From an uncultured delta proteobacterium (lineage in GTDB: Bacteria; Myxococcota_A; Polyangia; Polyangiales; Polyangiaceae): a stretch of DNA of 64,000 nt. Below the pieces are notes generated by a model that saw only the letters and a program-made list of their open reading frames with translations, was not told the origin of the DNA and did not search any database. Position numbers and translations under genes: made by a program. The DNA lies in the NCBI GenBank assembly GCA_963782055.1, contig CAWAIF010000003.1, forward strand, positions 1,248,001 through 1,312,000. The letters are read 5' to 3'. Below are positions 1 through 64,000 of this stretch, piece by piece (position 1 is the first letter of the stretch; the number at the start of each line of letters is the position of its first letter).

Positions 1-815
1 CGGCCCTCCTCGCGAGCGGCTGCGGGCTGGCGAGCCTGACCTCCGCCGGCATCGGCGGGGACGGCGGGGGCTACGACGCCGGGGGCATGGATGTGGCGGC
101 CGACGGCGCCACCCTCACGCCGGACGCCGGCGTTCTGCCCCCCAAGGGCAACACTCTCTGCCACGACGACCCGAGCACCTGCATGCCGGACAAGGCGGGG
201 TGCGCGCTGCCCGAAGACGCCGGCGTCAGCTCCACGGCCGACGCCGGGGATGCCGGGCCGGGCAGCGCGTGCCGGGTGATGCTGGGCGACGCCAGCACCG
301 CCGCGCCGGTGTGCGGCGTCGCGGGGCAGAACCAGGACGGCGAGCCATGCACCACCGGCGACGACTGCGCTGCCGGCTTCGAGTGCGTGGGGTCCCCCGG
401 TCGCTGCCGCCACTACTGCTGCGACTCGAGCGCGTGTGCCACGCTGGACAACGGCAACACGCTGAAGAAGCACTTCTGCGACGTGGCGTCGGAGGCGGAG
501 CACACCAACGTGAAGGTGCCGGTGTGCCAGGTGGTGCAGCCGTGCACGCTGCTCGCTGGCGGGTGCGATCAGGGCTTCACCTGCGCGCTCGTCGACATCA
601 ACGACGGCACGACGAGCTGCGTCCCCCTCGGCCCGGCGAAGGCCGGCCAGGAGTGCGGCGCGGAGCACTGCGGCAGGGACCTGAGCTGCATCGGCGAGGG
701 GCAGGCGGCGACGTGCCAGCAGCTCTGCGACAACTACCACCCGTGCCCGGGCGACCAGCAGTGCATGTCGTCGTGGCCGAGCTTGAAGCAGCTGGGCGTG
801 GGCATCTGCCAGTGA
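1..815 (+). CDS. Cys-rich lipoprotein (5'-partial)
   Basis: The frame of ORF 87..815 stays open to the window start (ALLASGCGL, lipobox-like). DAG-rich linker followed by many Cys-patterned modules (GEPCTTGDDCAAGFEC). Confidence 0.75.
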   Translation, partial: ALLASGCGLASLTSAGIGGDGGGYDAGGMDVAADGATLTPDAGVLPPKGNTLCHDDPSTCMPDKAGCALPEDAGVSSTADAGDAGPGSACRVMLGDASTAAPVCGVAGQNQDGEPCTTGDDCAAGFECVGSPGRCRHYCCDSSACATLDNGNTLKKHFCDVASEAEHTNVKVPVCQVVQPCTLLAGGCDQGFTCALVDINDGTTSCVPLGPAKAGQECGAEHCGRDLSCIGEGQAATCQQLCDNYHPCPGDQQCMSSWPSLKQLGVGICQ

Positions 816-829
816 CGTCGGCTGTCGCG

Positions 830-849
830 GGGGCGGCACGCGCCGCCCC
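830..849. terminator. GC-rich hairpin between convergent genes
   Basis: GGGGCGGC-ACGC-GCCGCCCC inverted repeat between stops at 815 and 897. No U-tract. Confidence 0.3.
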
Positions 850-896
850 GCCCTCATGAAGTGAGTTCCTTGATGGGGTCGGGGGGGGGTGAGGCG

Positions 897-2717
897 TCAC
901 TTCGGGACGGGGACGACCACGACGGTGTTGATCGGCTGGACGCTCATGCCGGCCGGGTAACCGTAGCTGACCGCCTGCGTGTAGAAGTTCGTCGTCGCCG
1001 CGGAGCCCCAGCCCCACACGGTGACACCGAAGGTGCCGTCGCTCTTGATGTCGTGGCGGCCGTTGTCACACTTGCCCACCTTGGCGAAGTTGCCGGTGAC
1101 CAGGTCGATCCGCGTGTACTCGTAATCGCCGGCGGAGCCGACGGGCTGCCAGCCCGTGAGCGTGCCGGCGCAGTCCAGCGTGACGTCCTTGAAGGTGGCG
1201 TCCTTCGCCTTGCGGCGCACCACCACCAGGTGCGTCTCGGAGTACGTCGGGTCGGTGAAGAAGGTGTAGTGGTCCAGGTACTGGAGCGCCGGCACCACGT
1301 TGACGAACTCGGGATCGCCGCGGCAGTCGGAGCCGCTCCAGTACGGGGTGCAGCCCGTCATGTACTGCGCGACGTAGAAGGGATGCTTGTCGTCCTGGCT
1401 CTTGACCACGTACGGGCCGGTGCCCTGGAACTCTGCGAGCTGGCCGACGTCCAGCGTGGTGGGCGCGCCCGGAGGCGTCGACGGCTCCCAGGTGAGCTGC
1501 GTCCCCTTGACCGCACCCACCAGTCGCCACGGCGGCGACTCGTCCTTCCCGCTGTAGCGGTTGCGATAGCGAACGAGCACGTACTCGCTGCCGAGCGCCT
1601 TGACCGGCGGGATCTGCTGGTGCGCGCCGTCACACGCCTGCGCGGTCGTCGGCACGTCCATGCACGACGTCCCACCGAAGAAGCCGATGGGCTTGGTGGC
1701 CTGGATGGGCGAGCCGGTGAGCTCCGCCTGCTGGTAGAACTCCAGGAACTGGCCCTTGTTGAGGCTGTAGGTGTGAGGCACGCCCTGGCCGGTCGGCGCC
1801 ACGCCGTTGCCGCCGACGATGGCGGCCGTCGGGCTGATGGTGACGTCGGTGTTGTCCTCCGAGGCGACGATCATCGACCACGGCTGCGACCACGTCTGAC
1901 CGACGCTCTTGTACGCGTCCGCCGCGATGTAGTTGGTGTCCCACGCGGTGGTGGGAAGCAAGAGGGTGGCGCTGGTGATGGCGCTGTTGCCCCCGCCGTA
2001 CGGGTAGATGTCGTAGGCGACGACGGGTGCGCTGGTGGACAGGTGGAACGCCTGCCCGATGCCGGAGCCGTGGAGCGTCGGGTCGGTCTGCATCGCCGGC
2101 GTCACCGTGTTCGGGCAAGGCGAGAGGGTGCCGCCGGGGCCCTGCGAGAGGAAGACGATGGCGACCTGGCCGGCGGGGAGCTGCCCGTTCGGCAGCGCGG
2201 TGTAGGTGATGGATTGCCCGTTGCCGGAGGGGATGCGCGCCGCGCTCGCGATGTCGAGGGTGGAGCCGCCGCGTTCGAGGCCCAGCGTGATGGGAGAGCC
2301 CCACGTGTTGGCGACGAAGGTGGCGAAGCAGTTGCCAGCCCAGTTGGCGTAGCTCGCGTCCGGCGCGGGGATCCAGTAGTCGCAGCCGATGGTGGTCTTG
2401 TTCGCCTCGGCGGCCTTGCATGCGTCCACGCACTTCCCGCCGGCGCAGCCCTGGGTGTTGGGGCAGGTGGTGATGACCTTGTCGTTGCAGTCGACCACCG
2501 AGTGAAGGTCGCTGGAGCAGTGCAGGTCGCAGGACAATCCGTCGCCCGAGGCGTCGTTGGGGAAGAAGGGGTTCGCGTCGTCGGGGGGCGTCGTGGCGTC
2601 GCTCACGGCGCCGTCGGCGCCGCCATCGACGCCGAAGCCGGAGCCGTCGGAGCCACCGCAGGCAACGAGGAGCAAGGAGGCGAGGGAGAGGACGGCGGGA
2701 AGGAAGCGACGGCGCAT
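897..2717 (-). CDS. IgGFc-binding-protein N-terminal-domain lipoprotein
   Basis: Signal MRRRFLPAVLSLASLLLVAC. Motifs SATLLLPTTAWDTNY, IVASEDNTDVTI, LTGSPIQATKPIGFFGG, GDPEFVNVVP and terminal SYGYPAG are typical of the family. Confidence 0.8.
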   Translation of the reverse strand: MRRRFLPAVLSLASLLLVACGGSDGSGFGVDGGADGAVSDATTPPDDANPFFPNDASGDGLSCDLHCSSDLHSVVDCNDKVITTCPNTQGCAGGKCVDACKAAEANKTTIGCDYWIPAPDASYANWAGNCFATFVANTWGSPITLGLERGGSTLDIASAARIPSGNGQSITYTALPNGQLPAGQVAIVFLSQGPGGTLSPCPNTVTPAMQTDPTLHGSGIGQAFHLSTSAPVVAYDIYPYGGGNSAITSATLLLPTTAWDTNYIAADAYKSVGQTWSQPWSMIVASEDNTDVTISPTAAIVGGNGVAPTGQGVPHTYSLNKGQFLEFYQQAELTGSPIQATKPIGFFGGTSCMDVPTTAQACDGAHQQIPPVKALGSEYVLVRYRNRYSGKDESPPWRLVGAVKGTQLTWEPSTPPGAPTTLDVGQLAEFQGTGPYVVKSQDDKHPFYVAQYMTGCTPYWSGSDCRGDPEFVNVVPALQYLDHYTFFTDPTYSETHLVVVRRKAKDATFKDVTLDCAGTLTGWQPVGSAGDYEYTRIDLVTGNFAKVGKCDNGRHDIKSDGTFGVTVWGWGSAATTNFYTQAVSYGYPAGMSVQPINTVVVVPVPK

Positions 2718-2806
2718 CGTCGCATTGTAGGCCGCGAGCCGACGCCATCCAAGCATCGCCCCCCGGCCACGCCTTCCAGGTGGCCACGCCTCCATCGGTG
2801 TGCGTG

Positions 2807-3082
2807 CTAACGGTTCGACGGTTGGCGGCCGGTCTCGATGGGTGGGGGGTCGCCGCGCGTGGGGAAGGGCTCGAGCGGGCCCGCGCCCGGCGGGAGGCAC
2901 GCCACGATGGGCAGGTGGTCCTTCCCGAAGATGTAGGTGCATCCGGCCGACAGCGGCGTCCCCTGCGGCTGTCCGGCGTCGGCGGCAGACCCCTGGAAGG
3001 TGCCAGTCGGCGGCGGCGGATCATCCTCCACGGCCACCGCGCACCCCGTGAGCATCAGCAACAGCACAAGATACAGCTTCAC
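2807..3082 (-). CDS. Small lipoprotein, hypothetical
   Basis: GTG start with GAGG RBS. MKLYLVLLLMLTGC lipobox. Confidence 0.55.
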   Translation of the reverse strand: MKLYLVLLLMLTGCAVAVEDDPPPPTGTFQGSAADAGQPQGTPLSAGCTYIFGKDHLPIVACLPPGAGPLEPFPTRGDPPPIETGRQPSNR

Positions 3083-3169
3083 GACTACCTCGCTTTCGGG
3101 GTGCTTCGGCCTCCTCCCCCCACGCCGGTGCGGGTCACGCGTCACTTCCGCGCCGATGGTCCAGGTACC

Positions 3170-3185
3170 TTCATCGACCGTGCCA
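3170..3185 (-). promoter_or_regulatory. sigma54-like promoter (variant -12) for the small lipoprotein
   Basis: Minus strand TGGCACGGTCGATGAA: canonical TGGCACG -24 box with GG-N10-GA. Confidence 0.4.
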
Positions 3186-3408
3186 CGCGCGATTCGCGCC
3201 GGGCGAGGCGAACAAACCGGCGGCAGATCGGGGCGATGCCGCTCGGCGGCAGGGATGGCGAACCGGCGCGTCGGGCCGCAGACCGCAGTGGCTGCGTCGC
3301 ACCGCACCGTGTGCAGAAGTGCCCCGGCGTACCTCGCAGGGGTGGCCCGGGACAGTCAGGGGGACACCCCTGACAGGGCCGCAAGCGGCCTTTCCCGGCG
3401 TTCTGGCG

Positions 3409-3425
3409 CGGCACTCCGCGTGCAC
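3409..3425 (+). promoter_or_regulatory. sigma54-like promoter upstream of radC
   Basis: CGGCACTCCGCGTGCAC, GG-N10-GC spacing, just upstream of ATG 3437. Confidence 0.45.
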
Positions 3426-3436
3426 TACGGCTCGGG

Positions 3437-4141
3437 ATGCAGACCGACCATGGCGAAGGACCGCGCGAGCGCGCGCGGCAGCGGCCCCCCGGCGACCTCA
3501 GCGACGCAGAGCTCCTCGCGCTCCTGCTCGGCACGGGCTCCCGCGGGGAGTCGGTGGAGCAGCTCGCGGTGGCCGTCCTGGCCGAGCACGGCGGCCTGCG
3601 CGGCGTGGCGCGCGCGGGCGTGGGCGCGCTCTGCGCGAGGCCCGGCGTGGGCGAGGTGAAGGGCCTGCGCGTGGTCGCCGCCGTGGAGCTCGGGCGTCGC
3701 GTCGCCGCGGAGCCTGCCGCGCTCGGGTGGCTGCCGGACAGCCGCGCGGTGCACGCGTGGGCGCAGGGCACCCTCACCGCGCTGGAGCACGAGGAGCTGT
3801 GGCTCCTCGCGCTGGACGGGCAGAACCGCATGCGCGCGGCGCGTCGCGTGGCGGTGGGCGGCCTCCACGGCCTCCACGTCTCGGTGCGCGATCCGCTGCG
3901 CATCGCCCTGCGGGAGGGGGCGAGCGCGTTCGTCCTGGTGCACAACCACCCGAGCGGCGATCCCTCGCCCAGCCGGGAGGACCTGCACTTCACCGAGCAG
4001 GTCGCCGCAGCGGCGGAGCTGCTCGCGACGCCGCTGGTCGATCACGTGGTCGTCGTGCCCGCCGGCTATCGCTCCCTTCTGGACGACGGCCTGCTCGCCG
4101 TCTCCCCCTCCGGTCCGCGCCGTGTCAGCCGAAGAGGGTGA
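3437..4141 (+). CDS. radC: RadC/UPF0758 JAB-domain protein
   Basis: GPRER..LSDAELLALLLGTG N-terminus and HNHPSGDPSPSRED..DHVV JAB motif. Confidence 0.92.
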   Translation: MQTDHGEGPRERARQRPPGDLSDAELLALLLGTGSRGESVEQLAVAVLAEHGGLRGVARAGVGALCARPGVGEVKGLRVVAAVELGRRVAAEPAALGWLPDSRAVHAWAQGTLTALEHEELWLLALDGQNRMRAARRVAVGGLHGLHVSVRDPLRIALREGASAFVLVHNHPSGDPSPSREDLHFTEQVAAAAELLATPLVDHVVVVPAGYRSLLDDGLLAVSPSGPRRVSRRG

Positions 4142-7100
4142 GCTGTCGCTTCGCCGGCGCGGGGTGGCACAGCCCGACGTAGCCGCAGTGGATCGCCCGG
4201 CACCGCGCCTCGGGGACGCGCGGGTAGTTCTCGCTCTGCCGGGCGGCGAGGAGCGCCCGCACGTCCGCCTCGATGGCGGCGCGGGCACGCGCCTCGTCCG
4301 GCGCGGCCACGAAGCGCGGCTCCTCCGCGTCCCCTCCGAGGAAGAGCACGCCGGCGCGCACCTTCCGGGCGCCCAGGACCGCCCGCGCGGCGAGCGCGTA
4401 GACGTCCAGCTGCAGCGCGTGCGCCGCGACGCTCGGCCCGCGGGAGCGCTTGTAGTCCACGACGTCGGCGCGTCCGTCCGGCCAGAGCACCACCAGGTCC
4501 ATCACGCCTCGCAGGGTGACGCGTGGCTCCCCCGCCCCCACCTCCAGGGCGAACGGCTCCTCGCGGCGCAGCGCCGCGCCCGCCTCCCGCACGCGCCGCG
4601 CGTAGGCGCCGCGGAGGAACCGGCTCGCGCGCTGCACCACCGGCGCCAGCGCCGGATCGGCGGCGTCCAGCCCCTCGCGCGAGAGCACCTCGGCGATCGC
4701 CTCGCTGGCATCCCCGGCCCCGAAGGCCTGTGTGTCCACGCGCTCGAGCACGCGGTGCGTGAGCACGCCCTCGTCGCGCGCGTCGAGGCCGGCCGGCTCC
4801 GTCGCCTGGGGCGCCGGCTGGGGTCCCCCGCGCCGCGCGCCCTCCGGGAGGTCGAGCAGATGCGCCAGGTAGAAGCGCCGCGGACACAGGGAGAAGTCCT
4901 GCAGCGTGGTCGTCGCCACCGCCACCGCCGCAGCCGTCGCCGGGGTCGGGCCGAGCTCTGCGGCCGGCATGGCGACTGTCGCGGCCCGCCGGAGCGCAGG
5001 CGCCTCCGGGTCGAGAGGCGTCGTCTCGCGCACCTCCATCGCGTCGCCCGCCGGGCCGTCCTCCACCTCGCTCGCCACCGCGCCGAGGCAGCCGCCTCGC
5101 GTCCGGGCGGGGGTGGACTTGGCGTCGCCGACGAGCACCAGCCACGACTCCGCCCGCGTGAGCGCCACGTAGAACAGCCGTCGGCGCTCGGCGCGCGCGC
5201 GTCGCCGGTCCGCCTCCAGCAGCTCCCGGTACGTCGGGCTCTCCTGCGGGTCCCCCTCCAGGTCGAGGAACTTGGTCGCCAGCACCGGCGGGTCGGCGGT
5301 CAGGTCGAGGGCGACGGTGGTGGAGCGCGCGCGCCCCCCGGTGCGCGGCAGGTCGGGGACGATCACCGACGGGGAAGGCGAGCCCCTTGCTCGCGTGCAC
5401 CGTGAGGAGTCGCACCGCGTCGTCGTCCTCGGAGAAGGTGGCGGCCTCCGTCTCGCGCTCGCGCGCCTCCCCGCGTCGCACCTGCTCCAGGAAGGCCTCC
5501 ACGTCCGGCTGGGCGTCGGCGAGCAGAAGCAGCTTGTGCACGTTGGCGATGCGCTGCACCCCACGGGGCATGGCGACCAGCGTGCGCTCCAGCCCCAGCT
5601 CGCTCACCGCCGCACGCAGCACGCCCCCCGGGCCCAGCCGGTGCACGTTGCGCCGCAAGGTGACGAGCACGTCGCGCAGCCGCTCCAGCGCCTCCCGGTC
5701 GGAGGCCCGGAGGAGCGCCGCGCGCGAGCCCGCGCCCCACGCGCCGGGGTCGGTCGCCAGTCCGCGATGCGGCTCGGTCAGCCCGAGCAGCGAGTCGTCG
5801 TGGAGCGCGGCGAAGGGCCCGCGGAGCACGCCGACGAGCGCCACGCGATCGTCCGGGCGCGCCACCGCGCGCAGCATCGCCAGCACGTCCTGCACCTCGC
5901 GCGCGGCGTAGAAGCCGCGACCGGCGACGACGTGTGGCACCGCCGCGCGGGAGAGCGCCCACGCCGCCGCGTCGAGCGTGGCGTTGGACTGGGCCAGCAC
6001 GGCGAAGTCGCGGAAGGCGAGGGGCCCGCCGTCGCGCCGCCGCTCCCCACCCTCCAGCAGCGCGCGGACGGCCTGCACGACGAGCAGCGCGTCGTCGGTG
6101 CGCTCGGTGTCGGCGGCCTTCCCGTCCCTTCGCGCGGGCCGCAGCCACAGCGTGTGGGGGCCGCCATCGGCTTCGGGCGGTGCGCCCGGCGGGACCGAGA
6201 GCTCCTCGGTCTCGGGCACGTAGCGCACCTCGGAGAGGTCGTCGGACTCCGGCACCAGGCACACCGCGCTCGCCGCGTTGACGAACCGCAGCAGCGCGGG
6301 TCCGCTGCGGTGGCTGTGCTTGAGCGCGACGAAGTCCGCCGTGGGCGCCGGCGGGGAGGGGACGGCCCCCGCGGCGATCCCCAGCCCGGCGCGCGCGGCC
6401 TCGCCCGCCAGCTCCACGCACATGGCGGAGAAGACGCCGACGTCGGCGCCGCGGAAGGCGTAGATGGACTGCTTGCGATCGCCCACGACCAGCATGCCGG
6501 ACGGGCGAAAGTCGCCCCACGCCGGCGCGGCGCCCGGCGCCCGCGAGGCGGGGTCGCGCTCCCAGAGCAGCCGGACGATGTCGCACTGCACGCGTGACGT
6601 GTCCTGGAACTCGTCGACCAGCAGCACGTCGTAGCGCGCGGTCACCTCCGCGGCTCGCCTGGGGTGATGGAGCAGGGCGTCGCGGGCGGCTCGCAGCACC
6701 GCGCCGAAGCCGAGCACGCCGGCGCGCGCGTAGGCCTGCCGCAGCGCGCGCTCCCCCTGGGCGAGCACCGCGCGCACCACCCGCGCCGTCGCGGCGGCCT
6801 GGTCGCGCGCCCCCCACGCCCGGCCGAGCGCCTCCCCGCGGGCGTGGTTCGCCCCGGAGCCCGCCTCGTCGCGGAGCTGGAGCAGGTGCTCGACCTCCGC
6901 GCTCAGCTCGCCCCGCGGCTTGCGCACGTCGAACAGCGCCCCCAGCGCCGCGGCGAGCGCGGGCCCATCGCCGGCCGCGTGGGCGCGCACGGCTTCGCCG
7001 GCCGGAACGGCGAAGCGCGGGTCACCGGCCACCCCCCGCGCGGCGTCCACCACTCGCGCCGTGCGCGCCTCGATGCGCGCGGCGTCGTCCGCCACGCACA

Positions 7101-7743
7101 CCGCCTCCGCGCTGCGCCCGTCCTCCTCGAGGCGCGTCAGCAGCTCCACCACCAGGTCCACCCCCCGAACCGAGCCGCGTGCGACGCGCAGGAAATCGCG
7201 CACGGCCTCCGGCTGCTCGCGCGCGACGGCGCCGAGCGCGTCCTCGGCGGCCTCCCTGATCATGCGCTCGCCTTCCTCTTCCCCGGCGAGGCCGAAGCCG
7301 GGGGGGAGCCCCAGCTCGATCGCGTGCGCACGGGCGATCGCGTGGGCGAAGCCGTGCAGCGTCCCGATCTGCGCCCGGCCGATGCCGGCCAGCGCCCTCC
7401 GGGCGGTGTCGCGCACCACCCGCCCTCCGTCCGGCGCGCCGCCGCGCCCGAGCGCCGCGGTGAGCGACGCCGCGTAAGGTGAGGCCTCGCCCCCCGCGAG
7501 GTGCCCGAGCTGGCGCACCACGCGCTCGCGGATCTCCGCGGCCGCCTTGCGCGAGAAGGTCGTCGCCACCACGCGCGCGGGGTCCACCGGCGCGCGGGGC
7601 CCCTCGCCGCCCATCTCGCTCGCGCCGAGCAGCACGTGGAGCAGCACCCCGACGAGCGCGTGCGTCTTGCCGGTGCCGGCGCTCGCGGCGAGCACCAGGT
7701 TCCGGCGAAAGCGAAAGACGTCGTGGGCCGGCGCCGCGCTCAT
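4125..7743 (-). pseudogene. addA: AddA/UvrD-like ATP-dependent helicase-nuclease, frameshifted near 5366-5370 (real or sequencing error)
   Basis: ASAGTGKT, LVDEFQDT, VGDRKQSIYAFRGAD and TVHASKGL lie in one frame. FYVALTRA and GVMDL..VVDYK nuclease motifs lie in another frame (ORF 4125..5564). ATGA overlap with the addB stop. Confidence 0.85.
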
Positions 7744-10700
7744 TCGTCGGCGTCTCCCAGCATCCCGATGGCGAAGCGCGGGCGGCGGCATGCCGCGTCG
7801 AAGGGGCAGTGCGTGCAGGCCTGCTCCGGGTGCGGGTACGGCGCGAGCATGCCGTGCCGCACGCGACGCGTCACCTTCAGGATGCGCTTCTCGAGCTGCG
7901 TCGCGCCGTCCTCCTCCTGGAAGAGCTCGCGGTAGCGCCGCTGGAACCCGGAGTACGCCGGGCGCTCCGGGTTCTTGGTGAGAAGGTACTCGCCCTCGTG
8001 CTCCGGCACGCCCAGGCGCGTCGCCGCGACGTGCGCGTAGACCGGGACCTGCAGCGTCGTCTTGCCCACCTCGTCGCCGGAGCCCGAGCTCGCCCGGTGC
8101 TTGTAGTCCACCACGTGCACCGCCGCGCGCAGGTGCCCCTGGTCGATGCGATCGATCTTGCCGCGGAGGCTCACCCGCTCCGCGCCCTCGCCGAGCGTCC
8201 AGGCCGGCCACGCGTCCCCCTCCGAGCCGAAGGACTGCTCCGCCATCAAGAAGTCCCACTCCTCGTCGCCGGCGGCGAGGCGCACCACGCGCATCGCCTC
8301 GTCGCGGATGCGCGCGAGCGTGGCGTCGCGCACCGGCTGGCCCGACACCGAGAGCGCCGTCGTCACCGCCGCCTCGGCGCCGGCGAGGATGGCCGCGACG
8401 TCGCGCGGGCGCGCCGGCCAGAGCGCGCGCGTCGCCTCGAAGGCGGCGCGGAGCGCCTCGTGCACGATCGTGCCTTCCTCGCGGCCGTCCGGCGTGTCGG
8501 TGGCGAGCTCGGCGTCGCGCGCCCCGAGCACCTGCGCGGCGAACCCCTGGAAGGGGCAGCGCGCGAGCCGCTCCAGCGCGGTCACCGAGAGCGGACGGGA
8601 GCCCCCGCCCGTCTCCGTCTCGAGCACCACGCGCAGCGCCGGGTCGTCCGGGAGCGCGCCGCACGCCTGCGAGGGGTGCGCGAAGCTCGTGTGCCAGCGT
8701 TCGCGCTCCAGCTCGATGACGGTGCGGCGGGCGGCGGCGGGATCCACGTCGCCGGCGCGCTCCGGGAAGTGCGCCAGCAGGGAGAGCGCGCGCTCCTCCG
8801 GGGTGACCGCGCCGCCGAGCAGGGGCGAGGCGTGGGCCACCTGCGACGCGACGCCGCCGCGCTCCAGCCACGCCACCAGCGGCGCCGGCGCCAGCGGGGC
8901 GCCCGTCGCGTCGCGCAGCTTGTAGACGAGCACCACGCGCTCCGCCGCCGCCGCCGCGAGCGCCAGGGACGCCAGGTCGCGCCCCTCCAGCACCGCGCGC
9001 GGCACCAGCGCGCGCAGCGGGTCGCGCTCGGTGAACGCGCGCACCAGCCGATCCGACACCAGAATCGCCGTGCTCGGCGGGGGAGGGGATGGCGCCGTCC
9101 TCGGCGTCCAGCACCACCAGGAGATCGAGCGCGTCGCCCGCGACGTCGCCCGGCCGCCCGATGCGCACGGCGCCGAGACGCCCGGCTGTGGGCGGGGGCG
9201 CACCGCCCTCCAGCGCGCGGGCCAGCTCGTGACGGAAGGTGGCCGCCGAGCAGGCCTCGCCGCAGCGGGCGTCGCGCGCGGCATGCTCCACGGCACCCAG
9301 CGCCGCGTCCAGCACGTCCCACGCGTGAAAGTCACGCGCCACCGAGTGGAGCTCCGCCCGGGCGATGCCCCGCGCCGGTGTGTCCTGCGCGAGCCACGCC
9401 TTCGTCAGATCGCCCGGGCGCGGCTGCAGCCCGAACGCTCCCCAGAGCGCGCGCGCGGCCCGCGCATGGGCCACGCGCGATTGTGTGCAATCTACACGCA
9501 TGCACGCCGCCCCGATGCGCCGTGCCAGCGCGGCGCGGCCCTCGCGCGCGGCGGCGTCCTCCCACGGGCCGCGCGGTGCGGCCGCGGTGGCGGCGAGGCG
9601 ACTCACCGCGTCCTCCCCGGCGGCGGTCGGCGTGCGCTCCAGCACCGCCGCCAGATCGTCCAGCAGGCGACGCGCCACCCTCCCGCCGGCGACGTCGGTC
9701 AGCGTCCGGGCGTCCAGGTATCGCGAGCGGAGCATCCGCGCGACGCGCTCGCGCGGGAGGGAGGGCGCCAGCGCGAGGAGGTCCAGCGCGACCGAGACGA
9801 GCCCCGACGCGAGCGGCGCCGGCCCGCGCGCGTCGAAGGTGGGGACGCCGCCCTCGTCGAGCAGGCGGCGGAGCGGGGCGAGCGTGGCCTCGTCCAGGCG
9901 CGGGACCACCACCGCGACGCGATCGGTCCGGCCTCCGGCCGCGAGCGCCGCGTGCACCGCCAGCGCCGCGGCCCGCGCCTGCGCCCCGGCGTCGGCGGCG
10001 CGCCGGACGGAGACCCGCGTGCGCGTCGCCCCGGGTACCTCCCCGAGCAGGGTCAGGTCGCCGAGCACCGGCGCGACGAGGCCGGTCTCCGGCGCCTCGT
10101 CCAGCCGCAGCGCCAGGTCGTCCAGCAGCGTGTCGAGCGGATCGCGCTCGCGCGTGGCGTCGATCGGCTTGTCGAACGCGGGCAGCTCCACCACCGCGCG
10201 GCCGCCGGCGCGCGACAGCGCCGCGTCGAGCGCGCGCCACCACGCGACGTCCGCGGGGTCCCACCGGACGAGCAGCCGCGCGCGCAGGTGCCGCGCGCCC
10301 GCCGCCCGCGCCACGTCCTCCGGCTCCGCGCGGGCGAGGACGCGCGCCAGCCGTGTGCCCACCGCGCGCCCGTCGACCATGCCGCGCGCCTGGAGCGCAC
10401 CGTCGAGCGCGCGCAGCGCCACGCGCAGCCACCGGGCGCGCTCGCCGGCTGCGCCCTCCACCTGCGCCAGATCGTCGGCGTCCAGTCCGGCCGCGCGCAG
10501 CGCGCCGATGGCGTCGTCCACCGCGTCGAAGGTGCGCAGCATCGCCGCCTCGCCGCCCTCGGTCTTGCTCGCGAAGCCCAGCGCGTCGTGTGCGGCCTCC
10601 CACAACACCATGCGCGTGGCCTCCGGACCGGCCACCCGCACCGTCGGACCGAGCGCGGCGTGGAGCGCGTCGCGCAGCCGCCCCCGCGTGATCGCCCGCT

Positions 10701-10782
10701 GCCCGCTCTGCGCGGCGCGCTCCACGTGGCGCTCGGTCGGCACCACCAGCAGCGCAGGGCCGCCCCACGGCGGCGCGGTCAA
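7740..10782 (-). pseudogene. addB: AddB-like PD-(D/E)XK nuclease subunit, frameshifted near 9079-9088 (real or sequencing error)
   Basis: TTG start overlaps the slt stop. N-terminal helicase-like region in one frame. SVTALERLARCPFQ, RGKIDRID..VVDYK and CTHCPFDAAC in ORF 7740..9335. Confidence 0.8.
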
Positions 10783-13157
10783 GGCGCGCTCCCGTCGGCG
10801 CGCCTGGGCAGGTGCAGCACCTCCGTCATGCTCGGCGGGTCGTAGAGGGCGGCGTAGGTGAGCTCGCTCCCCAGCACGCGCTTGATGTAGCCGCGCGTCT
10901 CGGCGTAGGGGATCTCCTCCACCCACAGGTCGAAGTCGTGCGTGCCGCGCGCGCGCAGCCATGAGCGGACGGCGCCGGGGCCGCCGTTGTACGCGGCGAT
11001 GGCCAGCGAAGGGTTGGCGGAGAAGCTGGACCGGAGGGAGGCGAGCAGCTTGGCGCCGAGTGCGATGGAGACGGTGGGCGTCTCCAGGCCATCCTGATCG
11101 TGCGCGAGGTTGGTGCCGCGCGCGACCAGCCGCGCGGTGGAGGGCATCAGCTGCATCAGCCCGATGGCGCCCGCCGGGCTGTGGATCCCGGCGATGAAGG
11201 CGGACTCCTCGCGCATGACGCCCCACAGCAGCGCGGGGGAGACGGCCTGCGCGGAGGCCTGCTGCCGCACGAGCGGCTCGAACGCCCTGGGGTATGCGGC
11301 GGCCCACGGACGTCGCCACCGCCCCTCCGGGTAGTGGGAGAGGTGCGCCTGCAGCCGGCGGCGGGCGAGGGCGCTGCCGACGTCGGGCGCGCCCGCCTCG
11401 TCGAAGAGCTCGGCGACCGCAAACACCAGGCCGTCGTCGGCGCCGGCGACCGTCGCGTCCGCCGCCGTCATCTCGTCACGCGCCGCGTCCACCTCGCCGA
11501 CGCCGAGCAGGGCGGTCGCCGTGACGAACTCCGGGCGGTGCGTCGGCGCCTCGTCGTGGTCCAGCAGCGCGCCGGGCTCCTCGCGCGACATCGCGTCGCG
11601 CAGCGCGGTCTCGGCGGCCTTCGGGTCCGTCTCGGCGAGGCGCGCCTCGGCCTGGGCCATGAAGTAGCTGAGCGGATACCCCGCGACGACCGCGGCGTAG
11701 CGCCGCCCGGCGTCCGCGGCGTCGCCCGTCATCGCCGCCGCGCGCGCGCGGAAGTACGCCGCCCTCCCGCCTGTCGCCCAGTGGTGGCTGTCTGCGTCCA
11801 GCGTGGCCGCGCGGTCGAGCGGCGCGGTGGCGCCCGCCCAGTCGCCGGCGACCATCCGCGCGAGCGCGACGCGGAAGAGCGCCTCGCTGCGCATGTCCCC
11901 GGAGGGGAAGTCGTCGGCGAGGGCGAGGAGCATCTTCTCCGCCTTCGCCTCGTCGCCCTTGTCTTGCACGATGAGCGCCGCCTGCAGGCGCGCGTCGTCG
12001 GCCAGGTGGTCGTGGGGGAACGCCTTCTCCAGCGCGGCGTATCGTGCGAGGGCCGTGTCGGTGTCGTGCGCGGCGGCGCTCGCCTTGGCGCCGGCGTAGA
12101 GCGCGCGCCCCTCGGCCGCGTCCCCCGCCGGCTTGCACGCCTTGATGACATCCGCCCAGGCCGCGGCGGCCGCGCCGTGCAGCCGCCCGATGGCGCGGGC
12201 GCGCGTGTCCTCCAGCCCGCAGCGCAGCTCCGGCGTCTTCTTGCCCGCGGCGAGGAGCACCCGCTCCGCCTCGGCGCGCGCCTCCTTGGCGTGGCCGGAG
12301 TCCAGCCACGCGCGGGCGCGCCGGGCGCGGTCCTCCGGCGAATCCTTGCGGGGGAGGGAAGGCTCGAGCGCGCGCGCCCGCGCCACCAGCTTGTCGGCCT
12401 CCAGCTTCTCGGCGTGCGCCGGCGCCTCGATGACGACGCGCTCGGCCAGGTCGAACGCCTCCCGCGCGCGGCTCTTCGGATCGCCGTCCTGCCCGTCGAG
12501 CAGGGCGCTCGCCAGGTGCGCGGCGGTCTCCACCCAGCGCGCGCCGTGCGGGTGATCGGCGAGCAGCGTCCGCCAGATGGGCACCGCCTTGCCGCGCTCG
12601 CCGCGCGCGGCGAGGGCCTCCGCGAGGAGGATCTGCGTCTCGGAGGCCAGGGCGATGTCCGGGCTGACGCGCGACGCGCGGGCGACGGCCTCGTCCGCGC
12701 CGCCGGCGCGCTCCCACGCCTCGGCGGCGCGCAGGCGCGCGTAGTCGGCGAGCGGGCAGGGGGCGCCGGCCTCTCCGCCGCCGGTCGCCGCGTCGAAGGC
12801 GTCGGCGGCGCCTCGGTCGTCTCCCGCCAGGGCGCGCAGGCGACCCAGCACGTAGCTCGCGGCGCAACAATCGGCTGGGCCGCCGGCGTCGGCGGCCATC
12901 GCCTCGGCGAGCGCCTTGGCGGCGCCGGCGTAGTCGTGCGCGGTCGCCAGCGCGGAGGCGCCGGCGAAGCGGGGATCGTCGAGCACCACGCGCGGCGCCG
13001 GCGGGTCGAAGGGTGAGCGCGCGCCGGTGTCCTCCGCCGCGCCCGCGTCCGCCACCACCGGCTCGGACGGGGCCTGCGCCTTGGGCTCCGCCGTGCCGCC
13101 CCGGCACGCGGCCGCCGCCAGCGCGGCGGCGAGGATCAGCCGCGCCGGTCGCGCCAT
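10779..13157 (-). CDS. Soluble lytic transglycosylase (Slt) lipoprotein with TPR-like repeats
   Basis: Lipobox (AAAAC). Catalytic motifs MREESAF, GAIGLMQLMP, AAYNGG and EEIPYAETRGY. Confidence 0.9.
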   Translation of the reverse strand: MARPARLILAAALAAAACRGGTAEPKAQAPSEPVVADAGAAEDTGARSPFDPPAPRVVLDDPRFAGASALATAHDYAGAAKALAEAMAADAGGPADCCAASYVLGRLRALAGDDRGAADAFDAATGGGEAGAPCPLADYARLRAAEAWERAGGADEAVARASRVSPDIALASETQILLAEALAARGERGKAVPIWRTLLADHPHGARWVETAAHLASALLDGQDGDPKSRAREAFDLAERVVIEAPAHAEKLEADKLVARARALEPSLPRKDSPEDRARRARAWLDSGHAKEARAEAERVLLAAGKKTPELRCGLEDTRARAIGRLHGAAAAAWADVIKACKPAGDAAEGRALYAGAKASAAAHDTDTALARYAALEKAFPHDHLADDARLQAALIVQDKGDEAKAEKMLLALADDFPSGDMRSEALFRVALARMVAGDWAGATAPLDRAATLDADSHHWATGGRAAYFRARAAAMTGDAADAGRRYAAVVAGYPLSYFMAQAEARLAETDPKAAETALRDAMSREEPGALLDHDEAPTHRPEFVTATALLGVGEVDAARDEMTAADATVAGADDGLVFAVAELFDEAGAPDVGSALARRRLQAHLSHYPEGRWRRPWAAAYPRAFEPLVRQQASAQAVSPALLWGVMREESAFIAGIHSPAGAIGLMQLMPSTARLVARGTNLAHDQDGLETPTVSIALGAKLLASLRSSFSANPSLAIAAYNGGPGAVRSWLRARGTHDFDLWVEEIPYAETRGYIKRVLGSELTYAALYDPPSMTEVLHLPRRADGSAP

Positions 13158-13615
13158 GCCTCCGCGGAAGCCTCCTCTTCGCGCGCCTCGGCTTCCTTCC
13201 GGAGCCGGTTCACGAAGCGCGCCTTGTCCTTGTCCACCACGTCGGCGTCGGCCTTTCGCGCGGCGAGCGCCGTCTTCGCCGCCTGCTCCTGCTCCCGGGC
13301 GGCGGCCTCCTGCTCGGCGGCCGACGCCACCCGGCCTGTCAGCTGCGCTGCCCGGACGCCGGCGCCCACCTCCCACGCCTGAGCTCGCTGCAGGTCCCCG
13401 GCGGAGAGCTCTCCGTGGGCGAGCGAATCTTGCACACCTTCGCGCACCTGGGAGGCAGCGCGCTCTTCCTCGCGCCGCCGCACTTCCGCCGCTTCCCGGG
13501 CGCGCGCCGCCCGCTCCCGCTCGCCCACCCGGGCCGCCAGATCTTTCGTTGCCGCATCCACTTGCGTACCGCGTAGCTTCGCCAAAGGATCCAGCGGGTA
13601 CTTCTGCTTCGCCAT
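13136..13615 (-). CDS. SctO/YscO/FliJ-like T3SS ATPase stalk protein
   Basis: 159-aa coiled coil beginning MAKQKYPLDPLAKLR and ending in an acidic K..E..EE motif. Pattern recalls YscO-like/FliJ stalk proteins such as chlamydial CdsO. Confidence 0.7.
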   Translation of the reverse strand: MAKQKYPLDPLAKLRGTQVDAATKDLAARVGERERAARAREAAEVRRREEERAASQVREGVQDSLAHGELSAGDLQRAQAWEVGAGVRAAQLTGRVASAAEQEAAAREQEQAAKTALAARKADADVVDKDKARFVNRLRKEAEAREEEASAEAWRDRRG

Positions 13616-13663
13616 CCCGGCGGAGTGTCGCACGCCAGAGGGAACGCTGCAGACGCAATCGTG

Positions 13664-14971
13664 ATGCCCAACGACGCCACTTCCTTCCCGGTGCGCATCC
13701 TGGACGCCCTCGGCCCGGCGTGGTTCCGCCGGCTGCCCCTCCTGGTCGCTGCGGGCCTGGCGCTCGCGGCCCTCCCGGCGACCGCCCTCTCGCCCCCCGT
13801 GGCCGCCGCCGTCTTCTGCCTGGCCTTCGCCGCCCTCATCATGCCGAGCCCGGTGCTGCGCCTGCGGGCACGCGCCGGGCGACTGAGGTGTCTGCCCGGC
13901 GCGGTGGAGGTGACGAAGGCGGGCGTCGCGTCGCAGACCCTCCGCGCGCGCGATCTGGTCGGCGCGACCACCGCCAGCGTGCGCGGCAAGATCAGCCTGG
14001 TGCTGGCGCACCGGAAGCGCCGCCTCGCGCCGGTCGTGCTGGAGCTGTCCTCCCGGGCGGAGCTCGACGCCGTGTGCCGCTCCCTCGGCATCGGTCACCA
14101 CGGCTTCGGCCAGGTGGGCTGGGGCGTGCGCCGCGGCAAGGGCTCCGCCCTGGAGGTGACGATGCGCATGCTCACCTCCATGCTCCTCGTGTTCTTCCCC
14201 GTGGCGATGCTCATCGGAGGCGACCTGTGGGACGGGCTGGGCGGTCTGGCCGCGCTCGCGGCCATGGGCGCCGGAGCCCTCGCGGCCGGCGCGTGGGCGA
14301 TCGGCACCGGTGTCGCACCCAGCGTGTACATGGACCCTTCCGGTCTGAGCTACGGCACCGGCGTGCGCCGGCGGCAGGTGAGCTTCGGCGCGATCCACCG
14401 GCTGGAGCTGATGGCGGACGACATCCACGTCGTGACCGACTCCGGCGAGCACGGCCAGCAGCACGACTGGCTGCACGCGCCGCCCAGCCGCTTCGCGCGG
14501 GAGGGCATGAGCGCGGAGGAGCGCGAGCACGCCTTCGCGCAGATGGAGGCCGCGGTGGAGCGGGCGCACGGGCGGTTCGTGCTCAAGGAGGAGGCCGCCT
14601 CCACCGTCGACGTCCTGCGCCGCAACGAGGGCGAGCCCGCCGGCGCGTGGCTGGCGCGGCTGGACGCGCTGAGCGCCGTCGTCGGAGTGCAGGGCTACCG
14701 CGGCGGCGCGCTCGAGGTCGTCGACGTGGAGCGTGTGCTGGCCGACCCGGAGGCGCCCGCCGACATGCGCGCCGGGGCCGCGCGGGTGCTCCGCCGCGTG
14801 GGGTCCCCGGACGACGTGCGCGTGCGCATCGCCGACGTGCTCTCGGCCACGCGCGAGCCCTCCGTCCGCAAGCGCATCGCCGCGGCGATCGACGACGACA
14901 TCGCCCGCGCGGAGATGGTGCTGGACGAGGAGCTGACGCCCGAGCCCACCGTGCCGCGCGCCGCGCGCTGA
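13664..14971 (+). CDS. Hypothetical membrane protein with helical C-terminal domain
   Basis: Two pairs of hydrophobic segments, each followed by a beta-rich stretch. C-terminal GYRG motif and HEAT-like helices. Coding-like codon usage. Confidence 0.65.
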   Translation: MPNDATSFPVRILDALGPAWFRRLPLLVAAGLALAALPATALSPPVAAAVFCLAFAALIMPSPVLRLRARAGRLRCLPGAVEVTKAGVASQTLRARDLVGATTASVRGKISLVLAHRKRRLAPVVLELSSRAELDAVCRSLGIGHHGFGQVGWGVRRGKGSALEVTMRMLTSMLLVFFPVAMLIGGDLWDGLGGLAALAAMGAGALAAGAWAIGTGVAPSVYMDPSGLSYGTGVRRRQVSFGAIHRLELMADDIHVVTDSGEHGQQHDWLHAPPSRFAREGMSAEEREHAFAQMEAAVERAHGRFVLKEEAASTVDVLRRNEGEPAGAWLARLDALSAVVGVQGYRGGALEVVDVERVLADPEAPADMRAGAARVLRRVGSPDDVRVRIADVLSATREPSVRKRIAAAIDDDIARAEMVLDEELTPEPTVPRAAR

Positions 14972-14986
14972 GTCACCGGCGGGCGC

Positions 14987-18316
<3,330 letters not shown>

Positions 18317-18562
18317 GCGCCGAGGCGCGTCGATAGCAGCGCGGAGCGCCGGCGGCTACAGGCAAAGGGTCGCCGGCGTGCGGTCCGGCTGTGGGACCGC
18401 GCGCGGAAAAATCGCGCGCGTGCTGCTTTTTCGCCATCCCCCATGAGCCTCACGGCCTCGATGAGCTGGAGGCGGCGTGCAACACCGAGAATCTCCCGGC
18501 CCGCTGCTCCGTCCAACGGGCATGCTTGTTGATATGAGGTGCCCCGGAGAGGAGCCTGAGCC

Positions 18563-19882
18563 ATGCGCCGCGTCCTGATGTTTCTGCCTTTGCTGCCGCT
18601 TGCAGTGCTCGCCGGCTGCGACCCGGTGGTCTACTACCCACCGTCGACGCAGTACGAAGCCACCGCCACCTACGGCACGCCGGCGGTCACCGTGGAGGGG
18701 CAGCCCAACGTCTCGGGGGAGGTGGTGGTCGGGGGCGGCTACGACGACGAGTACGTCGACACCGACGCGAGCGCCCTCACCGAGTTCCGGGCCACCCTCG
18801 ACCCCTACGGCACCTGGGTGGACGACCCGACGTGGGGCGTGGTGTGGGTCCCGTACGAGTCGACCGTGGGGCGCGACTTCGAGCCCTACACCGCCGGCCA
18901 CTGGGTCTACGACAACGACGACTACGTGTGGGTGAGCGACTACTCCTGGGGCTGGGCCCCCTTCCACTACGGCCGCTGGGTCTACATCGGCGGGCGCGGC
19001 TGGGCGTGGATCCCCGGCCGGCAGTACGCCGGCGCATGGGTCGACTGGCGCGTCGGGGACGAGGGCTACGGCTACGTGGGCTGGGCGCCCATGCCGCCCA
19101 CCTGGTACTGGCACGGTGGCGTGGCGGTCGCGGTGGGGGCCGTCCCCCAGCCGCGGTGGGTCTACCTCTCCCGCAAGGATCTGTTCGAGCGCCACCTGCA
19201 CCACCGCGTGATCGCCGGGCCGCGCGTCGGGCCGATCGCCGAGCACACCCGGCCGTGGAAGCCGGCGTCGCCAGGCGTCGGCCACGGCGGACATCACCGG
19301 CCCGGCCCGCCGCCCACGCGCCTCGGCTTCCAGCCCAAGGCCGTGCCGCACGTCACGCCGAGCGACACCGGCATCGCCCGCGCGCGGCAGCTTCAGCATC
19401 GCCCGCCGCCCGCGCAGCGCGGTCCTGCGGGCCACCCCGGCGGGGTGACGCCTGCGCCGCGGGGGGGAGGTGGCGGCACGCCGCAGCCGCGTGAGCGCTA
19501 CAACCCGCCGACGCCCGCGCCGCAGCACCGGACGCCGACCCCGGCGCCTCGCGAGCGCTACAACCCGCCGACGCCCGCGCCGCAGCACCGGACGCCGACC
19601 CCGGCGCCTCGCGAGCGCTACAACCCGCCGACGCCCGCGCCGCAGCACCGGACGCCGACCCCGGCGCCGACGCAGCACGTCCGCCCGCCGCCCTCGCCGC
19701 CCCCGCAGCAGCACCGGGCGCCCCCCGCGCCGACGGAGCGCATCCATCCCGCGCCGCCGCCGGCGCCGCGACCCTCGCCGCGGCACTTCACGCCGGCTCC
19801 GGCGCCCTCTCCCTCCAACTCGTCGCACAACAAGCCGCCGCCCAAGAAGCCGCCGCCCGCGCGCGGCCGCGCGCCCCGCTGA
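18563..19882 (+). CDS. DUF6600-like (W/Y/G-rich) lipoprotein with Pro-rich tail
   Basis: Lipobox LAGC. LDPYGTWVDDPTWGVVWVP and WGWAPFHYGRW motifs. Pro-rich repetitive C-terminus. Confidence 0.8.
   Translation: MRRVLMFLPLLPLAVLAGCDPVVYYPPSTQYEATATYGTPAVTVEGQPNVSGEVVVGGGYDDEYVDTDASALTEFRATLDPYGTWVDDPTWGVVWVPYESTVGRDFEPYTAGHWVYDNDDYVWVSDYSWGWAPFHYGRWVYIGGRGWAWIPGRQYAGAWVDWRVGDEGYGYVGWAPMPPTWYWHGGVAVAVGAVPQPRWVYLSRKDLFERHLHHRVIAGPRVGPIAEHTRPWKPASPGVGHGGHHRPGPPPTRLGFQPKAVPHVTPSDTGIARARQLQHRPPPAQRGPAGHPGGVTPAPRGGGGGTPQPRERYNPPTPAPQHRTPTPAPRERYNPPTPAPQHRTPTPAPRERYNPPTPAPQHRTPTPAPTQHVRPPPSPPPQQHRAPPAPTERIHPAPPPAPRPSPRHFTPAPAPSPSNSSHNKPPPKKPPPARGRAPR
19493..19668 (+). repeat. Perfect 60-bp coding tandem repeat (about 2.9 copies)
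   Basis: Identical 60-nt units encoding ERYNPPTPAPQHRTPTPAPR. Confidence 0.95.
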
Positions 19883-19972
19883 GAGGCGCTCGGGCCGGGG
19901 GCCGCTCCCGCGCCGCCTCCCCCACGATTGGGCGTGGCCGAATCGGGCTGGCTGACTTACCTTCCCGCCTCC

Positions 19973-21073
19973 ATGACGACGCCCGCCGAGAAGGCCCTCG
20001 CCGACGACCTGGATCGCATCGCCGCCCGCTACGAGTCGCAGTTCTCCGGCCAGCCCCGGAGCAGCCGCAACGTCGACGAGCTGGACGCCATCATCGCGGA
20101 CACCGCGGCGCTGCTCGCCCGCGTCGAGTCCATCCCCGATGCCGTGCGCCCCGCGTCGATGTCGGAGCTCGCCGCGCGGATCCACACCAACCTGGAGATC
20201 TACCAGCGTGAGCGCGGCCTGATCGACGAGGCGAGGAAGATCGGCCCCGGCTTCGAGGAGTTCGCCCCCCTCGCCGCGGCGGCCAACTTCGTCTTCGCGC
20301 GCTACCACCGCCACTTCGCCGGCCAGTCGCGCGCCTCGCGCGATCTCGGCCTCATCCAGGAGATGGTCGACGACCTGGAGACCATCGAGGAGGGCATGGC
20401 GGACATCGTCGGCAGCCACCCCTCCGAGCAGCTCCAGAAGGACGTCGACCTGGTCCGCCGCACCCGCAAGATGTACGCGGACGAGGCGGAGGCCATCACC
20501 GAGGCGCGGACCACCGGCACCGCCGACGAGCGCGCCAGCCGCATGGCGGGCCTCGCCAACGCGCAGTTCAAGCTCTACCAGGACCACTTCGCCGGCCAGC
20601 CGCGGCAGACGCGCCGCCCCGCGCTGCTCATGCGGATGGTCGAGGAGCTGAAGCGCGTCCAGGTGGAGATGAAGGCGCTGCAGAAGGCGGGGGGCCTCTC
20701 CAACGACAGCAACAAGAAGAACGTCGAGATCGTCCAGCGGCAGATGGAGATGTACGAGAAGGAGCTCGGCGAGATCCGCAAGGCGCGCCAGGAGACGCCC
20801 ATGGGCGACCTGATGGGCATGCTCGGCGGGACCGCGAACGAGATCTTCGAGGCGTACAACAAGGACTTCGCCGGCCAGGACCGCAAGACGCGCGACCTGG
20901 CCAAGCTGCGCGTGCTCTGCGACCAGCTCGGGGAGGTGCGCCGGCAGATGGCGGACCTCTCGCGCGCGGAGTCGAGCGTGACCAACGAGCAGAACCTGGA
21001 CATCGTCAGCTCGCAGCTGGCGGCGTACGAGCAGGAGTACGAGGAGATCGAGCGACTGAAGGGGGAGGGGTAG
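19973..21073 (+). CDS. Hypothetical protein with four ~90-aa helical repeats
   Basis: Repeated motif Y...F(A/S)GQ.R..R ... Y..E...I four times. Confidence 0.8.
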   Translation: MTTPAEKALADDLDRIAARYESQFSGQPRSSRNVDELDAIIADTAALLARVESIPDAVRPASMSELAARIHTNLEIYQRERGLIDEARKIGPGFEEFAPLAAAANFVFARYHRHFAGQSRASRDLGLIQEMVDDLETIEEGMADIVGSHPSEQLQKDVDLVRRTRKMYADEAEAITEARTTGTADERASRMAGLANAQFKLYQDHFAGQPRQTRRPALLMRMVEELKRVQVEMKALQKAGGLSNDSNKKNVEIVQRQMEMYEKELGEIRKARQETPMGDLMGMLGGTANEIFEAYNKDFAGQDRKTRDLAKLRVLCDQLGEVRRQMADLSRAESSVTNEQNLDIVSSQLAAYEQEYEEIERLKGEG

Positions 21074-21096
21074 GAGCGCTCCGCCCGCCACCGCGA

Positions 21097-21636
21097 CTAC
21101 GTCGCCATGATCTGCGCGTACTCCGACGCTCTCGCGCGGGGGTCCAGCACCCGCTGAACCTCCGACACGAACCCTCGCCGCGCGGTCACCAGGCGCTGCT
21201 CCGCCTCCTCGCGCGCCGCCCCGCCGTCGTGCCGCAGCGACTCCACCGCGCCGAGGGCCGCCATCAGGTGGTTTAGCACGTCCTGCCGGTGCCCCTGGAA
21301 GGCGAGCTCCTTCTCCTTGCCCTTGCCATCGCCCACGAGGTTGGGGAAAAACCACCGCCCGCGATCGACCAGCGCGGAGAGCGTCGCGGCCGTCGCGCGC
21401 AGCTCCGCACCCCGGGTCGCGGCGTCTTCCTGATCGCGGCACAGGGCGACGGCGCGCGCGATCGACGCCACCGCCTCCGCCGCCCACCCGTGCACGTCCT
21501 CGAAGTAGCGCTCCCGCACCTCGAAGCGCTGGATCGCCGTGCTCCGCCCGGCGACGCGCACGTTCAGCCCGAGCGCCACCACGGACACGACCGCCGAGAC
21601 CACGCCCACCCAGGCCTGCGTGTCGAGCCAGCTCAT
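21097..21636 (-). CDS. Hypothetical protein with N-terminal TM anchor
   Basis: MSWLDTQAWVGVVSAVVSVVALGL followed by a helical domain containing LSALVDRGRWFFPN. Confidence 0.6.
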   Translation of the reverse strand: MSWLDTQAWVGVVSAVVSVVALGLNVRVAGRSTAIQRFEVRERYFEDVHGWAAEAVASIARAVALCRDQEDAATRGAELRATAATLSALVDRGRWFFPNLVGDGKGKEKELAFQGHRQDVLNHLMAALGAVESLRHDGGAAREEAEQRLVTARRGFVSEVQRVLDPRARASEYAQIMAT

Positions 21637-21738
21637 CCCGGTACACCTACCTGCGTCCCGCGCCCGCGTCACCCGCCGCGCCGGCCGCGCCCGCCGCCAC
21701 CCGGTCACCGAGCACGAGCAGCAGCGGCCCCCCTCTGC

Positions 21739-23460
21739 TCACCCCCCCGCCCGCACGAAGGGCAGGTACTTCGCCTGCCACATCTTCGACCGCACGTACT
21801 CGACCCGGTCCCCCGCCGGCGGAGGCCGCCTGGCCACGCCGTCCTTCTCCGCCTGCTCGATCACCCGCGCCGCGACGATGGCGGACACCTCGCGGATCTC
21901 GTCCACCGGCGGGTACACCAGCCCCTTCGCCAGGTACTTCCTGGCGGTGTAGTCGGCGAGCGCGGTGGCCGCGGCGGTCACCATCGCGTCGGTGATCTCC
22001 GAGACCTCCGCGAGGATGGCCCCGAAGCCCAGGCCCGGGAAGATGAAGGCGTTGTTCCCTTGCCCGATCTCGAACGTCTTGCCGCCGTACGCCACCGGCT
22101 CGAACGGACTGCCCGTCGCCACGATGGCCTGCCCGTCGGTCCACGCAAAGATGTCCGCCGGCTGCGCCTCGCACGCGCTCGTCGGGTTGGACAAGGCGAA
22201 GATCACCGGCCGCGCGGTGTTCTTCGTCAGGGCGCGCACCGTCTCCTCCTTGAAGGTGCCCGGCTGGCCGGACAGGCCGAGCAGCACGGTGGCCCGCGAG
22301 TGCACCACCGTCTCCAGGAGGGTAGGCGCTCCGGGCCCACCCCAGCCGGCGACCGCCGTCCCCTTCTTGGCGAAGGGTCGCTTGTAGTCCTCCATGGGGC
22401 GGTCCTCCACGAGCAGCCCCTTGGAGTCGAGGACGAAGAGGCGGCTCATCGCCTCCTCGCGCGAGAGGCCCTCCGCCTCCAGGCCGCGGCACAGCTCCCA
22501 CGCCACGCCCGCGCCGCCGGCGCCTGCGCCGTAGACGATGATGCGCTGCGCGGAGAGCGGCTCGCCGCGCAGCTTGCACGCGGAGAGCACGCCGGCGAGG
22601 GCGACAGCGCCCGTCCCCTGGATGTCGTCGTTGAAGGAGGGCAGGCGCTTGCGGTAGCGCTCGCGCACGGTGAAGGCGGCGTCCTTGGCGAGATCCTCCC
22701 ACTGCAGGATGGCGCGCGGGTAGCGCTCGCGGATGGCGTCGACGAACTTGTCCATGAAGGCGAGGTACTCCTCGCCCTTGAGGCGCTTCTGTCGCACGCC
22801 CAGGTACGCCGGGTGCTCGATGAGGTCCTTGCGATCGGTGCCGACGTCCAGCCCCACGGGCAGCGAGCGGTACGGGCTCACGCCGCCGGCGGCGGTGTAG
22901 AGCGCCAGCTTGCCGATGCTGATCGCGACGCCGCCGTAGCCCTGGTCGCCGATCCCCAGGATGGCGGAGGAGTCGGTCGCCACGATCATGCGCACGTCGT
23001 CGTACAGGTTGTTGTCCGCCACCTCGTGCGCGTGGTCGATGTTGACCGGCGAGAAGGAGAGGCCGCGCGCGGCCTGGTAGATGGCGTGGTACTGCTTCAC
23101 CGCGTCGCCGACGGTGGGCGTGTAGATGATGGGGAGCACCTCCGCGAGGTGGCGGCCGACCATCGCGTAGAAGAGGGTCTCGTTACGCTCCTGCACCGCG
23201 CGCAGGTAGACGTACTTGGCGAGAGGGTTGGGCTCGCGCAGGAAGCCCGCGTAGACGCGAGCCAGCTGCTCCTCCATCGTGGAGACGTGCGGCGGCAGCA
23301 GGCCGTCGAGCCGCAGCGCGCGCCGCTCCTCCACGGAGAAGGCGGAGCCCTTGTTGGTCTGCGCGAGGCGCAGGAGCGCCGGGCCGTCCAGCTGGACGTG
23401 CATCCGGAAGACGCCGTCCGCGTCGCGACGTGTCTCGAAGTAGCGAGAGAGCTTGGGCAT
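21739..23460 (-). CDS. maeA: NAD-dependent malic enzyme
   Basis: NKGSAF, PIIYTPTVG, ILGIGDQG, FNDDIQGTG, GAGAGG, FALSNPT and IGQGNNAFIFPGLG. Confidence 0.93.
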   Translation of the reverse strand: MPKLSRYFETRRDADGVFRMHVQLDGPALLRLAQTNKGSAFSVEERRALRLDGLLPPHVSTMEEQLARVYAGFLREPNPLAKYVYLRAVQERNETLFYAMVGRHLAEVLPIIYTPTVGDAVKQYHAIYQAARGLSFSPVNIDHAHEVADNNLYDDVRMIVATDSSAILGIGDQGYGGVAISIGKLALYTAAGGVSPYRSLPVGLDVGTDRKDLIEHPAYLGVRQKRLKGEEYLAFMDKFVDAIRERYPRAILQWEDLAKDAAFTVRERYRKRLPSFNDDIQGTGAVALAGVLSACKLRGEPLSAQRIIVYGAGAGGAGVAWELCRGLEAEGLSREEAMSRLFVLDSKGLLVEDRPMEDYKRPFAKKGTAVAGWGGPGAPTLLETVVHSRATVLLGLSGQPGTFKEETVRALTKNTARPVIFALSNPTSACEAQPADIFAWTDGQAIVATGSPFEPVAYGGKTFEIGQGNNAFIFPGLGFGAILAEVSEITDAMVTAAATALADYTARKYLAKGLVYPPVDEIREVSAIVAARVIEQAEKDGVARRPPPAGDRVEYVRSKMWQAKYLPFVRAGG

Positions 23461-23558
23461 GACGGGCGGCAGGGTCGCACATTTCCTCGCTCGCGCCGAG
23501 TCGCCCGCGCGGGGCGAACTTGCCCAAAAGTTGGCCGGAGGCGCCACCTCTACATAGC

Positions 23559-26147
23559 ATGCACCCCATGGCGGCAGCGGCATCGCAAGGGTTCGAGGCG
23601 GCGGCGTTCGACGTGCCGCGCGTCTTCGGCCGCCTCGTGCTGCTCAAGCTCATCGCCCGGGGGGGAATGGGCGACGTCTACCTCGCGGCGACGACCGGCA
23701 TCGAGGGGGCGGAGCGCCCCTGCGTCGTCAAGACCATCCGCCGCGATCACATCCACGACGGCTCCTTCCTGGCCCGCTTCCTGGACGAGGCGCGCGTGCA
23801 GTCGCAGCTCCACCATCCCGGAGTCGCGCAGGTGGTCGAGGCCTCCACCGACGAGCAGGGCGAGCCGTACTCCGTCGTCGAGTACGTGGAGGGGCGGTCG
23901 CTCGCCGACGTGCGGCAGCGCGCCATCCAGAGCGGCGCGCGCATCGGGTGGCCGGAGGCGGTCGCCATCGCCATCGAGATGGCCAACGCCCTCGCCCACG
24001 TGCACGAGCGCGCGGGCGCCGACGGTACGCCGCTGGGCATCGTCCACCGCGACCTGTCGCCGCAGAACGTGATGGTCGGCTACGCCGGCGAGGTGAAGCT
24101 CATCGACTTCGGTACGGCGCGGGGCCACAACCGCCGCTGCCACACCGTGGCGGGTGTGGTCTTCGCCAAGCCCGGCTACGTGGCGCCGGAGGTGGCGCGC
24201 CAGCAGGTGGGCGACGGCCGCATCGACGTCTACGCCCTCGGCATCATGCTGTGGGAGCTGTGCGCGGGTCGCCGTTACCTGACGGGCGACCCGCAGAAGC
24301 ACCTGGAAGACGCCGCCGCCGGCAAGCTGGTGGTGCCGCCCATCGCCGGCGACGTCGGCGCGCCCGCGCTGCTCGACAAGGTCATCGACAAGCTCACCCA
24401 GAGCGATCCGGACGAGCGCTACGCGACCGCCTCCCTCGCCGCGGCCGACCTGGGCCGCGTGCTGGCGGCCGCCCCCGCGGGCAAGAACGGCGAGCGCAGC
24501 GTGCGCGGTCGCGTCGGCACGCTCATGCACGCGCTCTGGCCGAAGGAGCCGGCGCGCTCCCGCGCCGACTTCGTCAAGCTCTTGAAGGACGCGCGCGCGC
24601 TTCGCCCGAAGGAGGTCCGCACCCCCGCGGCCCCCGAGGTCGCGCAGAAGGTCGCCGAGCACATGCACGAGGAGGGTGGCGTGCTGGCCGGCACCTCCTA
24701 CCGCCTGCTCGAGAAGATCGGCGAGGGCGCGAGCGGCGCGGTCTGGAGCGCGGAGCACATGGAGCTCGGTCGCCGCGTCGCCATCAAGGTGCTCGCCCCC
24801 GAGCACGCCTCCGCCACCGACGCCATCGAGCGCTTCCGGCGCGAGGCGCGCGCGGTGGCCGCGCTCTCGCACGAGAACCTCGTCGCGCTCTACGACTTCG
24901 GCAAGGCGCAGGACGGCCGCGTCTTCTTGGCGATGGAGCTGCTCGACGGCCGCCCGCTGGATCGCGTCGTCAAGTCGCGCCGACTCGGCTGGCGCAAGAG
25001 CGTCGAGCTCGCCATCCAGGCGGCTCGCGCGCTGGAGGCGGCCCACGGCGCGGGCCTGGTGCACCGCGACCTGAAGCCGGCCAACCTCTTCTTGACGCGG
25101 CAGGGCACCGTCAAGCTGCTCGACTTCGGCGTGGCGATGGCGCTCTCCGACACCGCCGACTCGGTCGACGGCCCGTCGACCCGCGCAGGCGCGGAGCCTC
25201 GAGCCAGGCGGCAGAAGGGCTTCGCCATCTTCGGCACGCCGGAGTACATGGCGCCGGAGCAGGTCACCGGCGAGCCGGTCGACGCCCGCTGCGACGTGTA
25301 CGCGCTGGGCTGCGTCCTGTACGAGATGCTCACCGGCCAGCGCCCCTTCCGCGGCAAGTCCAGCGTGGAGGTGCTCGGCAAGCAGGTGCGCGAGGCACCC
25401 ATGCCCCCGCGCGAGCGCGCGGCCGACCGCGACATCCCGGAGGCGGTCGAGGACGTGGTGCTGCGCGCGATGATGAAGGCGCGTGAGGAGCGCTACGCGA
25501 GCGCGAAGGAGATGCGCCGCGCGCTGGAGGAGGCGCTCGTCGTCCCCGTCGCGCCGCCGCCGCCGCGCTTCGTGTGGTCGAAGCGCCTCGTGGCGCTTTC
25601 GCTCACGGCCGGCGCGGTCGCGCTCGTCTCACACGTCGGGCTCGCGTCGGCGCCGAAGCCTCCGGGGCTCGCGCGGGAGGCGGACGGCATGGCGGCGCTG
25701 CCCGGTGGCGACACGCGCGTCGCCCCTGCTGTGACGCAGGTGGCGGTGGCGCCTGCTCCGAACGACGGCAGCGGCGCGGGCAAGGCCTCGGCCGGGCAGG
25801 GCGGGCGCGAGAGGCTGGACGCCGCGCGCGCCGCGGCCCGCGCGCACCCCGGCGACGTCCGCGCCCTGCAGGAGTGGGCGGCCGCGGCCCTGGAGGCGGG
25901 CGAGCTGCGCGAGGCCCGCAGCGCGACGGAGGCCTGGAGCCTACGCGACGGGAGCCCGGCCCCGAAGCTCTTCCTGGCCACCATCTACGAGGCGGCCGGT
26001 CGCGCCGCGGACGCGCGCGCCACGCTCGAGGAGGTGCTGCAGGCGCACCCGGAGAGCGACGTCGCGCGCCGGATGCTCGCGGGGCTGGGTGTCGCGCTGC
26101 CGCCGCCGCCGACCGGCGTCCGCAAGAGCGAGGTCGCGCACCGCTAG
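23559..26147 (+). CDS. Tandem two-domain Ser/Thr protein kinase with TM and C-terminal TPR
   Basis: Two kinase domains (HRDLSPQN/DFG and HRDLKPAN/DFG/GTPEYMAPE), a hydrophobic segment and a TPR-like tail. Confidence 0.9.
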   Translation: MHPMAAAASQGFEAAAFDVPRVFGRLVLLKLIARGGMGDVYLAATTGIEGAERPCVVKTIRRDHIHDGSFLARFLDEARVQSQLHHPGVAQVVEASTDEQGEPYSVVEYVEGRSLADVRQRAIQSGARIGWPEAVAIAIEMANALAHVHERAGADGTPLGIVHRDLSPQNVMVGYAGEVKLIDFGTARGHNRRCHTVAGVVFAKPGYVAPEVARQQVGDGRIDVYALGIMLWELCAGRRYLTGDPQKHLEDAAAGKLVVPPIAGDVGAPALLDKVIDKLTQSDPDERYATASLAAADLGRVLAAAPAGKNGERSVRGRVGTLMHALWPKEPARSRADFVKLLKDARALRPKEVRTPAAPEVAQKVAEHMHEEGGVLAGTSYRLLEKIGEGASGAVWSAEHMELGRRVAIKVLAPEHASATDAIERFRREARAVAALSHENLVALYDFGKAQDGRVFLAMELLDGRPLDRVVKSRRLGWRKSVELAIQAARALEAAHGAGLVHRDLKPANLFLTRQGTVKLLDFGVAMALSDTADSVDGPSTRAGAEPRARRQKGFAIFGTPEYMAPEQVTGEPVDARCDVYALGCVLYEMLTGQRPFRGKSSVEVLGKQVREAPMPPRERAADRDIPEAVEDVVLRAMMKAREERYASAKEMRRALEEALVVPVAPPPPRFVWSKRLVALSLTAGAVALVSHVGLASAPKPPGLAREADGMAALPGGDTRVAPAVTQVAVAPAPNDGSGAGKASAGQGGRERLDAARAAARAHPGDVRALQEWAAAALEAGELREARSATEAWSLRDGSPAPKLFLATIYEAAGRAADARATLEEVLQAHPESDVARRMLAGLGVALPPPPTGVRKSEVAHR

Positions 26148-26242
26148 TTTGGAGTCTGCGCGTGGTCGCTCCGGTGAAGTCATCGGCGCCTACCGCCTTG
26201 ATTCGCGCTCGCGAACCGCGCACGCTCCTCTATTCTCGGGTC

Positions 26243-27169
26243 ATGCAACGTCGCATCGCGGTCCTGCTCGCCGGCGCCTCCCTCGCCGGCGCGACGCTTC
26301 CCGGCGTCTGGCTCGGCGGGTGCTCCCCCTCCGGCGCGGACGTGGACGCCGGGACGGGGATGGACGCCTCCGAGCAGGGTCACTGCTGCGATCCCGCCGG
26401 CGCGCCCGCGTGCGGCATGGCGTTCGGCGGGTGGGTCGACCCGGGCGTCGCGTGCCCTCACGCGAACGGCCTGCTACCGGACTTTCACTCGTCGCAGTGG
26501 ACGCTCGCCGAGGACGACGCCGGCTGTCCGAGGTGGACGCTGCCCGGCATCCAGGGCACCGAGTGCGGCCCGGCGGCCGACGGCGGTGGACCGTGCCCCA
26601 ACGACGAGACGGGCTTCCAGCCCTCGGCGGCCGAGCCGGCGAACCCGGCGCAAGACGTGTGTACTCCGCAACAGGTCGACGGCTACTGGGCCAGCTGCCT
26701 GGCGCCCAACGTGCCGGCGGTGGCGTGCGACGCGTGGCTCGCCTCCGACGCGGCGAACAACCAGGCCTGCGGCGATTGTATCGCCACCTCCGAGCTCGCC
26801 CAGAGCTGGGGCGCCGTCGTCCTGGGTGTGGACGGCGTGGCGCGCATCAACACGGCGGGCTGCATCGCCCTGCTCACCGGCGACGACCCGCCGAAGCCGG
26901 GCGGATGCGCCGCGGCCTACCAGGCCGCGCGCGACTGCGAGACCGCCGGCTGCACCGGCTGCAACCTCGCGGCGGGGTTCGGGTGCACCAGCCCGGCCTG
27001 CTACCAGCAGTGCGTGGACCAGGTCGCGGCGGGGACTTGCAAGCCGGTCGAGGACTCCGTGTGCGACCCGGACGCATCCACCTTCTCGGCGTGCTTCGAC
27101 AGCCAGGGGAACGGCGCGGAGGGCCTGTTCAAGAGCGTGGCGTCGGTGTTCTGCGCGAGCGGGCAATGA
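26243..27169 (+). CDS. Cys-rich lipoprotein
   Basis: MQRRIAVLLAGASLAG..LGGC signal and many Cys residues. Confidence 0.75.
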   Translation: MQRRIAVLLAGASLAGATLPGVWLGGCSPSGADVDAGTGMDASEQGHCCDPAGAPACGMAFGGWVDPGVACPHANGLLPDFHSSQWTLAEDDAGCPRWTLPGIQGTECGPAADGGGPCPNDETGFQPSAAEPANPAQDVCTPQQVDGYWASCLAPNVPAVACDAWLASDAANNQACGDCIATSELAQSWGAVVLGVDGVARINTAGCIALLTGDDPPKPGGCAAAYQAARDCETAGCTGCNLAAGFGCTSPACYQQCVDQVAAGTCKPVEDSVCDPDASTFSACFDSQGNGAEGLFKSVASVFCASGQ

Positions 27170-27296
27170 CGGACCCGCCGGCCTGCTTTGACGCAGGCGC
27201 GCCCCGTTCCGGCTCGCGCTCGCTCGAGCTTTTTTTACGCGGAGGCCAATCCCCCGCGCAAAATGGGCCTCCGTTCCCCGTGCTACCATCGACCCC

Positions 27297-29720
27297 GTGA
27301 AGAGCGCGTCCGGGTCGGCCGAAGCAGGGCGTCCCGCCTCCAAGATCTGCCCCTCGTGTGGCGACAGGTTTCCCCTGGACGCTCTCTTCTGCCCCAACGA
27401 TGGCTCACCGCTCGGCATGGCGGCGGCGTCCGGCAGCTCCGACGCGTACGCGCCCGGCGCCACCGATGTGTACCTCGATCGGGAGATCTCCGGCCACATC
27501 AAGGTGCGCCAGCTCGTCGGCGTGGGCGCGATGGGGCGCGTCTACCGAGCCTTCCAGCGGGGCATCGATCGCGACGTCGCGGTGAAGATCCTGCACCGCG
27601 AGCTGTCGGCCAACCAGCAGCTCGTCTCGCGCTTCCACCGCGAGGCGAAGGTCGCCTCCCGCCTGCAGCACCCCAACGTCGTGACGGTGTACCTCGTCGG
27701 CCAGCTCCCCGACGGCGCGATGTACATCGTCATGGAGTATCTGGACGGCCTCTCCCTGCAGAGCGCGCTCGCGGCCGGCGGCGGCGCGTTCGACCTGCCG
27801 CGGGTGCTGCACATCGCCCTGCAGCTCTGCGACGCGGCGGGCGAGGCGCACGCGCAGGGCATCGTGCATCGCGACTTCAAGCCGGAGAATGTGATGCTGG
27901 TGCGCCGCGGCGCCGACCCCGATTTCGTGAAGGTGCTGGACTTCGGCATCGCTCGCCTCAACTGGGGCGAGCAGTCGATGGCGACCGCCGCGGGGCTCAT
28001 CTTCGGCACCGCGCGCTACATCTCGCCGGAGGGCGCGCAGGGCGAGACCGTCGGCCCGTCGGGCGACGTGTACGCCATCGCCACGCTCGTCTACCAGATG
28101 CTCGCGGGGCGCACGCCGTTCGAGGGCGAGCAGGCCGTCGCGCTGCTGGTGCAGCAGATTCACGACCCGCCCCCGCACCTGCGCTCGATACCGCGCGCGT
28201 CGTACGTGCCGGAGCCCATCGCCGAGGCGGTGATGCGCAACCTGGCGAAGGACCCGCTCGCGCGCGAGCCCGACGCCCGCGCCTTCGCCCGCGCGCTGGT
28301 GGACGCGGCCAAGCTCGCCGGGCTCTCCGCAGAGGAGCTGATGGCGCGCCCCATGCTGAGCCCCGGCCGCTCCAGCCCGGTGCAGCTCCCGCCGATGCAG
28401 CGGACCAAGCAGCTCAACCTGGCGCCGGAGGAGCAGCGCGCGCTGGAGCACATGGCGAGCCACCTGGCGCCGCCCGCGCCGGCCGTGTCGTCGCCGCCGC
28501 TCGCCGCGCCCGCGGTCTCCGCGCCTCCCGCCGCCTACTCCCCGGGCGCGAGCGGCCAGCCGCCGGCGGCGGCGCCCCGCCCGAGCGGCGTGGAGATCAC
28601 GATGGACGACGTGGAGGTGCCGCCGTTACCGCTCGTCGCGCCGGCCGCGCCCGCGCACCGGATGGAACGCACGCAGGCGGTGACGCCGCTGGCGGAGGCG
28701 GTCCTCCCGGCGTCGCCAGGCCCCTCGGCCCGGCCGCCGCAGGTCTCCTTGCCGCCGGTGCGCGGCTCGATGCCGTCGGGCGACGAGCCCTTCGAGGACA
28801 CGCTGGAGGCGGACAGCGCCCCGGTCTCGGAGGACCCGCGCATCAAGAAGCGCCGCGCGCGCTCGCGGGCGATCGTGCTCTTCATCGGCTGCTTTCTCGT
28901 GGGCGCGGGGGGCTCGGCCGCCGTCGCGTACAAGATGGGTCTCGTCGGGGCGCCCGCGGGGCAGCACACCCTCGACCAGCAGGTGGACCTCGCGGACAAG
29001 GCGGTGGACGACAAGCGCTGGGACTCGCCTCCGGGCGACAACGTGCGCGACCTCACGACGGAGGGGCTGAAGCGCTGGCCCAACGACCCACGACTGCTCG
29101 CCGTGCGCGCGGAGGCGACCGACAAGCTGGTGAAGGACGCGCTCGGCGAGCGCTACCTCGGCCACGAGGACAAGGCACTGCACCTGGCGCGCCTCGCGCA
29201 CGAGCTGGATCCCACCGACGAGACCGCCACGAAGCTCGCCACCGATCTGGAGGCCGCCGAGTCGACGGCCGAGGCGGGCGCGGAGGACGCCACCGACGCG
29301 GGGGCGGCCACGCACAAGACGACGGCGGTGACGCACGCGCAGCCGCCGCACGCCACCGTCGGGCTGTCGGCGGCGAAGCCCCGAACCGGTCAGGCCGTCG
29401 ACATCGTCGTGCACGTCGCGGGCGCCGGTGGCCACGCGCCGCACGCGGCGGCGAGCGGGCCCGAGCTGGCGGTCTCCGGTCCGGGCGTCCCCCCGGGCAC
29501 GAAGGTGCCTCTCGTCGCCGAGGGCACCACCGTCGAGCGCGCGAGCCTGACCTTCCTGCAGGGCGGCAAGTTCGAGCTCGTCTTCACCGCCAGGGTGGAC
29601 GGCGTCGCGGTGAAGTCGGTGCGCACGGTCACGGTGGCCGCGCCCGCGCCGCTGCCCTCCACCACGACCACGGCCACGCAGGAGTCGCCGCCCGTGGACG
29701 CCGGGGGCAAGTGGCTCTGA
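27297..29720 (+). CDS. Ser/Thr protein kinase with N-terminal zinc ribbon, TM and extracytoplasmic domain
   Basis: CPSC..FCPNDG, GVGAMGRVY, HRDFKPEN, DFG, GTARYISPE, Pro-rich linker and TM segment. Confidence 0.9.
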   Translation: MKSASGSAEAGRPASKICPSCGDRFPLDALFCPNDGSPLGMAAASGSSDAYAPGATDVYLDREISGHIKVRQLVGVGAMGRVYRAFQRGIDRDVAVKILHRELSANQQLVSRFHREAKVASRLQHPNVVTVYLVGQLPDGAMYIVMEYLDGLSLQSALAAGGGAFDLPRVLHIALQLCDAAGEAHAQGIVHRDFKPENVMLVRRGADPDFVKVLDFGIARLNWGEQSMATAAGLIFGTARYISPEGAQGETVGPSGDVYAIATLVYQMLAGRTPFEGEQAVALLVQQIHDPPPHLRSIPRASYVPEPIAEAVMRNLAKDPLAREPDARAFARALVDAAKLAGLSAEELMARPMLSPGRSSPVQLPPMQRTKQLNLAPEEQRALEHMASHLAPPAPAVSSPPLAAPAVSAPPAAYSPGASGQPPAAAPRPSGVEITMDDVEVPPLPLVAPAAPAHRMERTQAVTPLAEAVLPASPGPSARPPQVSLPPVRGSMPSGDEPFEDTLEADSAPVSEDPRIKKRRARSRAIVLFIGCFLVGAGGSAAVAYKMGLVGAPAGQHTLDQQVDLADKAVDDKRWDSPPGDNVRDLTTEGLKRWPNDPRLLAVRAEATDKLVKDALGERYLGHEDKALHLARLAHELDPTDETATKLATDLEAAESTAEAGAEDATDAGAATHKTTAVTHAQPPHATVGLSAAKPRTGQAVDIVVHVAGAGGHAPHAAASGPELAVSGPGVPPGTKVPLVAEGTTVERASLTFLQGGKFELVFTARVDGVAVKSVRTVTVAAPAPLPSTTTTATQESPPVDAGGKWL

Positions 29721-30487
29721 CGCGCGCCCCCGCGTCCGGCGCTCTCGCGCTCGGCGCCGCCGTCTTCGCCGTGCTCGTCGCGGTCCCGGGCGTCGCGCGC
29801 GCCGACGACGTGCCCGCGTCCGGCTCCGCCTCGGTGCTGCGCTTCGTCGAGCGCCCGCACACCGTCGCGCTCCTGGAGGCGGGCGTGATCGCGCTGCCGA
29901 ACGCGCCGATCTCGCAGAGTCAGCGGGGAGGCGCCGTGCCGCTCGTTGGCCCCATCGGGAAGGGCGACTCCACCATCCAGATGGGGATTCACATCCAGTT
30001 CCGCGTGGCGCGAGACTGGGCCTTCGGCGCGCGCTTCTTGCTCGACCCCAACCCGACCGCCGACCCCGAATATGGCCTCGGTGGGCTCGGGGCCCTGCCG
30101 CGCACCCACTCGCGCAGCTACTTCACCTTCGGCGGCGAGGCGCGCTACATCCCGCTCCACAGTCGCTTCTTCGAGGGCTGGGTGGGGGCGATGCTCGGCG
30201 GCGTCATCATCGCCGATCGCTTCAGCACCGACGTGGGCGAGCTCAAGCCCAAGGTGTTCGGCGATCGCGTCGTCACCCTCAGCACGGAGGGGTTTTACCT
30301 GGGCGCCCAGGTCGGCGCGGACTGGATCGTCTCCGACAAGGTCCTCGTGGGGCTCGTCTTCCGCGGCAGCCACTGGTTCTTGCCGACGACGCCCAACTGC
30401 TCCCCCATCGGCGACTGCGCCACCCTCACCGGCTCCACCGATGCCATCGAGTTCGGCGTGACGGTGGGCTATCGCATCCCGCTCTGA
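29711..30487 (+). CDS. Outer-membrane beta-barrel protein
   Basis: GTG start overlapping the kinase stop, signal peptide ending ARA-DD, amphipathic beta strands and C-terminal FGVTVGYRIPL. Confidence 0.7.
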   Translation: MALTRAPASGALALGAAVFAVLVAVPGVARADDVPASGSASVLRFVERPHTVALLEAGVIALPNAPISQSQRGGAVPLVGPIGKGDSTIQMGIHIQFRVARDWAFGARFLLDPNPTADPEYGLGGLGALPRTHSRSYFTFGGEARYIPLHSRFFEGWVGAMLGGVIIADRFSTDVGELKPKVFGDRVVTLSTEGFYLGAQVGADWIVSDKVLVGLVFRGSHWFLPTTPNCSPIGDCATLTGSTDAIEFGVTVGYRIPL

Positions 30488-30506
30488 GCCCGCGAGCGGC
30501 GCGCGC

Positions 30507-31241
30507 CTACGGCGTGTGGCGCACCGCGATGGCCATCAGCGCCGCCACGCGGTCGAAGACCACGCCCGTCACCGCGAGCAGCAGCAGCGCGCGCATCGGC
30601 GCGAGCAGGGCATGGATCTGGGCGGGCGACGACGCCCGCGCGATCACGGCGCCGGCCACCTCGATGACCAGCGAGGCGGCGAGCAGTGGCCCCCCGATCG
30701 AGACCGCGAGCCCGATGCCCCCGGCGATGTCGTTCGCCGCCGAGAGCAGCGGGTGCGCGGGGAACGGCGCCACCGCCAGCGCGTGGGCGATCCGCGACGG
30801 CCCGCCCGTACCGAGAAAGATGGCGGAGGCGAGCAGCGCGAAGGGCACCCCCATCGGCGTCGTTCGCCCCTCGATGGTTGCAACCTGCACCGATTGCTGC
30901 GAGCCCCGCAGCGCGTCGAGGACGCCGCCGGTCATCGTCGCCGCCCAGAGGGGCACCGCACACGCGATCGCCACGGGCAGGCCGCGCACCAGCTCCGCCA
31001 CGAGCAGCAACGGCCACGGCGTGCCCGCGGCGGACGCCACCTCCGGGGCCAGCGCCGGGTAGATGGCTCCCGCCAGCGCCAGGGCCACCACCGCCCGCGC
31101 CGCCGCGGGGAGCGCCCGCAGCCCGAAGGCAGGCACGAGCACCACCGTCGGCGTCGCCCGCGCCCACGCCAGCCCCAGCGCAGCCAGATCCACGCCGCTC
31201 TCGCGAAACGCGGTCTCGACCTCGGTGAGCAGCCCCGGCAT
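30507..31241 (-). CDS. sctT: T3SS export apparatus protein SctT (YscT/HrcT; FliR family)
   Basis: 244-aa multi-pass membrane protein with WARATPTVVLVPAFG, AELVRG, GGVLDALRG, IFLGTGG and IARASSP motifs. Confidence 0.78.
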   Translation of the reverse strand: MPGLLTEVETAFRESGVDLAALGLAWARATPTVVLVPAFGLRALPAAARAVVALALAGAIYPALAPEVASAAGTPWPLLLVAELVRGLPVAIACAVPLWAATMTGGVLDALRGSQQSVQVATIEGRTTPMGVPFALLASAIFLGTGGPSRIAHALAVAPFPAHPLLSAANDIAGGIGLAVSIGGPLLAASLVIEVAGAVIARASSPAQIHALLAPMRALLLLAVTGVVFDRVAALMAIAVRHTP

Positions 31242-31259
31242 GCGCCGCGCAGTCTACCC

Positions 31260-31352
31260 GCCTTCCCCCCGCCCCGCTCACGTACAGCACCCCCCCGGCC
31301 CCTGCCCCCTGTGCCCCCTGTCTGTCCCCCCTGTCCCCCTCCCCCGTCCCCG
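31260..31352. repeat. C-rich low-complexity tract (G-runs on the minus strand)
   Basis: Multiple C4-C7 runs with (C)TGTCCCCC-like units between sctT and the MarR-like gene. Confidence 0.6.
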
Positions 31353-31422
31353 GACACCAAACGTCGAACTGCAAGCAGTGCTGCACCGCGACGTTTCGCG
31401 TGAATCGTGGGGGAGGGGGGGG

Positions 31423-31438
31423 TGGCATGCGGCGTGCT
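31423..31438 (+). promoter_or_regulatory. sigma54-like promoter for the MarR-like gene
   Basis: TGGCATGCGGCGTGCT, GG-N10-GC. Confidence 0.5.
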
Positions 31439-31450
31439 CTGGGACTCGGG

Positions 31451-32041
31451 ATGGATCCTGTGTTCTTCACCATCAAGCGCGCCTATTACGCCACGCTGCG
31501 GCTGACGCGGCGGGCGCTCGCGGCGATGGGGCTCACCGCGGCGCGGTTCGACCTCCTCGATGCGCTGTATCGCCTGGGGACGCGCTGCGTTCACTACCAG
31601 AGCCACCTTCGACGCGCGCTCGGCGTCGCGCGCTCCACCATCAGCGTGATGATGCGGTCGCTCGAGCGGCTCGGGCTCGTCGAGCGGCGGCGCGTCGGGC
31701 GTGAGGTGCTGGTCGCGCTGACGCCGGAGGGCCGTCGCCGCGTGCGCCGCGCCTTCTTCGGCCTCGTCCTCGTCGGGCACGTCGGGGTGGCGCTGGACGG
31801 AGCGCTCGCGCCGGGTGCGCGCCGCTGGCCCGCGCCGCGAGCCTGCGCGAGCGCCCGGAGGCACCTCCAGGCGCTCTGCATGCGCATTCGCCGTGGCTTC
31901 GGCGACGCCGCCGACCTCGACCTGGTCGGGAGCATATGGTGGGCGCGCGACGTGGAGCGCGCGCGCCGCGACCGGTACCGCCACGAACGTTACCAGGCGG
32001 AGATCGCGCGCGTCGATGCGCTCCTCGGCCCGGCAGGGTGA
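31451..32041 (+). CDS. MarR-family winged-helix protein
   Basis: GLTAARFDLLDAL..QSHLRRALGVARSTISVMMRSLERLGLVERR..VALTPEGRR. Confidence 0.75.
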   Translation: MDPVFFTIKRAYYATLRLTRRALAAMGLTAARFDLLDALYRLGTRCVHYQSHLRRALGVARSTISVMMRSLERLGLVERRRVGREVLVALTPEGRRRVRRAFFGLVLVGHVGVALDGALAPGARRWPAPRACASARRHLQALCMRIRRGFGDAADLDLVGSIWWARDVERARRDRYRHERYQAEIARVDALLGPAG

Positions 32042-32177
32042 TCGCCGGCGTCGCCGGGCGCTCCGGCCGTCAGGTCCTTGAACTGCGCGGCGATCGTCCA
32101 TCTTGGCCGCGGCGGCGCCCCTTCAACCGTCGCCCCGCGGCGCTTCACCTCGCGGGCGCGCCGTCGTATGAAGGCGC

Positions 32178-33059
32178 ATGGCGCTCGATCTGTCCGTCGT
32201 CGGCAAGGTCTCGGAGGTCTCCCGCTTCACCTACGCGTGGAAGGACGTGGTGCTCTACGCGCTCGGCATCGGCGCGAAGAAGGACGAGCTCGACTACCTC
32301 TACGAAGGCGCCACCTTCGGCAACGTGGAGCGCAAGACGACCGAGCCCCGGCCAAAGGTCTACCCGAGCTTCGCCGTCGTCCCGACCTTCCCGGTGATGC
32401 TCTCGCATGTAGGCACCACCGGTGGCGACCTCGCGATGGTCGTCCACGGCGCCCAGCGCGTCCGCGTGCACGCCCCCTTCGCGCCGAGCGGCACTCTCCT
32501 CTCCACCGCGAAGGTCCGCGGCATCTACGACATGCGCAAGTTCGCCAGCGTCCTGGTCGACACCGAGACGAAGAACGAAGCGGGTCAGCTCGTCGCCGAG
32601 GCCACGTGGACCATCATCTACCGTGGCGCGGGCGGCTTCGGCGGTCAGCCGCCGCCCAAGGAGCCCAGCGGGATCGACGTGCCCAAGGGCACCGAGCCGG
32701 CCTTCCGCATCGAGGAGACCACCCCCCCCGAGCAGGCGCTGCTCTACCGCCTCTCCGGCGATCCCAACCCCCTGCACGCCGACCCCGAGTTCGCCAGGAG
32801 CGTCGGCTTCGAGCGCGGCCCCATCCTCCACGGACTCTGCACCTACGGCTACATGGTTCGCCACGCGGCGATGGGCGCGTGCGGCGGCGACGCCTCCCGC
32901 CTCACCGGCTTCGAGGGCCGGTTCAGCAAGCCCGTCTGGCCGGGCGACACCATCGTCACCGAGGGCTGGATCGTGGGGGACGGAAAGGTTGCCCTCTCCG
33001 TCAAGGTGAAGGAGCGCAGCGAGACGGTCATCACCAGCGCCTGGGCGACATTCGCCTAG
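32178..33059 (+). CDS. MaoC-type (double hot-dog) enoyl-CoA hydratase
   Basis: LYALGIG, YRLSGDPNPLHADP and PILHGLCTYG hydratase-2 motif. Confidence 0.9.
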   Translation: MALDLSVVGKVSEVSRFTYAWKDVVLYALGIGAKKDELDYLYEGATFGNVERKTTEPRPKVYPSFAVVPTFPVMLSHVGTTGGDLAMVVHGAQRVRVHAPFAPSGTLLSTAKVRGIYDMRKFASVLVDTETKNEAGQLVAEATWTIIYRGAGGFGGQPPPKEPSGIDVPKGTEPAFRIEETTPPEQALLYRLSGDPNPLHADPEFARSVGFERGPILHGLCTYGYMVRHAAMGACGGDASRLTGFEGRFSKPVWPGDTIVTEGWIVGDGKVALSVKVKERSETVITSAWATFA

Positions 33060-33257
33060 CGCCCGCCCCAGTGCTCGGGTGCTTGCAATCGAACGCCGGC
33101 GCCGCCGGCCGGGGAGACCACCCGGCCCGCCCTGCCCAAGCCCGCTGCGGCCCCAGCCTAACCCCGGCCTGGCCAGCCGCGCTCGGCACCCGCACCGCGG
33201 CGCCCGGCCCTCACAATCTGGCCGACCGGTCCCTCCGCCATGCGTCCGCCGCCCGGC

Positions 33258-33680
33258 TCAGTGACTCATCGCGCTGACGCACGCGCTGAAGGCGATCCCA
33301 CCCAGCACCAGCACCGCGATGGACAGCCGGATGATCCAGATGATGTTCCACGTGGTGCGCCACGTGGACCGCGTGCTCATCGGCGCGTACTGCTGCGGGT
33401 AGTAGGGCTGCTGGGCCGCGTACGGGTTCTGCCCCTGCGGCCCGTACCCGTAGCCCTGCGGCGGCGGCCCGTAGCCCTGCGGCGGATACCCCTGCGGCTG
33501 CGCATAGCCCTGCTGCGGATACCCTTGCGGCTGCGCGTAGCCCCCCTGGGGCGCACCCCCCTGCGGCTGCGCGTACGCCTGCGGCGCGCCTCCGGCGAGC
33601 GCCGCCCCGCAGTACCCGCACTGCGCAGCGGAAGGGTTCGTCACGATGGCGGAGCAGCTCGGGCACCTCGGCGCTTGCAT
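33258..33680 (-). CDS. Small zinc-ribbon, PQGY-repeat membrane protein
   Basis: CPSC..CGYC, repeated PQGY/QQGY and a C-terminal TM. Confidence 0.65.
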
Positions 33681-33793
33681 GGGTACAGCCTCCCTTCGAG
33701 CAGCATACGCCAGCCCGTCGACTCCCTCTTCCCAAAACGCCCCGGCCGCGCCACATTGACCCCCGTTTCACCCCCACGCGAGGAACCTCAGCC

Positions 33794-34987
33794 ATGGCCA
33801 AGCTCTCGAAGTCCATCGTCATCGTCGGCGCCAAGCGCACGGCATTCGGAACCATGCAAGGCACGCTCAAGAGCACGAGCGCCATCGACCTCGCGGTCCA
33901 CGCCGCCAAGGCGGCCGTCGCCCAGGCCGGCATCGCCCTGGATGCCATGGGGCACGTCGTCGTCGGCAACGTGATGCAGACCAGTCCCGACGCCATCTAC
34001 TGCGCGCGCCACGTCGGCCTGAAGGCCGGCCTCCCCGTCACCACCCCCGCGCTCACCGTCAACCGCCTCTGCGGCTCCGGCTTCCAGGCCATCATCACGG
34101 GCGCCGAGCAGATCCTGCTGGGCGAGACCGACGCCGTCCTCGTCGGCGGCACCGAGAACATGACCCAGGCCCCGCACGTCCTGCGCGGCGGGCGCGAGGG
34201 CTGGGCCTTCGGCAAGTCGCCGCAGGTCGAGGACTCCCTCTGGAGCGCCCTCACCGACAGCTATTGCAGCACCCCGATGGCGGTCACCGCGGAGAACCTC
34301 GCCGAGAAGTACGGCATCACCCGGGCGCAGTGCGACGAGTACGCGCTCACCAGCCAGCAGCGCTGGGCCGCCGCCAACGAGAAGGGCTACTTCAAGGACG
34401 AGATCGCCCCGCTGGAGATCAAGACGCGCAAGGGCACCGTGCAGTTCGCGGTGGACGAGCACCCGCGCCCGCAGACCACCCTGGAGATCCTCGGCAAGCT
34501 GGCGCCCGTCTTCAAGAAGGACGGCGTCGTCACCGCGGGCAACGCGTCGGGCATCTGCGATGGCGCCTCCGCCCTCGTCGTCGTCACCGAGGACTTCGCC
34601 AAGAAGAACGGCATGACCCCCCTCGCGCGGATCGTGCAGTGGGGCGTCGCCGGCGTCGAGCCCACCCTCATGGGCATCGGCCCCGCGCCCGCCGTGCAGA
34701 ACGCCCTCACCCGCGCCGGCATGAAGCTCGGCGAGATGGACCTCGTGGAGGTCAACGAGGCCTTCGCCCCGCAGTACCTCGCCGTCGAGAAGGAACTCGG
34801 TCTGGACCGCACCCGCACCAACGTCAACGGCGGCGCGATCGCCCTGGGCCACCCCCTCGGCGCAAGCGGCGCCCGCATCACCACGCATCTGGTCTACGAG
34901 CTGCGCCGTCGCAACGCGCACTACGCCGTTGGCAGCGCCTGCATCGGCGGCGGCCAGGGCCTCGCGATCATCCTCGAGCGCATGTGA
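33794..34987 (+). CDS. Acetyl-CoA C-acyltransferase (thiolase)
   Basis: NRLCGSG, NEAFA, GHPLGASG and CIGGGQG. Confidence 0.95.
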   Translation: MAKLSKSIVIVGAKRTAFGTMQGTLKSTSAIDLAVHAAKAAVAQAGIALDAMGHVVVGNVMQTSPDAIYCARHVGLKAGLPVTTPALTVNRLCGSGFQAIITGAEQILLGETDAVLVGGTENMTQAPHVLRGGREGWAFGKSPQVEDSLWSALTDSYCSTPMAVTAENLAEKYGITRAQCDEYALTSQQRWAAANEKGYFKDEIAPLEIKTRKGTVQFAVDEHPRPQTTLEILGKLAPVFKKDGVVTAGNASGICDGASALVVVTEDFAKKNGMTPLARIVQWGVAGVEPTLMGIGPAPAVQNALTRAGMKLGEMDLVEVNEAFAPQYLAVEKELGLDRTRTNVNGGAIALGHPLGASGARITTHLVYELRRRNAHYAVGSACIGGGQGLAIILERM

Positions 34988-35039
34988 CGCGCTCCTCTGC
35001 GCCTCCCGCGTGCACCGCACGCGGGGGCGCGAGACCTTC

Positions 35040-35297
35040 TCAGGCCTCCGCCAGGAGCTCTCCGCTCGCGTCGCGCCCGGAGAAGATGGACCACTTCACC
35101 GCGTTGCGCATCGCCCCGGCCGCGCCCAGCGCCGCCTGGAAGCTGGGAAACACCCACGAGAGCGTACCCGGCTGCACGTTGTGCCACCCGTAGACCACCA
35201 GCGTCACCTCGCTCAGGATCTTGGCGCGGTCCGCGCTGCGGTACGTGCCCGATTCCAGGGCGTCGGGCTCGGGTTGGATGCTCGGTTCCGGTTCCAT
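35040..35297 (-). CDS. Small hypothetical protein
   Basis: ORF with good codon usage (VTLVVYGWHNVQPGTLSWVFPS). Start could be up to 35366. Confidence 0.55.
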   Translation of the reverse strand: MEPEPSIQPEPDALESGTYRSADRAKILSEVTLVVYGWHNVQPGTLSWVFPSFQAALGAAGAMRNAVKWSIFSGRDASGELLAEA

Positions 35298-35549
35298 GTT
35301 CTGGACGGCTGTGCCGCTCTTGCTCCAGAACCGCCTCGCTCGCTTTCGCATTCCCATGTCCACCACCCGAAACAGGATCGATCGTACTGCGTTCGATCAC
35401 GAGAACACCTCGTGACAAACCCGTGTCCCTCCCCAATAAGCCGATCGCTCGAGTCCACGAAGAGAGCGAGCCCATAGTTAAGCCACTGGCCCATCGACGC
35501 AAGAGCCAGCGCGCACGATCGTGACGATCGCGATGCAGTGCGTAAAACA

Positions 35550-35581
35550 GACTTCCTCTCGGTCGGACTTCCTCTCGGTCG
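35550..35581. repeat. Perfect 16-bp direct repeat in a divergent intergenic region
   Basis: GACTTCCTCTCGGTCG occurs twice in tandem. Confidence 0.85.
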
Positions 35582-35664
35582 AACGCCGCGTGCGCCGCGT
35601 GCGCGGCCGCGCACCACGGTTCGCGAACTTGCAGGGCGTGTGCGATAACCGCGGGTAGGACACC

Positions 35665-37139
<1,475 letters not shown>

Positions 37140-37143
<4 letters not shown>

Positions 37144-38990
37144 CCTCCACCCCCCGCCTCTTCGTGCGTCTGGTGGCGATCGTCGCGCTGGTCGACGTCC
37201 TCACCGCCGCGATCTTCTGGACCTTCGCCCCGCGCTGGCTGCTCCTCGACCCGGCGATCGTCGCCGCGACCGCCGACCTCGCCTGGGCGGTGGTGCTCAT
37301 CGCCTTCGCGACCGAGGCCGCGCTGGTGCTCGTGCTCACCGCGCGCGTGCGGCGTCTGCTGGGCGCCCTGCGAGGCCCGCACGACGACTCCGCCGCCGGA
37401 CCGAAGATCGAGGCCGATCAGGTGCTCCGCCTCTTCGCCGTCCCCTCCCGCATCGCGTACGCGCACCTGGGCGTGGCGCTCGTGCTCGGCGTGGCCACCG
37501 TCACCGACGCCTTCCGCCCCGAGTCGGTGGACTCCTACACGCAGGGGGCGCTGGTGGTCCTCTACCTCACGCTGGTGAGCACCGCCACGCTGCCGCTCTA
37601 CGTCGGTGCCCGCGGCGCGGTGGCGCGCGCGCTGGAGCTCGTGCCCGCGTCGTCGGCGCGTGAGGCGATCGTGGTGCTGCGCGACATCGGCCGCGGGACG
37701 CTGCGCGTGCGCCGCCGCTTCCTCGCGGCGCTCGCCGCCCCCGTCGCGCTGGTCGTCGTGGGCGCGTCGCTGCTCGTCTACGCGCACGCCCGCAGCGCCG
37801 AGACCGCCGCCCGACGCGCCGACGCCCTCGCCGTCGCCGCCGGCGTGCTCGACAGCGTGGACGGCCACACCGAGGGACGCGTCTCCGCCATCCGCGCCGC
37901 GCGCGAGGCCGGCTTCTCCTCCGAGATCGAGACCGGCCCCAGGCTCTCGGCGGTCCCGCCGCCCCAGGACGCCAACGTGGTGGTCGTCCCCCTGGAGGAC
38001 GGCCGCGCCGTCGTGCGCGTCGAGCCGCCCGGCCTCGGGTCGGTCGCACTCGCCCTCGCCGCCCTCGCCGTCTTTGCCGTCGCCCTCGCCGCCCTCTTCG
38101 GCGACCGCATCGGCGCGCTCCTCTCCGACGACGTCAACTACGCGACGCACGAGATCGAGGCCACCGGCGTGGTGGACGTCATCCGGGGCTCTCGCGTCTT
38201 CGAGCGCGCCGCTTTCCAGTCGGTGCGGGGGCTCGCCGCCGCGGTCGACCGCCTCGGCGGCGTCTTCCGCGAGTTCGCCGCGGTGCAGGAGCGCGCCATC
38301 CAGGGCCGCGCGGCCGCCGAGCGCATGCGCGGCCTGCTGCTGGCCACGATGAGCCACGATCTCAAGGGCCCGCTCAACGCCATCCTCGGCTTCGCCGCCC
38401 TGGTGGGACGCGGCAACCTGACCGACGGCCAGCGCGAGAGCCTCGCCATCATCGAGCAGCGTGGCCGCGAGCTACTCTTCCTCATCCAGACCGTCCTGGA
38501 CTCCGCGCGCGTGGAGGCAGGCGAGCTCGAGCTCACGCGCGCCCCGGTGCCCGCGTCCGACGTGGTCCTCGCCGCCGTGCTCGACGCGCGCGAGCTCGCC
38601 GGCACGACGGACCGCCGCGCCATCCAGCCGGAGCTCGAGCCGGGCCTGGGTGACGTGGACGTCGACTCGGTGCGGATCAGCCAGGCCCTCACCGCCACCA
38701 TCCTCGCCGCCCTGCGCATGACCGAGCGCGGTCCGGTCGTGGTGCGCGCGACCCGCGCCGTCTCCGGCGGCCTGCGCGTGCGGGTGGAGGCCTCCGGGGC
38801 GCGTGTGAGCGCGGAGGAAGAGGCCAAGATGTTCGACGCCTTCGCCTCCCCCGCGCTCGCCCGCAAGCACGGCAGCCTCGGGCTCGGCCTCTCCCTGGCC
38901 CGCAGCATCTTCGAGGCGCACGGGGGCCGGCTGGAGGCCGAGAGCGCCAAGAAGGGCCTGCTCTCCCTCTCCGCCGTGGTCCCAGGGTGA
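37140..38990 (+). CDS. Multi-TM histidine kinase with degenerate ATPase domain
   Basis: GTG overlaps the upstream stop. H-box SHDLKGPLNAILG is intact, while the N-box and G1-box residues are replaced. Confidence 0.82.
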
Positions 38991-39030
38991 ACGGCTCGAT
39001 CCGATCTGCTAGCGTTCCCAGCCCGCGTCC

Positions 39031-39795
39031 ATGACCGAGCTCGACCCCACGCGCGCCTACTACGACGAGTTCTCCGCCGCCTACGAGGCGCAGCGGCGCC
39101 CCAACGACCCTGACGGCTACCACGCCCTGGTGGACGATCTGGAGGTGGAGCTCGTCTCCCGCCACGGCACCGGCAAGGACGTGCTGGAGTGCGGGTGCGG
39201 CACCGGCCTCATCCTCGAGCGCGTCTCCCGCTTCGCTCGCAGCGCCCACGGCATCGATCTGTCCCCGCGCATGCTCGACCGCGCGCGCGAGCGCGGCCTC
39301 GAGGTGCAGGAGGGCAGCGTCACCGCGCTCCCCTTCGAGGACGCGCGCTTCGACGTGACCTGCTCCTTCAAGGTGCTCGCGCACGTGGAGGACATCGGCC
39401 GCGCCCTGTCCGAGATGGCGCGCGTCACCCGCCCCGGCGGCGTGATCCTGGCCGAGTTCTACAACCCGCTGAGCTTCCGCGGCGCCCTCAAGCGCTTCGG
39501 CCCCGCCGGCCGCATCTCCCGCTACACCAAGGAGAGCGCGGTCTACACCCGCTTCGACGCGCCGTGGGTGGTGCCGCGCCTGCTGCCCGCCGGCACCCAC
39601 GTCGAGGGGCACTACGGCGTGCGCATCGTCACGCCCGCCGCCGCGGCGCTGCGGGTGTGGGGCCTGCGGTCCGTCCTGCCCCGGGTGGAGCGGCTGCTCG
39701 CCCCGACCCTTGCCGCCTTCCTCGCCGGCTTCTACGTCGCGGTGATCCGCAAAGCTCCCTCAGCCTCTCCCTCGCGAGAGGGTGCCGGCGGCTGA
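39031..39795 (+). CDS. Class I SAM-dependent methyltransferase
   Basis: VLECGCGTG, GIDLSPRML, LPFEDARFD and RVTRPGG. Confidence 0.9.
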   Translation: MTELDPTRAYYDEFSAAYEAQRRPNDPDGYHALVDDLEVELVSRHGTGKDVLECGCGTGLILERVSRFARSAHGIDLSPRMLDRARERGLEVQEGSVTALPFEDARFDVTCSFKVLAHVEDIGRALSEMARVTRPGGVILAEFYNPLSFRGALKRFGPAGRISRYTKESAVYTRFDAPWVVPRLLPAGTHVEGHYGVRIVTPAAAALRVWGLRSVLPRVERLLAPTLAAFLAGFYVAVIRKAPSASPSREGAGG

Positions 39796-39857
39796 GGTAT
39801 TTCCACCCCCTTTCAACGCCTTCGCCCCCCTCGCGCGTCTATACTTCGAGCCAGCCC

Positions 39858-42800
39858 ATGCGTCCTCGCCTCCGCGAACAGATCATCAAAGTCGGCGCTC
39901 TTCTGGGCGCGTTCGTCATCGCCAGCGTCCTGGCGCTCCGCCTGCACGGCGGCGGCCTCTGGCGGGGCCTCGCCCCGGCGAGCGCCGCCAGCGTGGCAGG
40001 GGAGAGCACCCCCTACGACCTCACCCAGCTCAAGGTCGTCAACGAGGTGCTGCGCATCATCCGCGACAAGTACGTCGACCCCAAGCGCGTCAAGCCGAAG
40101 GACATGCTCCTGTCGGCGCTCAACTTCGTCCAGCGCGACGTGGCCCAGATCATCGTCCTTCACGACGAGGGCGCGGCGACGGTGAAGGTCCGCGTGGACA
40201 CGCAGGAGAAGGAGTTCCGCGTCGACAACGTGCAGGGCCCCTGGGACGTCTCCGCGCGCCTGCGCGAGATCTTCGCCTTCGTGCAGGACAACCTGCGCGG
40301 CACCGACGTGGACCTGCGCGAGGTCGAGTACGCCGCCTGCAACGGCATGCTCCACACGCTGGACCCGCACAGCGTGCTGCTCTCGCCGGAGGCCTACAAG
40401 GACATGAACCTGTCGACGAGCGGCCAGTTCGGCGGCCTCGGCATCGTCATCTCCATCCGCGACCAGCAGCTCACCGTCATCAAGCCGATGCCCGACACGC
40501 CCGCCTCCCGCGCGGGCCTCCACAAGCTGGATCGCATCGTCAAGATCAACAGCGAGTCCACGCTGAACATGGGCCTCAACGAGGCCGTCAACCACCTGCG
40601 TGGAACGCCGGACTCCAAGGTCACCATCTGGATCCACCGCGACGGCCCGGAGGGCTGGGCCGGCTCGCGGCCCTTCGAGCTGAAGCGCGAGGTCATCCAC
40701 GTGGCGAGCGTGGAGCACAAGCGGCTGGACGGCGACATCGGCTACATCCGCATCAAGCAGTTCCAGGCCAACACCGCGAGCGAGCTGGACAGCGCCCTCA
40801 CCGACCTCAAGCACGGTGGCGCCATCAAGGGCCTGGTGCTGGACCTGCGCGGCAACCCCGGCGGTCTCCTGGAGCAGGCGGTCAAGGTGGCCGACAAGTT
40901 CATCGCCTCCGGGCCCATCGTCGCCACCGTCGGCAACAGCGAGGGCCGCGACGAGAAGGTCGCGCACCAGGACGGCACCGAGCCGAACTACCCCATCGCC
41001 ATGCTGGTCAGCGGCAACTCGGCGAGCGCCAGCGAGATCGTCTCCGGCGCGATGAAGAACCACGACCGCGCGGTGCTCATCGGACAGACCACCTTCGGCA
41101 AGGGCTCGGTGCAGCTCGTCTTCAACGAGATGCCCGACAAGGCCGCCCTCAAGCTCACCATCGCCCAGTACCTGACGGAGCCGGGCGACATCTCCATCCA
41201 GGGCACCGGCGTCACGCCGGACATCGAGCTCGACCCGATGACCGTCGACCCGCTGGAGATGGACCTCGCCGTCGACTCCAGCGGCATCAAGGAGCGCGAC
41301 CTCTCCCGCAGCCTCTCCAACGCCCGCGCGCGCGAGGGCCAGCACGCCGAGGAGACGCTCCGCTACAATCTCCCGCAGAAGGAGCGTGACGCCCTCCGCG
41401 AGACCGGCGGCGACCCGGACGAGAACTTCCAGATGGACTTCCCCATCAAGTTCGCCCACGACTTCGTCGCCAAGGTGCCGCCCGGCATGCGCCTGGATCA
41501 GGTGCACGCCGCCAAGCAGCTCATCGCCGACACCCGCGTGGCCGAGCTGGCGAAGGTCGCCGCCGACCTGCAGAAGCTCGGCGTCGACTGGAGCGCCCCC
41601 GCTGCGTCGGAGGCCAAGCCCACCGCCGCCCCCCCGCTCGAGGTGAAGGTGGACACCGATCGCCAGGGCAACGAGGTCACCGCCGGCGAGCCGATGTCCC
41701 TCAAGATCAGCGTCACCAACAAGGGCACCGTCCCGCTCTATCGCGTCTACGCGACCACCAAGAGCGACGACGGCTACTTCGACGCGAAGGAGCTCGTCCT
41801 CGGGAAGCTGGAGCCGGGCAAGACGCGCACCGCCGTCGCCCCGCTCGGCTGGTGCGACGTCGACGGCCGCAAGGTGGGCTCGACGGCCCCGCTCCCCAAG
41901 GATGCCCCGCGCGTCTGCAAGATCCCGCGCGACGCCCTCACCCGCGCCGATGGCATCAAGCTCCACTTCGCCGACGCCCGCGACCTCGCCATCCCCGACG
42001 TGGAGGCGCGCGCCTCCATCAAGGCGCTCGAGCGGCCGACCTTCGCCTACAGCTACGAGATCGTCGACAACCGCAAGGGCAACGGGGATGGCCGCCTGCA
42101 GAAGGGCGAAGAGCTCACGATGTACATGACGGTGCGCAACACCGGCAAGGGCCGCAGCTTCGACGCCCAGGCCAACCTGCGCAACCTCTCCGGCGACGGC
42201 CTGCTCCTCCGCGACGGCCGCTTCAACGACGTCTCCAACATGAACCCGGGCGACGAGCGTCGCTTCGCCTTCACCTTCGACGTGCGCCCCACCCTCCACG
42301 ACCCGGAGGCCAAGGTGGAGCTCTCCATCGTCGACAAGGACCTGCGCGAGTCGGTCGTGGAGAAGGTGCACATCCCGGTCGCGCCGCCCGCCGTCATCAG
42401 CCCCGCCTCCGGCGTGATGAAGGCCGGCGCCCAGGGCGCGGCCCTCCTCAACTCACCGGACCTCGGCGTCCGCGCCTTCGGCCGCCTGCCCGCGGGCACC
42501 GCGGTCAAGCTCCTCGGCGAGAGCGGCGACTACGACAAGATCTCGCTGGGTGGCACGCGCTTCGCGTTCGTCAAGCGGGCCGAGCTGGCGAAGGGCGGCG
42601 GCGCCCCGGGCACCGTGGCCTTCCAGGACCTGATGCTCCACGCGCCCCCGGCGATCGAGCTGACGCCTCCCGCCCTGGCCACGCGCGACAACCACATCGT
42701 CATCAAGGGCACCGCCAGCGACGGCGACAAGCTCCTCGACGCCTACGTCTTCGTGGGCGCGCGCAAGGTCTTCTACCGCTCCAACCGCGCCGGCACCGAC

Positions 42801-42998
42801 CCGAAGAAGATGTCCTTCGAGGCGGACCTGCCGCTCCGCGCCGGCACCAACATCGTGAGCGTCTGGGCGCGCGAGAACCCGGACACCACCAGCCACAAGG
42901 TCTTCGTCATCCGCAAGGATGGTCCCCACGGCGAGCTGCTGCCGACGCCCAAGACCGAGGACGACCTCGCCGAGAACGCCTCCTCCGGCGGGGAGTAG
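39858..42998 (+). CDS. Large S41 carboxyl-terminal protease (MXAN_5808-like)
   Basis: LDPHS, PDZ domain (FGGLGIVI), LDLRGNPGG, SASASEI, TFGKGSVQ and a long C-terminal extension. Confidence 0.9.
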   Translation: MRPRLREQIIKVGALLGAFVIASVLALRLHGGGLWRGLAPASAASVAGESTPYDLTQLKVVNEVLRIIRDKYVDPKRVKPKDMLLSALNFVQRDVAQIIVLHDEGAATVKVRVDTQEKEFRVDNVQGPWDVSARLREIFAFVQDNLRGTDVDLREVEYAACNGMLHTLDPHSVLLSPEAYKDMNLSTSGQFGGLGIVISIRDQQLTVIKPMPDTPASRAGLHKLDRIVKINSESTLNMGLNEAVNHLRGTPDSKVTIWIHRDGPEGWAGSRPFELKREVIHVASVEHKRLDGDIGYIRIKQFQANTASELDSALTDLKHGGAIKGLVLDLRGNPGGLLEQAVKVADKFIASGPIVATVGNSEGRDEKVAHQDGTEPNYPIAMLVSGNSASASEIVSGAMKNHDRAVLIGQTTFGKGSVQLVFNEMPDKAALKLTIAQYLTEPGDISIQGTGVTPDIELDPMTVDPLEMDLAVDSSGIKERDLSRSLSNARAREGQHAEETLRYNLPQKERDALRETGGDPDENFQMDFPIKFAHDFVAKVPPGMRLDQVHAAKQLIADTRVAELAKVAADLQKLGVDWSAPAASEAKPTAAPPLEVKVDTDRQGNEVTAGEPMSLKISVTNKGTVPLYRVYATTKSDDGYFDAKELVLGKLEPGKTRTAVAPLGWCDVDGRKVGSTAPLPKDAPRVCKIPRDALTRADGIKLHFADARDLAIPDVEARASIKALERPTFAYSYEIVDNRKGNGDGRLQKGEELTMYMTVRNTGKGRSFDAQANLRNLSGDGLLLRDGRFNDVSNMNPGDERRFAFTFDVRPTLHDPEAKVELSIVDKDLRESVVEKVHIPVAPPAVISPASGVMKAGAQGAALLNSPDLGVRAFGRLPAGTAVKLLGESGDYDKISLGGTRFAFVKRAELAKGGGAPGTVAFQDLMLHAPPAIELTPPALATRDNHIVIKGTASDGDKLLDAYVFVGARKVFYRSNRAGTDPKKMSFEADLPLRAGTNIVSVWARENPDTTSHKVFVIRKDGPHGELLPTPKTEDDLAENASSGGE

Positions 42999-43008
42999 CC
43001 GCTTGCCC

Positions 43009-43722
43009 ATGCGACTGCACGTCAACGTCGACCACGTCGCGACGCTGCGTAACGCGCGCGGCACCCCCTACCCGGACCCGGTCGAGATCGCGGGCATCTG
43101 CCTCGAGGCCGGCGCCGATGGCATCACCGCGCACCTGCGTGAGGACCGCCGCCACGTCAAGGACGACGACCTGCGGCGGCTGCGCGCGCTGGTGAAGAAG
43201 ACCCTCAACATGGAGTGCGCGGCCACCGACGAGATGGTCCGCATCGCGCGAGATCTCCACCCCGACGTCGCCACCCTGGTGCCCGAGCGCCGCGAGGAGC
43301 GCACGACGGAGGGTGGGCTGGACGTGCGCGGCGGCGGCGCCGCGCTCGCCGCGCGCGTCGGCGCCCTGCGCGACGCCGGCGTCCGCGTGAGCCTCTTCAT
43401 CGCCCCCGACGAGGACACCATCCGCGCTTCGAAGAACCTCGGCGTCGCCCAGGTGGAGCTCCACACCGGCGAGTACGCCCACGCCTTCGGCGGCGCCTCG
43501 CAGGAGGCGGAGCTCCGTCGCCTCGCCGAAGGCGCGCGCCTCGCCCGCGAGCTCGGGATGGAGGTCGCCGCCGGCCACGGCCTCACCCTCGCCAACGTCC
43601 CGGCGCTGGTGCGCATCGCGGAGATCGTCGAGCTGAACATCGGCCACGCGATGATCTCCGACGCCCTCTTTCTCTCCATGGCGGGCGCGGTGCAGGCCAT
43701 GCGCCAGGCCATGACGCGCTGA
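43009..43722 (+). CDS. pdxJ: Pyridoxine 5'-phosphate synthase
   Basis: VNVDHVATLRNAR, HLREDRRH, TTEGGLD, ELHTG, AGHGL and ELNIGH. Confidence 0.97.
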   Translation: MRLHVNVDHVATLRNARGTPYPDPVEIAGICLEAGADGITAHLREDRRHVKDDDLRRLRALVKKTLNMECAATDEMVRIARDLHPDVATLVPERREERTTEGGLDVRGGGAALAARVGALRDAGVRVSLFIAPDEDTIRASKNLGVAQVELHTGEYAHAFGGASQEAELRRLAEGARLARELGMEVAAGHGLTLANVPALVRIAEIVELNIGHAMISDALFLSMAGAVQAMRQAMTR

Positions 43723-43791
43723 CCGCGCGCGCTGCCCCGCGCAAGATCCTCGCAGGCCGCACCCTCCCGCGGTGGTGCTACGCTCGCGCTC

Positions 43792-44163
43792 GTGATCGTC
43801 GGCATCGGTCTGGACGTCTGCTCCATCGAGCGCATGCGCCGCGCGCTGGAGCGCCACGGCGAGCGCTTCTACGGCCGCATCTGCAGCGCGGACGAGCGCG
43901 CCGACCTCGCCGGTCGCGACGAGGCCACCGCCCTCGCCGGCCGCTTCGCGGCGAAAGAGGCCTTCGCCAAGGCGATGGACGGCGCCCCCGGCGTCGGCTG
44001 GCACGAGGTGCAGGTGCGCCGCCTGGAGTCCGGGCGCCCGCGCCTCGACCTGCACGGCAACGCCCTCGCCATGGCCACGCGCCTGGGCGCGTCGCGCTGG
44101 CACCTCACCATCACCCACGACGCGGGCATCGCCGCCGCCGTCGTCATCCTGGAGGGCGCGTGA
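43792..44163 (+). CDS. acpS: Holo-[ACP] synthase
   Basis: GIGLD, AGRFAAKEAFAKA and ITHD. Confidence 0.95.
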   Translation: MIVGIGLDVCSIERMRRALERHGERFYGRICSADERADLAGRDEATALAGRFAAKEAFAKAMDGAPGVGWHEVQVRRLESGRPRLDLHGNALAMATRLGASRWHLTITHDAGIAAAVVILEGA

Positions 44164-45707
44164 TCCCCGTGCTCTCGCGCGAGCAGGCCCGCGCCTTCGA
44201 CGCCGAGGCCATCGAGAAGTGCGGCGTGCCGGGCCTCCTGCTGATGGAGAACGCCGGGCGCGGCGCCGCCGACGTCCTGGAGCGCGAGCTGCTCGGCGGC
44301 AGCTTGGCGGGCAAGCGCGTGCTCGTCGTGTGCGGTACCGGCAACAACGGCGGCGACGGCTTCGTCATCGCGCGCCACGCCCTGCTGCGCGGCGCGGTCG
44401 TCGACGTGCGCCTCGTCGGCGACGAGTCCCGCCTCTCCCCCGACGCCGCCACCAACGCCACCGCCTGGCGCGCCTTCGGCGGCGCGGTGCGCGCGGTCAC
44501 CGAAGCCGACGCCGACGCCCTCGGCGAGGACGCCCGGGACGCCGACGCGGTGGTGGACGCCCTCTTCGGCACCGGCCTCGACCGCCCGCTGCACGGCGTC
44601 CCGCTCGCGGTGGTGCGCGCCCTGCAGTCCCCCGGCGCGCCGGTCCTCGCCGTCGACATCCCCTCCGGCCTCCACGCCGACACCGGCGCCGTGCTGGGCG
44701 CCGTCGTCCACGCCGCGTGCACCGTCACCTTCGCGCACTACAAGCGCGGCCTGCTCACCCCCGCCGGCGCCACGTGCACCGGCGACGTCTTCGTCGTCGA
44801 CATCGGCGTCCCCGGGTGGCTCGTCGAGCGCAGCGGCCACGCCGCCTCGCTGCTCGAGCCCGCGGACATCGCCGGCTGGCTCACGCCCCGCGCCGCCGAC
44901 GCGCACAAGTACGCCGCCGGCCACGTCGGCGTCCTCGCGGGCTCGTCGGGGAAGGTGGGCGCCTCGGTGATGGTCGCCCACGCCGCCCTGCGCGCCGGCG
45001 CGGGCGCCGCCACCATCTGCACGTGGCCCACCGCCGCGAGCAGCCTGGAGGCGCGCGTGGTGGAGATCATGACCGCTCGCCTGGACGAGGCGCGCCTGCC
45101 GGAGAGCGTGGCGGAGTTCGCCGCCCGCAAGCCCGCGATGGTCGCCGGCCCCGGCTTCGGCACCGGCGATCGCGCGCGAGAGGCGGTGCTCGCGCTGCTC
45201 CTCGGCTACGACGGACCCCTCGTCCTCGACGCCGACGCCCTCTCGCTCTTCGCCGGCGCCGCGAGCGAGCTGGCGAGCGCCAGGGCGAAGCTCGTCCTCA
45301 CCCCGCACGCGGGGGAGGCGGCGCGCCTGCTCGCGACCACCTCCGAGGAGGTGGAGGCCGACCGGTTCGCCGCCGCGCACAACCTCGCCTCCGCGGCGAA
45401 GGCCGTGGTGGTGCTCAAGGGCGCGCGCACGCTCGTCACCGCGCCGGACGGACGCGTGGCGATCGTCCCGACCGGCAATCCGGCGCTGGCGACCGCGGGC
45501 GCGGGGGACGTCCTCTCCGGCACCGTCGCCGCGCTTGCATGCACCATGCAGCCGTTCGAGGCGGCGTGCGCCGGCGCCTACGTCCACGGCGCCGCGGCGG
45601 ACGCGTGGGCCGCCGCCGGCCCCGCCCCCCGCGACCGCGGTCTGCTCGCCTCGGAGGTCGCCGACCGCGTCCCGGACGTCCTGGCCGGACTCCTGGCCGG
45701 CGCCTGA
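44160..45707 (+). CDS. nnr: Bifunctional NAD(P)H-hydrate epimerase/dehydratase (YjeF)
   Basis: LMENAG, GNNGGDG, DALFGTG, DIPSG, LTPHAGE and ATAGAGDVLSG. Confidence 0.95.
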   Translation: MIPVLSREQARAFDAEAIEKCGVPGLLLMENAGRGAADVLERELLGGSLAGKRVLVVCGTGNNGGDGFVIARHALLRGAVVDVRLVGDESRLSPDAATNATAWRAFGGAVRAVTEADADALGEDARDADAVVDALFGTGLDRPLHGVPLAVVRALQSPGAPVLAVDIPSGLHADTGAVLGAVVHAACTVTFAHYKRGLLTPAGATCTGDVFVVDIGVPGWLVERSGHAASLLEPADIAGWLTPRAADAHKYAAGHVGVLAGSSGKVGASVMVAHAALRAGAGAATICTWPTAASSLEARVVEIMTARLDEARLPESVAEFAARKPAMVAGPGFGTGDRAREAVLALLLGYDGPLVLDADALSLFAGAASELASARAKLVLTPHAGEAARLLATTSEEVEADRFAAAHNLASAAKAVVVLKGARTLVTAPDGRVAIVPTGNPALATAGAGDVLSGTVAALACTMQPFEAACAGAYVHGAAADAWAAAGPAPRDRGLLASEVADRVPDVLAGLLAGA

Positions 45708-45911
45708 GGTCGGGGCGGAGGCCGACCGACAGCCCGGTGGGCGTGGACGGAGGTCGGGCATCGCCTCCGGCCCGTCGACGCCCTCGTCGGACTGCGAGCA
45801 TGCTTGCGCTCCGACGCCCGGGTGTCTCCTCCCGCCCACGCCCAGCGGGAGAGCGGACACGAGCTCCCGCACCGAGCCCAATGATTTCAACTGGTTGTGT
45901 GCGCGCGAGCC

Positions 45912-45927
45912 CGGCACTCCCTGTGCT
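45912..45927 (+). promoter_or_regulatory. sigma54-like promoter of the ECF sigma gene
   Basis: CGGCACTCCCTGTGCT, GG-N10-GC, preceded by an AT-rich tract (ATGATTTCAACTGGTT). Confidence 0.5.
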
Positions 45928-45952
45928 CTACCCCACCGCGGAGGTTCACCGG

Positions 45953-46495
45953 ATGTCGCCGTCTCGCTCTCGCCAGCCGCTCGTCGCTCACGATGCCCCG
46001 GGCCTCGCCGCCGGGCTCGTCACCCTCATCCCCGACCTGCGCGCCCGCGCGCTGCGCCTCACCGCGTGCGAGGCGACCGCCGACGATCTGGTGCAGGACA
46101 CCGTCGAGCGGGCCCTCCGCTTCTCCGGGCAGTATGCGCTCGGCACCAACCTGCGTGCCTGGGCGCAGCAGATCCTCTTCAGCGTCTTCGTCACCCGGTA
46201 CCGCCGCGTGCGCCGCGAGAAGAACGCGCTCAAGAACCTGACGTTCGATCCCAACGCGTGGACGGGCGAGGACCGCTTCGCCCCGCCGGACGCGCACGCC
46301 GCGCTGACGCGACGCACGCAGGCGAAGCTCGACGCGCTCCCCGGTGGCTTCCGCGCCGTCGTCGAGATGGTCGACCTGCAGCAGCACAGCTACCGCGAGG
46401 CCGCGGAGCGCCTGGGCGTGCCCGTAGGCACCGTCATGAGCCGCCTGCACCGCGGCCGCAAGATGCTCGCCGAGCAGCTCGCGTCCGCCGCCTGA
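45953..46495 (+). CDS. ECF RNA polymerase sigma factor
   Basis: ADDLVQDT region 2 and SYREAAERLGVPVGTVMSRLHRGR region 4. GGAGG RBS. Confidence 0.92.
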   Translation: MSPSRSRQPLVAHDAPGLAAGLVTLIPDLRARALRLTACEATADDLVQDTVERALRFSGQYALGTNLRAWAQQILFSVFVTRYRRVRREKNALKNLTFDPNAWTGEDRFAPPDAHAALTRRTQAKLDALPGGFRAVVEMVDLQQHSYREAAERLGVPVGTVMSRLHRGRKMLAEQLASAA

Positions 46496-46516
46496 CCGCG
46501 AGCTTGCTCGCGGTCA
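46493..46516. terminator. Inverted repeat spanning both convergent stop codons
   Basis: TGACCGCGAGC-TT-GCTCGCGGTCA. Confidence 0.45.
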
Positions 46517-47080
46517 CTTCGCCGCGCGAGGCGTCCAGGGCACGTCGGGTACGCCGCGCGCGTGGTTCTCCACCCGGGCGAGCACGAACAGCAGATCGCT
46601 CAGCCGGTTCAGGTAGATGACCAGCTCCGCGCGCGCGGCCTCCGCGGCGCTCGCCTCCCCCAGCGCCAGCACCGCCCGCTCCGCCCGCCGGCACACCGTG
46701 CGCGCGTGGTGCAGCGCCGCCCCCTGGGGGGACCCGCCGGGCAGCACGAAGGTCTTCAGCGTCTCCAGCCCAGCCTCCCCCTCGTCGATGGCGCGCTCCA
46801 GCCGCTCGGCGTCGGCGGGCGCGAGGCGCGTCATCGGCAGCTTGTCCTCCTTGCCCGGCGCCGTGGCCAGCTCCGCGCCCAGCGCGAAGAGGTCCACCTG
46901 CGCCTCGCCGAGCACCCGCTCCGCCAGCGGCCCGAGCCCGAGGGCGCGCGCCACACCGAGCACCGCGTTGAGCTCGTCGACCGTCCCGTACGCCTCGACG
47001 CGCGCGGACGCCTTCGGCACGCGCGCCCCGCCGAAGAGCCCGGTCGTCCCGTCGTCACCCGTCTTCGTGTAGATCTTCAT
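46514..47080 (-). CDS. pduO: ATP:cob(I)alamin adenosyltransferase, PduO type
   Basis: MKIYTKTGDDGTT, YGTVDELN, RTVCRRAER and YLNRLSDLLF. Confidence 0.95.
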   Translation of the reverse strand: MKIYTKTGDDGTTGLFGGARVPKASARVEAYGTVDELNAVLGVARALGLGPLAERVLGEAQVDLFALGAELATAPGKEDKLPMTRLAPADAERLERAIDEGEAGLETLKTFVLPGGSPQGAALHHARTVCRRAERAVLALGEASAAEAARAELVIYLNRLSDLLFVLARVENHARGVPDVPWTPRAAK

Positions 47081-47183
47081 CGTCCGCGCCAGTCTGGCAC
47101 GGCGAGGGAGAAAAATGGCGGTCGGCTGCAACCGGCCGGGCCACGCGGTCGATGGGGTTCCAGTTCAAGTCAAGGAGCCCACG

Positions 47184-47384
47184 ATGAGCACCCTCTCCCA
47201 GCTCAAGAAGCAGATCGAACAACAGGACGCCCAGATCGAGGCGCTCACGGCCTTCGTGCGCGACCGCAACCTGCGCCTTCCCGCCGAGATGGTGGAGGAG
47301 CTCAACGAGGCCATCGACGCCATCCCCGACGCGCCTGCGGCGGCCAAGGCCCCCATCCCCGTTCCCACCGGCATTCGTGCCTGA
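47184..47384 (+). CDS. Small coiled-coil protein, first gene of the putative translocon operon
   Basis: AAGGAG RBS, 66 aa, helical N-terminal half and Pro-rich tail ending GIRA. Confidence 0.7.
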   Translation: MSTLSQLKKQIEQQDAQIEALTAFVRDRNLRLPAEMVEELNEAIDAIPDAPAAAKAPIPVPTGIRA

Positions 47385-47397
47385 AAGAGAGACTCCC

Positions 47398-48036
47398 ATG
47401 TCAGTCGCCCCCCCCCAACCCGCGCCTTCCGCTCACCCTGCCTCGGCTCCCGCGGACTTCATCGACGACGACTTCTTCACCGCCTGGTGCCAGACTCGAC
47501 TGCTCAGCATGGACTCCCAGATCCGCAGCTTCATGGACGGCCAAAAGGCACTTCAGGACAAGCAGAACCAACTCAACGAACTCAAGAACATGTTCAACAA
47601 CGCCGCGGGGCACGCACCAAAGGACGGGTACGACAAGGGCAGTGCCGAAGGCCTCAAGGCCTATCAAGACCTGGCAAACCAGATCGAGGAGTACGAGAAG
47701 GCGCACAACCTCTCGCCGGACGTGAAGGACCAGTTCGACCAGGCGAAGGCCAGCGTCCAGAGCTGGTATCCGCCGAAGAAGGACGACCAGGGCAACGTGG
47801 TGCGGGATGACGACAAGAAGGTGGTATACGACAACCAGTACGTCAATGCCGACAACATCAAGGCTCTCGGGGAAGGGCTGCAGTCCAGCATCGACAGCTA
47901 CCAGAACGAGGCGAGCATGGACATGCTCCGCATGAACTCGTGCGTCAGCAAGCGCGAGCAAGCGGTTCAGCTCACCAGCAACATGCTCAAGAAGCTCGAT
48001 GACACGGTCTCGGCCGCCATCGCCAACATCAGGTGA
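47398..48036 (+). CDS. Putative T3SS tip/filament protein (SctA; Bsp22/EspA-like)
   Basis: Pro/Ser/Ala-rich N-terminus, coiled coil, and C-terminal SMDMLRMNSCVSKREQAVQLTSNMLKKLDDTVSAAIANIR resembling tip-filament C-terminal helices. Confidence 0.7.
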   Translation: MSVAPPQPAPSAHPASAPADFIDDDFFTAWCQTRLLSMDSQIRSFMDGQKALQDKQNQLNELKNMFNNAAGHAPKDGYDKGSAEGLKAYQDLANQIEEYEKAHNLSPDVKDQFDQAKASVQSWYPPKKDDQGNVVRDDDKKVVYDNQYVNADNIKALGEGLQSSIDSYQNEASMDMLRMNSCVSKREQAVQLTSNMLKKLDDTVSAAIANIR

Positions 48037-48043
48037 GCCCGCC

Positions 48044-49048
48044 ATGAAGATCCAATCCTTCGTCCCGCAACCCACCTGGCTCGAAGGCCCTGACGGGGCG
48101 GGGCCGGCCAGCTCGGGCGACGACGACATCGGTTCCATCTCGCTCGACGACGCGATGACCGTGCTCGTCGGCATGGTCGACAAGCAGTCCTCCGACCAGG
48201 CGCGCAACGCCCAGAAGCAGGCGGCCGGGATGGCCAGCCTGCGCAAGGGGATGACCAAGCGCATCCAGGAAGCCCTCGAGGAGAAGCTCAAGAACGAGGG
48301 CGGCAAGGGCATCTTCGATTCCGTCAGCGATCTGGTGACGGACGTCACCAAGGATCTCTTCACCGGCCACATCGCCGACGCCTTCAACGACTGCGGCGGC
48401 GATCTCGACAAGATGGTCAACAGCCCCAAGTTCTGGGGCGACGTGAAGCAGATCGCGATGGCGGTCGCCGAGGCGGCGGCCACCATCGGGTCCATCGCGT
48501 CCTTCGGGACGGCGAGCGCGGGGGCCGCGGCGCTCATCGCGGTCGGGATCGCCATGTCGGCCACTGGCTTCGCCGAGAGCAACTTCCAGGTGCTCGAGAA
48601 GATGGGCGCCGACCCCGAGGTCGCCAAGTGGGTGGGCGTCGGTGTCGCCATCGGCGGCGCCGCATGCTCGTGCGGCGCAGGACTCGTCAACGCGGGCACC
48701 GCGGCCGGGTCGGCCGCCGACGCGGCGACGCAGGGCACGGACGCGGCGGCGCAGGCGAGCTCCACCGCCTCCCGGGTCGGCGGCGCCATGTCGGCTGTCG
48801 GCGGGGGCGCGTCGATCGTGGGCGGGGGCGCCGGCATCGCAACGTCGGTCTTCGCGTACGACGCCACGCAGGCCGAGATCGCTGCGGAGAAGGCGCGCCA
48901 GCACTCGGCGTTCATCGAGCGCCTCGCAGAAGCGATCGTGGCCGACCTGAAGGCGGACGAGAAGCGCAACGAGAAGGACCGTCAGACGGCGGTCAAGGGT
49001 GTCGAGGCCTCCAACCAGACGCAGCTCGCTGCAGTCATGAGGGTATGA
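48044..49048 (+). CDS. Putative major hydrophobic T3SS translocator (SctE; YopB/IpaB/BopB-like)
   Basis: N-terminal coiled coil, KGIFDS motif, long Gly/Ala-rich hydrophobic segments and C-terminal amphipathic coiled coil. No Sec signal. Confidence 0.7.
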   Translation: MKIQSFVPQPTWLEGPDGAGPASSGDDDIGSISLDDAMTVLVGMVDKQSSDQARNAQKQAAGMASLRKGMTKRIQEALEEKLKNEGGKGIFDSVSDLVTDVTKDLFTGHIADAFNDCGGDLDKMVNSPKFWGDVKQIAMAVAEAAATIGSIASFGTASAGAAALIAVGIAMSATGFAESNFQVLEKMGADPEVAKWVGVGVAIGGAACSCGAGLVNAGTAAGSAADAATQGTDAAAQASSTASRVGGAMSAVGGGASIVGGGAGIATSVFAYDATQAEIAAEKARQHSAFIERLAEAIVADLKADEKRNEKDRQTAVKGVEASNQTQLAAVMRV

Positions 49049-49755
49049 ACATGAAGATCCAACCCAACCTGACCTCCGTGCAGTTCACGGGTGTCGAGGA
49101 CACGGCGACCGAGGTGGCGATGCTGGCCCTGAAGATGGGCACCGACGCCAAGCACAACGCCGAGCAGGAGCGCGACGCCGAGGAGCGGCTTCAGGCCGCC
49201 GCGGAGCACAACCAGCTCCAGGCGATGCAGGACAAGGCGACGACCGCGCTCGTCGGAGGCATCGCGAGCGGTACGCTCTCGATGGCGAGCGGCGCGATGC
49301 AGGTCGCCTCTGCGTCGGCCAATCCGAAGGCCGTGATTCGGGAGCGCCAGGGGCGCCTCTCCGACACCGAGAAGTCGCAGGTGATCGCCAAGGCGGAGAC
49401 GACTCGTGGCCAGTGCCTCACGGATGCCGCCAAGGCGGACGTGCTGGCAAGGGCTTCCGCGGACAAAGCGGCGCGGGCGAGCGTCGCCGGCTCGTCGGAG
49501 GTGCTCGGCGCCGAGGCGTCCACGCTGCAGGCGGGGAGCAAGCTGGTCGACGGTGTCTCGAACGGCGTGCAGCAGTACTTCGACGCCGACGCTCAGCGGG
49601 CCGAGACGCAGGCCCACAGCGCCTCACGCGAGGTGGACAAGGCGAACGACGAGGTGCACGGCGCGCAGTCGCTCGTCGATCAGTCGATCGAGGCGGCTCG
49701 CGAGGTGCAGAACACCAACAACGAGGTGTTGCTGCTCACCGCGCGAATGGCGTGA
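49045..49755 (+). CDS. Putative minor T3SS translocator (SctB; YopD/IpaC/BopD-like)
   Basis: ATGA overlap (alternative start 49051), coiled coil, single hydrophobic segment ALVGGIASGTLSMASGAM and C-terminal amphipathic helix. Confidence 0.65.
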   Translation: MNMKIQPNLTSVQFTGVEDTATEVAMLALKMGTDAKHNAEQERDAEERLQAAAEHNQLQAMQDKATTALVGGIASGTLSMASGAMQVASASANPKAVIRERQGRLSDTEKSQVIAKAETTRGQCLTDAAKADVLARASADKAARASVAGSSEVLGAEASTLQAGSKLVDGVSNGVQQYFDADAQRAETQAHSASREVDKANDEVHGAQSLVDQSIEAAREVQNTNNEVLLLTARMA

Positions 49756-49758
49756 GCC

Positions 49759-50547
49759 TCACGCGCGGAAGATGCCCGCGACCTCTTCCGCCAGGGCCTG
49801 CTCGGTCACCTTCTTCGCGAAGGCGAGCTCCTTCATCAGCAGGCTCTTCGCGCGGTCCAGCAGGTGGCGCTCGCCGAAGGAGAGGTCCTTGTCGAACTTG
49901 AGGCGGTGCATGTCGCGCAGGACCTTGGCCACCTCGTGCGGGGAGCCGCTCTGCACCATCTCGGTGTAGGCGCGGAAGCGGCGGCTCCACGGCTGCAGGT
50001 CCACCGCCACCTCGCGCGCGCGCATGGTCGCGAGGACGGCGTCGGCCTCCTTGGAGCTCATGATGCCGCGCAGGCCCGCCTGGCTGGCGGCGTTGGTCGG
50101 GACCATGACCTTCATCCCGTTGTCCAGGATGCGCAGGACGTAGAACATGCCCTTCGTCCCGCCGAGCTCGCGGTGCTCGATGGCGGTGACCTCGCCCACG
50201 CCGTGCTTCGGGTGGACGGCCTTGTCGCCGATCTTGAAGTTCACCTTGCGGGCGGGCGGCATCGGGGGAGCGGGCGGGAGGACCGAGCCATTCCGCACGG
50301 GGGCCATGATGACGGGCGCGGGCGCGGGCGGGGGCTTGGAAGCCACGGCGGTGCGCGCCGCCGTCTTGGGGCGACCGGCGGGGGGCGTGGAGACGGGCCG
50401 GCGCGCCGGGGAGGCCGGGCGGCTGACGGCGTGGACGTTGGCGCTCTTGGGGGCGGCCTTGCGGGTGGCCTTGGCGGGGGTGGCGGTGGGGCGCGTGGTG
50501 CGCGCGCGGGCGGCGGTGCGGGCGGAAATTCGGGGCATGTTGCTCAT
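49759..50547 (-). CDS. CarD/CdnL-family transcription factor with basic N-terminal extension
   Basis: FKIGDKAVHPKHGVGEV, KVMVP, WSRRFR and LSFGERHLLDRAKSLL. Confidence 0.9.
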   Translation of the reverse strand: MSNMPRISARTAARARTTRPTATPAKATRKAAPKSANVHAVSRPASPARRPVSTPPAGRPKTAARTAVASKPPPAPAPVIMAPVRNGSVLPPAPPMPPARKVNFKIGDKAVHPKHGVGEVTAIEHRELGGTKGMFYVLRILDNGMKVMVPTNAASQAGLRGIMSSKEADAVLATMRAREVAVDLQPWSRRFRAYTEMVQSGSPHEVAKVLRDMHRLKFDKDLSFGERHLLDRAKSLLMKELAFAKKVTEQALAEEVAGIFRA

Positions 50548-50642
50548 GGGGTGAGGGCCACTCGTTAGGGGCGAACGACCGGTCTGACGAGCCCTGGACG
50601 GGCTCGGGGGGCAGGATGGTCTGCCTTCCAACGGGGGGGGCT

Positions 50643-50672
50643 CCCCTAACATTCCCGGGCCATACCCGTCAA
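50643..50672 (-). promoter_or_regulatory. sigma70/SigA-like promoter of the CarD-family gene
   Basis: TTGACG-N18-TAGGGG on the minus strand. Confidence 0.45.
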
Positions 50673-50679
50673 CGGCCCC

Positions 50680-51747
50680 CTAATAGCTCATGATTTCTTG
50701 AATTTGCGCGGAGGTCGCCGCGCGGACCCCGCGGACGAGCTCAAGGGCGTCCACCGTGAGGGTGACGGTGAGGGCCTCGGGGGACGTGTGCAGGTCCGGT
50801 CCGCGGCGGGGGCGATCCACCCCGCTGAGGCGTCCGAGGCCGCTGTGGGCGATGGTGTTCAGGGCTGCGGCGAAGCAATCCCCCGCCGTTTTGGCGTCAT
50901 TTCCCCACGCGCCGAGGAGGGTGACGGTCACGTCGAGGGCGGCCCCCGGCTCATCGCTAGCATGCTCGCGGTCGTCCCCGGCAGGCCGGACGGCGATGCC
51001 CACCGCGGTCGCCGCCTTCAGCAGCCCCGCCAGCCCCTCCTGCGCATCGCCCTCGAACGGGCCGGCGAAAAATATGCGTACGGGCGCCGGCCCCAGAAGG
51101 GCGGAGGCGGACTGCAGAGGTGGGGTCCTCAGGACGGGCCGTGCCTTCTTCAGCCTGTGCAGGGCGAACAGCTCGGCCGCCCGAACTGGGCCCGCTGCCC
51201 AGGGAGCCGAGGGGTCCTTCGGCGCCGGGAGCAGGTCGAGCGCCGCCGCCTGGTGACCGAAGAGCACAAGCTCCTCGCGGCCGTCGGTCATGGTGCCGCG
51301 GAGGCGGATGACGGTGGAGAGCGGGCCCCCGCGATGGTCGACGAAGCGGGCGTCCACGCTCATCGCGCGCCGTCCGAAGGAGGCCTCCTCCTTGGCCGGG
51401 TCCAGCACGCCGCGCGCGAGCACCAGCGTCGCCCGGGGATAGGTCGCGACGACGATGTCGTCGAGCTGGCGAGGGTCGACGCCGCCGTGGCGAGTGGCGA
51501 AGGTGCGGAAGGAGTCGTCGGGATAGAGCACGTCGAGCACCGGCAAGAGCTCGGCGTGGGCGAGGAGGGCCTTGGGGTGGACCTCGACGAGCGTGGAGAG
51601 GCCCGCCGCCGGGGCGAGGTCGACCGTCGCGGGCAGCGCGATGGCGGTCTCCGTCGCCTTCGGCGTGGTGGGCGTGCCGCCGCACGCGAAAGGGAAGAGC
51701 GCGAGGAGGCCGAGCGCCAGGGAGGCGGCCAGCGGGCGCGCGCTCAC
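50680..51747 (-). CDS. Hypothetical lipoprotein
   Basis: Signal ending FPFAC. Overlaps the tyrS stop. Confidence 0.7.
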   Translation of the reverse strand: MSARPLAASLALGLLALFPFACGGTPTTPKATETAIALPATVDLAPAAGLSTLVEVHPKALLAHAELLPVLDVLYPDDSFRTFATRHGGVDPRQLDDIVVATYPRATLVLARGVLDPAKEEASFGRRAMSVDARFVDHRGGPLSTVIRLRGTMTDGREELVLFGHQAAALDLLPAPKDPSAPWAAGPVRAAELFALHRLKKARPVLRTPPLQSASALLGPAPVRIFFAGPFEGDAQEGLAGLLKAATAVGIAVRPAGDDREHASDEPGAALDVTVTLLGAWGNDAKTAGDCFAAALNTIAHSGLGRLSGVDRPRRGPDLHTSPEALTVTLTVDALELVRGVRAATSAQIQEIMSY

Positions 51748-53006
51748 GCGCCGGCGCCCCGCACGGTGACGTAGGCGAAGCGGCGGTTCTTGGAGCCGAC
51801 GCGCAGGAGGTAGCGCTTGCCCGCCTCGAGCTGGAGCTGCGGATCGGTGACGCGCTTCTGGTCGACCTCGACGCCGCCCTGCTCCACCAGGCGCTTGCCC
51901 TCCCCGGAGGACTTCACCAGACCCGCGGCGGAGAGGGCCTTGGCGATCCAGAGGCTGGGGCCCTCGGTGGGCACGTCGATCTCCGGGACGTCGTCGGGGA
52001 CGGCGTCCTTGCCGTAGACGCGCGCGAACTCCGCGGCGGCGTGGCGCGCCGCCTCCGCGTCGTGGAAGCGGGTCACGAGCTCCTCGGCGAAGAGCGCCTT
52101 GATCTCCATGGGGCTCTTGCCCGCGCGCTTGTCCTGCTTCAGGCGCGCGATCTCCTCGTTGGAGCGGGAGGAGAGCAGCTCGAAGTAACGGAAGATGACC
52201 TCGTCGTCGACCTGCATCACCTTGCGGTGCATCTCGAGCGGGTCCTCCAGCAGGCCGATGGTGTTGCCGGCGCTCTTGGACATCTTCTTGCCGACCACCT
52301 GGCCGTTCTCGATGCGCGCGTCGATGCCCTCCAGGATGGGAGTGGTCATCACCATCTGCCCGCGCTGGCCGTACTTCGGCATGATGTCGCGGCCGACGAG
52401 GAGGTTGAAGAGCTGGTCGGTGCCGCCGAGCTCGATGTCCGCCTTCAGGGCGACGGAGTCGTAGCCCTGGAGCAGCGGGTAGAGGAACTCGTGCTGGTAG
52501 ATGGGCTTGTGCTCGGCGAAGCGCTGGCCGAAGTCGTTGCGCTCCAGCATGCGGGAGACGGTCATCTTCGCCATCAGCTCGACGAGCTCGGACGGCTTGA
52601 GGGCATCAAGCCACTCCGAGTTGTAACGAATCTCCGTCTTGCCCTCCTCCAGGATCTTGAAGGCCTGGTCGGTGTAGGTCTTGGCGGCGGCGCGGACGTC
52701 CTCGCGGGAGAGGCGCGGGCGCAGGTCGTTCTGGCCGGTGGGGTCGCCGACCATCGCGGTGAAGTCGCCCACGAGGAGGATGACCTGGTGGCCGAGGTCC
52801 TGGAACTGCCGCATCTTGGCGAGCAGGACGGCGTGGCCGATGTGCAGGTCGGGGCGGGTGGGGTCGAAGCCGGCCTTCACGCGGAGCGGGGTGCTCGTCT
52901 TCTGCGCGGCGGCGAGGCGCTCCTCCAGCTCGGCGCGGACGTGCAGGTCGACGACGCCGCGCGTGAGCAGGGCCATCTGCTCGGGGATGGGGGCGAAGCT
53001 CGTCAT
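51744..53006 (-). CDS. tyrS: Tyrosine--tRNA ligase
   Basis: GFDPT..HIGH, YPLLQGYD, GGTDQ, KMSKS and an S4 domain. Confidence 0.97.
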   Translation of the reverse strand: MTSFAPIPEQMALLTRGVVDLHVRAELEERLAAAQKTSTPLRVKAGFDPTRPDLHIGHAVLLAKMRQFQDLGHQVILLVGDFTAMVGDPTGQNDLRPRLSREDVRAAAKTYTDQAFKILEEGKTEIRYNSEWLDALKPSELVELMAKMTVSRMLERNDFGQRFAEHKPIYQHEFLYPLLQGYDSVALKADIELGGTDQLFNLLVGRDIMPKYGQRGQMVMTTPILEGIDARIENGQVVGKKMSKSAGNTIGLLEDPLEMHRKVMQVDDEVIFRYFELLSSRSNEEIARLKQDKRAGKSPMEIKALFAEELVTRFHDAEAARHAAAEFARVYGKDAVPDDVPEIDVPTEGPSLWIAKALSAAGLVKSSGEGKRLVEQGGVEVDQKRVTDPQLQLEAGKRYLLRVGSKNRRFAYVTVRGAGA

Positions 53007-53162
53007 GGGACGCTTCTTAGCAGACTCGGGCCGCGAGAAACCCCGACGGCGAGCGCGCTCGCGGCCGCACGTCCGGTACCCGCTCCACGGAAAGGCGCGA
53101 TCATGAACATGCTAATGATCTGGCGCCTGGGTGATCCAGGCCACGCACCCCACCGGGGGGGG

Positions 53163-53483
53163 TCAGCGGTCGTCGTTGTCGTTGCCGCCGGTGATGGGCA
53201 GGTGGCGGCTGCTGTTGACCAGCTCCTTGAGCTCCTTGCCCACCTTGAAGAAGGGCAGGCGCTTGGCCGGCACCGGGACGGGATCGCCCGTGCGCGGGTT
53301 GCGACCGGAGTACGCCTTGTAGGGGCGCACCGTGAAGCTGCCGAAGCCGCGGATCTCGATGCCCTCGCCCTGCTGCAGCGCCTCCGTCATGGCGTCGAAG
53401 ATGCAGTTGACGACCAGCTCCGCCCGGGCCTTCGTCAGGTTGCCGCGTGCAGCCATCGTGTCGATCAGCTCGCTCTTCGTCAT
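53163..53483 (-). CDS. ihfB: Integration host factor subunit beta
   Basis: MTKSELI, IEIRGFGSF, GRNPRTG and PFFKVGKELKE. Confidence 0.88.
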   Translation of the reverse strand: MTKSELIDTMAARGNLTKARAELVVNCIFDAMTEALQQGEGIEIRGFGSFTVRPYKAYSGRNPRTGDPVPVPAKRLPFFKVGKELKELVNSSRHLPITGGNDNDDR

Positions 53484-53566
53484 CCGTGCGCCTCCCGGCC
53501 CCGCGCTCCGTCAACGCGCCCTTCGTGCCGCCGGCCCCCTTCGAAGGAGACCGACCCACTGACGAA

Positions 53567-53595
53567 AAAATGAGGCAAATCGCGGATTAGGTCAA
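53567..53595 (-). promoter_or_regulatory. sigma70-like promoter of ihfB
   Basis: TTGACC-N17-CATTTT on the minus strand. Confidence 0.5.
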
Positions 53596-55673
53596 CGGGG
53601 ACCGATCGGGCGCAGGACCGTGCGGTCGAGCGCCACCGGAGCGCCCTGGGCGCCCAGCTCGAAGGGCAGGTCACGCGGCGGGAGGGTGACCTCGCGGGGA
53701 GGGAGGTCGAGGCAGGTGCCGGCGGGGCCGTCGTCCACCCACGACCAGCGGGCCAGGTCCTCCGTTCCAGCGTAAATCCTGGCGGATCCGCGGCCGTGGG
53801 TGTTCTGCAGCCACACGCGCGGGGTGACGAGGAAGCGGCCGTGGTGAGGGGAGGGGAGGGCGATGGTGACCGTGCCGGGGTGGGCTCCGGCGGGCATGAC
53901 GGTCAGCGCCTGGCCCCCGGAGACGCAGGTGCCGGCGGCCCAGGTGGGCTCGGCCCACGCACCCTGCTGGGCGAGGGGGGGCCAGTCGCTCTCGGCCTCG
54001 AAGCGCCACTGCTCGTAGCCGAGGTTGTCCGTCGCCGCGGGCGGCACGAAGGGCAGCAGCGTCACCACGCCATCGCCGTAGCGGTAGGCGCTCGTCGGGG
54101 GCTCGCCGAGGCGGTCGTAGACGAGACGATCGTGGTCGTCGTGGTGCAGGCGGGCGACGACGAGCCCCTCGGTCGGGCGGGCCTCCGGGTCGTGCGCGAG
54201 ATCGAAGCCGTGATCGGTGTCGACGAAGAGCAGGCCGTGATCGACGTGGTGCTCGGCGAGACGCTCAGGTTCGAACATGGGCCGGCCGCCCTCGCGCGAG
54301 GCCAGCGCGAGGTGCCCGAAGGCGGCGTGCAGGGCGAAGCCGGCGCACGCCAGGCCGAGCAGCGCGCCGAGCTTGCGCGCGAGCGCCACGCGGGGGAGCC
54401 ACGCGACGAGCGCCACCGCGAGGAGGGCGTGCTCGACGGGCAGCACGTCGGCGTAGAAGCGCGCGCCGCCGCCGGGATAGTCGCCGTCGAAGTAGAAGGG
54501 CGCGTAGGCGAGGATCTGCAGGCCGACGAGGGCGAAGGCGACGCGGGCGACCGGCCGCGCGCGGACCTCGTGCACGAGGGCGGGCAGCGCGAGCAGGAGC
54601 ACCGGCCACGCGTTGAGGGCGTCGGAGACGTGAAGGTGAAGGCGGCGCGCGGTGGTGCCGATCGCCGCGACGAGGCCGTAGCCGTGCTGCAGGTGCGCGC
54701 GCACGAAGTCGCCGTGCTCGTGGAGGCACCCGACGCCGGCGCCGAAGCCGTAGCGGAAGCAGCCGGGCGGGCCGTCGGAGACGGCGTAGTAGGCGCGCTG
54801 GGTGGAGGCGAGCCAGTGGCCGGTGCCGAGGTGCTGCGCCTGCAGGAGCAGCGCGAGGCCGGGCAGGGCGGCGGCGACGAGGCGCGGAGTGGCGCGTCGC
54901 AGATCGCTCCGGGCGAGCCATCCGACGCACGCGCCGATGGGGAGCGCGGAGGCGGGGCGCGTGGCGGCCACGTACCCGACGGCGAGGCCGGCGAGAAGCC
55001 ACGGGCGCGTCGCGCCGGTGCGGCGCGCACGGAGGGCGGCGACGAGCGCGACGACCACGCCGAGGGCGGCGGCGCCGTGCGACATGGTGTCGGCCGTGTG
55101 GTAGCGGAGCGCGCCACACACGACCGAGAGGAGCACCGCGCCGCGCGCGGCGAGCTCGCGGTCCGGCTCCGGCAGGCCGTGGCCCAGCTCCCGCGCGAGC
55201 GCCCACGTCGCCACGACGAGCGCGGCGGCGAGCACCGGACCGACCACCATGGGCGCGCCCACGAGGAAGCCGGCGGCGAGCAGGAGCGGGTAGCCGGGCG
55301 GGAAGATGCCGGCCATCACGCCGTCGTGGAAGAGCAGGAAGCGGCCGCGGAAGCTGGCGCTCGGCGTGGGCACCGCCCAGGCGAGTCGCCCGTGGGAGAG
55401 GGCGCGCCCCTGCAGGTAGTAGGCAGTCGCGTCGACGATGCGGGGGCCGCCGTGCAGGTAGTGGTCGACGTAGAGCAGCGACAGGAGGGTCGCGGCGATC
55501 GCGGCGCCCGCGACGAAGCGGCGAGATGGTTGACGCATCAACGAATCGCGCAGCGCGGCCGGAAAGAGCGCCGCGGCCGCGAGCAGGAGTACGCCCAGGA
55601 CCAGCGCCGCCCACGCCGCGCCGTCGGGCGGCGCGCCCCACGGCCCCATCAGCTTCAGCAGCGCGTGTCCCAC
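53592..55673 (-). CDS. GT-C fold (PMT-like) membrane glycosyltransferase
   Basis: Multi-TM. IVDATAYYLQGR and FPPGYPLLLA motifs, GGGARFY and a C-terminal periplasmic domain. Start GTG 55673 or ATG 55649. Confidence 0.65.
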   Translation of the reverse strand: MGHALLKLMGPWGAPPDGAAWAALVLGVLLLAAAALFPAALRDSLMRQPSRRFVAGAAIAATLLSLLYVDHYLHGGPRIVDATAYYLQGRALSHGRLAWAVPTPSASFRGRFLLFHDGVMAGIFPPGYPLLLAAGFLVGAPMVVGPVLAAALVVATWALARELGHGLPEPDRELAARGAVLLSVVCGALRYHTADTMSHGAAALGVVVALVAALRARRTGATRPWLLAGLAVGYVAATRPASALPIGACVGWLARSDLRRATPRLVAAALPGLALLLQAQHLGTGHWLASTQRAYYAVSDGPPGCFRYGFGAGVGCLHEHGDFVRAHLQHGYGLVAAIGTTARRLHLHVSDALNAWPVLLLALPALVHEVRARPVARVAFALVGLQILAYAPFYFDGDYPGGGARFYADVLPVEHALLAVALVAWLPRVALARKLGALLGLACAGFALHAAFGHLALASREGGRPMFEPERLAEHHVDHGLLFVDTDHGFDLAHDPEARPTEGLVVARLHHDDHDRLVYDRLGEPPTSAYRYGDGVVTLLPFVPPAATDNLGYEQWRFEAESDWPPLAQQGAWAEPTWAAGTCVSGGQALTVMPAGAHPGTVTIALPSPHHGRFLVTPRVWLQNTHGRGSARIYAGTEDLARWSWVDDGPAGTCLDLPPREVTLPPRDLPFELGAQGAPVALDRTVLRPIGPR

Positions 55674-57928
55674 TACTGCGCCACCCACACGTGGTAGTCG
55701 AGGAAATCGCCCGGGCCGTCGTTCTGGAGGCGCAGGTCCATCGAGGAGCGCACGGCGCTCGCCGGGATGGTCAGCGTCTTCTCGACCCAGCCGTCGGCGG
55801 CCGTGAAGTCCAGCGCGCCGACGACCTGCCCGCCGGCCAGGACGCGCACGTGCGCCGGCACGTTCGGTGCCGAGCGAACGATCAGCGTCGCGGCGGCGCC
55901 CGGCCGCAGGTGACCGAGGCGCATCGACTCCCCGCGTCCTCCGGAGATGCGGCGGCCGGCGTCGAAGAAGTCCTGCGTGGCGTCCGCGGGGTCCTGGAGG
56001 ATCTTCATCTCCGTCCATCCGCCGGCGGGGTGGGGGAAGACGTAGCGGTGCTCGCGCTCGCTCACCAGGTCGGCGACGTCCACCGAGTCGACGACGCGCC
56101 CCGACAGCGCCGCGCGCGGCCTGTCCCCCTTGCCGAGCGGGCTCCAGTCGGCGGTGTAGAGCACGTCCTCGTAGCCGCCGCAGATGACGTTGCCGTGCGC
56201 CGGGACGCGGGCGACGACGTCGTGAGCGAACCACGTCGGGAGCACGCCCCACCACGACGGGTAGATGGCGAACATGTCGGGGCGGTCTGCCGGCGGCATC
56301 CGCTCGATGAGCTCGATGGACGCCGGGAGGCCCTGCACGCCCGCGCGCGCGAAGGGCAGGTCGTGGTAGCCGCCGAGGCCGATGATGTCGAGGCCGGGGC
56401 GGCCGGAGGCGTACATGAGCGCGCCGGCGTCGCCCACCAGCACGCGGTGCGGGTGGAGCTGGGCGAGCATGCGCCCCGCGACGATGTGCTGATCGCGGAT
56501 GTTGCGGCACGCGCGGCCGAAGAACCACTTCTGGTCGCGCATCTTGCTCACCTGGTGGTCGTGCGCGAGGAAGAGCGCGGCGGCGACGGCGAGCGCGCGC
56601 GCGGGCCAGAAGCGCAGCACCAGGGCGACGCCCAGCCCCGCGCCCGCGGCGTACGCGAGCGGCACGCGCAGCGACGGCATGGTCCCGGCGGGGCGCGTGA
56701 CGATGCCCACCAGCTCCACCGCCGCGGTGCCAGCGAGCAGGCCGAAGACCACGCTCGGGCGGCCGAGTCGGCGGAGCATGGCGGCGGCGCCGAGGGCGGC
56801 GAGGGTGAGCAGCCACGCGACCGCGGGCATGGTGTAGCGCTCGTTCTGCCAGCGCACCTGTCCGTTGAAGGCGACGAGCAGCAGCCAGCCGGCGATCTGC
56901 AGCCAGAGCAGCACGCCCACGCGGCGCGTGGCGGGGACGGCGAGCGCGGCGAGCGCGAGCGCGGGCACCAGGAACCCGAGCGCGGGCGCGTCGGTGAAGT
57001 GGTACTCGACGTTGCGCAGCACCGTGTAGGTCAGGTTGAAGGTGTAGTCGGCGAGCTTCTCGCGCGGCAGCATGAAGGGGTTGTTGAGCGCCAGCTTCAC
57101 GATGGCGCCGTTGGCGCTGTACTCGCCGGTGAAGGCGCGGTTGGCGAGCGTCTGCAGCACGAGGAAGGCGACGCCCGGCGCCCCGACGCGCAGGAGCATC
57201 GCTGCGCGCTCGCTCGCGCGGAGCCGGTCCTTGCGCCAGAACGCTGCCACCAGGCCAAAGACGGCGACCGTCGTCGCCGCCTCGGGGCGCGTGGCGACGA
57301 GCAGCAGGCACCACGCGCCGAGCGCCCACGCGCGGCCGCGCAGCTCCCGGCCGCGCGCGTCGTCCAGGGCGAAGAAGGCGAGCAGCGCGCATGCCCACAC
57401 GCCCAGGAAGAACGCCACCTCCATGCCGCTCCAGAGCGACCAGTCCAGCGCGCCCAGGCCGAGCAGGACCGGAGGCAGGAGGTAGGAGAGCCAGCGCATC
57501 CCCTCGCCGCGGCCCGAGGCGCTGCGCAGGAAGAGGGAGCGTCCGGCGAGCAGGGTGCCGAAGGTGCACACCATCGCCAGGAGCGCGGCCCACTTCATCA
57601 GGGCGAGATCGTGGAAGCCGAGGACGTAGCCGAGCGCGAGGACGAAGGGGTAGGTGACGCTGGTGTTGCCGGAGGAGTAGCCGTTTCCGGCGACCCACTC
57701 GAAGGGGTGGCCCTGGGCGATCGCGCGGGCGTAGTCGAAGTGGATGAAGACGTCGTCGAGCGGCGCCGACCACTCGCCGCCGGTCTGCTTCATCATGAAG
57801 CCGTAGAAGAGCCGCGCGGAGGCGAGCGTGCAGTACGCCGCCCACAGCGCGTAGAGCGCGGGGTCCACACGCCGGAGCGCGAGCTCCAGCCTCTTCGCGT
57901 GGCCGGCGAGCCCGGCAGGTCGCAGCAC
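55673..57928 (-). CDS. GT-C fold membrane glycosyltransferase
   Basis: LDDVFIHFDYAR, SGNTS, SGMEV, TRPE, ERY and GDAGAL..LDIIGL motifs. Multi-TM. Confidence 0.7.
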   Translation of the reverse strand: MLRPAGLAGHAKRLELALRRVDPALYALWAAYCTLASARLFYGFMMKQTGGEWSAPLDDVFIHFDYARAIAQGHPFEWVAGNGYSSGNTSVTYPFVLALGYVLGFHDLALMKWAALLAMVCTFGTLLAGRSLFLRSASGRGEGMRWLSYLLPPVLLGLGALDWSLWSGMEVAFFLGVWACALLAFFALDDARGRELRGRAWALGAWCLLLVATRPEAATTVAVFGLVAAFWRKDRLRASERAAMLLRVGAPGVAFLVLQTLANRAFTGEYSANGAIVKLALNNPFMLPREKLADYTFNLTYTVLRNVEYHFTDAPALGFLVPALALAALAVPATRRVGVLLWLQIAGWLLLVAFNGQVRWQNERYTMPAVAWLLTLAALGAAAMLRRLGRPSVVFGLLAGTAAVELVGIVTRPAGTMPSLRVPLAYAAGAGLGVALVLRFWPARALAVAAALFLAHDHQVSKMRDQKWFFGRACRNIRDQHIVAGRMLAQLHPHRVLVGDAGALMYASGRPGLDIIGLGGYHDLPFARAGVQGLPASIELIERMPPADRPDMFAIYPSWWGVLPTWFAHDVVARVPAHGNVICGGYEDVLYTADWSPLGKGDRPRAALSGRVVDSVDVADLVSEREHRYVFPHPAGGWTEMKILQDPADATQDFFDAGRRISGGRGESMRLGHLRPGAAATLIVRSAPNVPAHVRVLAGGQVVGALDFTAADGWVEKTLTIPASAVRSSMDLRLQNDGPGDFLDYHVWVAQ

Positions 57929-58024
57929 GTCCGCTCGTATAGCAAACGCGGCGTCCGGGCCGAAGCCGGAGCCGAAACGGCCGAGCTATCCCTGGCGGGC
58001 GAGGGGAGATAGGACTGATCTTTC

Positions 58025-58477
58025 ATGCCTGCGACGGATCCCATCGACACCTCCCGCGAGGCGCCTCCGCACCTCGTGCAGGCCGGGATCGTCGTGCGCG
58101 TGGTGATCGCCATCGCCATGGTCCTGACGGCCTTCTTGCCGTGGGCGACGGCCCCCGACGGGACGCCGGTCACGGGCGAGGAGTGGTACGGCGCCGGCGT
58201 GCTCGCCCTCTGCGGCGGCATGCTCCTGAGCGCGCTGCTCCCGCTGGGCTCGCGGAGGGCACAGATCGGCCTGGCGAGCGCCATCTCCACCGCCCTCTTC
58301 GCGCTGGGCGCCCTCTGGCTGGCCACCGGCCCGGTGCGCCACGGCGGCCAGACGCTGGTGCGCACACGCGTGCCTCACCTCTTCAAGGACATGGCGTGGG
58401 TCGCCTTCGCGGTGGCCGTCTGGCAGACGTACGTGCACGCCTTCGCGCTCTCCCAGGCGCGCAAATCTCGCCGCTGA
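58025..58477 (+). CDS. Hypothetical 4-TM membrane protein
   Basis: Four hydrophobic segments and FLPWA motif. Confidence 0.65.
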   Translation: MPATDPIDTSREAPPHLVQAGIVVRVVIAIAMVLTAFLPWATAPDGTPVTGEEWYGAGVLALCGGMLLSALLPLGSRRAQIGLASAISTALFALGALWLATGPVRHGGQTLVRTRVPHLFKDMAWVAFAVAVWQTYVHAFALSQARKSRR

Positions 58478-58540
58478 GCATCGTGGAGTGGCCGCTGCCG
58501 GTTGCGGCTGGGCCGCCGCGCGACTAATCCCAATCCGCCG

Positions 58541-61159
58541 ATGCGTTCGCTCCACACGAGATGGGCCGTCCTCGCGAGCGCGGCCGCCGTGCTGTGGGCG
58601 TCCGGGGCGTCCGCGCAGGGATTTGGCGGGGTAGTCCCGCCGGCGGACACCGGCGGGGTCACGCCCGCGCCCGCGCCCCCCAAGGTCACCCTGCCGGTGA
58701 TCCAGAAGGACGAGGGCGCCGTGTACCCGGAGCAGGCGCTCAAGGACGACGTGCGCGCGCCGGTGACGGTGGTGCTGGTGCTCACCATCGACGCCACCGG
58801 CCACGTCATCGACGCGAAGGTGGAGGCCCCGCAGGGCCACGGCTTCGACGAGTCGGCGCTCGCCGCCGCGAAGGCGATCCAGTTCGCCCCCGCGACGAAA
58901 GACGGCAAGCCGATGGCGGCGCGGATCAAGCACAAGTACGTCTTCTTGCCGCCGCCCGGCGTGCTGGACGGCCGCGTGACGACCGAGACCGGCCGGCCGA
59001 TCCCCGGGGCGTCGCTCGTGATCACCGACGACAAGGGCAAGCGGAGCGTCGCCACGACCGACGCGCGGGGCACCTTCCGGCTGGAGAGCCTGCCCCTCGG
59101 CGCGTACCACATCGCGCTGACCGCCGAGGGCTTCGTCGGCCAGGAGGCGGACGAGGACGTCGGGCCGGGCGAGGAGGTGAAGGAGATCTTTCGCCTCGCG
59201 CGCAAGCAGGAGAAGCCCGAGAAGGTGGTGAAGCCGCCCCCCGGCGCCGCGGGCGGCGAGATCGAGGACGTCTACGTGCGCGGCAAGCGCCCCGCGCGCG
59301 AGGTGACACGGCGCACGCTCGACCAGCGGGAGCTGCTGCGCTCACCGGGCACCAACGGCGACGCGCTGCGGGCGCTGCAGAACATGCCGGGCATCGCGCG
59401 GCCGCCGGGCATCGCGGGGATCCTCATCGTGCGCGGGTCGTCGCCGCAGGACACGCAGATCTTCGTCGACGGCACCAACATCCCGCTCGTCTACCACTTC
59501 GGCGGCCTCTCCTCCGTGGTGCCGACCGAGCTGCTCGACAAGATCGACTTCTACCCGGGCAACTTCAGCACCATGTACGGGCGCGCCACCGGCGGCATCG
59601 TCGACGTGGGCGTGCGCTCGCCCAAGACCGACAAGCTGCACGGGATGGCGCAGGTGGATCTCATCGACGCGCGTGTCCTGGCGGAGGGCCCCATCGGCAA
59701 GGGCTGGAGCTTCGAGGTCGCGGGGCGCCGCTCGTGGGTGGACGCGTGGCTCAAGCCCGTACTGGAGGCGACAGGCGCCGGCGTCTCCACCGCGCCTGTC
59801 TATTACGACTGGCAGGCGCTGCTCCAGAAGAACTTCGCCAAGGAGCACTACCTGCGTGTCTTCTTCTTCGGCAGCGACGACAGGCTGGATCTGCTCATCA
59901 AGGACGCCAACGGCCGCGACCCCACCCTGACCGGCGAGACCAGCTTCCACACCAACTTCTGGCGGGTGCAGGCGCTCTACAAGAACCGCATCTCCAGCAA
60001 GACCGAGCTCAAGGCCCTCGCCGCCTTCGGCGAGGACAAGATCGACTTCTCCCTCGGCAACATCTTCTTCACCCTGGAGAGCTATCCGCTCTCCGGTCGG
60101 GTGGAGCTCTCGCAGAAGATCGCCTCCCGCGTGACCGCCAACGTGGGCGTCGACATGCTCTGGGCGCCGTACAACGTCTCGGCGCGCCTGCCGGCGCCGC
60201 CCCCGCCGGGCCAGCCGTCGGGCGGCACCTTCGGAAGCCGGCCGCCGCTGGACGAGTCGCAGAGCGGGGCGCAGTACGCGCCGGCGATGTACACCGAGCT
60301 GGAGCTGACGCCGTGGCACGGGGCGCGCATCGTCCCCGGCCTGCGCCTGGACTACACCAAGGTGACCGGCCGCTACGACTTCGCGCCGCGCGTCGTGGTG
60401 CGACAGGACATCGGCCCGGCCTTCCCGCGCACCACCGTCAAGGGCGGCGTGGGCGTCTTCTACGAGCCGCCGCTGCCGCAGCAGAGCGACCCGGTCTTCG
60501 GCCAGCTCGGGCTCAAGTCGGAGCGCGCCATCCAGTACGACGTGGGCGTGGAGCGCGAGTTCACCAAGAACCTGGAGGCCTCCGTCGAGGGCTTCTACAA
60601 GCAGCTCGACGATCTGGTGGCGACGGGCAACGGCAACGCGGGACAGGGCTGGGTCTACGGCCTGGAGACGCTCATCCGCTACAAGCCGGACAAGCACTTC
60701 TTCGGGTGGATCGCCTACACGCTCTCGCGCAGCACCCGGCGCGACCTGCCCGGCCAGCCGATCCGCACCGCGCCCTTCGACCAGACGCACATCCTGACGA
60801 TCCTGGGCAGCTACCGGTTCGGGCACGGCTGGGAGGTGGGCGCGCGCTTCCGGCTGGTGAGCGGCAACCCCACGACGCCCGACGCGTACGGCTTCTACGA
60901 CGCCAACACAGGCAGCTACCTGCCGCTCTCCGGGTACCCGCCCAACGGCGACCGGCTGCCCCTCTTCCACCAGCTCGACCTGCGCGTCGACAAGACCTGG
61001 CAGTTCAAGGCGTGGAAGCTCGGCGTCTACGCCGACGTGCAGAACGTCTACAACGCGGGCAACGTGGAGGGCACGAGCTACAACTACAACTACACGCAGC
61101 GCACGTACGCCACGGGCCTGCCGTTCTTGCCGAGCATCGGCCTGCGCGGGGAGTTCTAA
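58541..61159 (+). CDS. TonB-dependent receptor with N-terminal TonB_C and carboxypeptidase-regulatory-like domains
   Basis: YPEQA..GFDESALAA..FAPA (TonB_C), plug motifs (LQNMPGI, VRGSSP, IDFYPGNF..YG..TGG) and beta barrel ending GLRGEF. Confidence 0.9.
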   Translation: MRSLHTRWAVLASAAAVLWASGASAQGFGGVVPPADTGGVTPAPAPPKVTLPVIQKDEGAVYPEQALKDDVRAPVTVVLVLTIDATGHVIDAKVEAPQGHGFDESALAAAKAIQFAPATKDGKPMAARIKHKYVFLPPPGVLDGRVTTETGRPIPGASLVITDDKGKRSVATTDARGTFRLESLPLGAYHIALTAEGFVGQEADEDVGPGEEVKEIFRLARKQEKPEKVVKPPPGAAGGEIEDVYVRGKRPAREVTRRTLDQRELLRSPGTNGDALRALQNMPGIARPPGIAGILIVRGSSPQDTQIFVDGTNIPLVYHFGGLSSVVPTELLDKIDFYPGNFSTMYGRATGGIVDVGVRSPKTDKLHGMAQVDLIDARVLAEGPIGKGWSFEVAGRRSWVDAWLKPVLEATGAGVSTAPVYYDWQALLQKNFAKEHYLRVFFFGSDDRLDLLIKDANGRDPTLTGETSFHTNFWRVQALYKNRISSKTELKALAAFGEDKIDFSLGNIFFTLESYPLSGRVELSQKIASRVTANVGVDMLWAPYNVSARLPAPPPPGQPSGGTFGSRPPLDESQSGAQYAPAMYTELELTPWHGARIVPGLRLDYTKVTGRYDFAPRVVVRQDIGPAFPRTTVKGGVGVFYEPPLPQQSDPVFGQLGLKSERAIQYDVGVEREFTKNLEASVEGFYKQLDDLVATGNGNAGQGWVYGLETLIRYKPDKHFFGWIAYTLSRSTRRDLPGQPIRTAPFDQTHILTILGSYRFGHGWEVGARFRLVSGNPTTPDAYGFYDANTGSYLPLSGYPPNGDRLPLFHQLDLRVDKTWQFKAWKLGVYADVQNVYNAGNVEGTSYNYNYTQRTYATGLPFLPSIGLRGEF

Positions 61160-61162
61160 GCG

Positions 61163-62224
61163 ATGAAGCGCACGCTCGCGAAGATCACGGCCACACTGGC
61201 GCTCTCCGGCGCCGCGGCGGGGGTGCTGGGCGCCGCGGCGTGCGGGCCGGCGGGCTTCGACCCGGCGTCCGACGTCCAGACCGTCCGCGTCTTCGCCGCG
61301 CGCGCGGACAAGCCCTACGCGAAGCCCGGGGATACGGTGAACGTGGACCTGTACGCCTACGACGGGCGCCCCGCGCCGACGACGGCGATGAAGATCTACT
61401 GGCTGCCCTTCGTCTGCAAGGATCCGCCGGGTGACGTGTATTATGCATGCTTCAGCGCGCTCCTCGCCGGCGCGGGCGACGGCGGGGCGGGCGAGGCCGG
61501 CGCGGGCGACGGCGGGCTGCCGCCCATCTTCCAGAGCGGCTTCGACATCACCGACTTCCTCGTCCAGGGCTCGCGCTTCACCTTCAAGATGCCCCAGGAC
61601 GTCATCACGGCGCACCGGGTGGTGCAGGGCGCGGCCGAGCCCTACGGCATCGCCTTCGTCTTCGCCATCGCCTGCGCGGGGCGCGTGCGGATCGCCCCCA
61701 TCGACCCGAACAACATCGACCCGCAGAAGGTGCCCATCGGCTGCTACGACGACCAGGGCAACGCGCTCGGGCCGGACGACTACGTCATCGCCTTCTCCCG
61801 GGTGTACGCCTACCAGAGCGCGACCAACACGAACCCGGAGATCGACGGCGTCACCTTCGACGGCAAGCCGGTGGACCTCAACGCGGGGGTGGTGGTCGAC
61901 CGCTGCAGGTCGAAGAACAACCTGGACTGCGCGCACAAGTTCAACGTGAACGTGCCCGACTCGAGCTGGGAGCTGGCGACCGGCACGCCCGCGCAGCCGG
62001 ACGGCACGCAGCTCCACGAGCAGGTGTACGCGCAGTACTACTGGACACTCCCGCAGACGACGTCCGACGGGCGGCTGCTCTTCGACCCGTCGACCGGCCG
62101 CGTGCCCGACAGCGACAACAAGTTCCTGCCGCCGTACGGGCCGAGCGAGGGGCGGATCTTCGTGGTGGTGCACGACAACCGCGGCGGCGCGAACTGGGTG
62201 GACTTCCCGGTGTACGTGCGGTGA
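61163..62224 (+). CDS. Lipoprotein partner of the TonB-dependent receptor
   Basis: Lipobox AAAC. RVFAARADKP, NTNPEI and VVVHDNRGGANW. Starts 3 bp after the receptor. Confidence 0.8.
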   Translation: MKRTLAKITATLALSGAAAGVLGAAACGPAGFDPASDVQTVRVFAARADKPYAKPGDTVNVDLYAYDGRPAPTTAMKIYWLPFVCKDPPGDVYYACFSALLAGAGDGGAGEAGAGDGGLPPIFQSGFDITDFLVQGSRFTFKMPQDVITAHRVVQGAAEPYGIAFVFAIACAGRVRIAPIDPNNIDPQKVPIGCYDDQGNALGPDDYVIAFSRVYAYQSATNTNPEIDGVTFDGKPVDLNAGVVVDRCRSKNNLDCAHKFNVNVPDSSWELATGTPAQPDGTQLHEQVYAQYYWTLPQTTSDGRLLFDPSTGRVPDSDNKFLPPYGPSEGRIFVVVHDNRGGANWVDFPVYVR

Positions 62225-62357
62225 CGGGGCAGCACCACCCACAAGGGAGTACGACCTAGCACGAATCGGATCAGCCGACCCGCTTCCGGCTTGCGCCACG
62301 GCCGAGCCAGGTTCACTCTTTGGACCGAGACCAGTGACCAGAAGAGAGGGGGGCGGC

Positions 62358-64000
62358 ATGGCGCTCGCAGGGCAGGGCAGGGCAGGGGGGCAGGGCAGGG
62401 CAAGCTCGATGGCCACTTGCGTTGATGGTGCTGGCCTGCGCGTCCTGTAGCAGCGGCGCAGGCGTCGCGAGCAACCGCTCTCCGCTCCAGCGGCCCATCG
62501 AGGGCGGTGCCAGCATCGAGGGCCGTCCCGGCGCTCAAGATACCTCCACGAGCGCGGCCCAGGCCGGCTTTGTTCAGACCAGCGGCCTCGCAGCGGTCAT
62601 CGGCGCCGGAGACGCGAGCCCGTGGATCACCGGGACCCCAAACTACGTCTATCACTACGGCAACGACTACGCCCCGCCGCGAAGCTGGCACCGGCAGGAG
62701 GATGCGCCGCAGAGCTGCACGTTCCCGGGAGTGACCCGGGCCTCGTTCAGCACGAGCTCCCTGGCCGTCTCACCGGAGGGCACGCCGTGGGAGATCGACA
62801 GCAACGGCACGGTCTGGAAGCACGCCGGAACGGGGCCGTATGAAGACAATTCTTGCTGGCTGCAGATGGGCACCACGGCGATGTACGAGGTGGGCGTCGG
62901 CGCGAACGATGTCGCGTTCGCGATCGGCCGGACAGGGTGCTCCAGCGAGAACTGCCCCATCTACAGGTGGACGGGGAGCTCGTGGCAGCAAACCTCCGGC
63001 GCCGCCAGCCACGTCGCGGTGGCGCCCGACGGGGCCGCGTACGTCAGCAACTACCAGGGCAGCATCTACGAGTGGGACGGCACCAGCACGTGGTATCCGT
63101 TCTACGGAGGGGGCTGCGTAAGCCACCTCGGTACGGGTGACACGCTCGGCTGGCCCGTCCTGGCGGCGGGGCCGAACGACGGGCTCTGGGTGATCGGCTG
63201 CAGCAGCGGCGGGAACGGCAATATCATCCAGGCATTCTTGAGGCAGGGCTCCTCCTGGAGCACGGTCCCGGGCGCGGCGGTGACGCTCTCGGTGAGCGCG
63301 GATGGGACACCGTGGATCGTCAATTCAGTACGGCAGATCTTCGAATACGTCAGCTCGTGGCAGCCCGTCGGCCCGCGGGGCTTCAACTTCGACGACAACG
63401 GGGTCAATCAGATCTACACGGGCGAGATCCACGACGTGGACGCCGCGCCGGCCAGTGGTGCGATCACCGTCGGCGTGACCTCCGGCGGCGTCTGGCAGAC
63501 ACCTCCGACGCTGGGCTGGGTCCCCATCGGGGACGTGGGTGCGGGCGTGCTCGCGCGACCTGGACCGATCAACTCCGTCGGAACCGTCGCGGTCAAGCCC
63601 ACCGATCAGAACACGGTCCTCGTCGGCACGGGCGTGGCCGGCTCCCTGAATGGCCCGAATGCCAGGGGCAACGGCATCTGGTGGACGGACAGCGCGGACG
63701 CCGTAGATGCCACCGGGCACCCCGATGTCCCGTGGACTCGCTCCATCTTGCACCTGGCGACCGGTGGCACGATCATCCCCGACACCGTCGTCAAGATCCG
63801 CTACAGTCACGACGCAACGTGGCTGTACGCCCTCACCCCCGACACGCTCTTCGTCTCCAACGACGACGGTCACAACTTCTACGAGGCGGGTTGGACCTGC
63901 GTGCACGGGACGGGACACGTCTTCACCGATCTCGTCGTCGACCCACAGAGCGCGCTCACCGCCTACATCGGGGTCTCGAGCGAAGGCGTCTACCAGACCA
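62358..64000 (+). CDS. Tectonin-like beta-propeller plus BNR-like propeller lipoprotein (3'-partial; start out of frame)
   Basis: The frame of ATG 62425 is open to the window end (absent from the ORF track). Repeats LAVSPEGTPW, IYRWTGSSWQQTSGAASHVAVAPDG and WSTVPGAAVTLSVSADGTPWIVN, then GGVWQT, VAVKP..NTVLVGTG and VSNDDG. Confidence 0.75.
62368..62400 (+). repeat. (CAGGG)4-GGG-(CAGGG)2 simple sequence repeat
   Basis: Read directly from the sequence, inside the putative signal-peptide coding region. Confidence 0.9.

Follow-up and report, generated by a model that had tools for sequence, protein, structure and literature searches.

Does a four-gene operon in an uncultured Polyangiaceae-type bacterium encode the tip and translocon of a T3SS (type III secretion system), and if so, which machine would it serve? 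In the available sections of PMC3459982, the myxobacterial T3SS is described as being without tip and translocon and is cited as the earliest-branching non-flagellar T3SS, one that is without secretin, needle, tip and translocon, and it is on this description that the idea of the translocon as a late acquisition rests; the authors add there that, evolution being rapid, homologues "may have been missed". The genes considered here lie in a window, by which I mean the whole stretch of 64,000 nucleotides that was analysed, and are given below together with their immediate flanks.

46514-47131, - strand: PduO-type cobalamin adenosyltransferase, the flank on the ORF1 side
47132-47183, no strand: intergenic region between the divergent pduO (-) and ORF1 (+), presumed from its position to hold the operon promoter
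47184-47384, + strand: ORF1, 66 aa, a small helical protein
47398-48036, + strand: ORF2, 212 aa, proposed SctA-like tip/filament axial protein of an unnamed family
48044-49048, + strand: ORF3, 334 aa, divergent major translocator SctE (SseC/YopB/AopB family)
49045-49755, + strand: ORF4, 236 aa, probable divergent minor translocator SctB (YopD/SseD-like)
49759-50652, - strand: CarD-family gene, the flank on the ORF4 side

A first-pass annotation, made from the letters of the window, had described four tightly spaced co-directional ORFs between pduO and a CarD-family gene, and they are found there at exactly 47184-49755, all on the + strand, with 13 nt between ORF1 and ORF2, 7 nt between ORF2 and ORF3, and an overlap of the ORF3 stop with the ORF4 start in the sequence ATGA. 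An AAGGAG-like ribosome-binding site lies upstream of the ORF1 ATG, and a sigma-70 consensus scan over 46400-50000 returned 0 sites. The codon-position GC of all four ORFs follows the pattern of real genes here (GC3 0.86-0.92, with GC2 lowest), and a codon-usage model trained on the same genome picks each of them (36 for ORF1, 114 for ORF2, 160 for ORF3 and 110 for ORF4); the antisense ORFs at 47401-48969 (-) and 48982-49617 (-), with inconsistent GC3, were set aside as artefacts. The lower GC that had been noted is also real, at 0.60-0.67 over 47200-48600 versus 0.73-0.79 over 43000-47000, and the C-terminal peptide that had been quoted for ORF2 is present at its end. Similarly, a hydropathy scan agrees with the earlier statements that the proteins carry no Sec signal (an N-terminal hydrophobic stretch in 0/4) and that ORF3 has Gly/Ala hydrophobic segments and ORF4 a single one, while a myxobacterial origin agrees with homologues whose source is named as "Polyangiaceae bacterium". 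On its own sequence, none of the four window proteins passes a curated family cut-off in Pfam or NCBIfam, and source databases label the operon proteins only as "hypothetical protein".

The identification of the translocators must therefore be sought at the level of families. ORF3 by itself matches nothing in Pfam, PF04888 (SseC) included, and a PF04888 scan of the genome places nothing at ORF3, its best E value of 0.147 lying elsewhere. However, the ORF3 family comprises 1390 representatives at E<=0.001, and 78 of 150 aligned members match SseC, the best at 8.7e-29; the family profile finds AopB (3wxx_B) as its best PDB sequence match at 3.3e-8 over profile positions 17-205; and an HMM built from 20 SseC-positive members, with the window sequence excluded, gives 5.4e-52 for ORF3, any other match in the genome being no better than 0.077. 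Among the SseC-positive relatives, the two nearest to ORF3 fall short of the cut-off as well (E 3e-4 and 4e-3). ORF3 also has the pattern of an SctE protein, with two central, uncharged, Gly/Ala-rich hydrophobic runs (residues 144-177 and 196-225, followed by a weaker third at 245-272) in helical surroundings; its AF2 model is all-helical and, at pLDDT 39, unusable for fold comparison. These family-level profiles establish ORF3 as a homologue of the SctE family, although a very divergent one, which is what the first-pass annotation had proposed.

ORF4, which had been named SctB, is likewise upheld. It has no match in Pfam, but NCBIfam NF038055 (T3SS_SctB) finds it at E 0.0065 over residues 25-202 (16 bits versus a cut-off of 37) and finds nothing else in the genome, and the same model matches 5 of 8 genus-level homologues, that is ORF4 and 4 of its 7 relatives, all sub-threshold and the best at 3.1e-5. 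The SseD model weakly matches two of these eight, and among 51 wider homologues Pfam YopD (PF05844) matches six (best 2e-5) and SctB2 (PF05802) one. All of these SctB-type matches are below curated cut-offs, and they are consistent, with the top-ranked family being of this type each time; an HMM of seven YopD/SctB2-positive homologues then reaches ORF4 at 2.7e-16. The protein has one uncharged hydrophobic run (63-92) and its gene directly follows sctE, as is the case for SctB, an order that is also seen in relatives. By profile comparison, ORF4 is probably a homologue, if a divergent one, of the SctB family.

ORF2 had been called the tip protein, and here the outcome is divided. What stands is its gene position upstream of the translocator genes, where a tip or filament gene sits, the predicted architecture of an axial protein, a C-terminus that is needle-like in relatives, and ORF1 as a predicted partner of the cap kind; what does not stand is membership of the LcrV, EspA or IpaD families by sequence, since LcrV (PF04792), EspA (PF03433) and IpaD/SipD give no match to ORF2 and tip/filament families are absent among the 25 Pfam families listed for 120 of its relatives. 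The AF2 model (pLDDT 76.5) has helices at 24-71, 83-103, 107-123 and 151-211, the long N- and C-terminal ones (24-71 and 151-211) being those that give the predicted axial architecture. Within a family of 241 homologues, Pfam T3SS_needle_F (PF09392) matches the C-terminal ~55 residues in 6 of 120 aligned relatives, the best at 2.3e-4 and 21.7 bits, below the cut-off of 29.4; the TIGR02105 needle model matches one of eight genus-level homologues at E 0.16, and neither model matches the window ORF2 itself. The nearest named Atlas clusters are one with EspA in 12% of its members (score 0.96) and a second with LcrV in 12% of its members (score 0.92).

In structure, the ORF2 model comes closest to the D1 cores of flagellins (Z 10.8-9.7, with 160-173 residues aligned, the top match having Z 10.8 and an rmsd of 3.3 A over 170 residues), and IpaD reaches Z 8.4, all of these values lying in a range where helical matches can be generic. 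Flagellins occupy ranks 1-11 in one structure search, and flagellar proteins nine of the ten top rows in another. The first-pass annotation had counted flagellin-like matches against its own reading, and such matches did appear for ORF2, in structure only; they are not taken here as a refutation, because neither flagellar rod/hook genes nor flagellin genes occur in the genome (the rod/hook family Flg_bb_rod is found in 0/7 genus genomes, and Flagellin_N has 0 matches in this genome) and because flagellins, hook-associated proteins, needles and tips alike belong to the axial substrates that type III export handles. ORF2 as a flagellin proper was considered and rejected, there being no Flagellin_N sequence match and no flagellar rod/hook genes, with a likeness that is structural only. 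On this predicted fold and its gene neighbourhood, I propose for ORF2 the role of an axial protein of the tip or filament kind.

Directly upstream of ORF2 in relatives, as here, sits a homologue of ORF1 of 61-64 aa, and ORF1 belongs to no family in Pfam, NCBIfam or Atlas. The predicted ORF1-ORF2 complex has a score of 0.61 (median of three runs) versus 0.02 for the best control, with at least 60% of contacts agreeing between runs and a partner pLDDT of at least 69; the mark used for this score is reached by 116 of 157 solved complexes and by 2 of 215 mismatched pairs. The predicted contact sites on ORF2, residues 176-201 and 20-49, are conserved helices. I therefore propose, on the strength of a modelled interface, that ORF1 may be ORF2's own chaperone or cap, in the manner of LcrG, SseA or CesA.

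Relatives of this genome carry a fuller version of the operon in the same pduO-CarD slot, namely ORF1, ORF2, a TPR protein of 111-145 aa, ORF3 and ORF4. LcrH/SycD is the top NCBIfam match of this TPR protein in 4/4 tested, at 1e-8 to 1e-10 and over nearly the full length, a call that is only moderately specific because the LcrH/SycD model also catches ordinary TPR proteins (67 stretches at E<=0.1 in this genome, the best at 1.2e-6, and matches in 14/14 control genomes). A chaperone HMM matches in 22 of 30 loci examined and in none of the other eight, some of which come from other families. The window operon has no TPR class II chaperone, and an orthologue was not found elsewhere in the genome (tblastn E 0.13 at best); set beside 5 of 7 genus-level loci, its cassette is inverted and the chaperone absent, and a second species of the genus has the same chaperone-less arrangement. 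An N-terminal proline-containing motif, common to ORF3 and ORF4 of the chaperone-bearing genus relatives, is missing in both window proteins. The order of the operon is kept across many families of the class: of 20 more loci, taken from other families, 16 have the ORF2 family beside that of ORF3 and 14 have it beside that of ORF4. A T3SS-like gene lies within 10 kb of the operon in only one of these 20 distant loci. One relative has, within 3 kb after the operon, an SctI-like gene and a small FlhB-C-terminal-like gene, and beside the SctI-like gene and the operon a 167-aa protein whose C-terminus, judged by eye, looks needle-like.

The operon had been described as stand-alone, and so it is, every T3SS core gene found in this genome likewise sitting apart. 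The check for core genes elsewhere in the genome, for which the first-pass annotation had also asked, returned intact sctV, sctU, sctR, sctT, sctJ, sctN and sctQ, all above curated cut-offs in a profile search, with those examined being scattered, each alone or as a pair, and sctR accompanied by a FliO-like gene. One of them falls in the window.

30507-31241, - strand: sctT, an export-apparatus gene (Bac_export_1), PF01311, 62.7 bits versus a cut-off of 27.8, E 1.2e-16

The PF01311 match itself covers C3:1278534-1279184 (window 30534-31184), and the gene stands alone, 16 kb upstream of the operon. These scattered core genes, sctT included, are presumably what the operon depends on. No YscC-type secretin exceeds its cut-off in the genome (best 121.6 bits versus 238.45), although three secretin-family genes are present; nor is there a confident needle (SctF), the only needle-family match, with PF09392 at E 0.033, being a 110-aa SctI-like ORF. 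Across the class, an SctE-like gene was found in at least 32 of 301 sampled genomes, in many families; sctV is present in all 32 of these genomes, the SctE-like gene is found in 0 of 33 sctV-negative genomes, and in one family of 18 genomes both genes occur in the same four. This co-occurrence is weak evidence, because sctV is present in 268 of the 301 and related genomes are not independent.

I consider it quite probable that the locus is an operon for "middle substrates" of type III secretion that has diverged strongly, with ORF1 as partner, ORF2 as axial protein, ORF3 as SctE and ORF4 as SctB. In such an operon, ORF1 would shield the conserved C-terminal and N-terminal helices of ORF2 and so keep it in the cytoplasm, such helices being those that axial proteins use to polymerise; a non-flagellar T3SS with dispersed core genes would export ORF2 to the distal end of the apparatus, ORF3 and ORF4 would be exported next, and their Gly/Ala-rich hydrophobic helices would insert into the target-cell membrane to form a pore. 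That a scattered-gene T3SS does the exporting, that ORF2 acts as tip and ORF1 as chaperone, and that a pore forms is inferred, as is the kind of target cell. The reading of an alpha-helical pore-forming toxin of several components (ClyA/Hbl/AhlABC-like), which would be independent of a T3SS, leave the cell through lysis or by another route and assemble into a pore on target membranes, would account for a set of helical proteins whose coiled coils surround hydrophobic Gly/Ala-rich heads and for the absence of an adjacent T3SS core gene, and the ORF3 family profile does meet haemolysin BL component L1, at a non-significant E of 0.76; yet it is very improbable, given that all significant family links are to T3SS translocators (SseC, AopB, YopD, SctB), that relatives carry a SycD-like chaperone in the operon, that no member has an N-terminal hydrophobic signal and that the gene set is confined to sctV-positive genomes among the 301 sampled. 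I regard as equally remote the thought that this copy is a decaying relic, non-functional here and functional in relatives, for which the inversion, the lost chaperone and the missing proline-containing motif of ORF3 and ORF4 could be called upon, because none of the four frames is broken, their codon statistics resemble those of genes and their starts are coupled, metagenome proteins are 86% identical to ORF3 and 91% to ORF4, and the chaperone-less arrangement recurs both in the second species of the genus and in other families.

A less remote but still distinctly unlikely alternative to the middle-substrate operon of an injectisome is that these are true translocon homologues in a machine of another kind, a needle-less, secretin-less T3SS like the T3SS* of M. 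xanthus, acting in one version as a short-range device on bacterial prey envelopes at cell contact and in another being kept for some other surface function, with no effector delivery into eukaryotic cells. The want of a YscC-type secretin over the cut-off and of a confident SctF speaks for it, as do the scattered core genes and the class II chaperone lost from the operon here, and it agrees with the accounts, in the available parts of PMC3459982, PMC12075869 and PMC10196010, of a myxobacterial T3SS without secretin, needle, tip and translocon and of contact-dependent predation. Against this, an SctI-like gene exists, one relative has the 167-aa protein whose C-terminus looks needle-like beside its SctI-like gene and operon, and the three secretin-family genes could have been recruited. 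Also, translocators and a tip-like protein have no known role in the absence of a conduit to the target membrane. Going beyond the middle-substrate operon itself, one may tentatively, and with more doubt than belief, suppose that Polyangiaceae-type myxobacteria run a working contact-dependent injection system with fully dispersed genes and a flagellin-D1-like ORF2 as a distal piece with a needle-like C-terminus, directed at soil eukaryotes (amoebae, fungi) or bacterial prey. If this were true, the ORF2 family would be an intermediate, still living, between filament or hook-associated proteins of flagella on one side and injectisome tips or filaments on the other, and the translocon would be older and wider in myxobacteria than the Myxococcus-based "needle-less, translocon-less" picture.

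Among known systems, the Salmonella SPI-2 translocon operon has the order sseA-sseB-sscA-sseC-sseD, an order shared by the relatives' operon, where a small helical chaperone is followed by an EspA-like axial protein, a TPR class II chaperone, SctE and SctB. The Pfam SseC family, which is the one matched by the 78 ORF3 relatives, has SseC as its founding member, while SseD and SctB2 are weakly matched by relatives of ORF4; unlike SPI-2, the window proteins fall below curated cut-offs, ORF2 has no EspA/SseB match, the window copy has no TPR chaperone and the operon lies outside any T3SS island. The Ysc family follows the same five-gene logic (lcrGVH-yopBD, pcrGVH-popBD, acrGVH-aopBD), and it is from this family that AopB comes as the best PDB match of the ORF3 profile, LcrH/SycD as the top match for the relatives' TPR gene and YopD as the top Pfam family for ORF4 relatives; however, ORF2 is not LcrV by sequence (the Atlas lead alone points there) and its predicted fold is nearest to flagellin D1, and ORF1 has no detectable similarity to any family. 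The flagellin/hook-associated D0/D1 core provides the nearest structures to the ORF2 model, and unlike in flagellins, the 25 families that Pfam lists for those 120 relatives of ORF2 do not include Flagellin_N.

The M. xanthus T3SS* or "Myxo" NF-T3SS is alike in being a non-flagellar T3SS of a non-flagellated myxobacterium, in which, as here, no type III secretin or clear needle is detected. M. xanthus and its close relatives (Cystobacterineae) have clustered T3SS loci, whereas this lineage, which is Polyangiaceae-like and not Cystobacterineae, has dispersed core genes and a translocon operon; core genes that are singly scattered would cause cluster-dependent tools to miss the system, and a comparative study reports, in its available part, T3SS mainly in the order Myxococcales (PMC10196010). 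The significance is that a recognisable, very diverged translocon operon is present in a class whose T3SS were thought to lack a translocon, providing concrete genes for testing whether predatory or cellulolytic soil myxobacteria inject other cells, and in ORF2 a new axial-protein family for the study of tip and filament evolution. As the first-pass annotation had supposed, the system may inject prey or eukaryotes. The T3SS genes of Chlamydia still form a few multi-gene clusters, unlike those here, where each examined core gene is alone or paired. The likeness to Chlamydiales is that T3SS genes are dispersed and the translocon is encoded apart from the core, the available sections of PMC3459982 describing their T3SS as distributed among several loci, where the genes of the translocon and those of the core are separate.

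The four co-directional genes in the slot between the PduO-type adenosyltransferase gene (pduO) and a CarD-family gene are, judged from their sequences, a T3SS tip-plus-translocon operon, as the first-pass annotation had proposed: the homology of ORF3 is firm and that of ORF4 probable, the roles given to ORF1 and ORF2 are inferred, and export, pore formation and target are putative.

Genes of the cassette (window coordinates)
47184-47384, + strand: ORF1, 66 aa, small helical protein; AAGGAG ahead of the start
47398-48036, + strand: ORF2, 212 aa, tip or filament candidate
48044-49048, + strand: ORF3, 334 aa, SctE-like
49045-49755, + strand: ORF4, 236 aa, SctB-like; its ATG overlaps the ORF3 TGA

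A six-frame listing returns these four + strand ORFs where they had been placed from the sequence alone; boundaries were set by start-codon inspection, and 47398 is a likelier start for ORF2 than the alternative at 47509 because the conserved N-terminal motif in the family alignment falls upstream of the latter. At the 72-78% GC of this genome long ORFs often arise spuriously, and the locus has two such on its antisense strand; the frames of the four + strand genes show the expected pattern (GC3 0.86-0.92, GC2 lowest), the codon-position GC pattern of the antisense frame changes midway, and the four + strand ORFs are also the choice of a codon log-odds model, for which 233 long ORFs from the window's genome served as training set. 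The lower GC of the cassette that had been remarked on is real (0.60-0.67 versus 0.73-0.79 in the flanks), and the flanks are as described, with pdxJ, acpS, an NnrD/E fusion, an ECF sigma factor and the PduO-type adenosyltransferase on one side and the CarD-family gene, tyrS and an HU gene on the other. Scans of the operon region for promoters (no promoter-like sites) and terminators (four terminator-like sites, all on the - strand; expectation 2.3) were uninformative. The ECF sigma factor gene (45899-46495, +) lies just past pduO, a position kept across the genus.

Scanned directly against Pfam and NCBIfam, the four proteins reach no cut-off and have no Pfam family, PDB searches with single sequences gave nothing significant, nor did PDB searches of ORF3 and ORF4 with small alignments, and the sole hint from the window proteins alone was a 16-bit match of ORF4 to NCBIfam T3SS_SctB (cut-off 37 bits). 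It is at the level of the family that ORF3 becomes recognizable. A word-based homologue search found three proteins, ORF3 included, which reflects an insensitive search and not a rare family, and when 12 ORF3 homologues were used as seed of an exhaustive profile search, 1390 cluster representatives came up at E≤0.001, 114 of them at E≤1e-30. Pfam SseC, to which SseC, YopB and EspD belong, is matched by 78 of 150 aligned members (best E 8.7e-29; the runner-up family by 24). Searched against all PDB sequences, the profile of these 150 members scores best with AopB, the major translocator of Aeromonas (3.3e-8; runner-up 4e-4). As a control for circularity, an HMM was built from 20 SseC-positive family members with the window sequence left out; its match to ORF3 spans positions 22-293 of 295 at E 5.4e-52, with the next match in the window's genome reaching only 0.077, and ORF3 as a single sequence matches all 20 SseC-positive members (E 5.7e-47 to 3.7e-4). 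The SseC matches, the AopB match and the control HMM together make the homology firm: ORF3 is a diverged SctE, the role first proposed for it. Modelled with AF2 on 12 aligned sequences, ORF3 gave a pLDDT of 39.2, unfit for a fold search.

The proposal that ORF4 is the SctB stands as probable but not as proven homology, because every family match lies under the curated cut-off of the model concerned: the SctB model is matched by five of eight genus-level homologues (best E 3.1e-5, model positions 84-310 of 313) and the SseD model by two of the eight, and among 51 wider homologues the top Pfam family is YopD (6/51, best 2e-5), with SctB2 matched by one. A profile from the seven YopD- or SctB2-positive homologues matches ORF4 at 2.7e-16. 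ORF3 carries two strong uncharged hydrophobic runs and one weaker, and ORF4 carries one, a pattern that fits the SctE and SctB assignments.

The AF2 model of ORF2 (pLDDT 76.5) consists of an N-terminal helix of 48 residues and a C-terminal helix of 61 residues, with two short helices and a small beta element between them, and Foldseek found no match for it in the PDB at E≤0.001. VIA-align was run against about 48,000 PDB representatives and a second time on Foldseek's top 976 chains; the top ten rows of the first run include seven flagellins, FliD and a flagellar chaperone (Z 10.4-9.3), and on the 976 chains ranks 1-11 are all flagellins (Z 10.8-9.7, 160-173 aligned residues, rmsd 3.1-3.8 Å), with IpaD at Z 8.4 and the IpaB coiled coil at Z 8.9. 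Since helical models can reach Z values in this range through arrangement alone, the flagellin match is a resemblance and not a family assignment, and the absence of EspA, LcrV and Bsp22 from the top 50 of both runs does not exclude them. The last approximately 55 residues match the T3SS needle family in 6 of 120 ORF2 relatives, below the cut-off, and in a protein-language-model search the clusters closest to ORF2 are unnamed ones, followed by clusters with EspA or LcrV in 12% of their members.

A flagellar part was considered for ORF2 and is ruled out, since the flagellar rod/hook family was found in none of the seven genus genomes and no flagellin N domain was found in the window's genome. 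Within the genus, Flagellin_N is matched only by two fragments on a short stretch of the sister species G006 (contig C14:919-1222; genome completeness 84%, contamination 3%), which may be contamination. For the N-terminal motif of the ORF2 family the PDB entry closest in sequence is 5l1a_A, an "uncharacterized protein" of 111 residues, which two family profiles match through this conserved motif at E 0.002 and 0.017; a full-text literature search for the code 5l1a found no paper.

Complex prediction places ORF1 along residues 176-201 and 20-49 of ORF2, the former being the most conserved stretch of the family, with a score of 0.61 (median of three runs) versus 0.02 for the best control, agreement between runs in at least 60% of contacts and a partner pLDDT of at least 69. 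The mark applied is passed by 116 of 157 solved complexes as against 2 of 215 mismatched pairs, rates that are approximate here, where own alignments were used, and the pass may mirror a similar complex already solved, if one exists. Small chaperones of needle, filament, tip and flagellin subunits cover polymerising helices, and ORF1 is predicted to cover the helices of ORF2 likewise. It is well motivated to infer that ORF2 is a tip or filament protein and ORF1 its cap.

The pduO-CarD slot holds homologues of ORF2, ORF3 and ORF4, in the same order, in the genus's six other species and in part of the family's genomes, where they are 22-41% identical to the window proteins and the flanking proteins 51-95%; translocon proteins evolve fast. 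Most relatives carry a TPR protein of 111-145 aa between ORF2 and ORF3, and its top NCBIfam match is the LcrH/SycD class II chaperone in all four tested (3.2e-8 to 1.1e-10, about 100 of 136 model positions). This model is poorly specific, with 67 TPR matches in the window's genome at E≤0.1 (best 1.2e-6) and matches in all 14 control genomes, so the chaperone call relies on score, size and position jointly. An ORF1 homologue of 61-64 aa precedes ORF2 in relatives, and the ancestral layout was thus small helical protein, axial protein, TPR chaperone, SctE and SctB, an order like that of sseA-sseB-sscA-sseC-sseD and lcrG-lcrV-lcrH-yopB-yopD. The module recurs elsewhere in the class: 20 further loci from other families have an ORF2-family gene as neighbour in 16 cases and an ORF4-family gene in 14. 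A CarD-family gene adjoins the operon at 7 of 20 loci in other genera and families (L076, L077, L078, L080, L082, L087, L088), which indicates that this neighbourhood is old.

Five other species of the genus (L012, L013, L014, L017, L011) have the cassette co-directional, CarD to pduO, with the TPR gene included; in the window and in G006 it is inverted relative to both flanks and the TPR gene is absent, a change that combines inversion with chaperone loss. No orthologue of the relatives' chaperone was found elsewhere in the window's genome. Both translocators of the chaperone-bearing genus relatives have a proline-containing motif, x-L-M-P-x-P, near the N-terminus (genus alignments A2 and A3), and it is missing from ORF3 and ORF4 of the window and from both G006 counterparts. 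This could be a chaperone-binding motif, and outside the genus a regular expression for the N-terminal proline motif showed no correlation with chaperone presence.

The T3SS core genes of the window's genome are dispersed over contigs C3 and C2, each alone among unrelated genes according to Pfam annotation of about 100 neighbouring genes, the searches having covered sctV, U, R, T, J, N and Q, secretin and needle.

T3SS core genes of the window's genome (G000), all above the curated cut-off and intact
C3, 3.07 Mb: sctV
C3, 4.93 Mb: sctU
C3, 6.39 Mb: fliO-like gene and sctR
C3, 3.77 Mb: sctJ
C3, 5.67 Mb: sctN
C2: sctQ
window 30507-31241, - strand: sctT (PF01311, 62.7 bits), solitary among unrelated genes 16 kb upstream of the operon

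It is unlikely that the cassette is a dead relic, and unlikely too that it encodes a pore-forming toxin independent of a T3SS. The main rival is that the proteins are homologous to a translocon but the machine is not an injectisome, its support being that the searches turned up neither a type III secretin nor a confident needle: the only needle-family match in the window's genome is a 110-aa SctI-like ORF (E 0.033), and its three secretin-family genes include no YscC-type secretin above cut-off. In one relative, G287, four genes follow the operon within 3 kb (L085 11167-13825): one for a TPR lipoprotein, one for a 167-aa protein, an SctI-like gene (1e-24 to the window genome's copy) and a small FlhB-C-terminal-like ORF; homologues of these genes are scattered in the window's genome, e.g. 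at C2:196118-196621 (-) and C3:1857696-1858028 (+). The 167-aa protein is Gly/Ala-rich with a conserved C-terminus that looks needle-like and is a candidate needle or ruler protein; the copy at C2:196118-196621 has no PDB sequence link and is not picked up by the ORF2-family HMM at E≤1.

The SctE-like gene is present in at least 32 of 301 sampled genomes of the class and sctV in 268; all 32 SctE-like genomes are sctV-positive, none of the 33 sctV-negative genomes has an SctE-like gene, and in one family both genes occur in the same 4 of 18 genomes. Such co-occurrence is weakly consistent with the translocon reading, because sctV is very common and related genomes are not independent. Two other families (G067 C33 and G102 C6) have a solitary sctV on the operon's contig at a distance of about 20 kb, with no other core gene detected between the two.

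Myxobacterial T3SS are described as degenerate or needle-less and lacking a translocon (PMC3459982, PMC12075869), and PMC3459982 adds that rapid evolution may have caused translocon homologues to be overlooked. PMC10196010 and PMC11509652 mention sctV and sctR for Polyangia, and no translocon. Among open-access papers and preprints the literature search brought up none that describes a Polyangia translocon. The type of system is already known and the lineage is new for it, as are the full dispersal of its genes, the variant without a chaperone and the unnamed families to which ORF1 and ORF2 belong.

The sctV gene (C3:3066401-3068383, -) matches FHIPEP in two stretches, profile positions 1-398 and 454-656, and this split suggests that an insertion separates the membrane domain from the cytoplasmic domain; adjoining sctV on the opposite strand are three small ORFs that have no Pfam match. 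Within the window, two large genes without a Pfam family (53592-55688, -, and 55673-57928, -; about 700 and 750 aa) are conserved and keep their synteny throughout the genus, with 48-62% identity.
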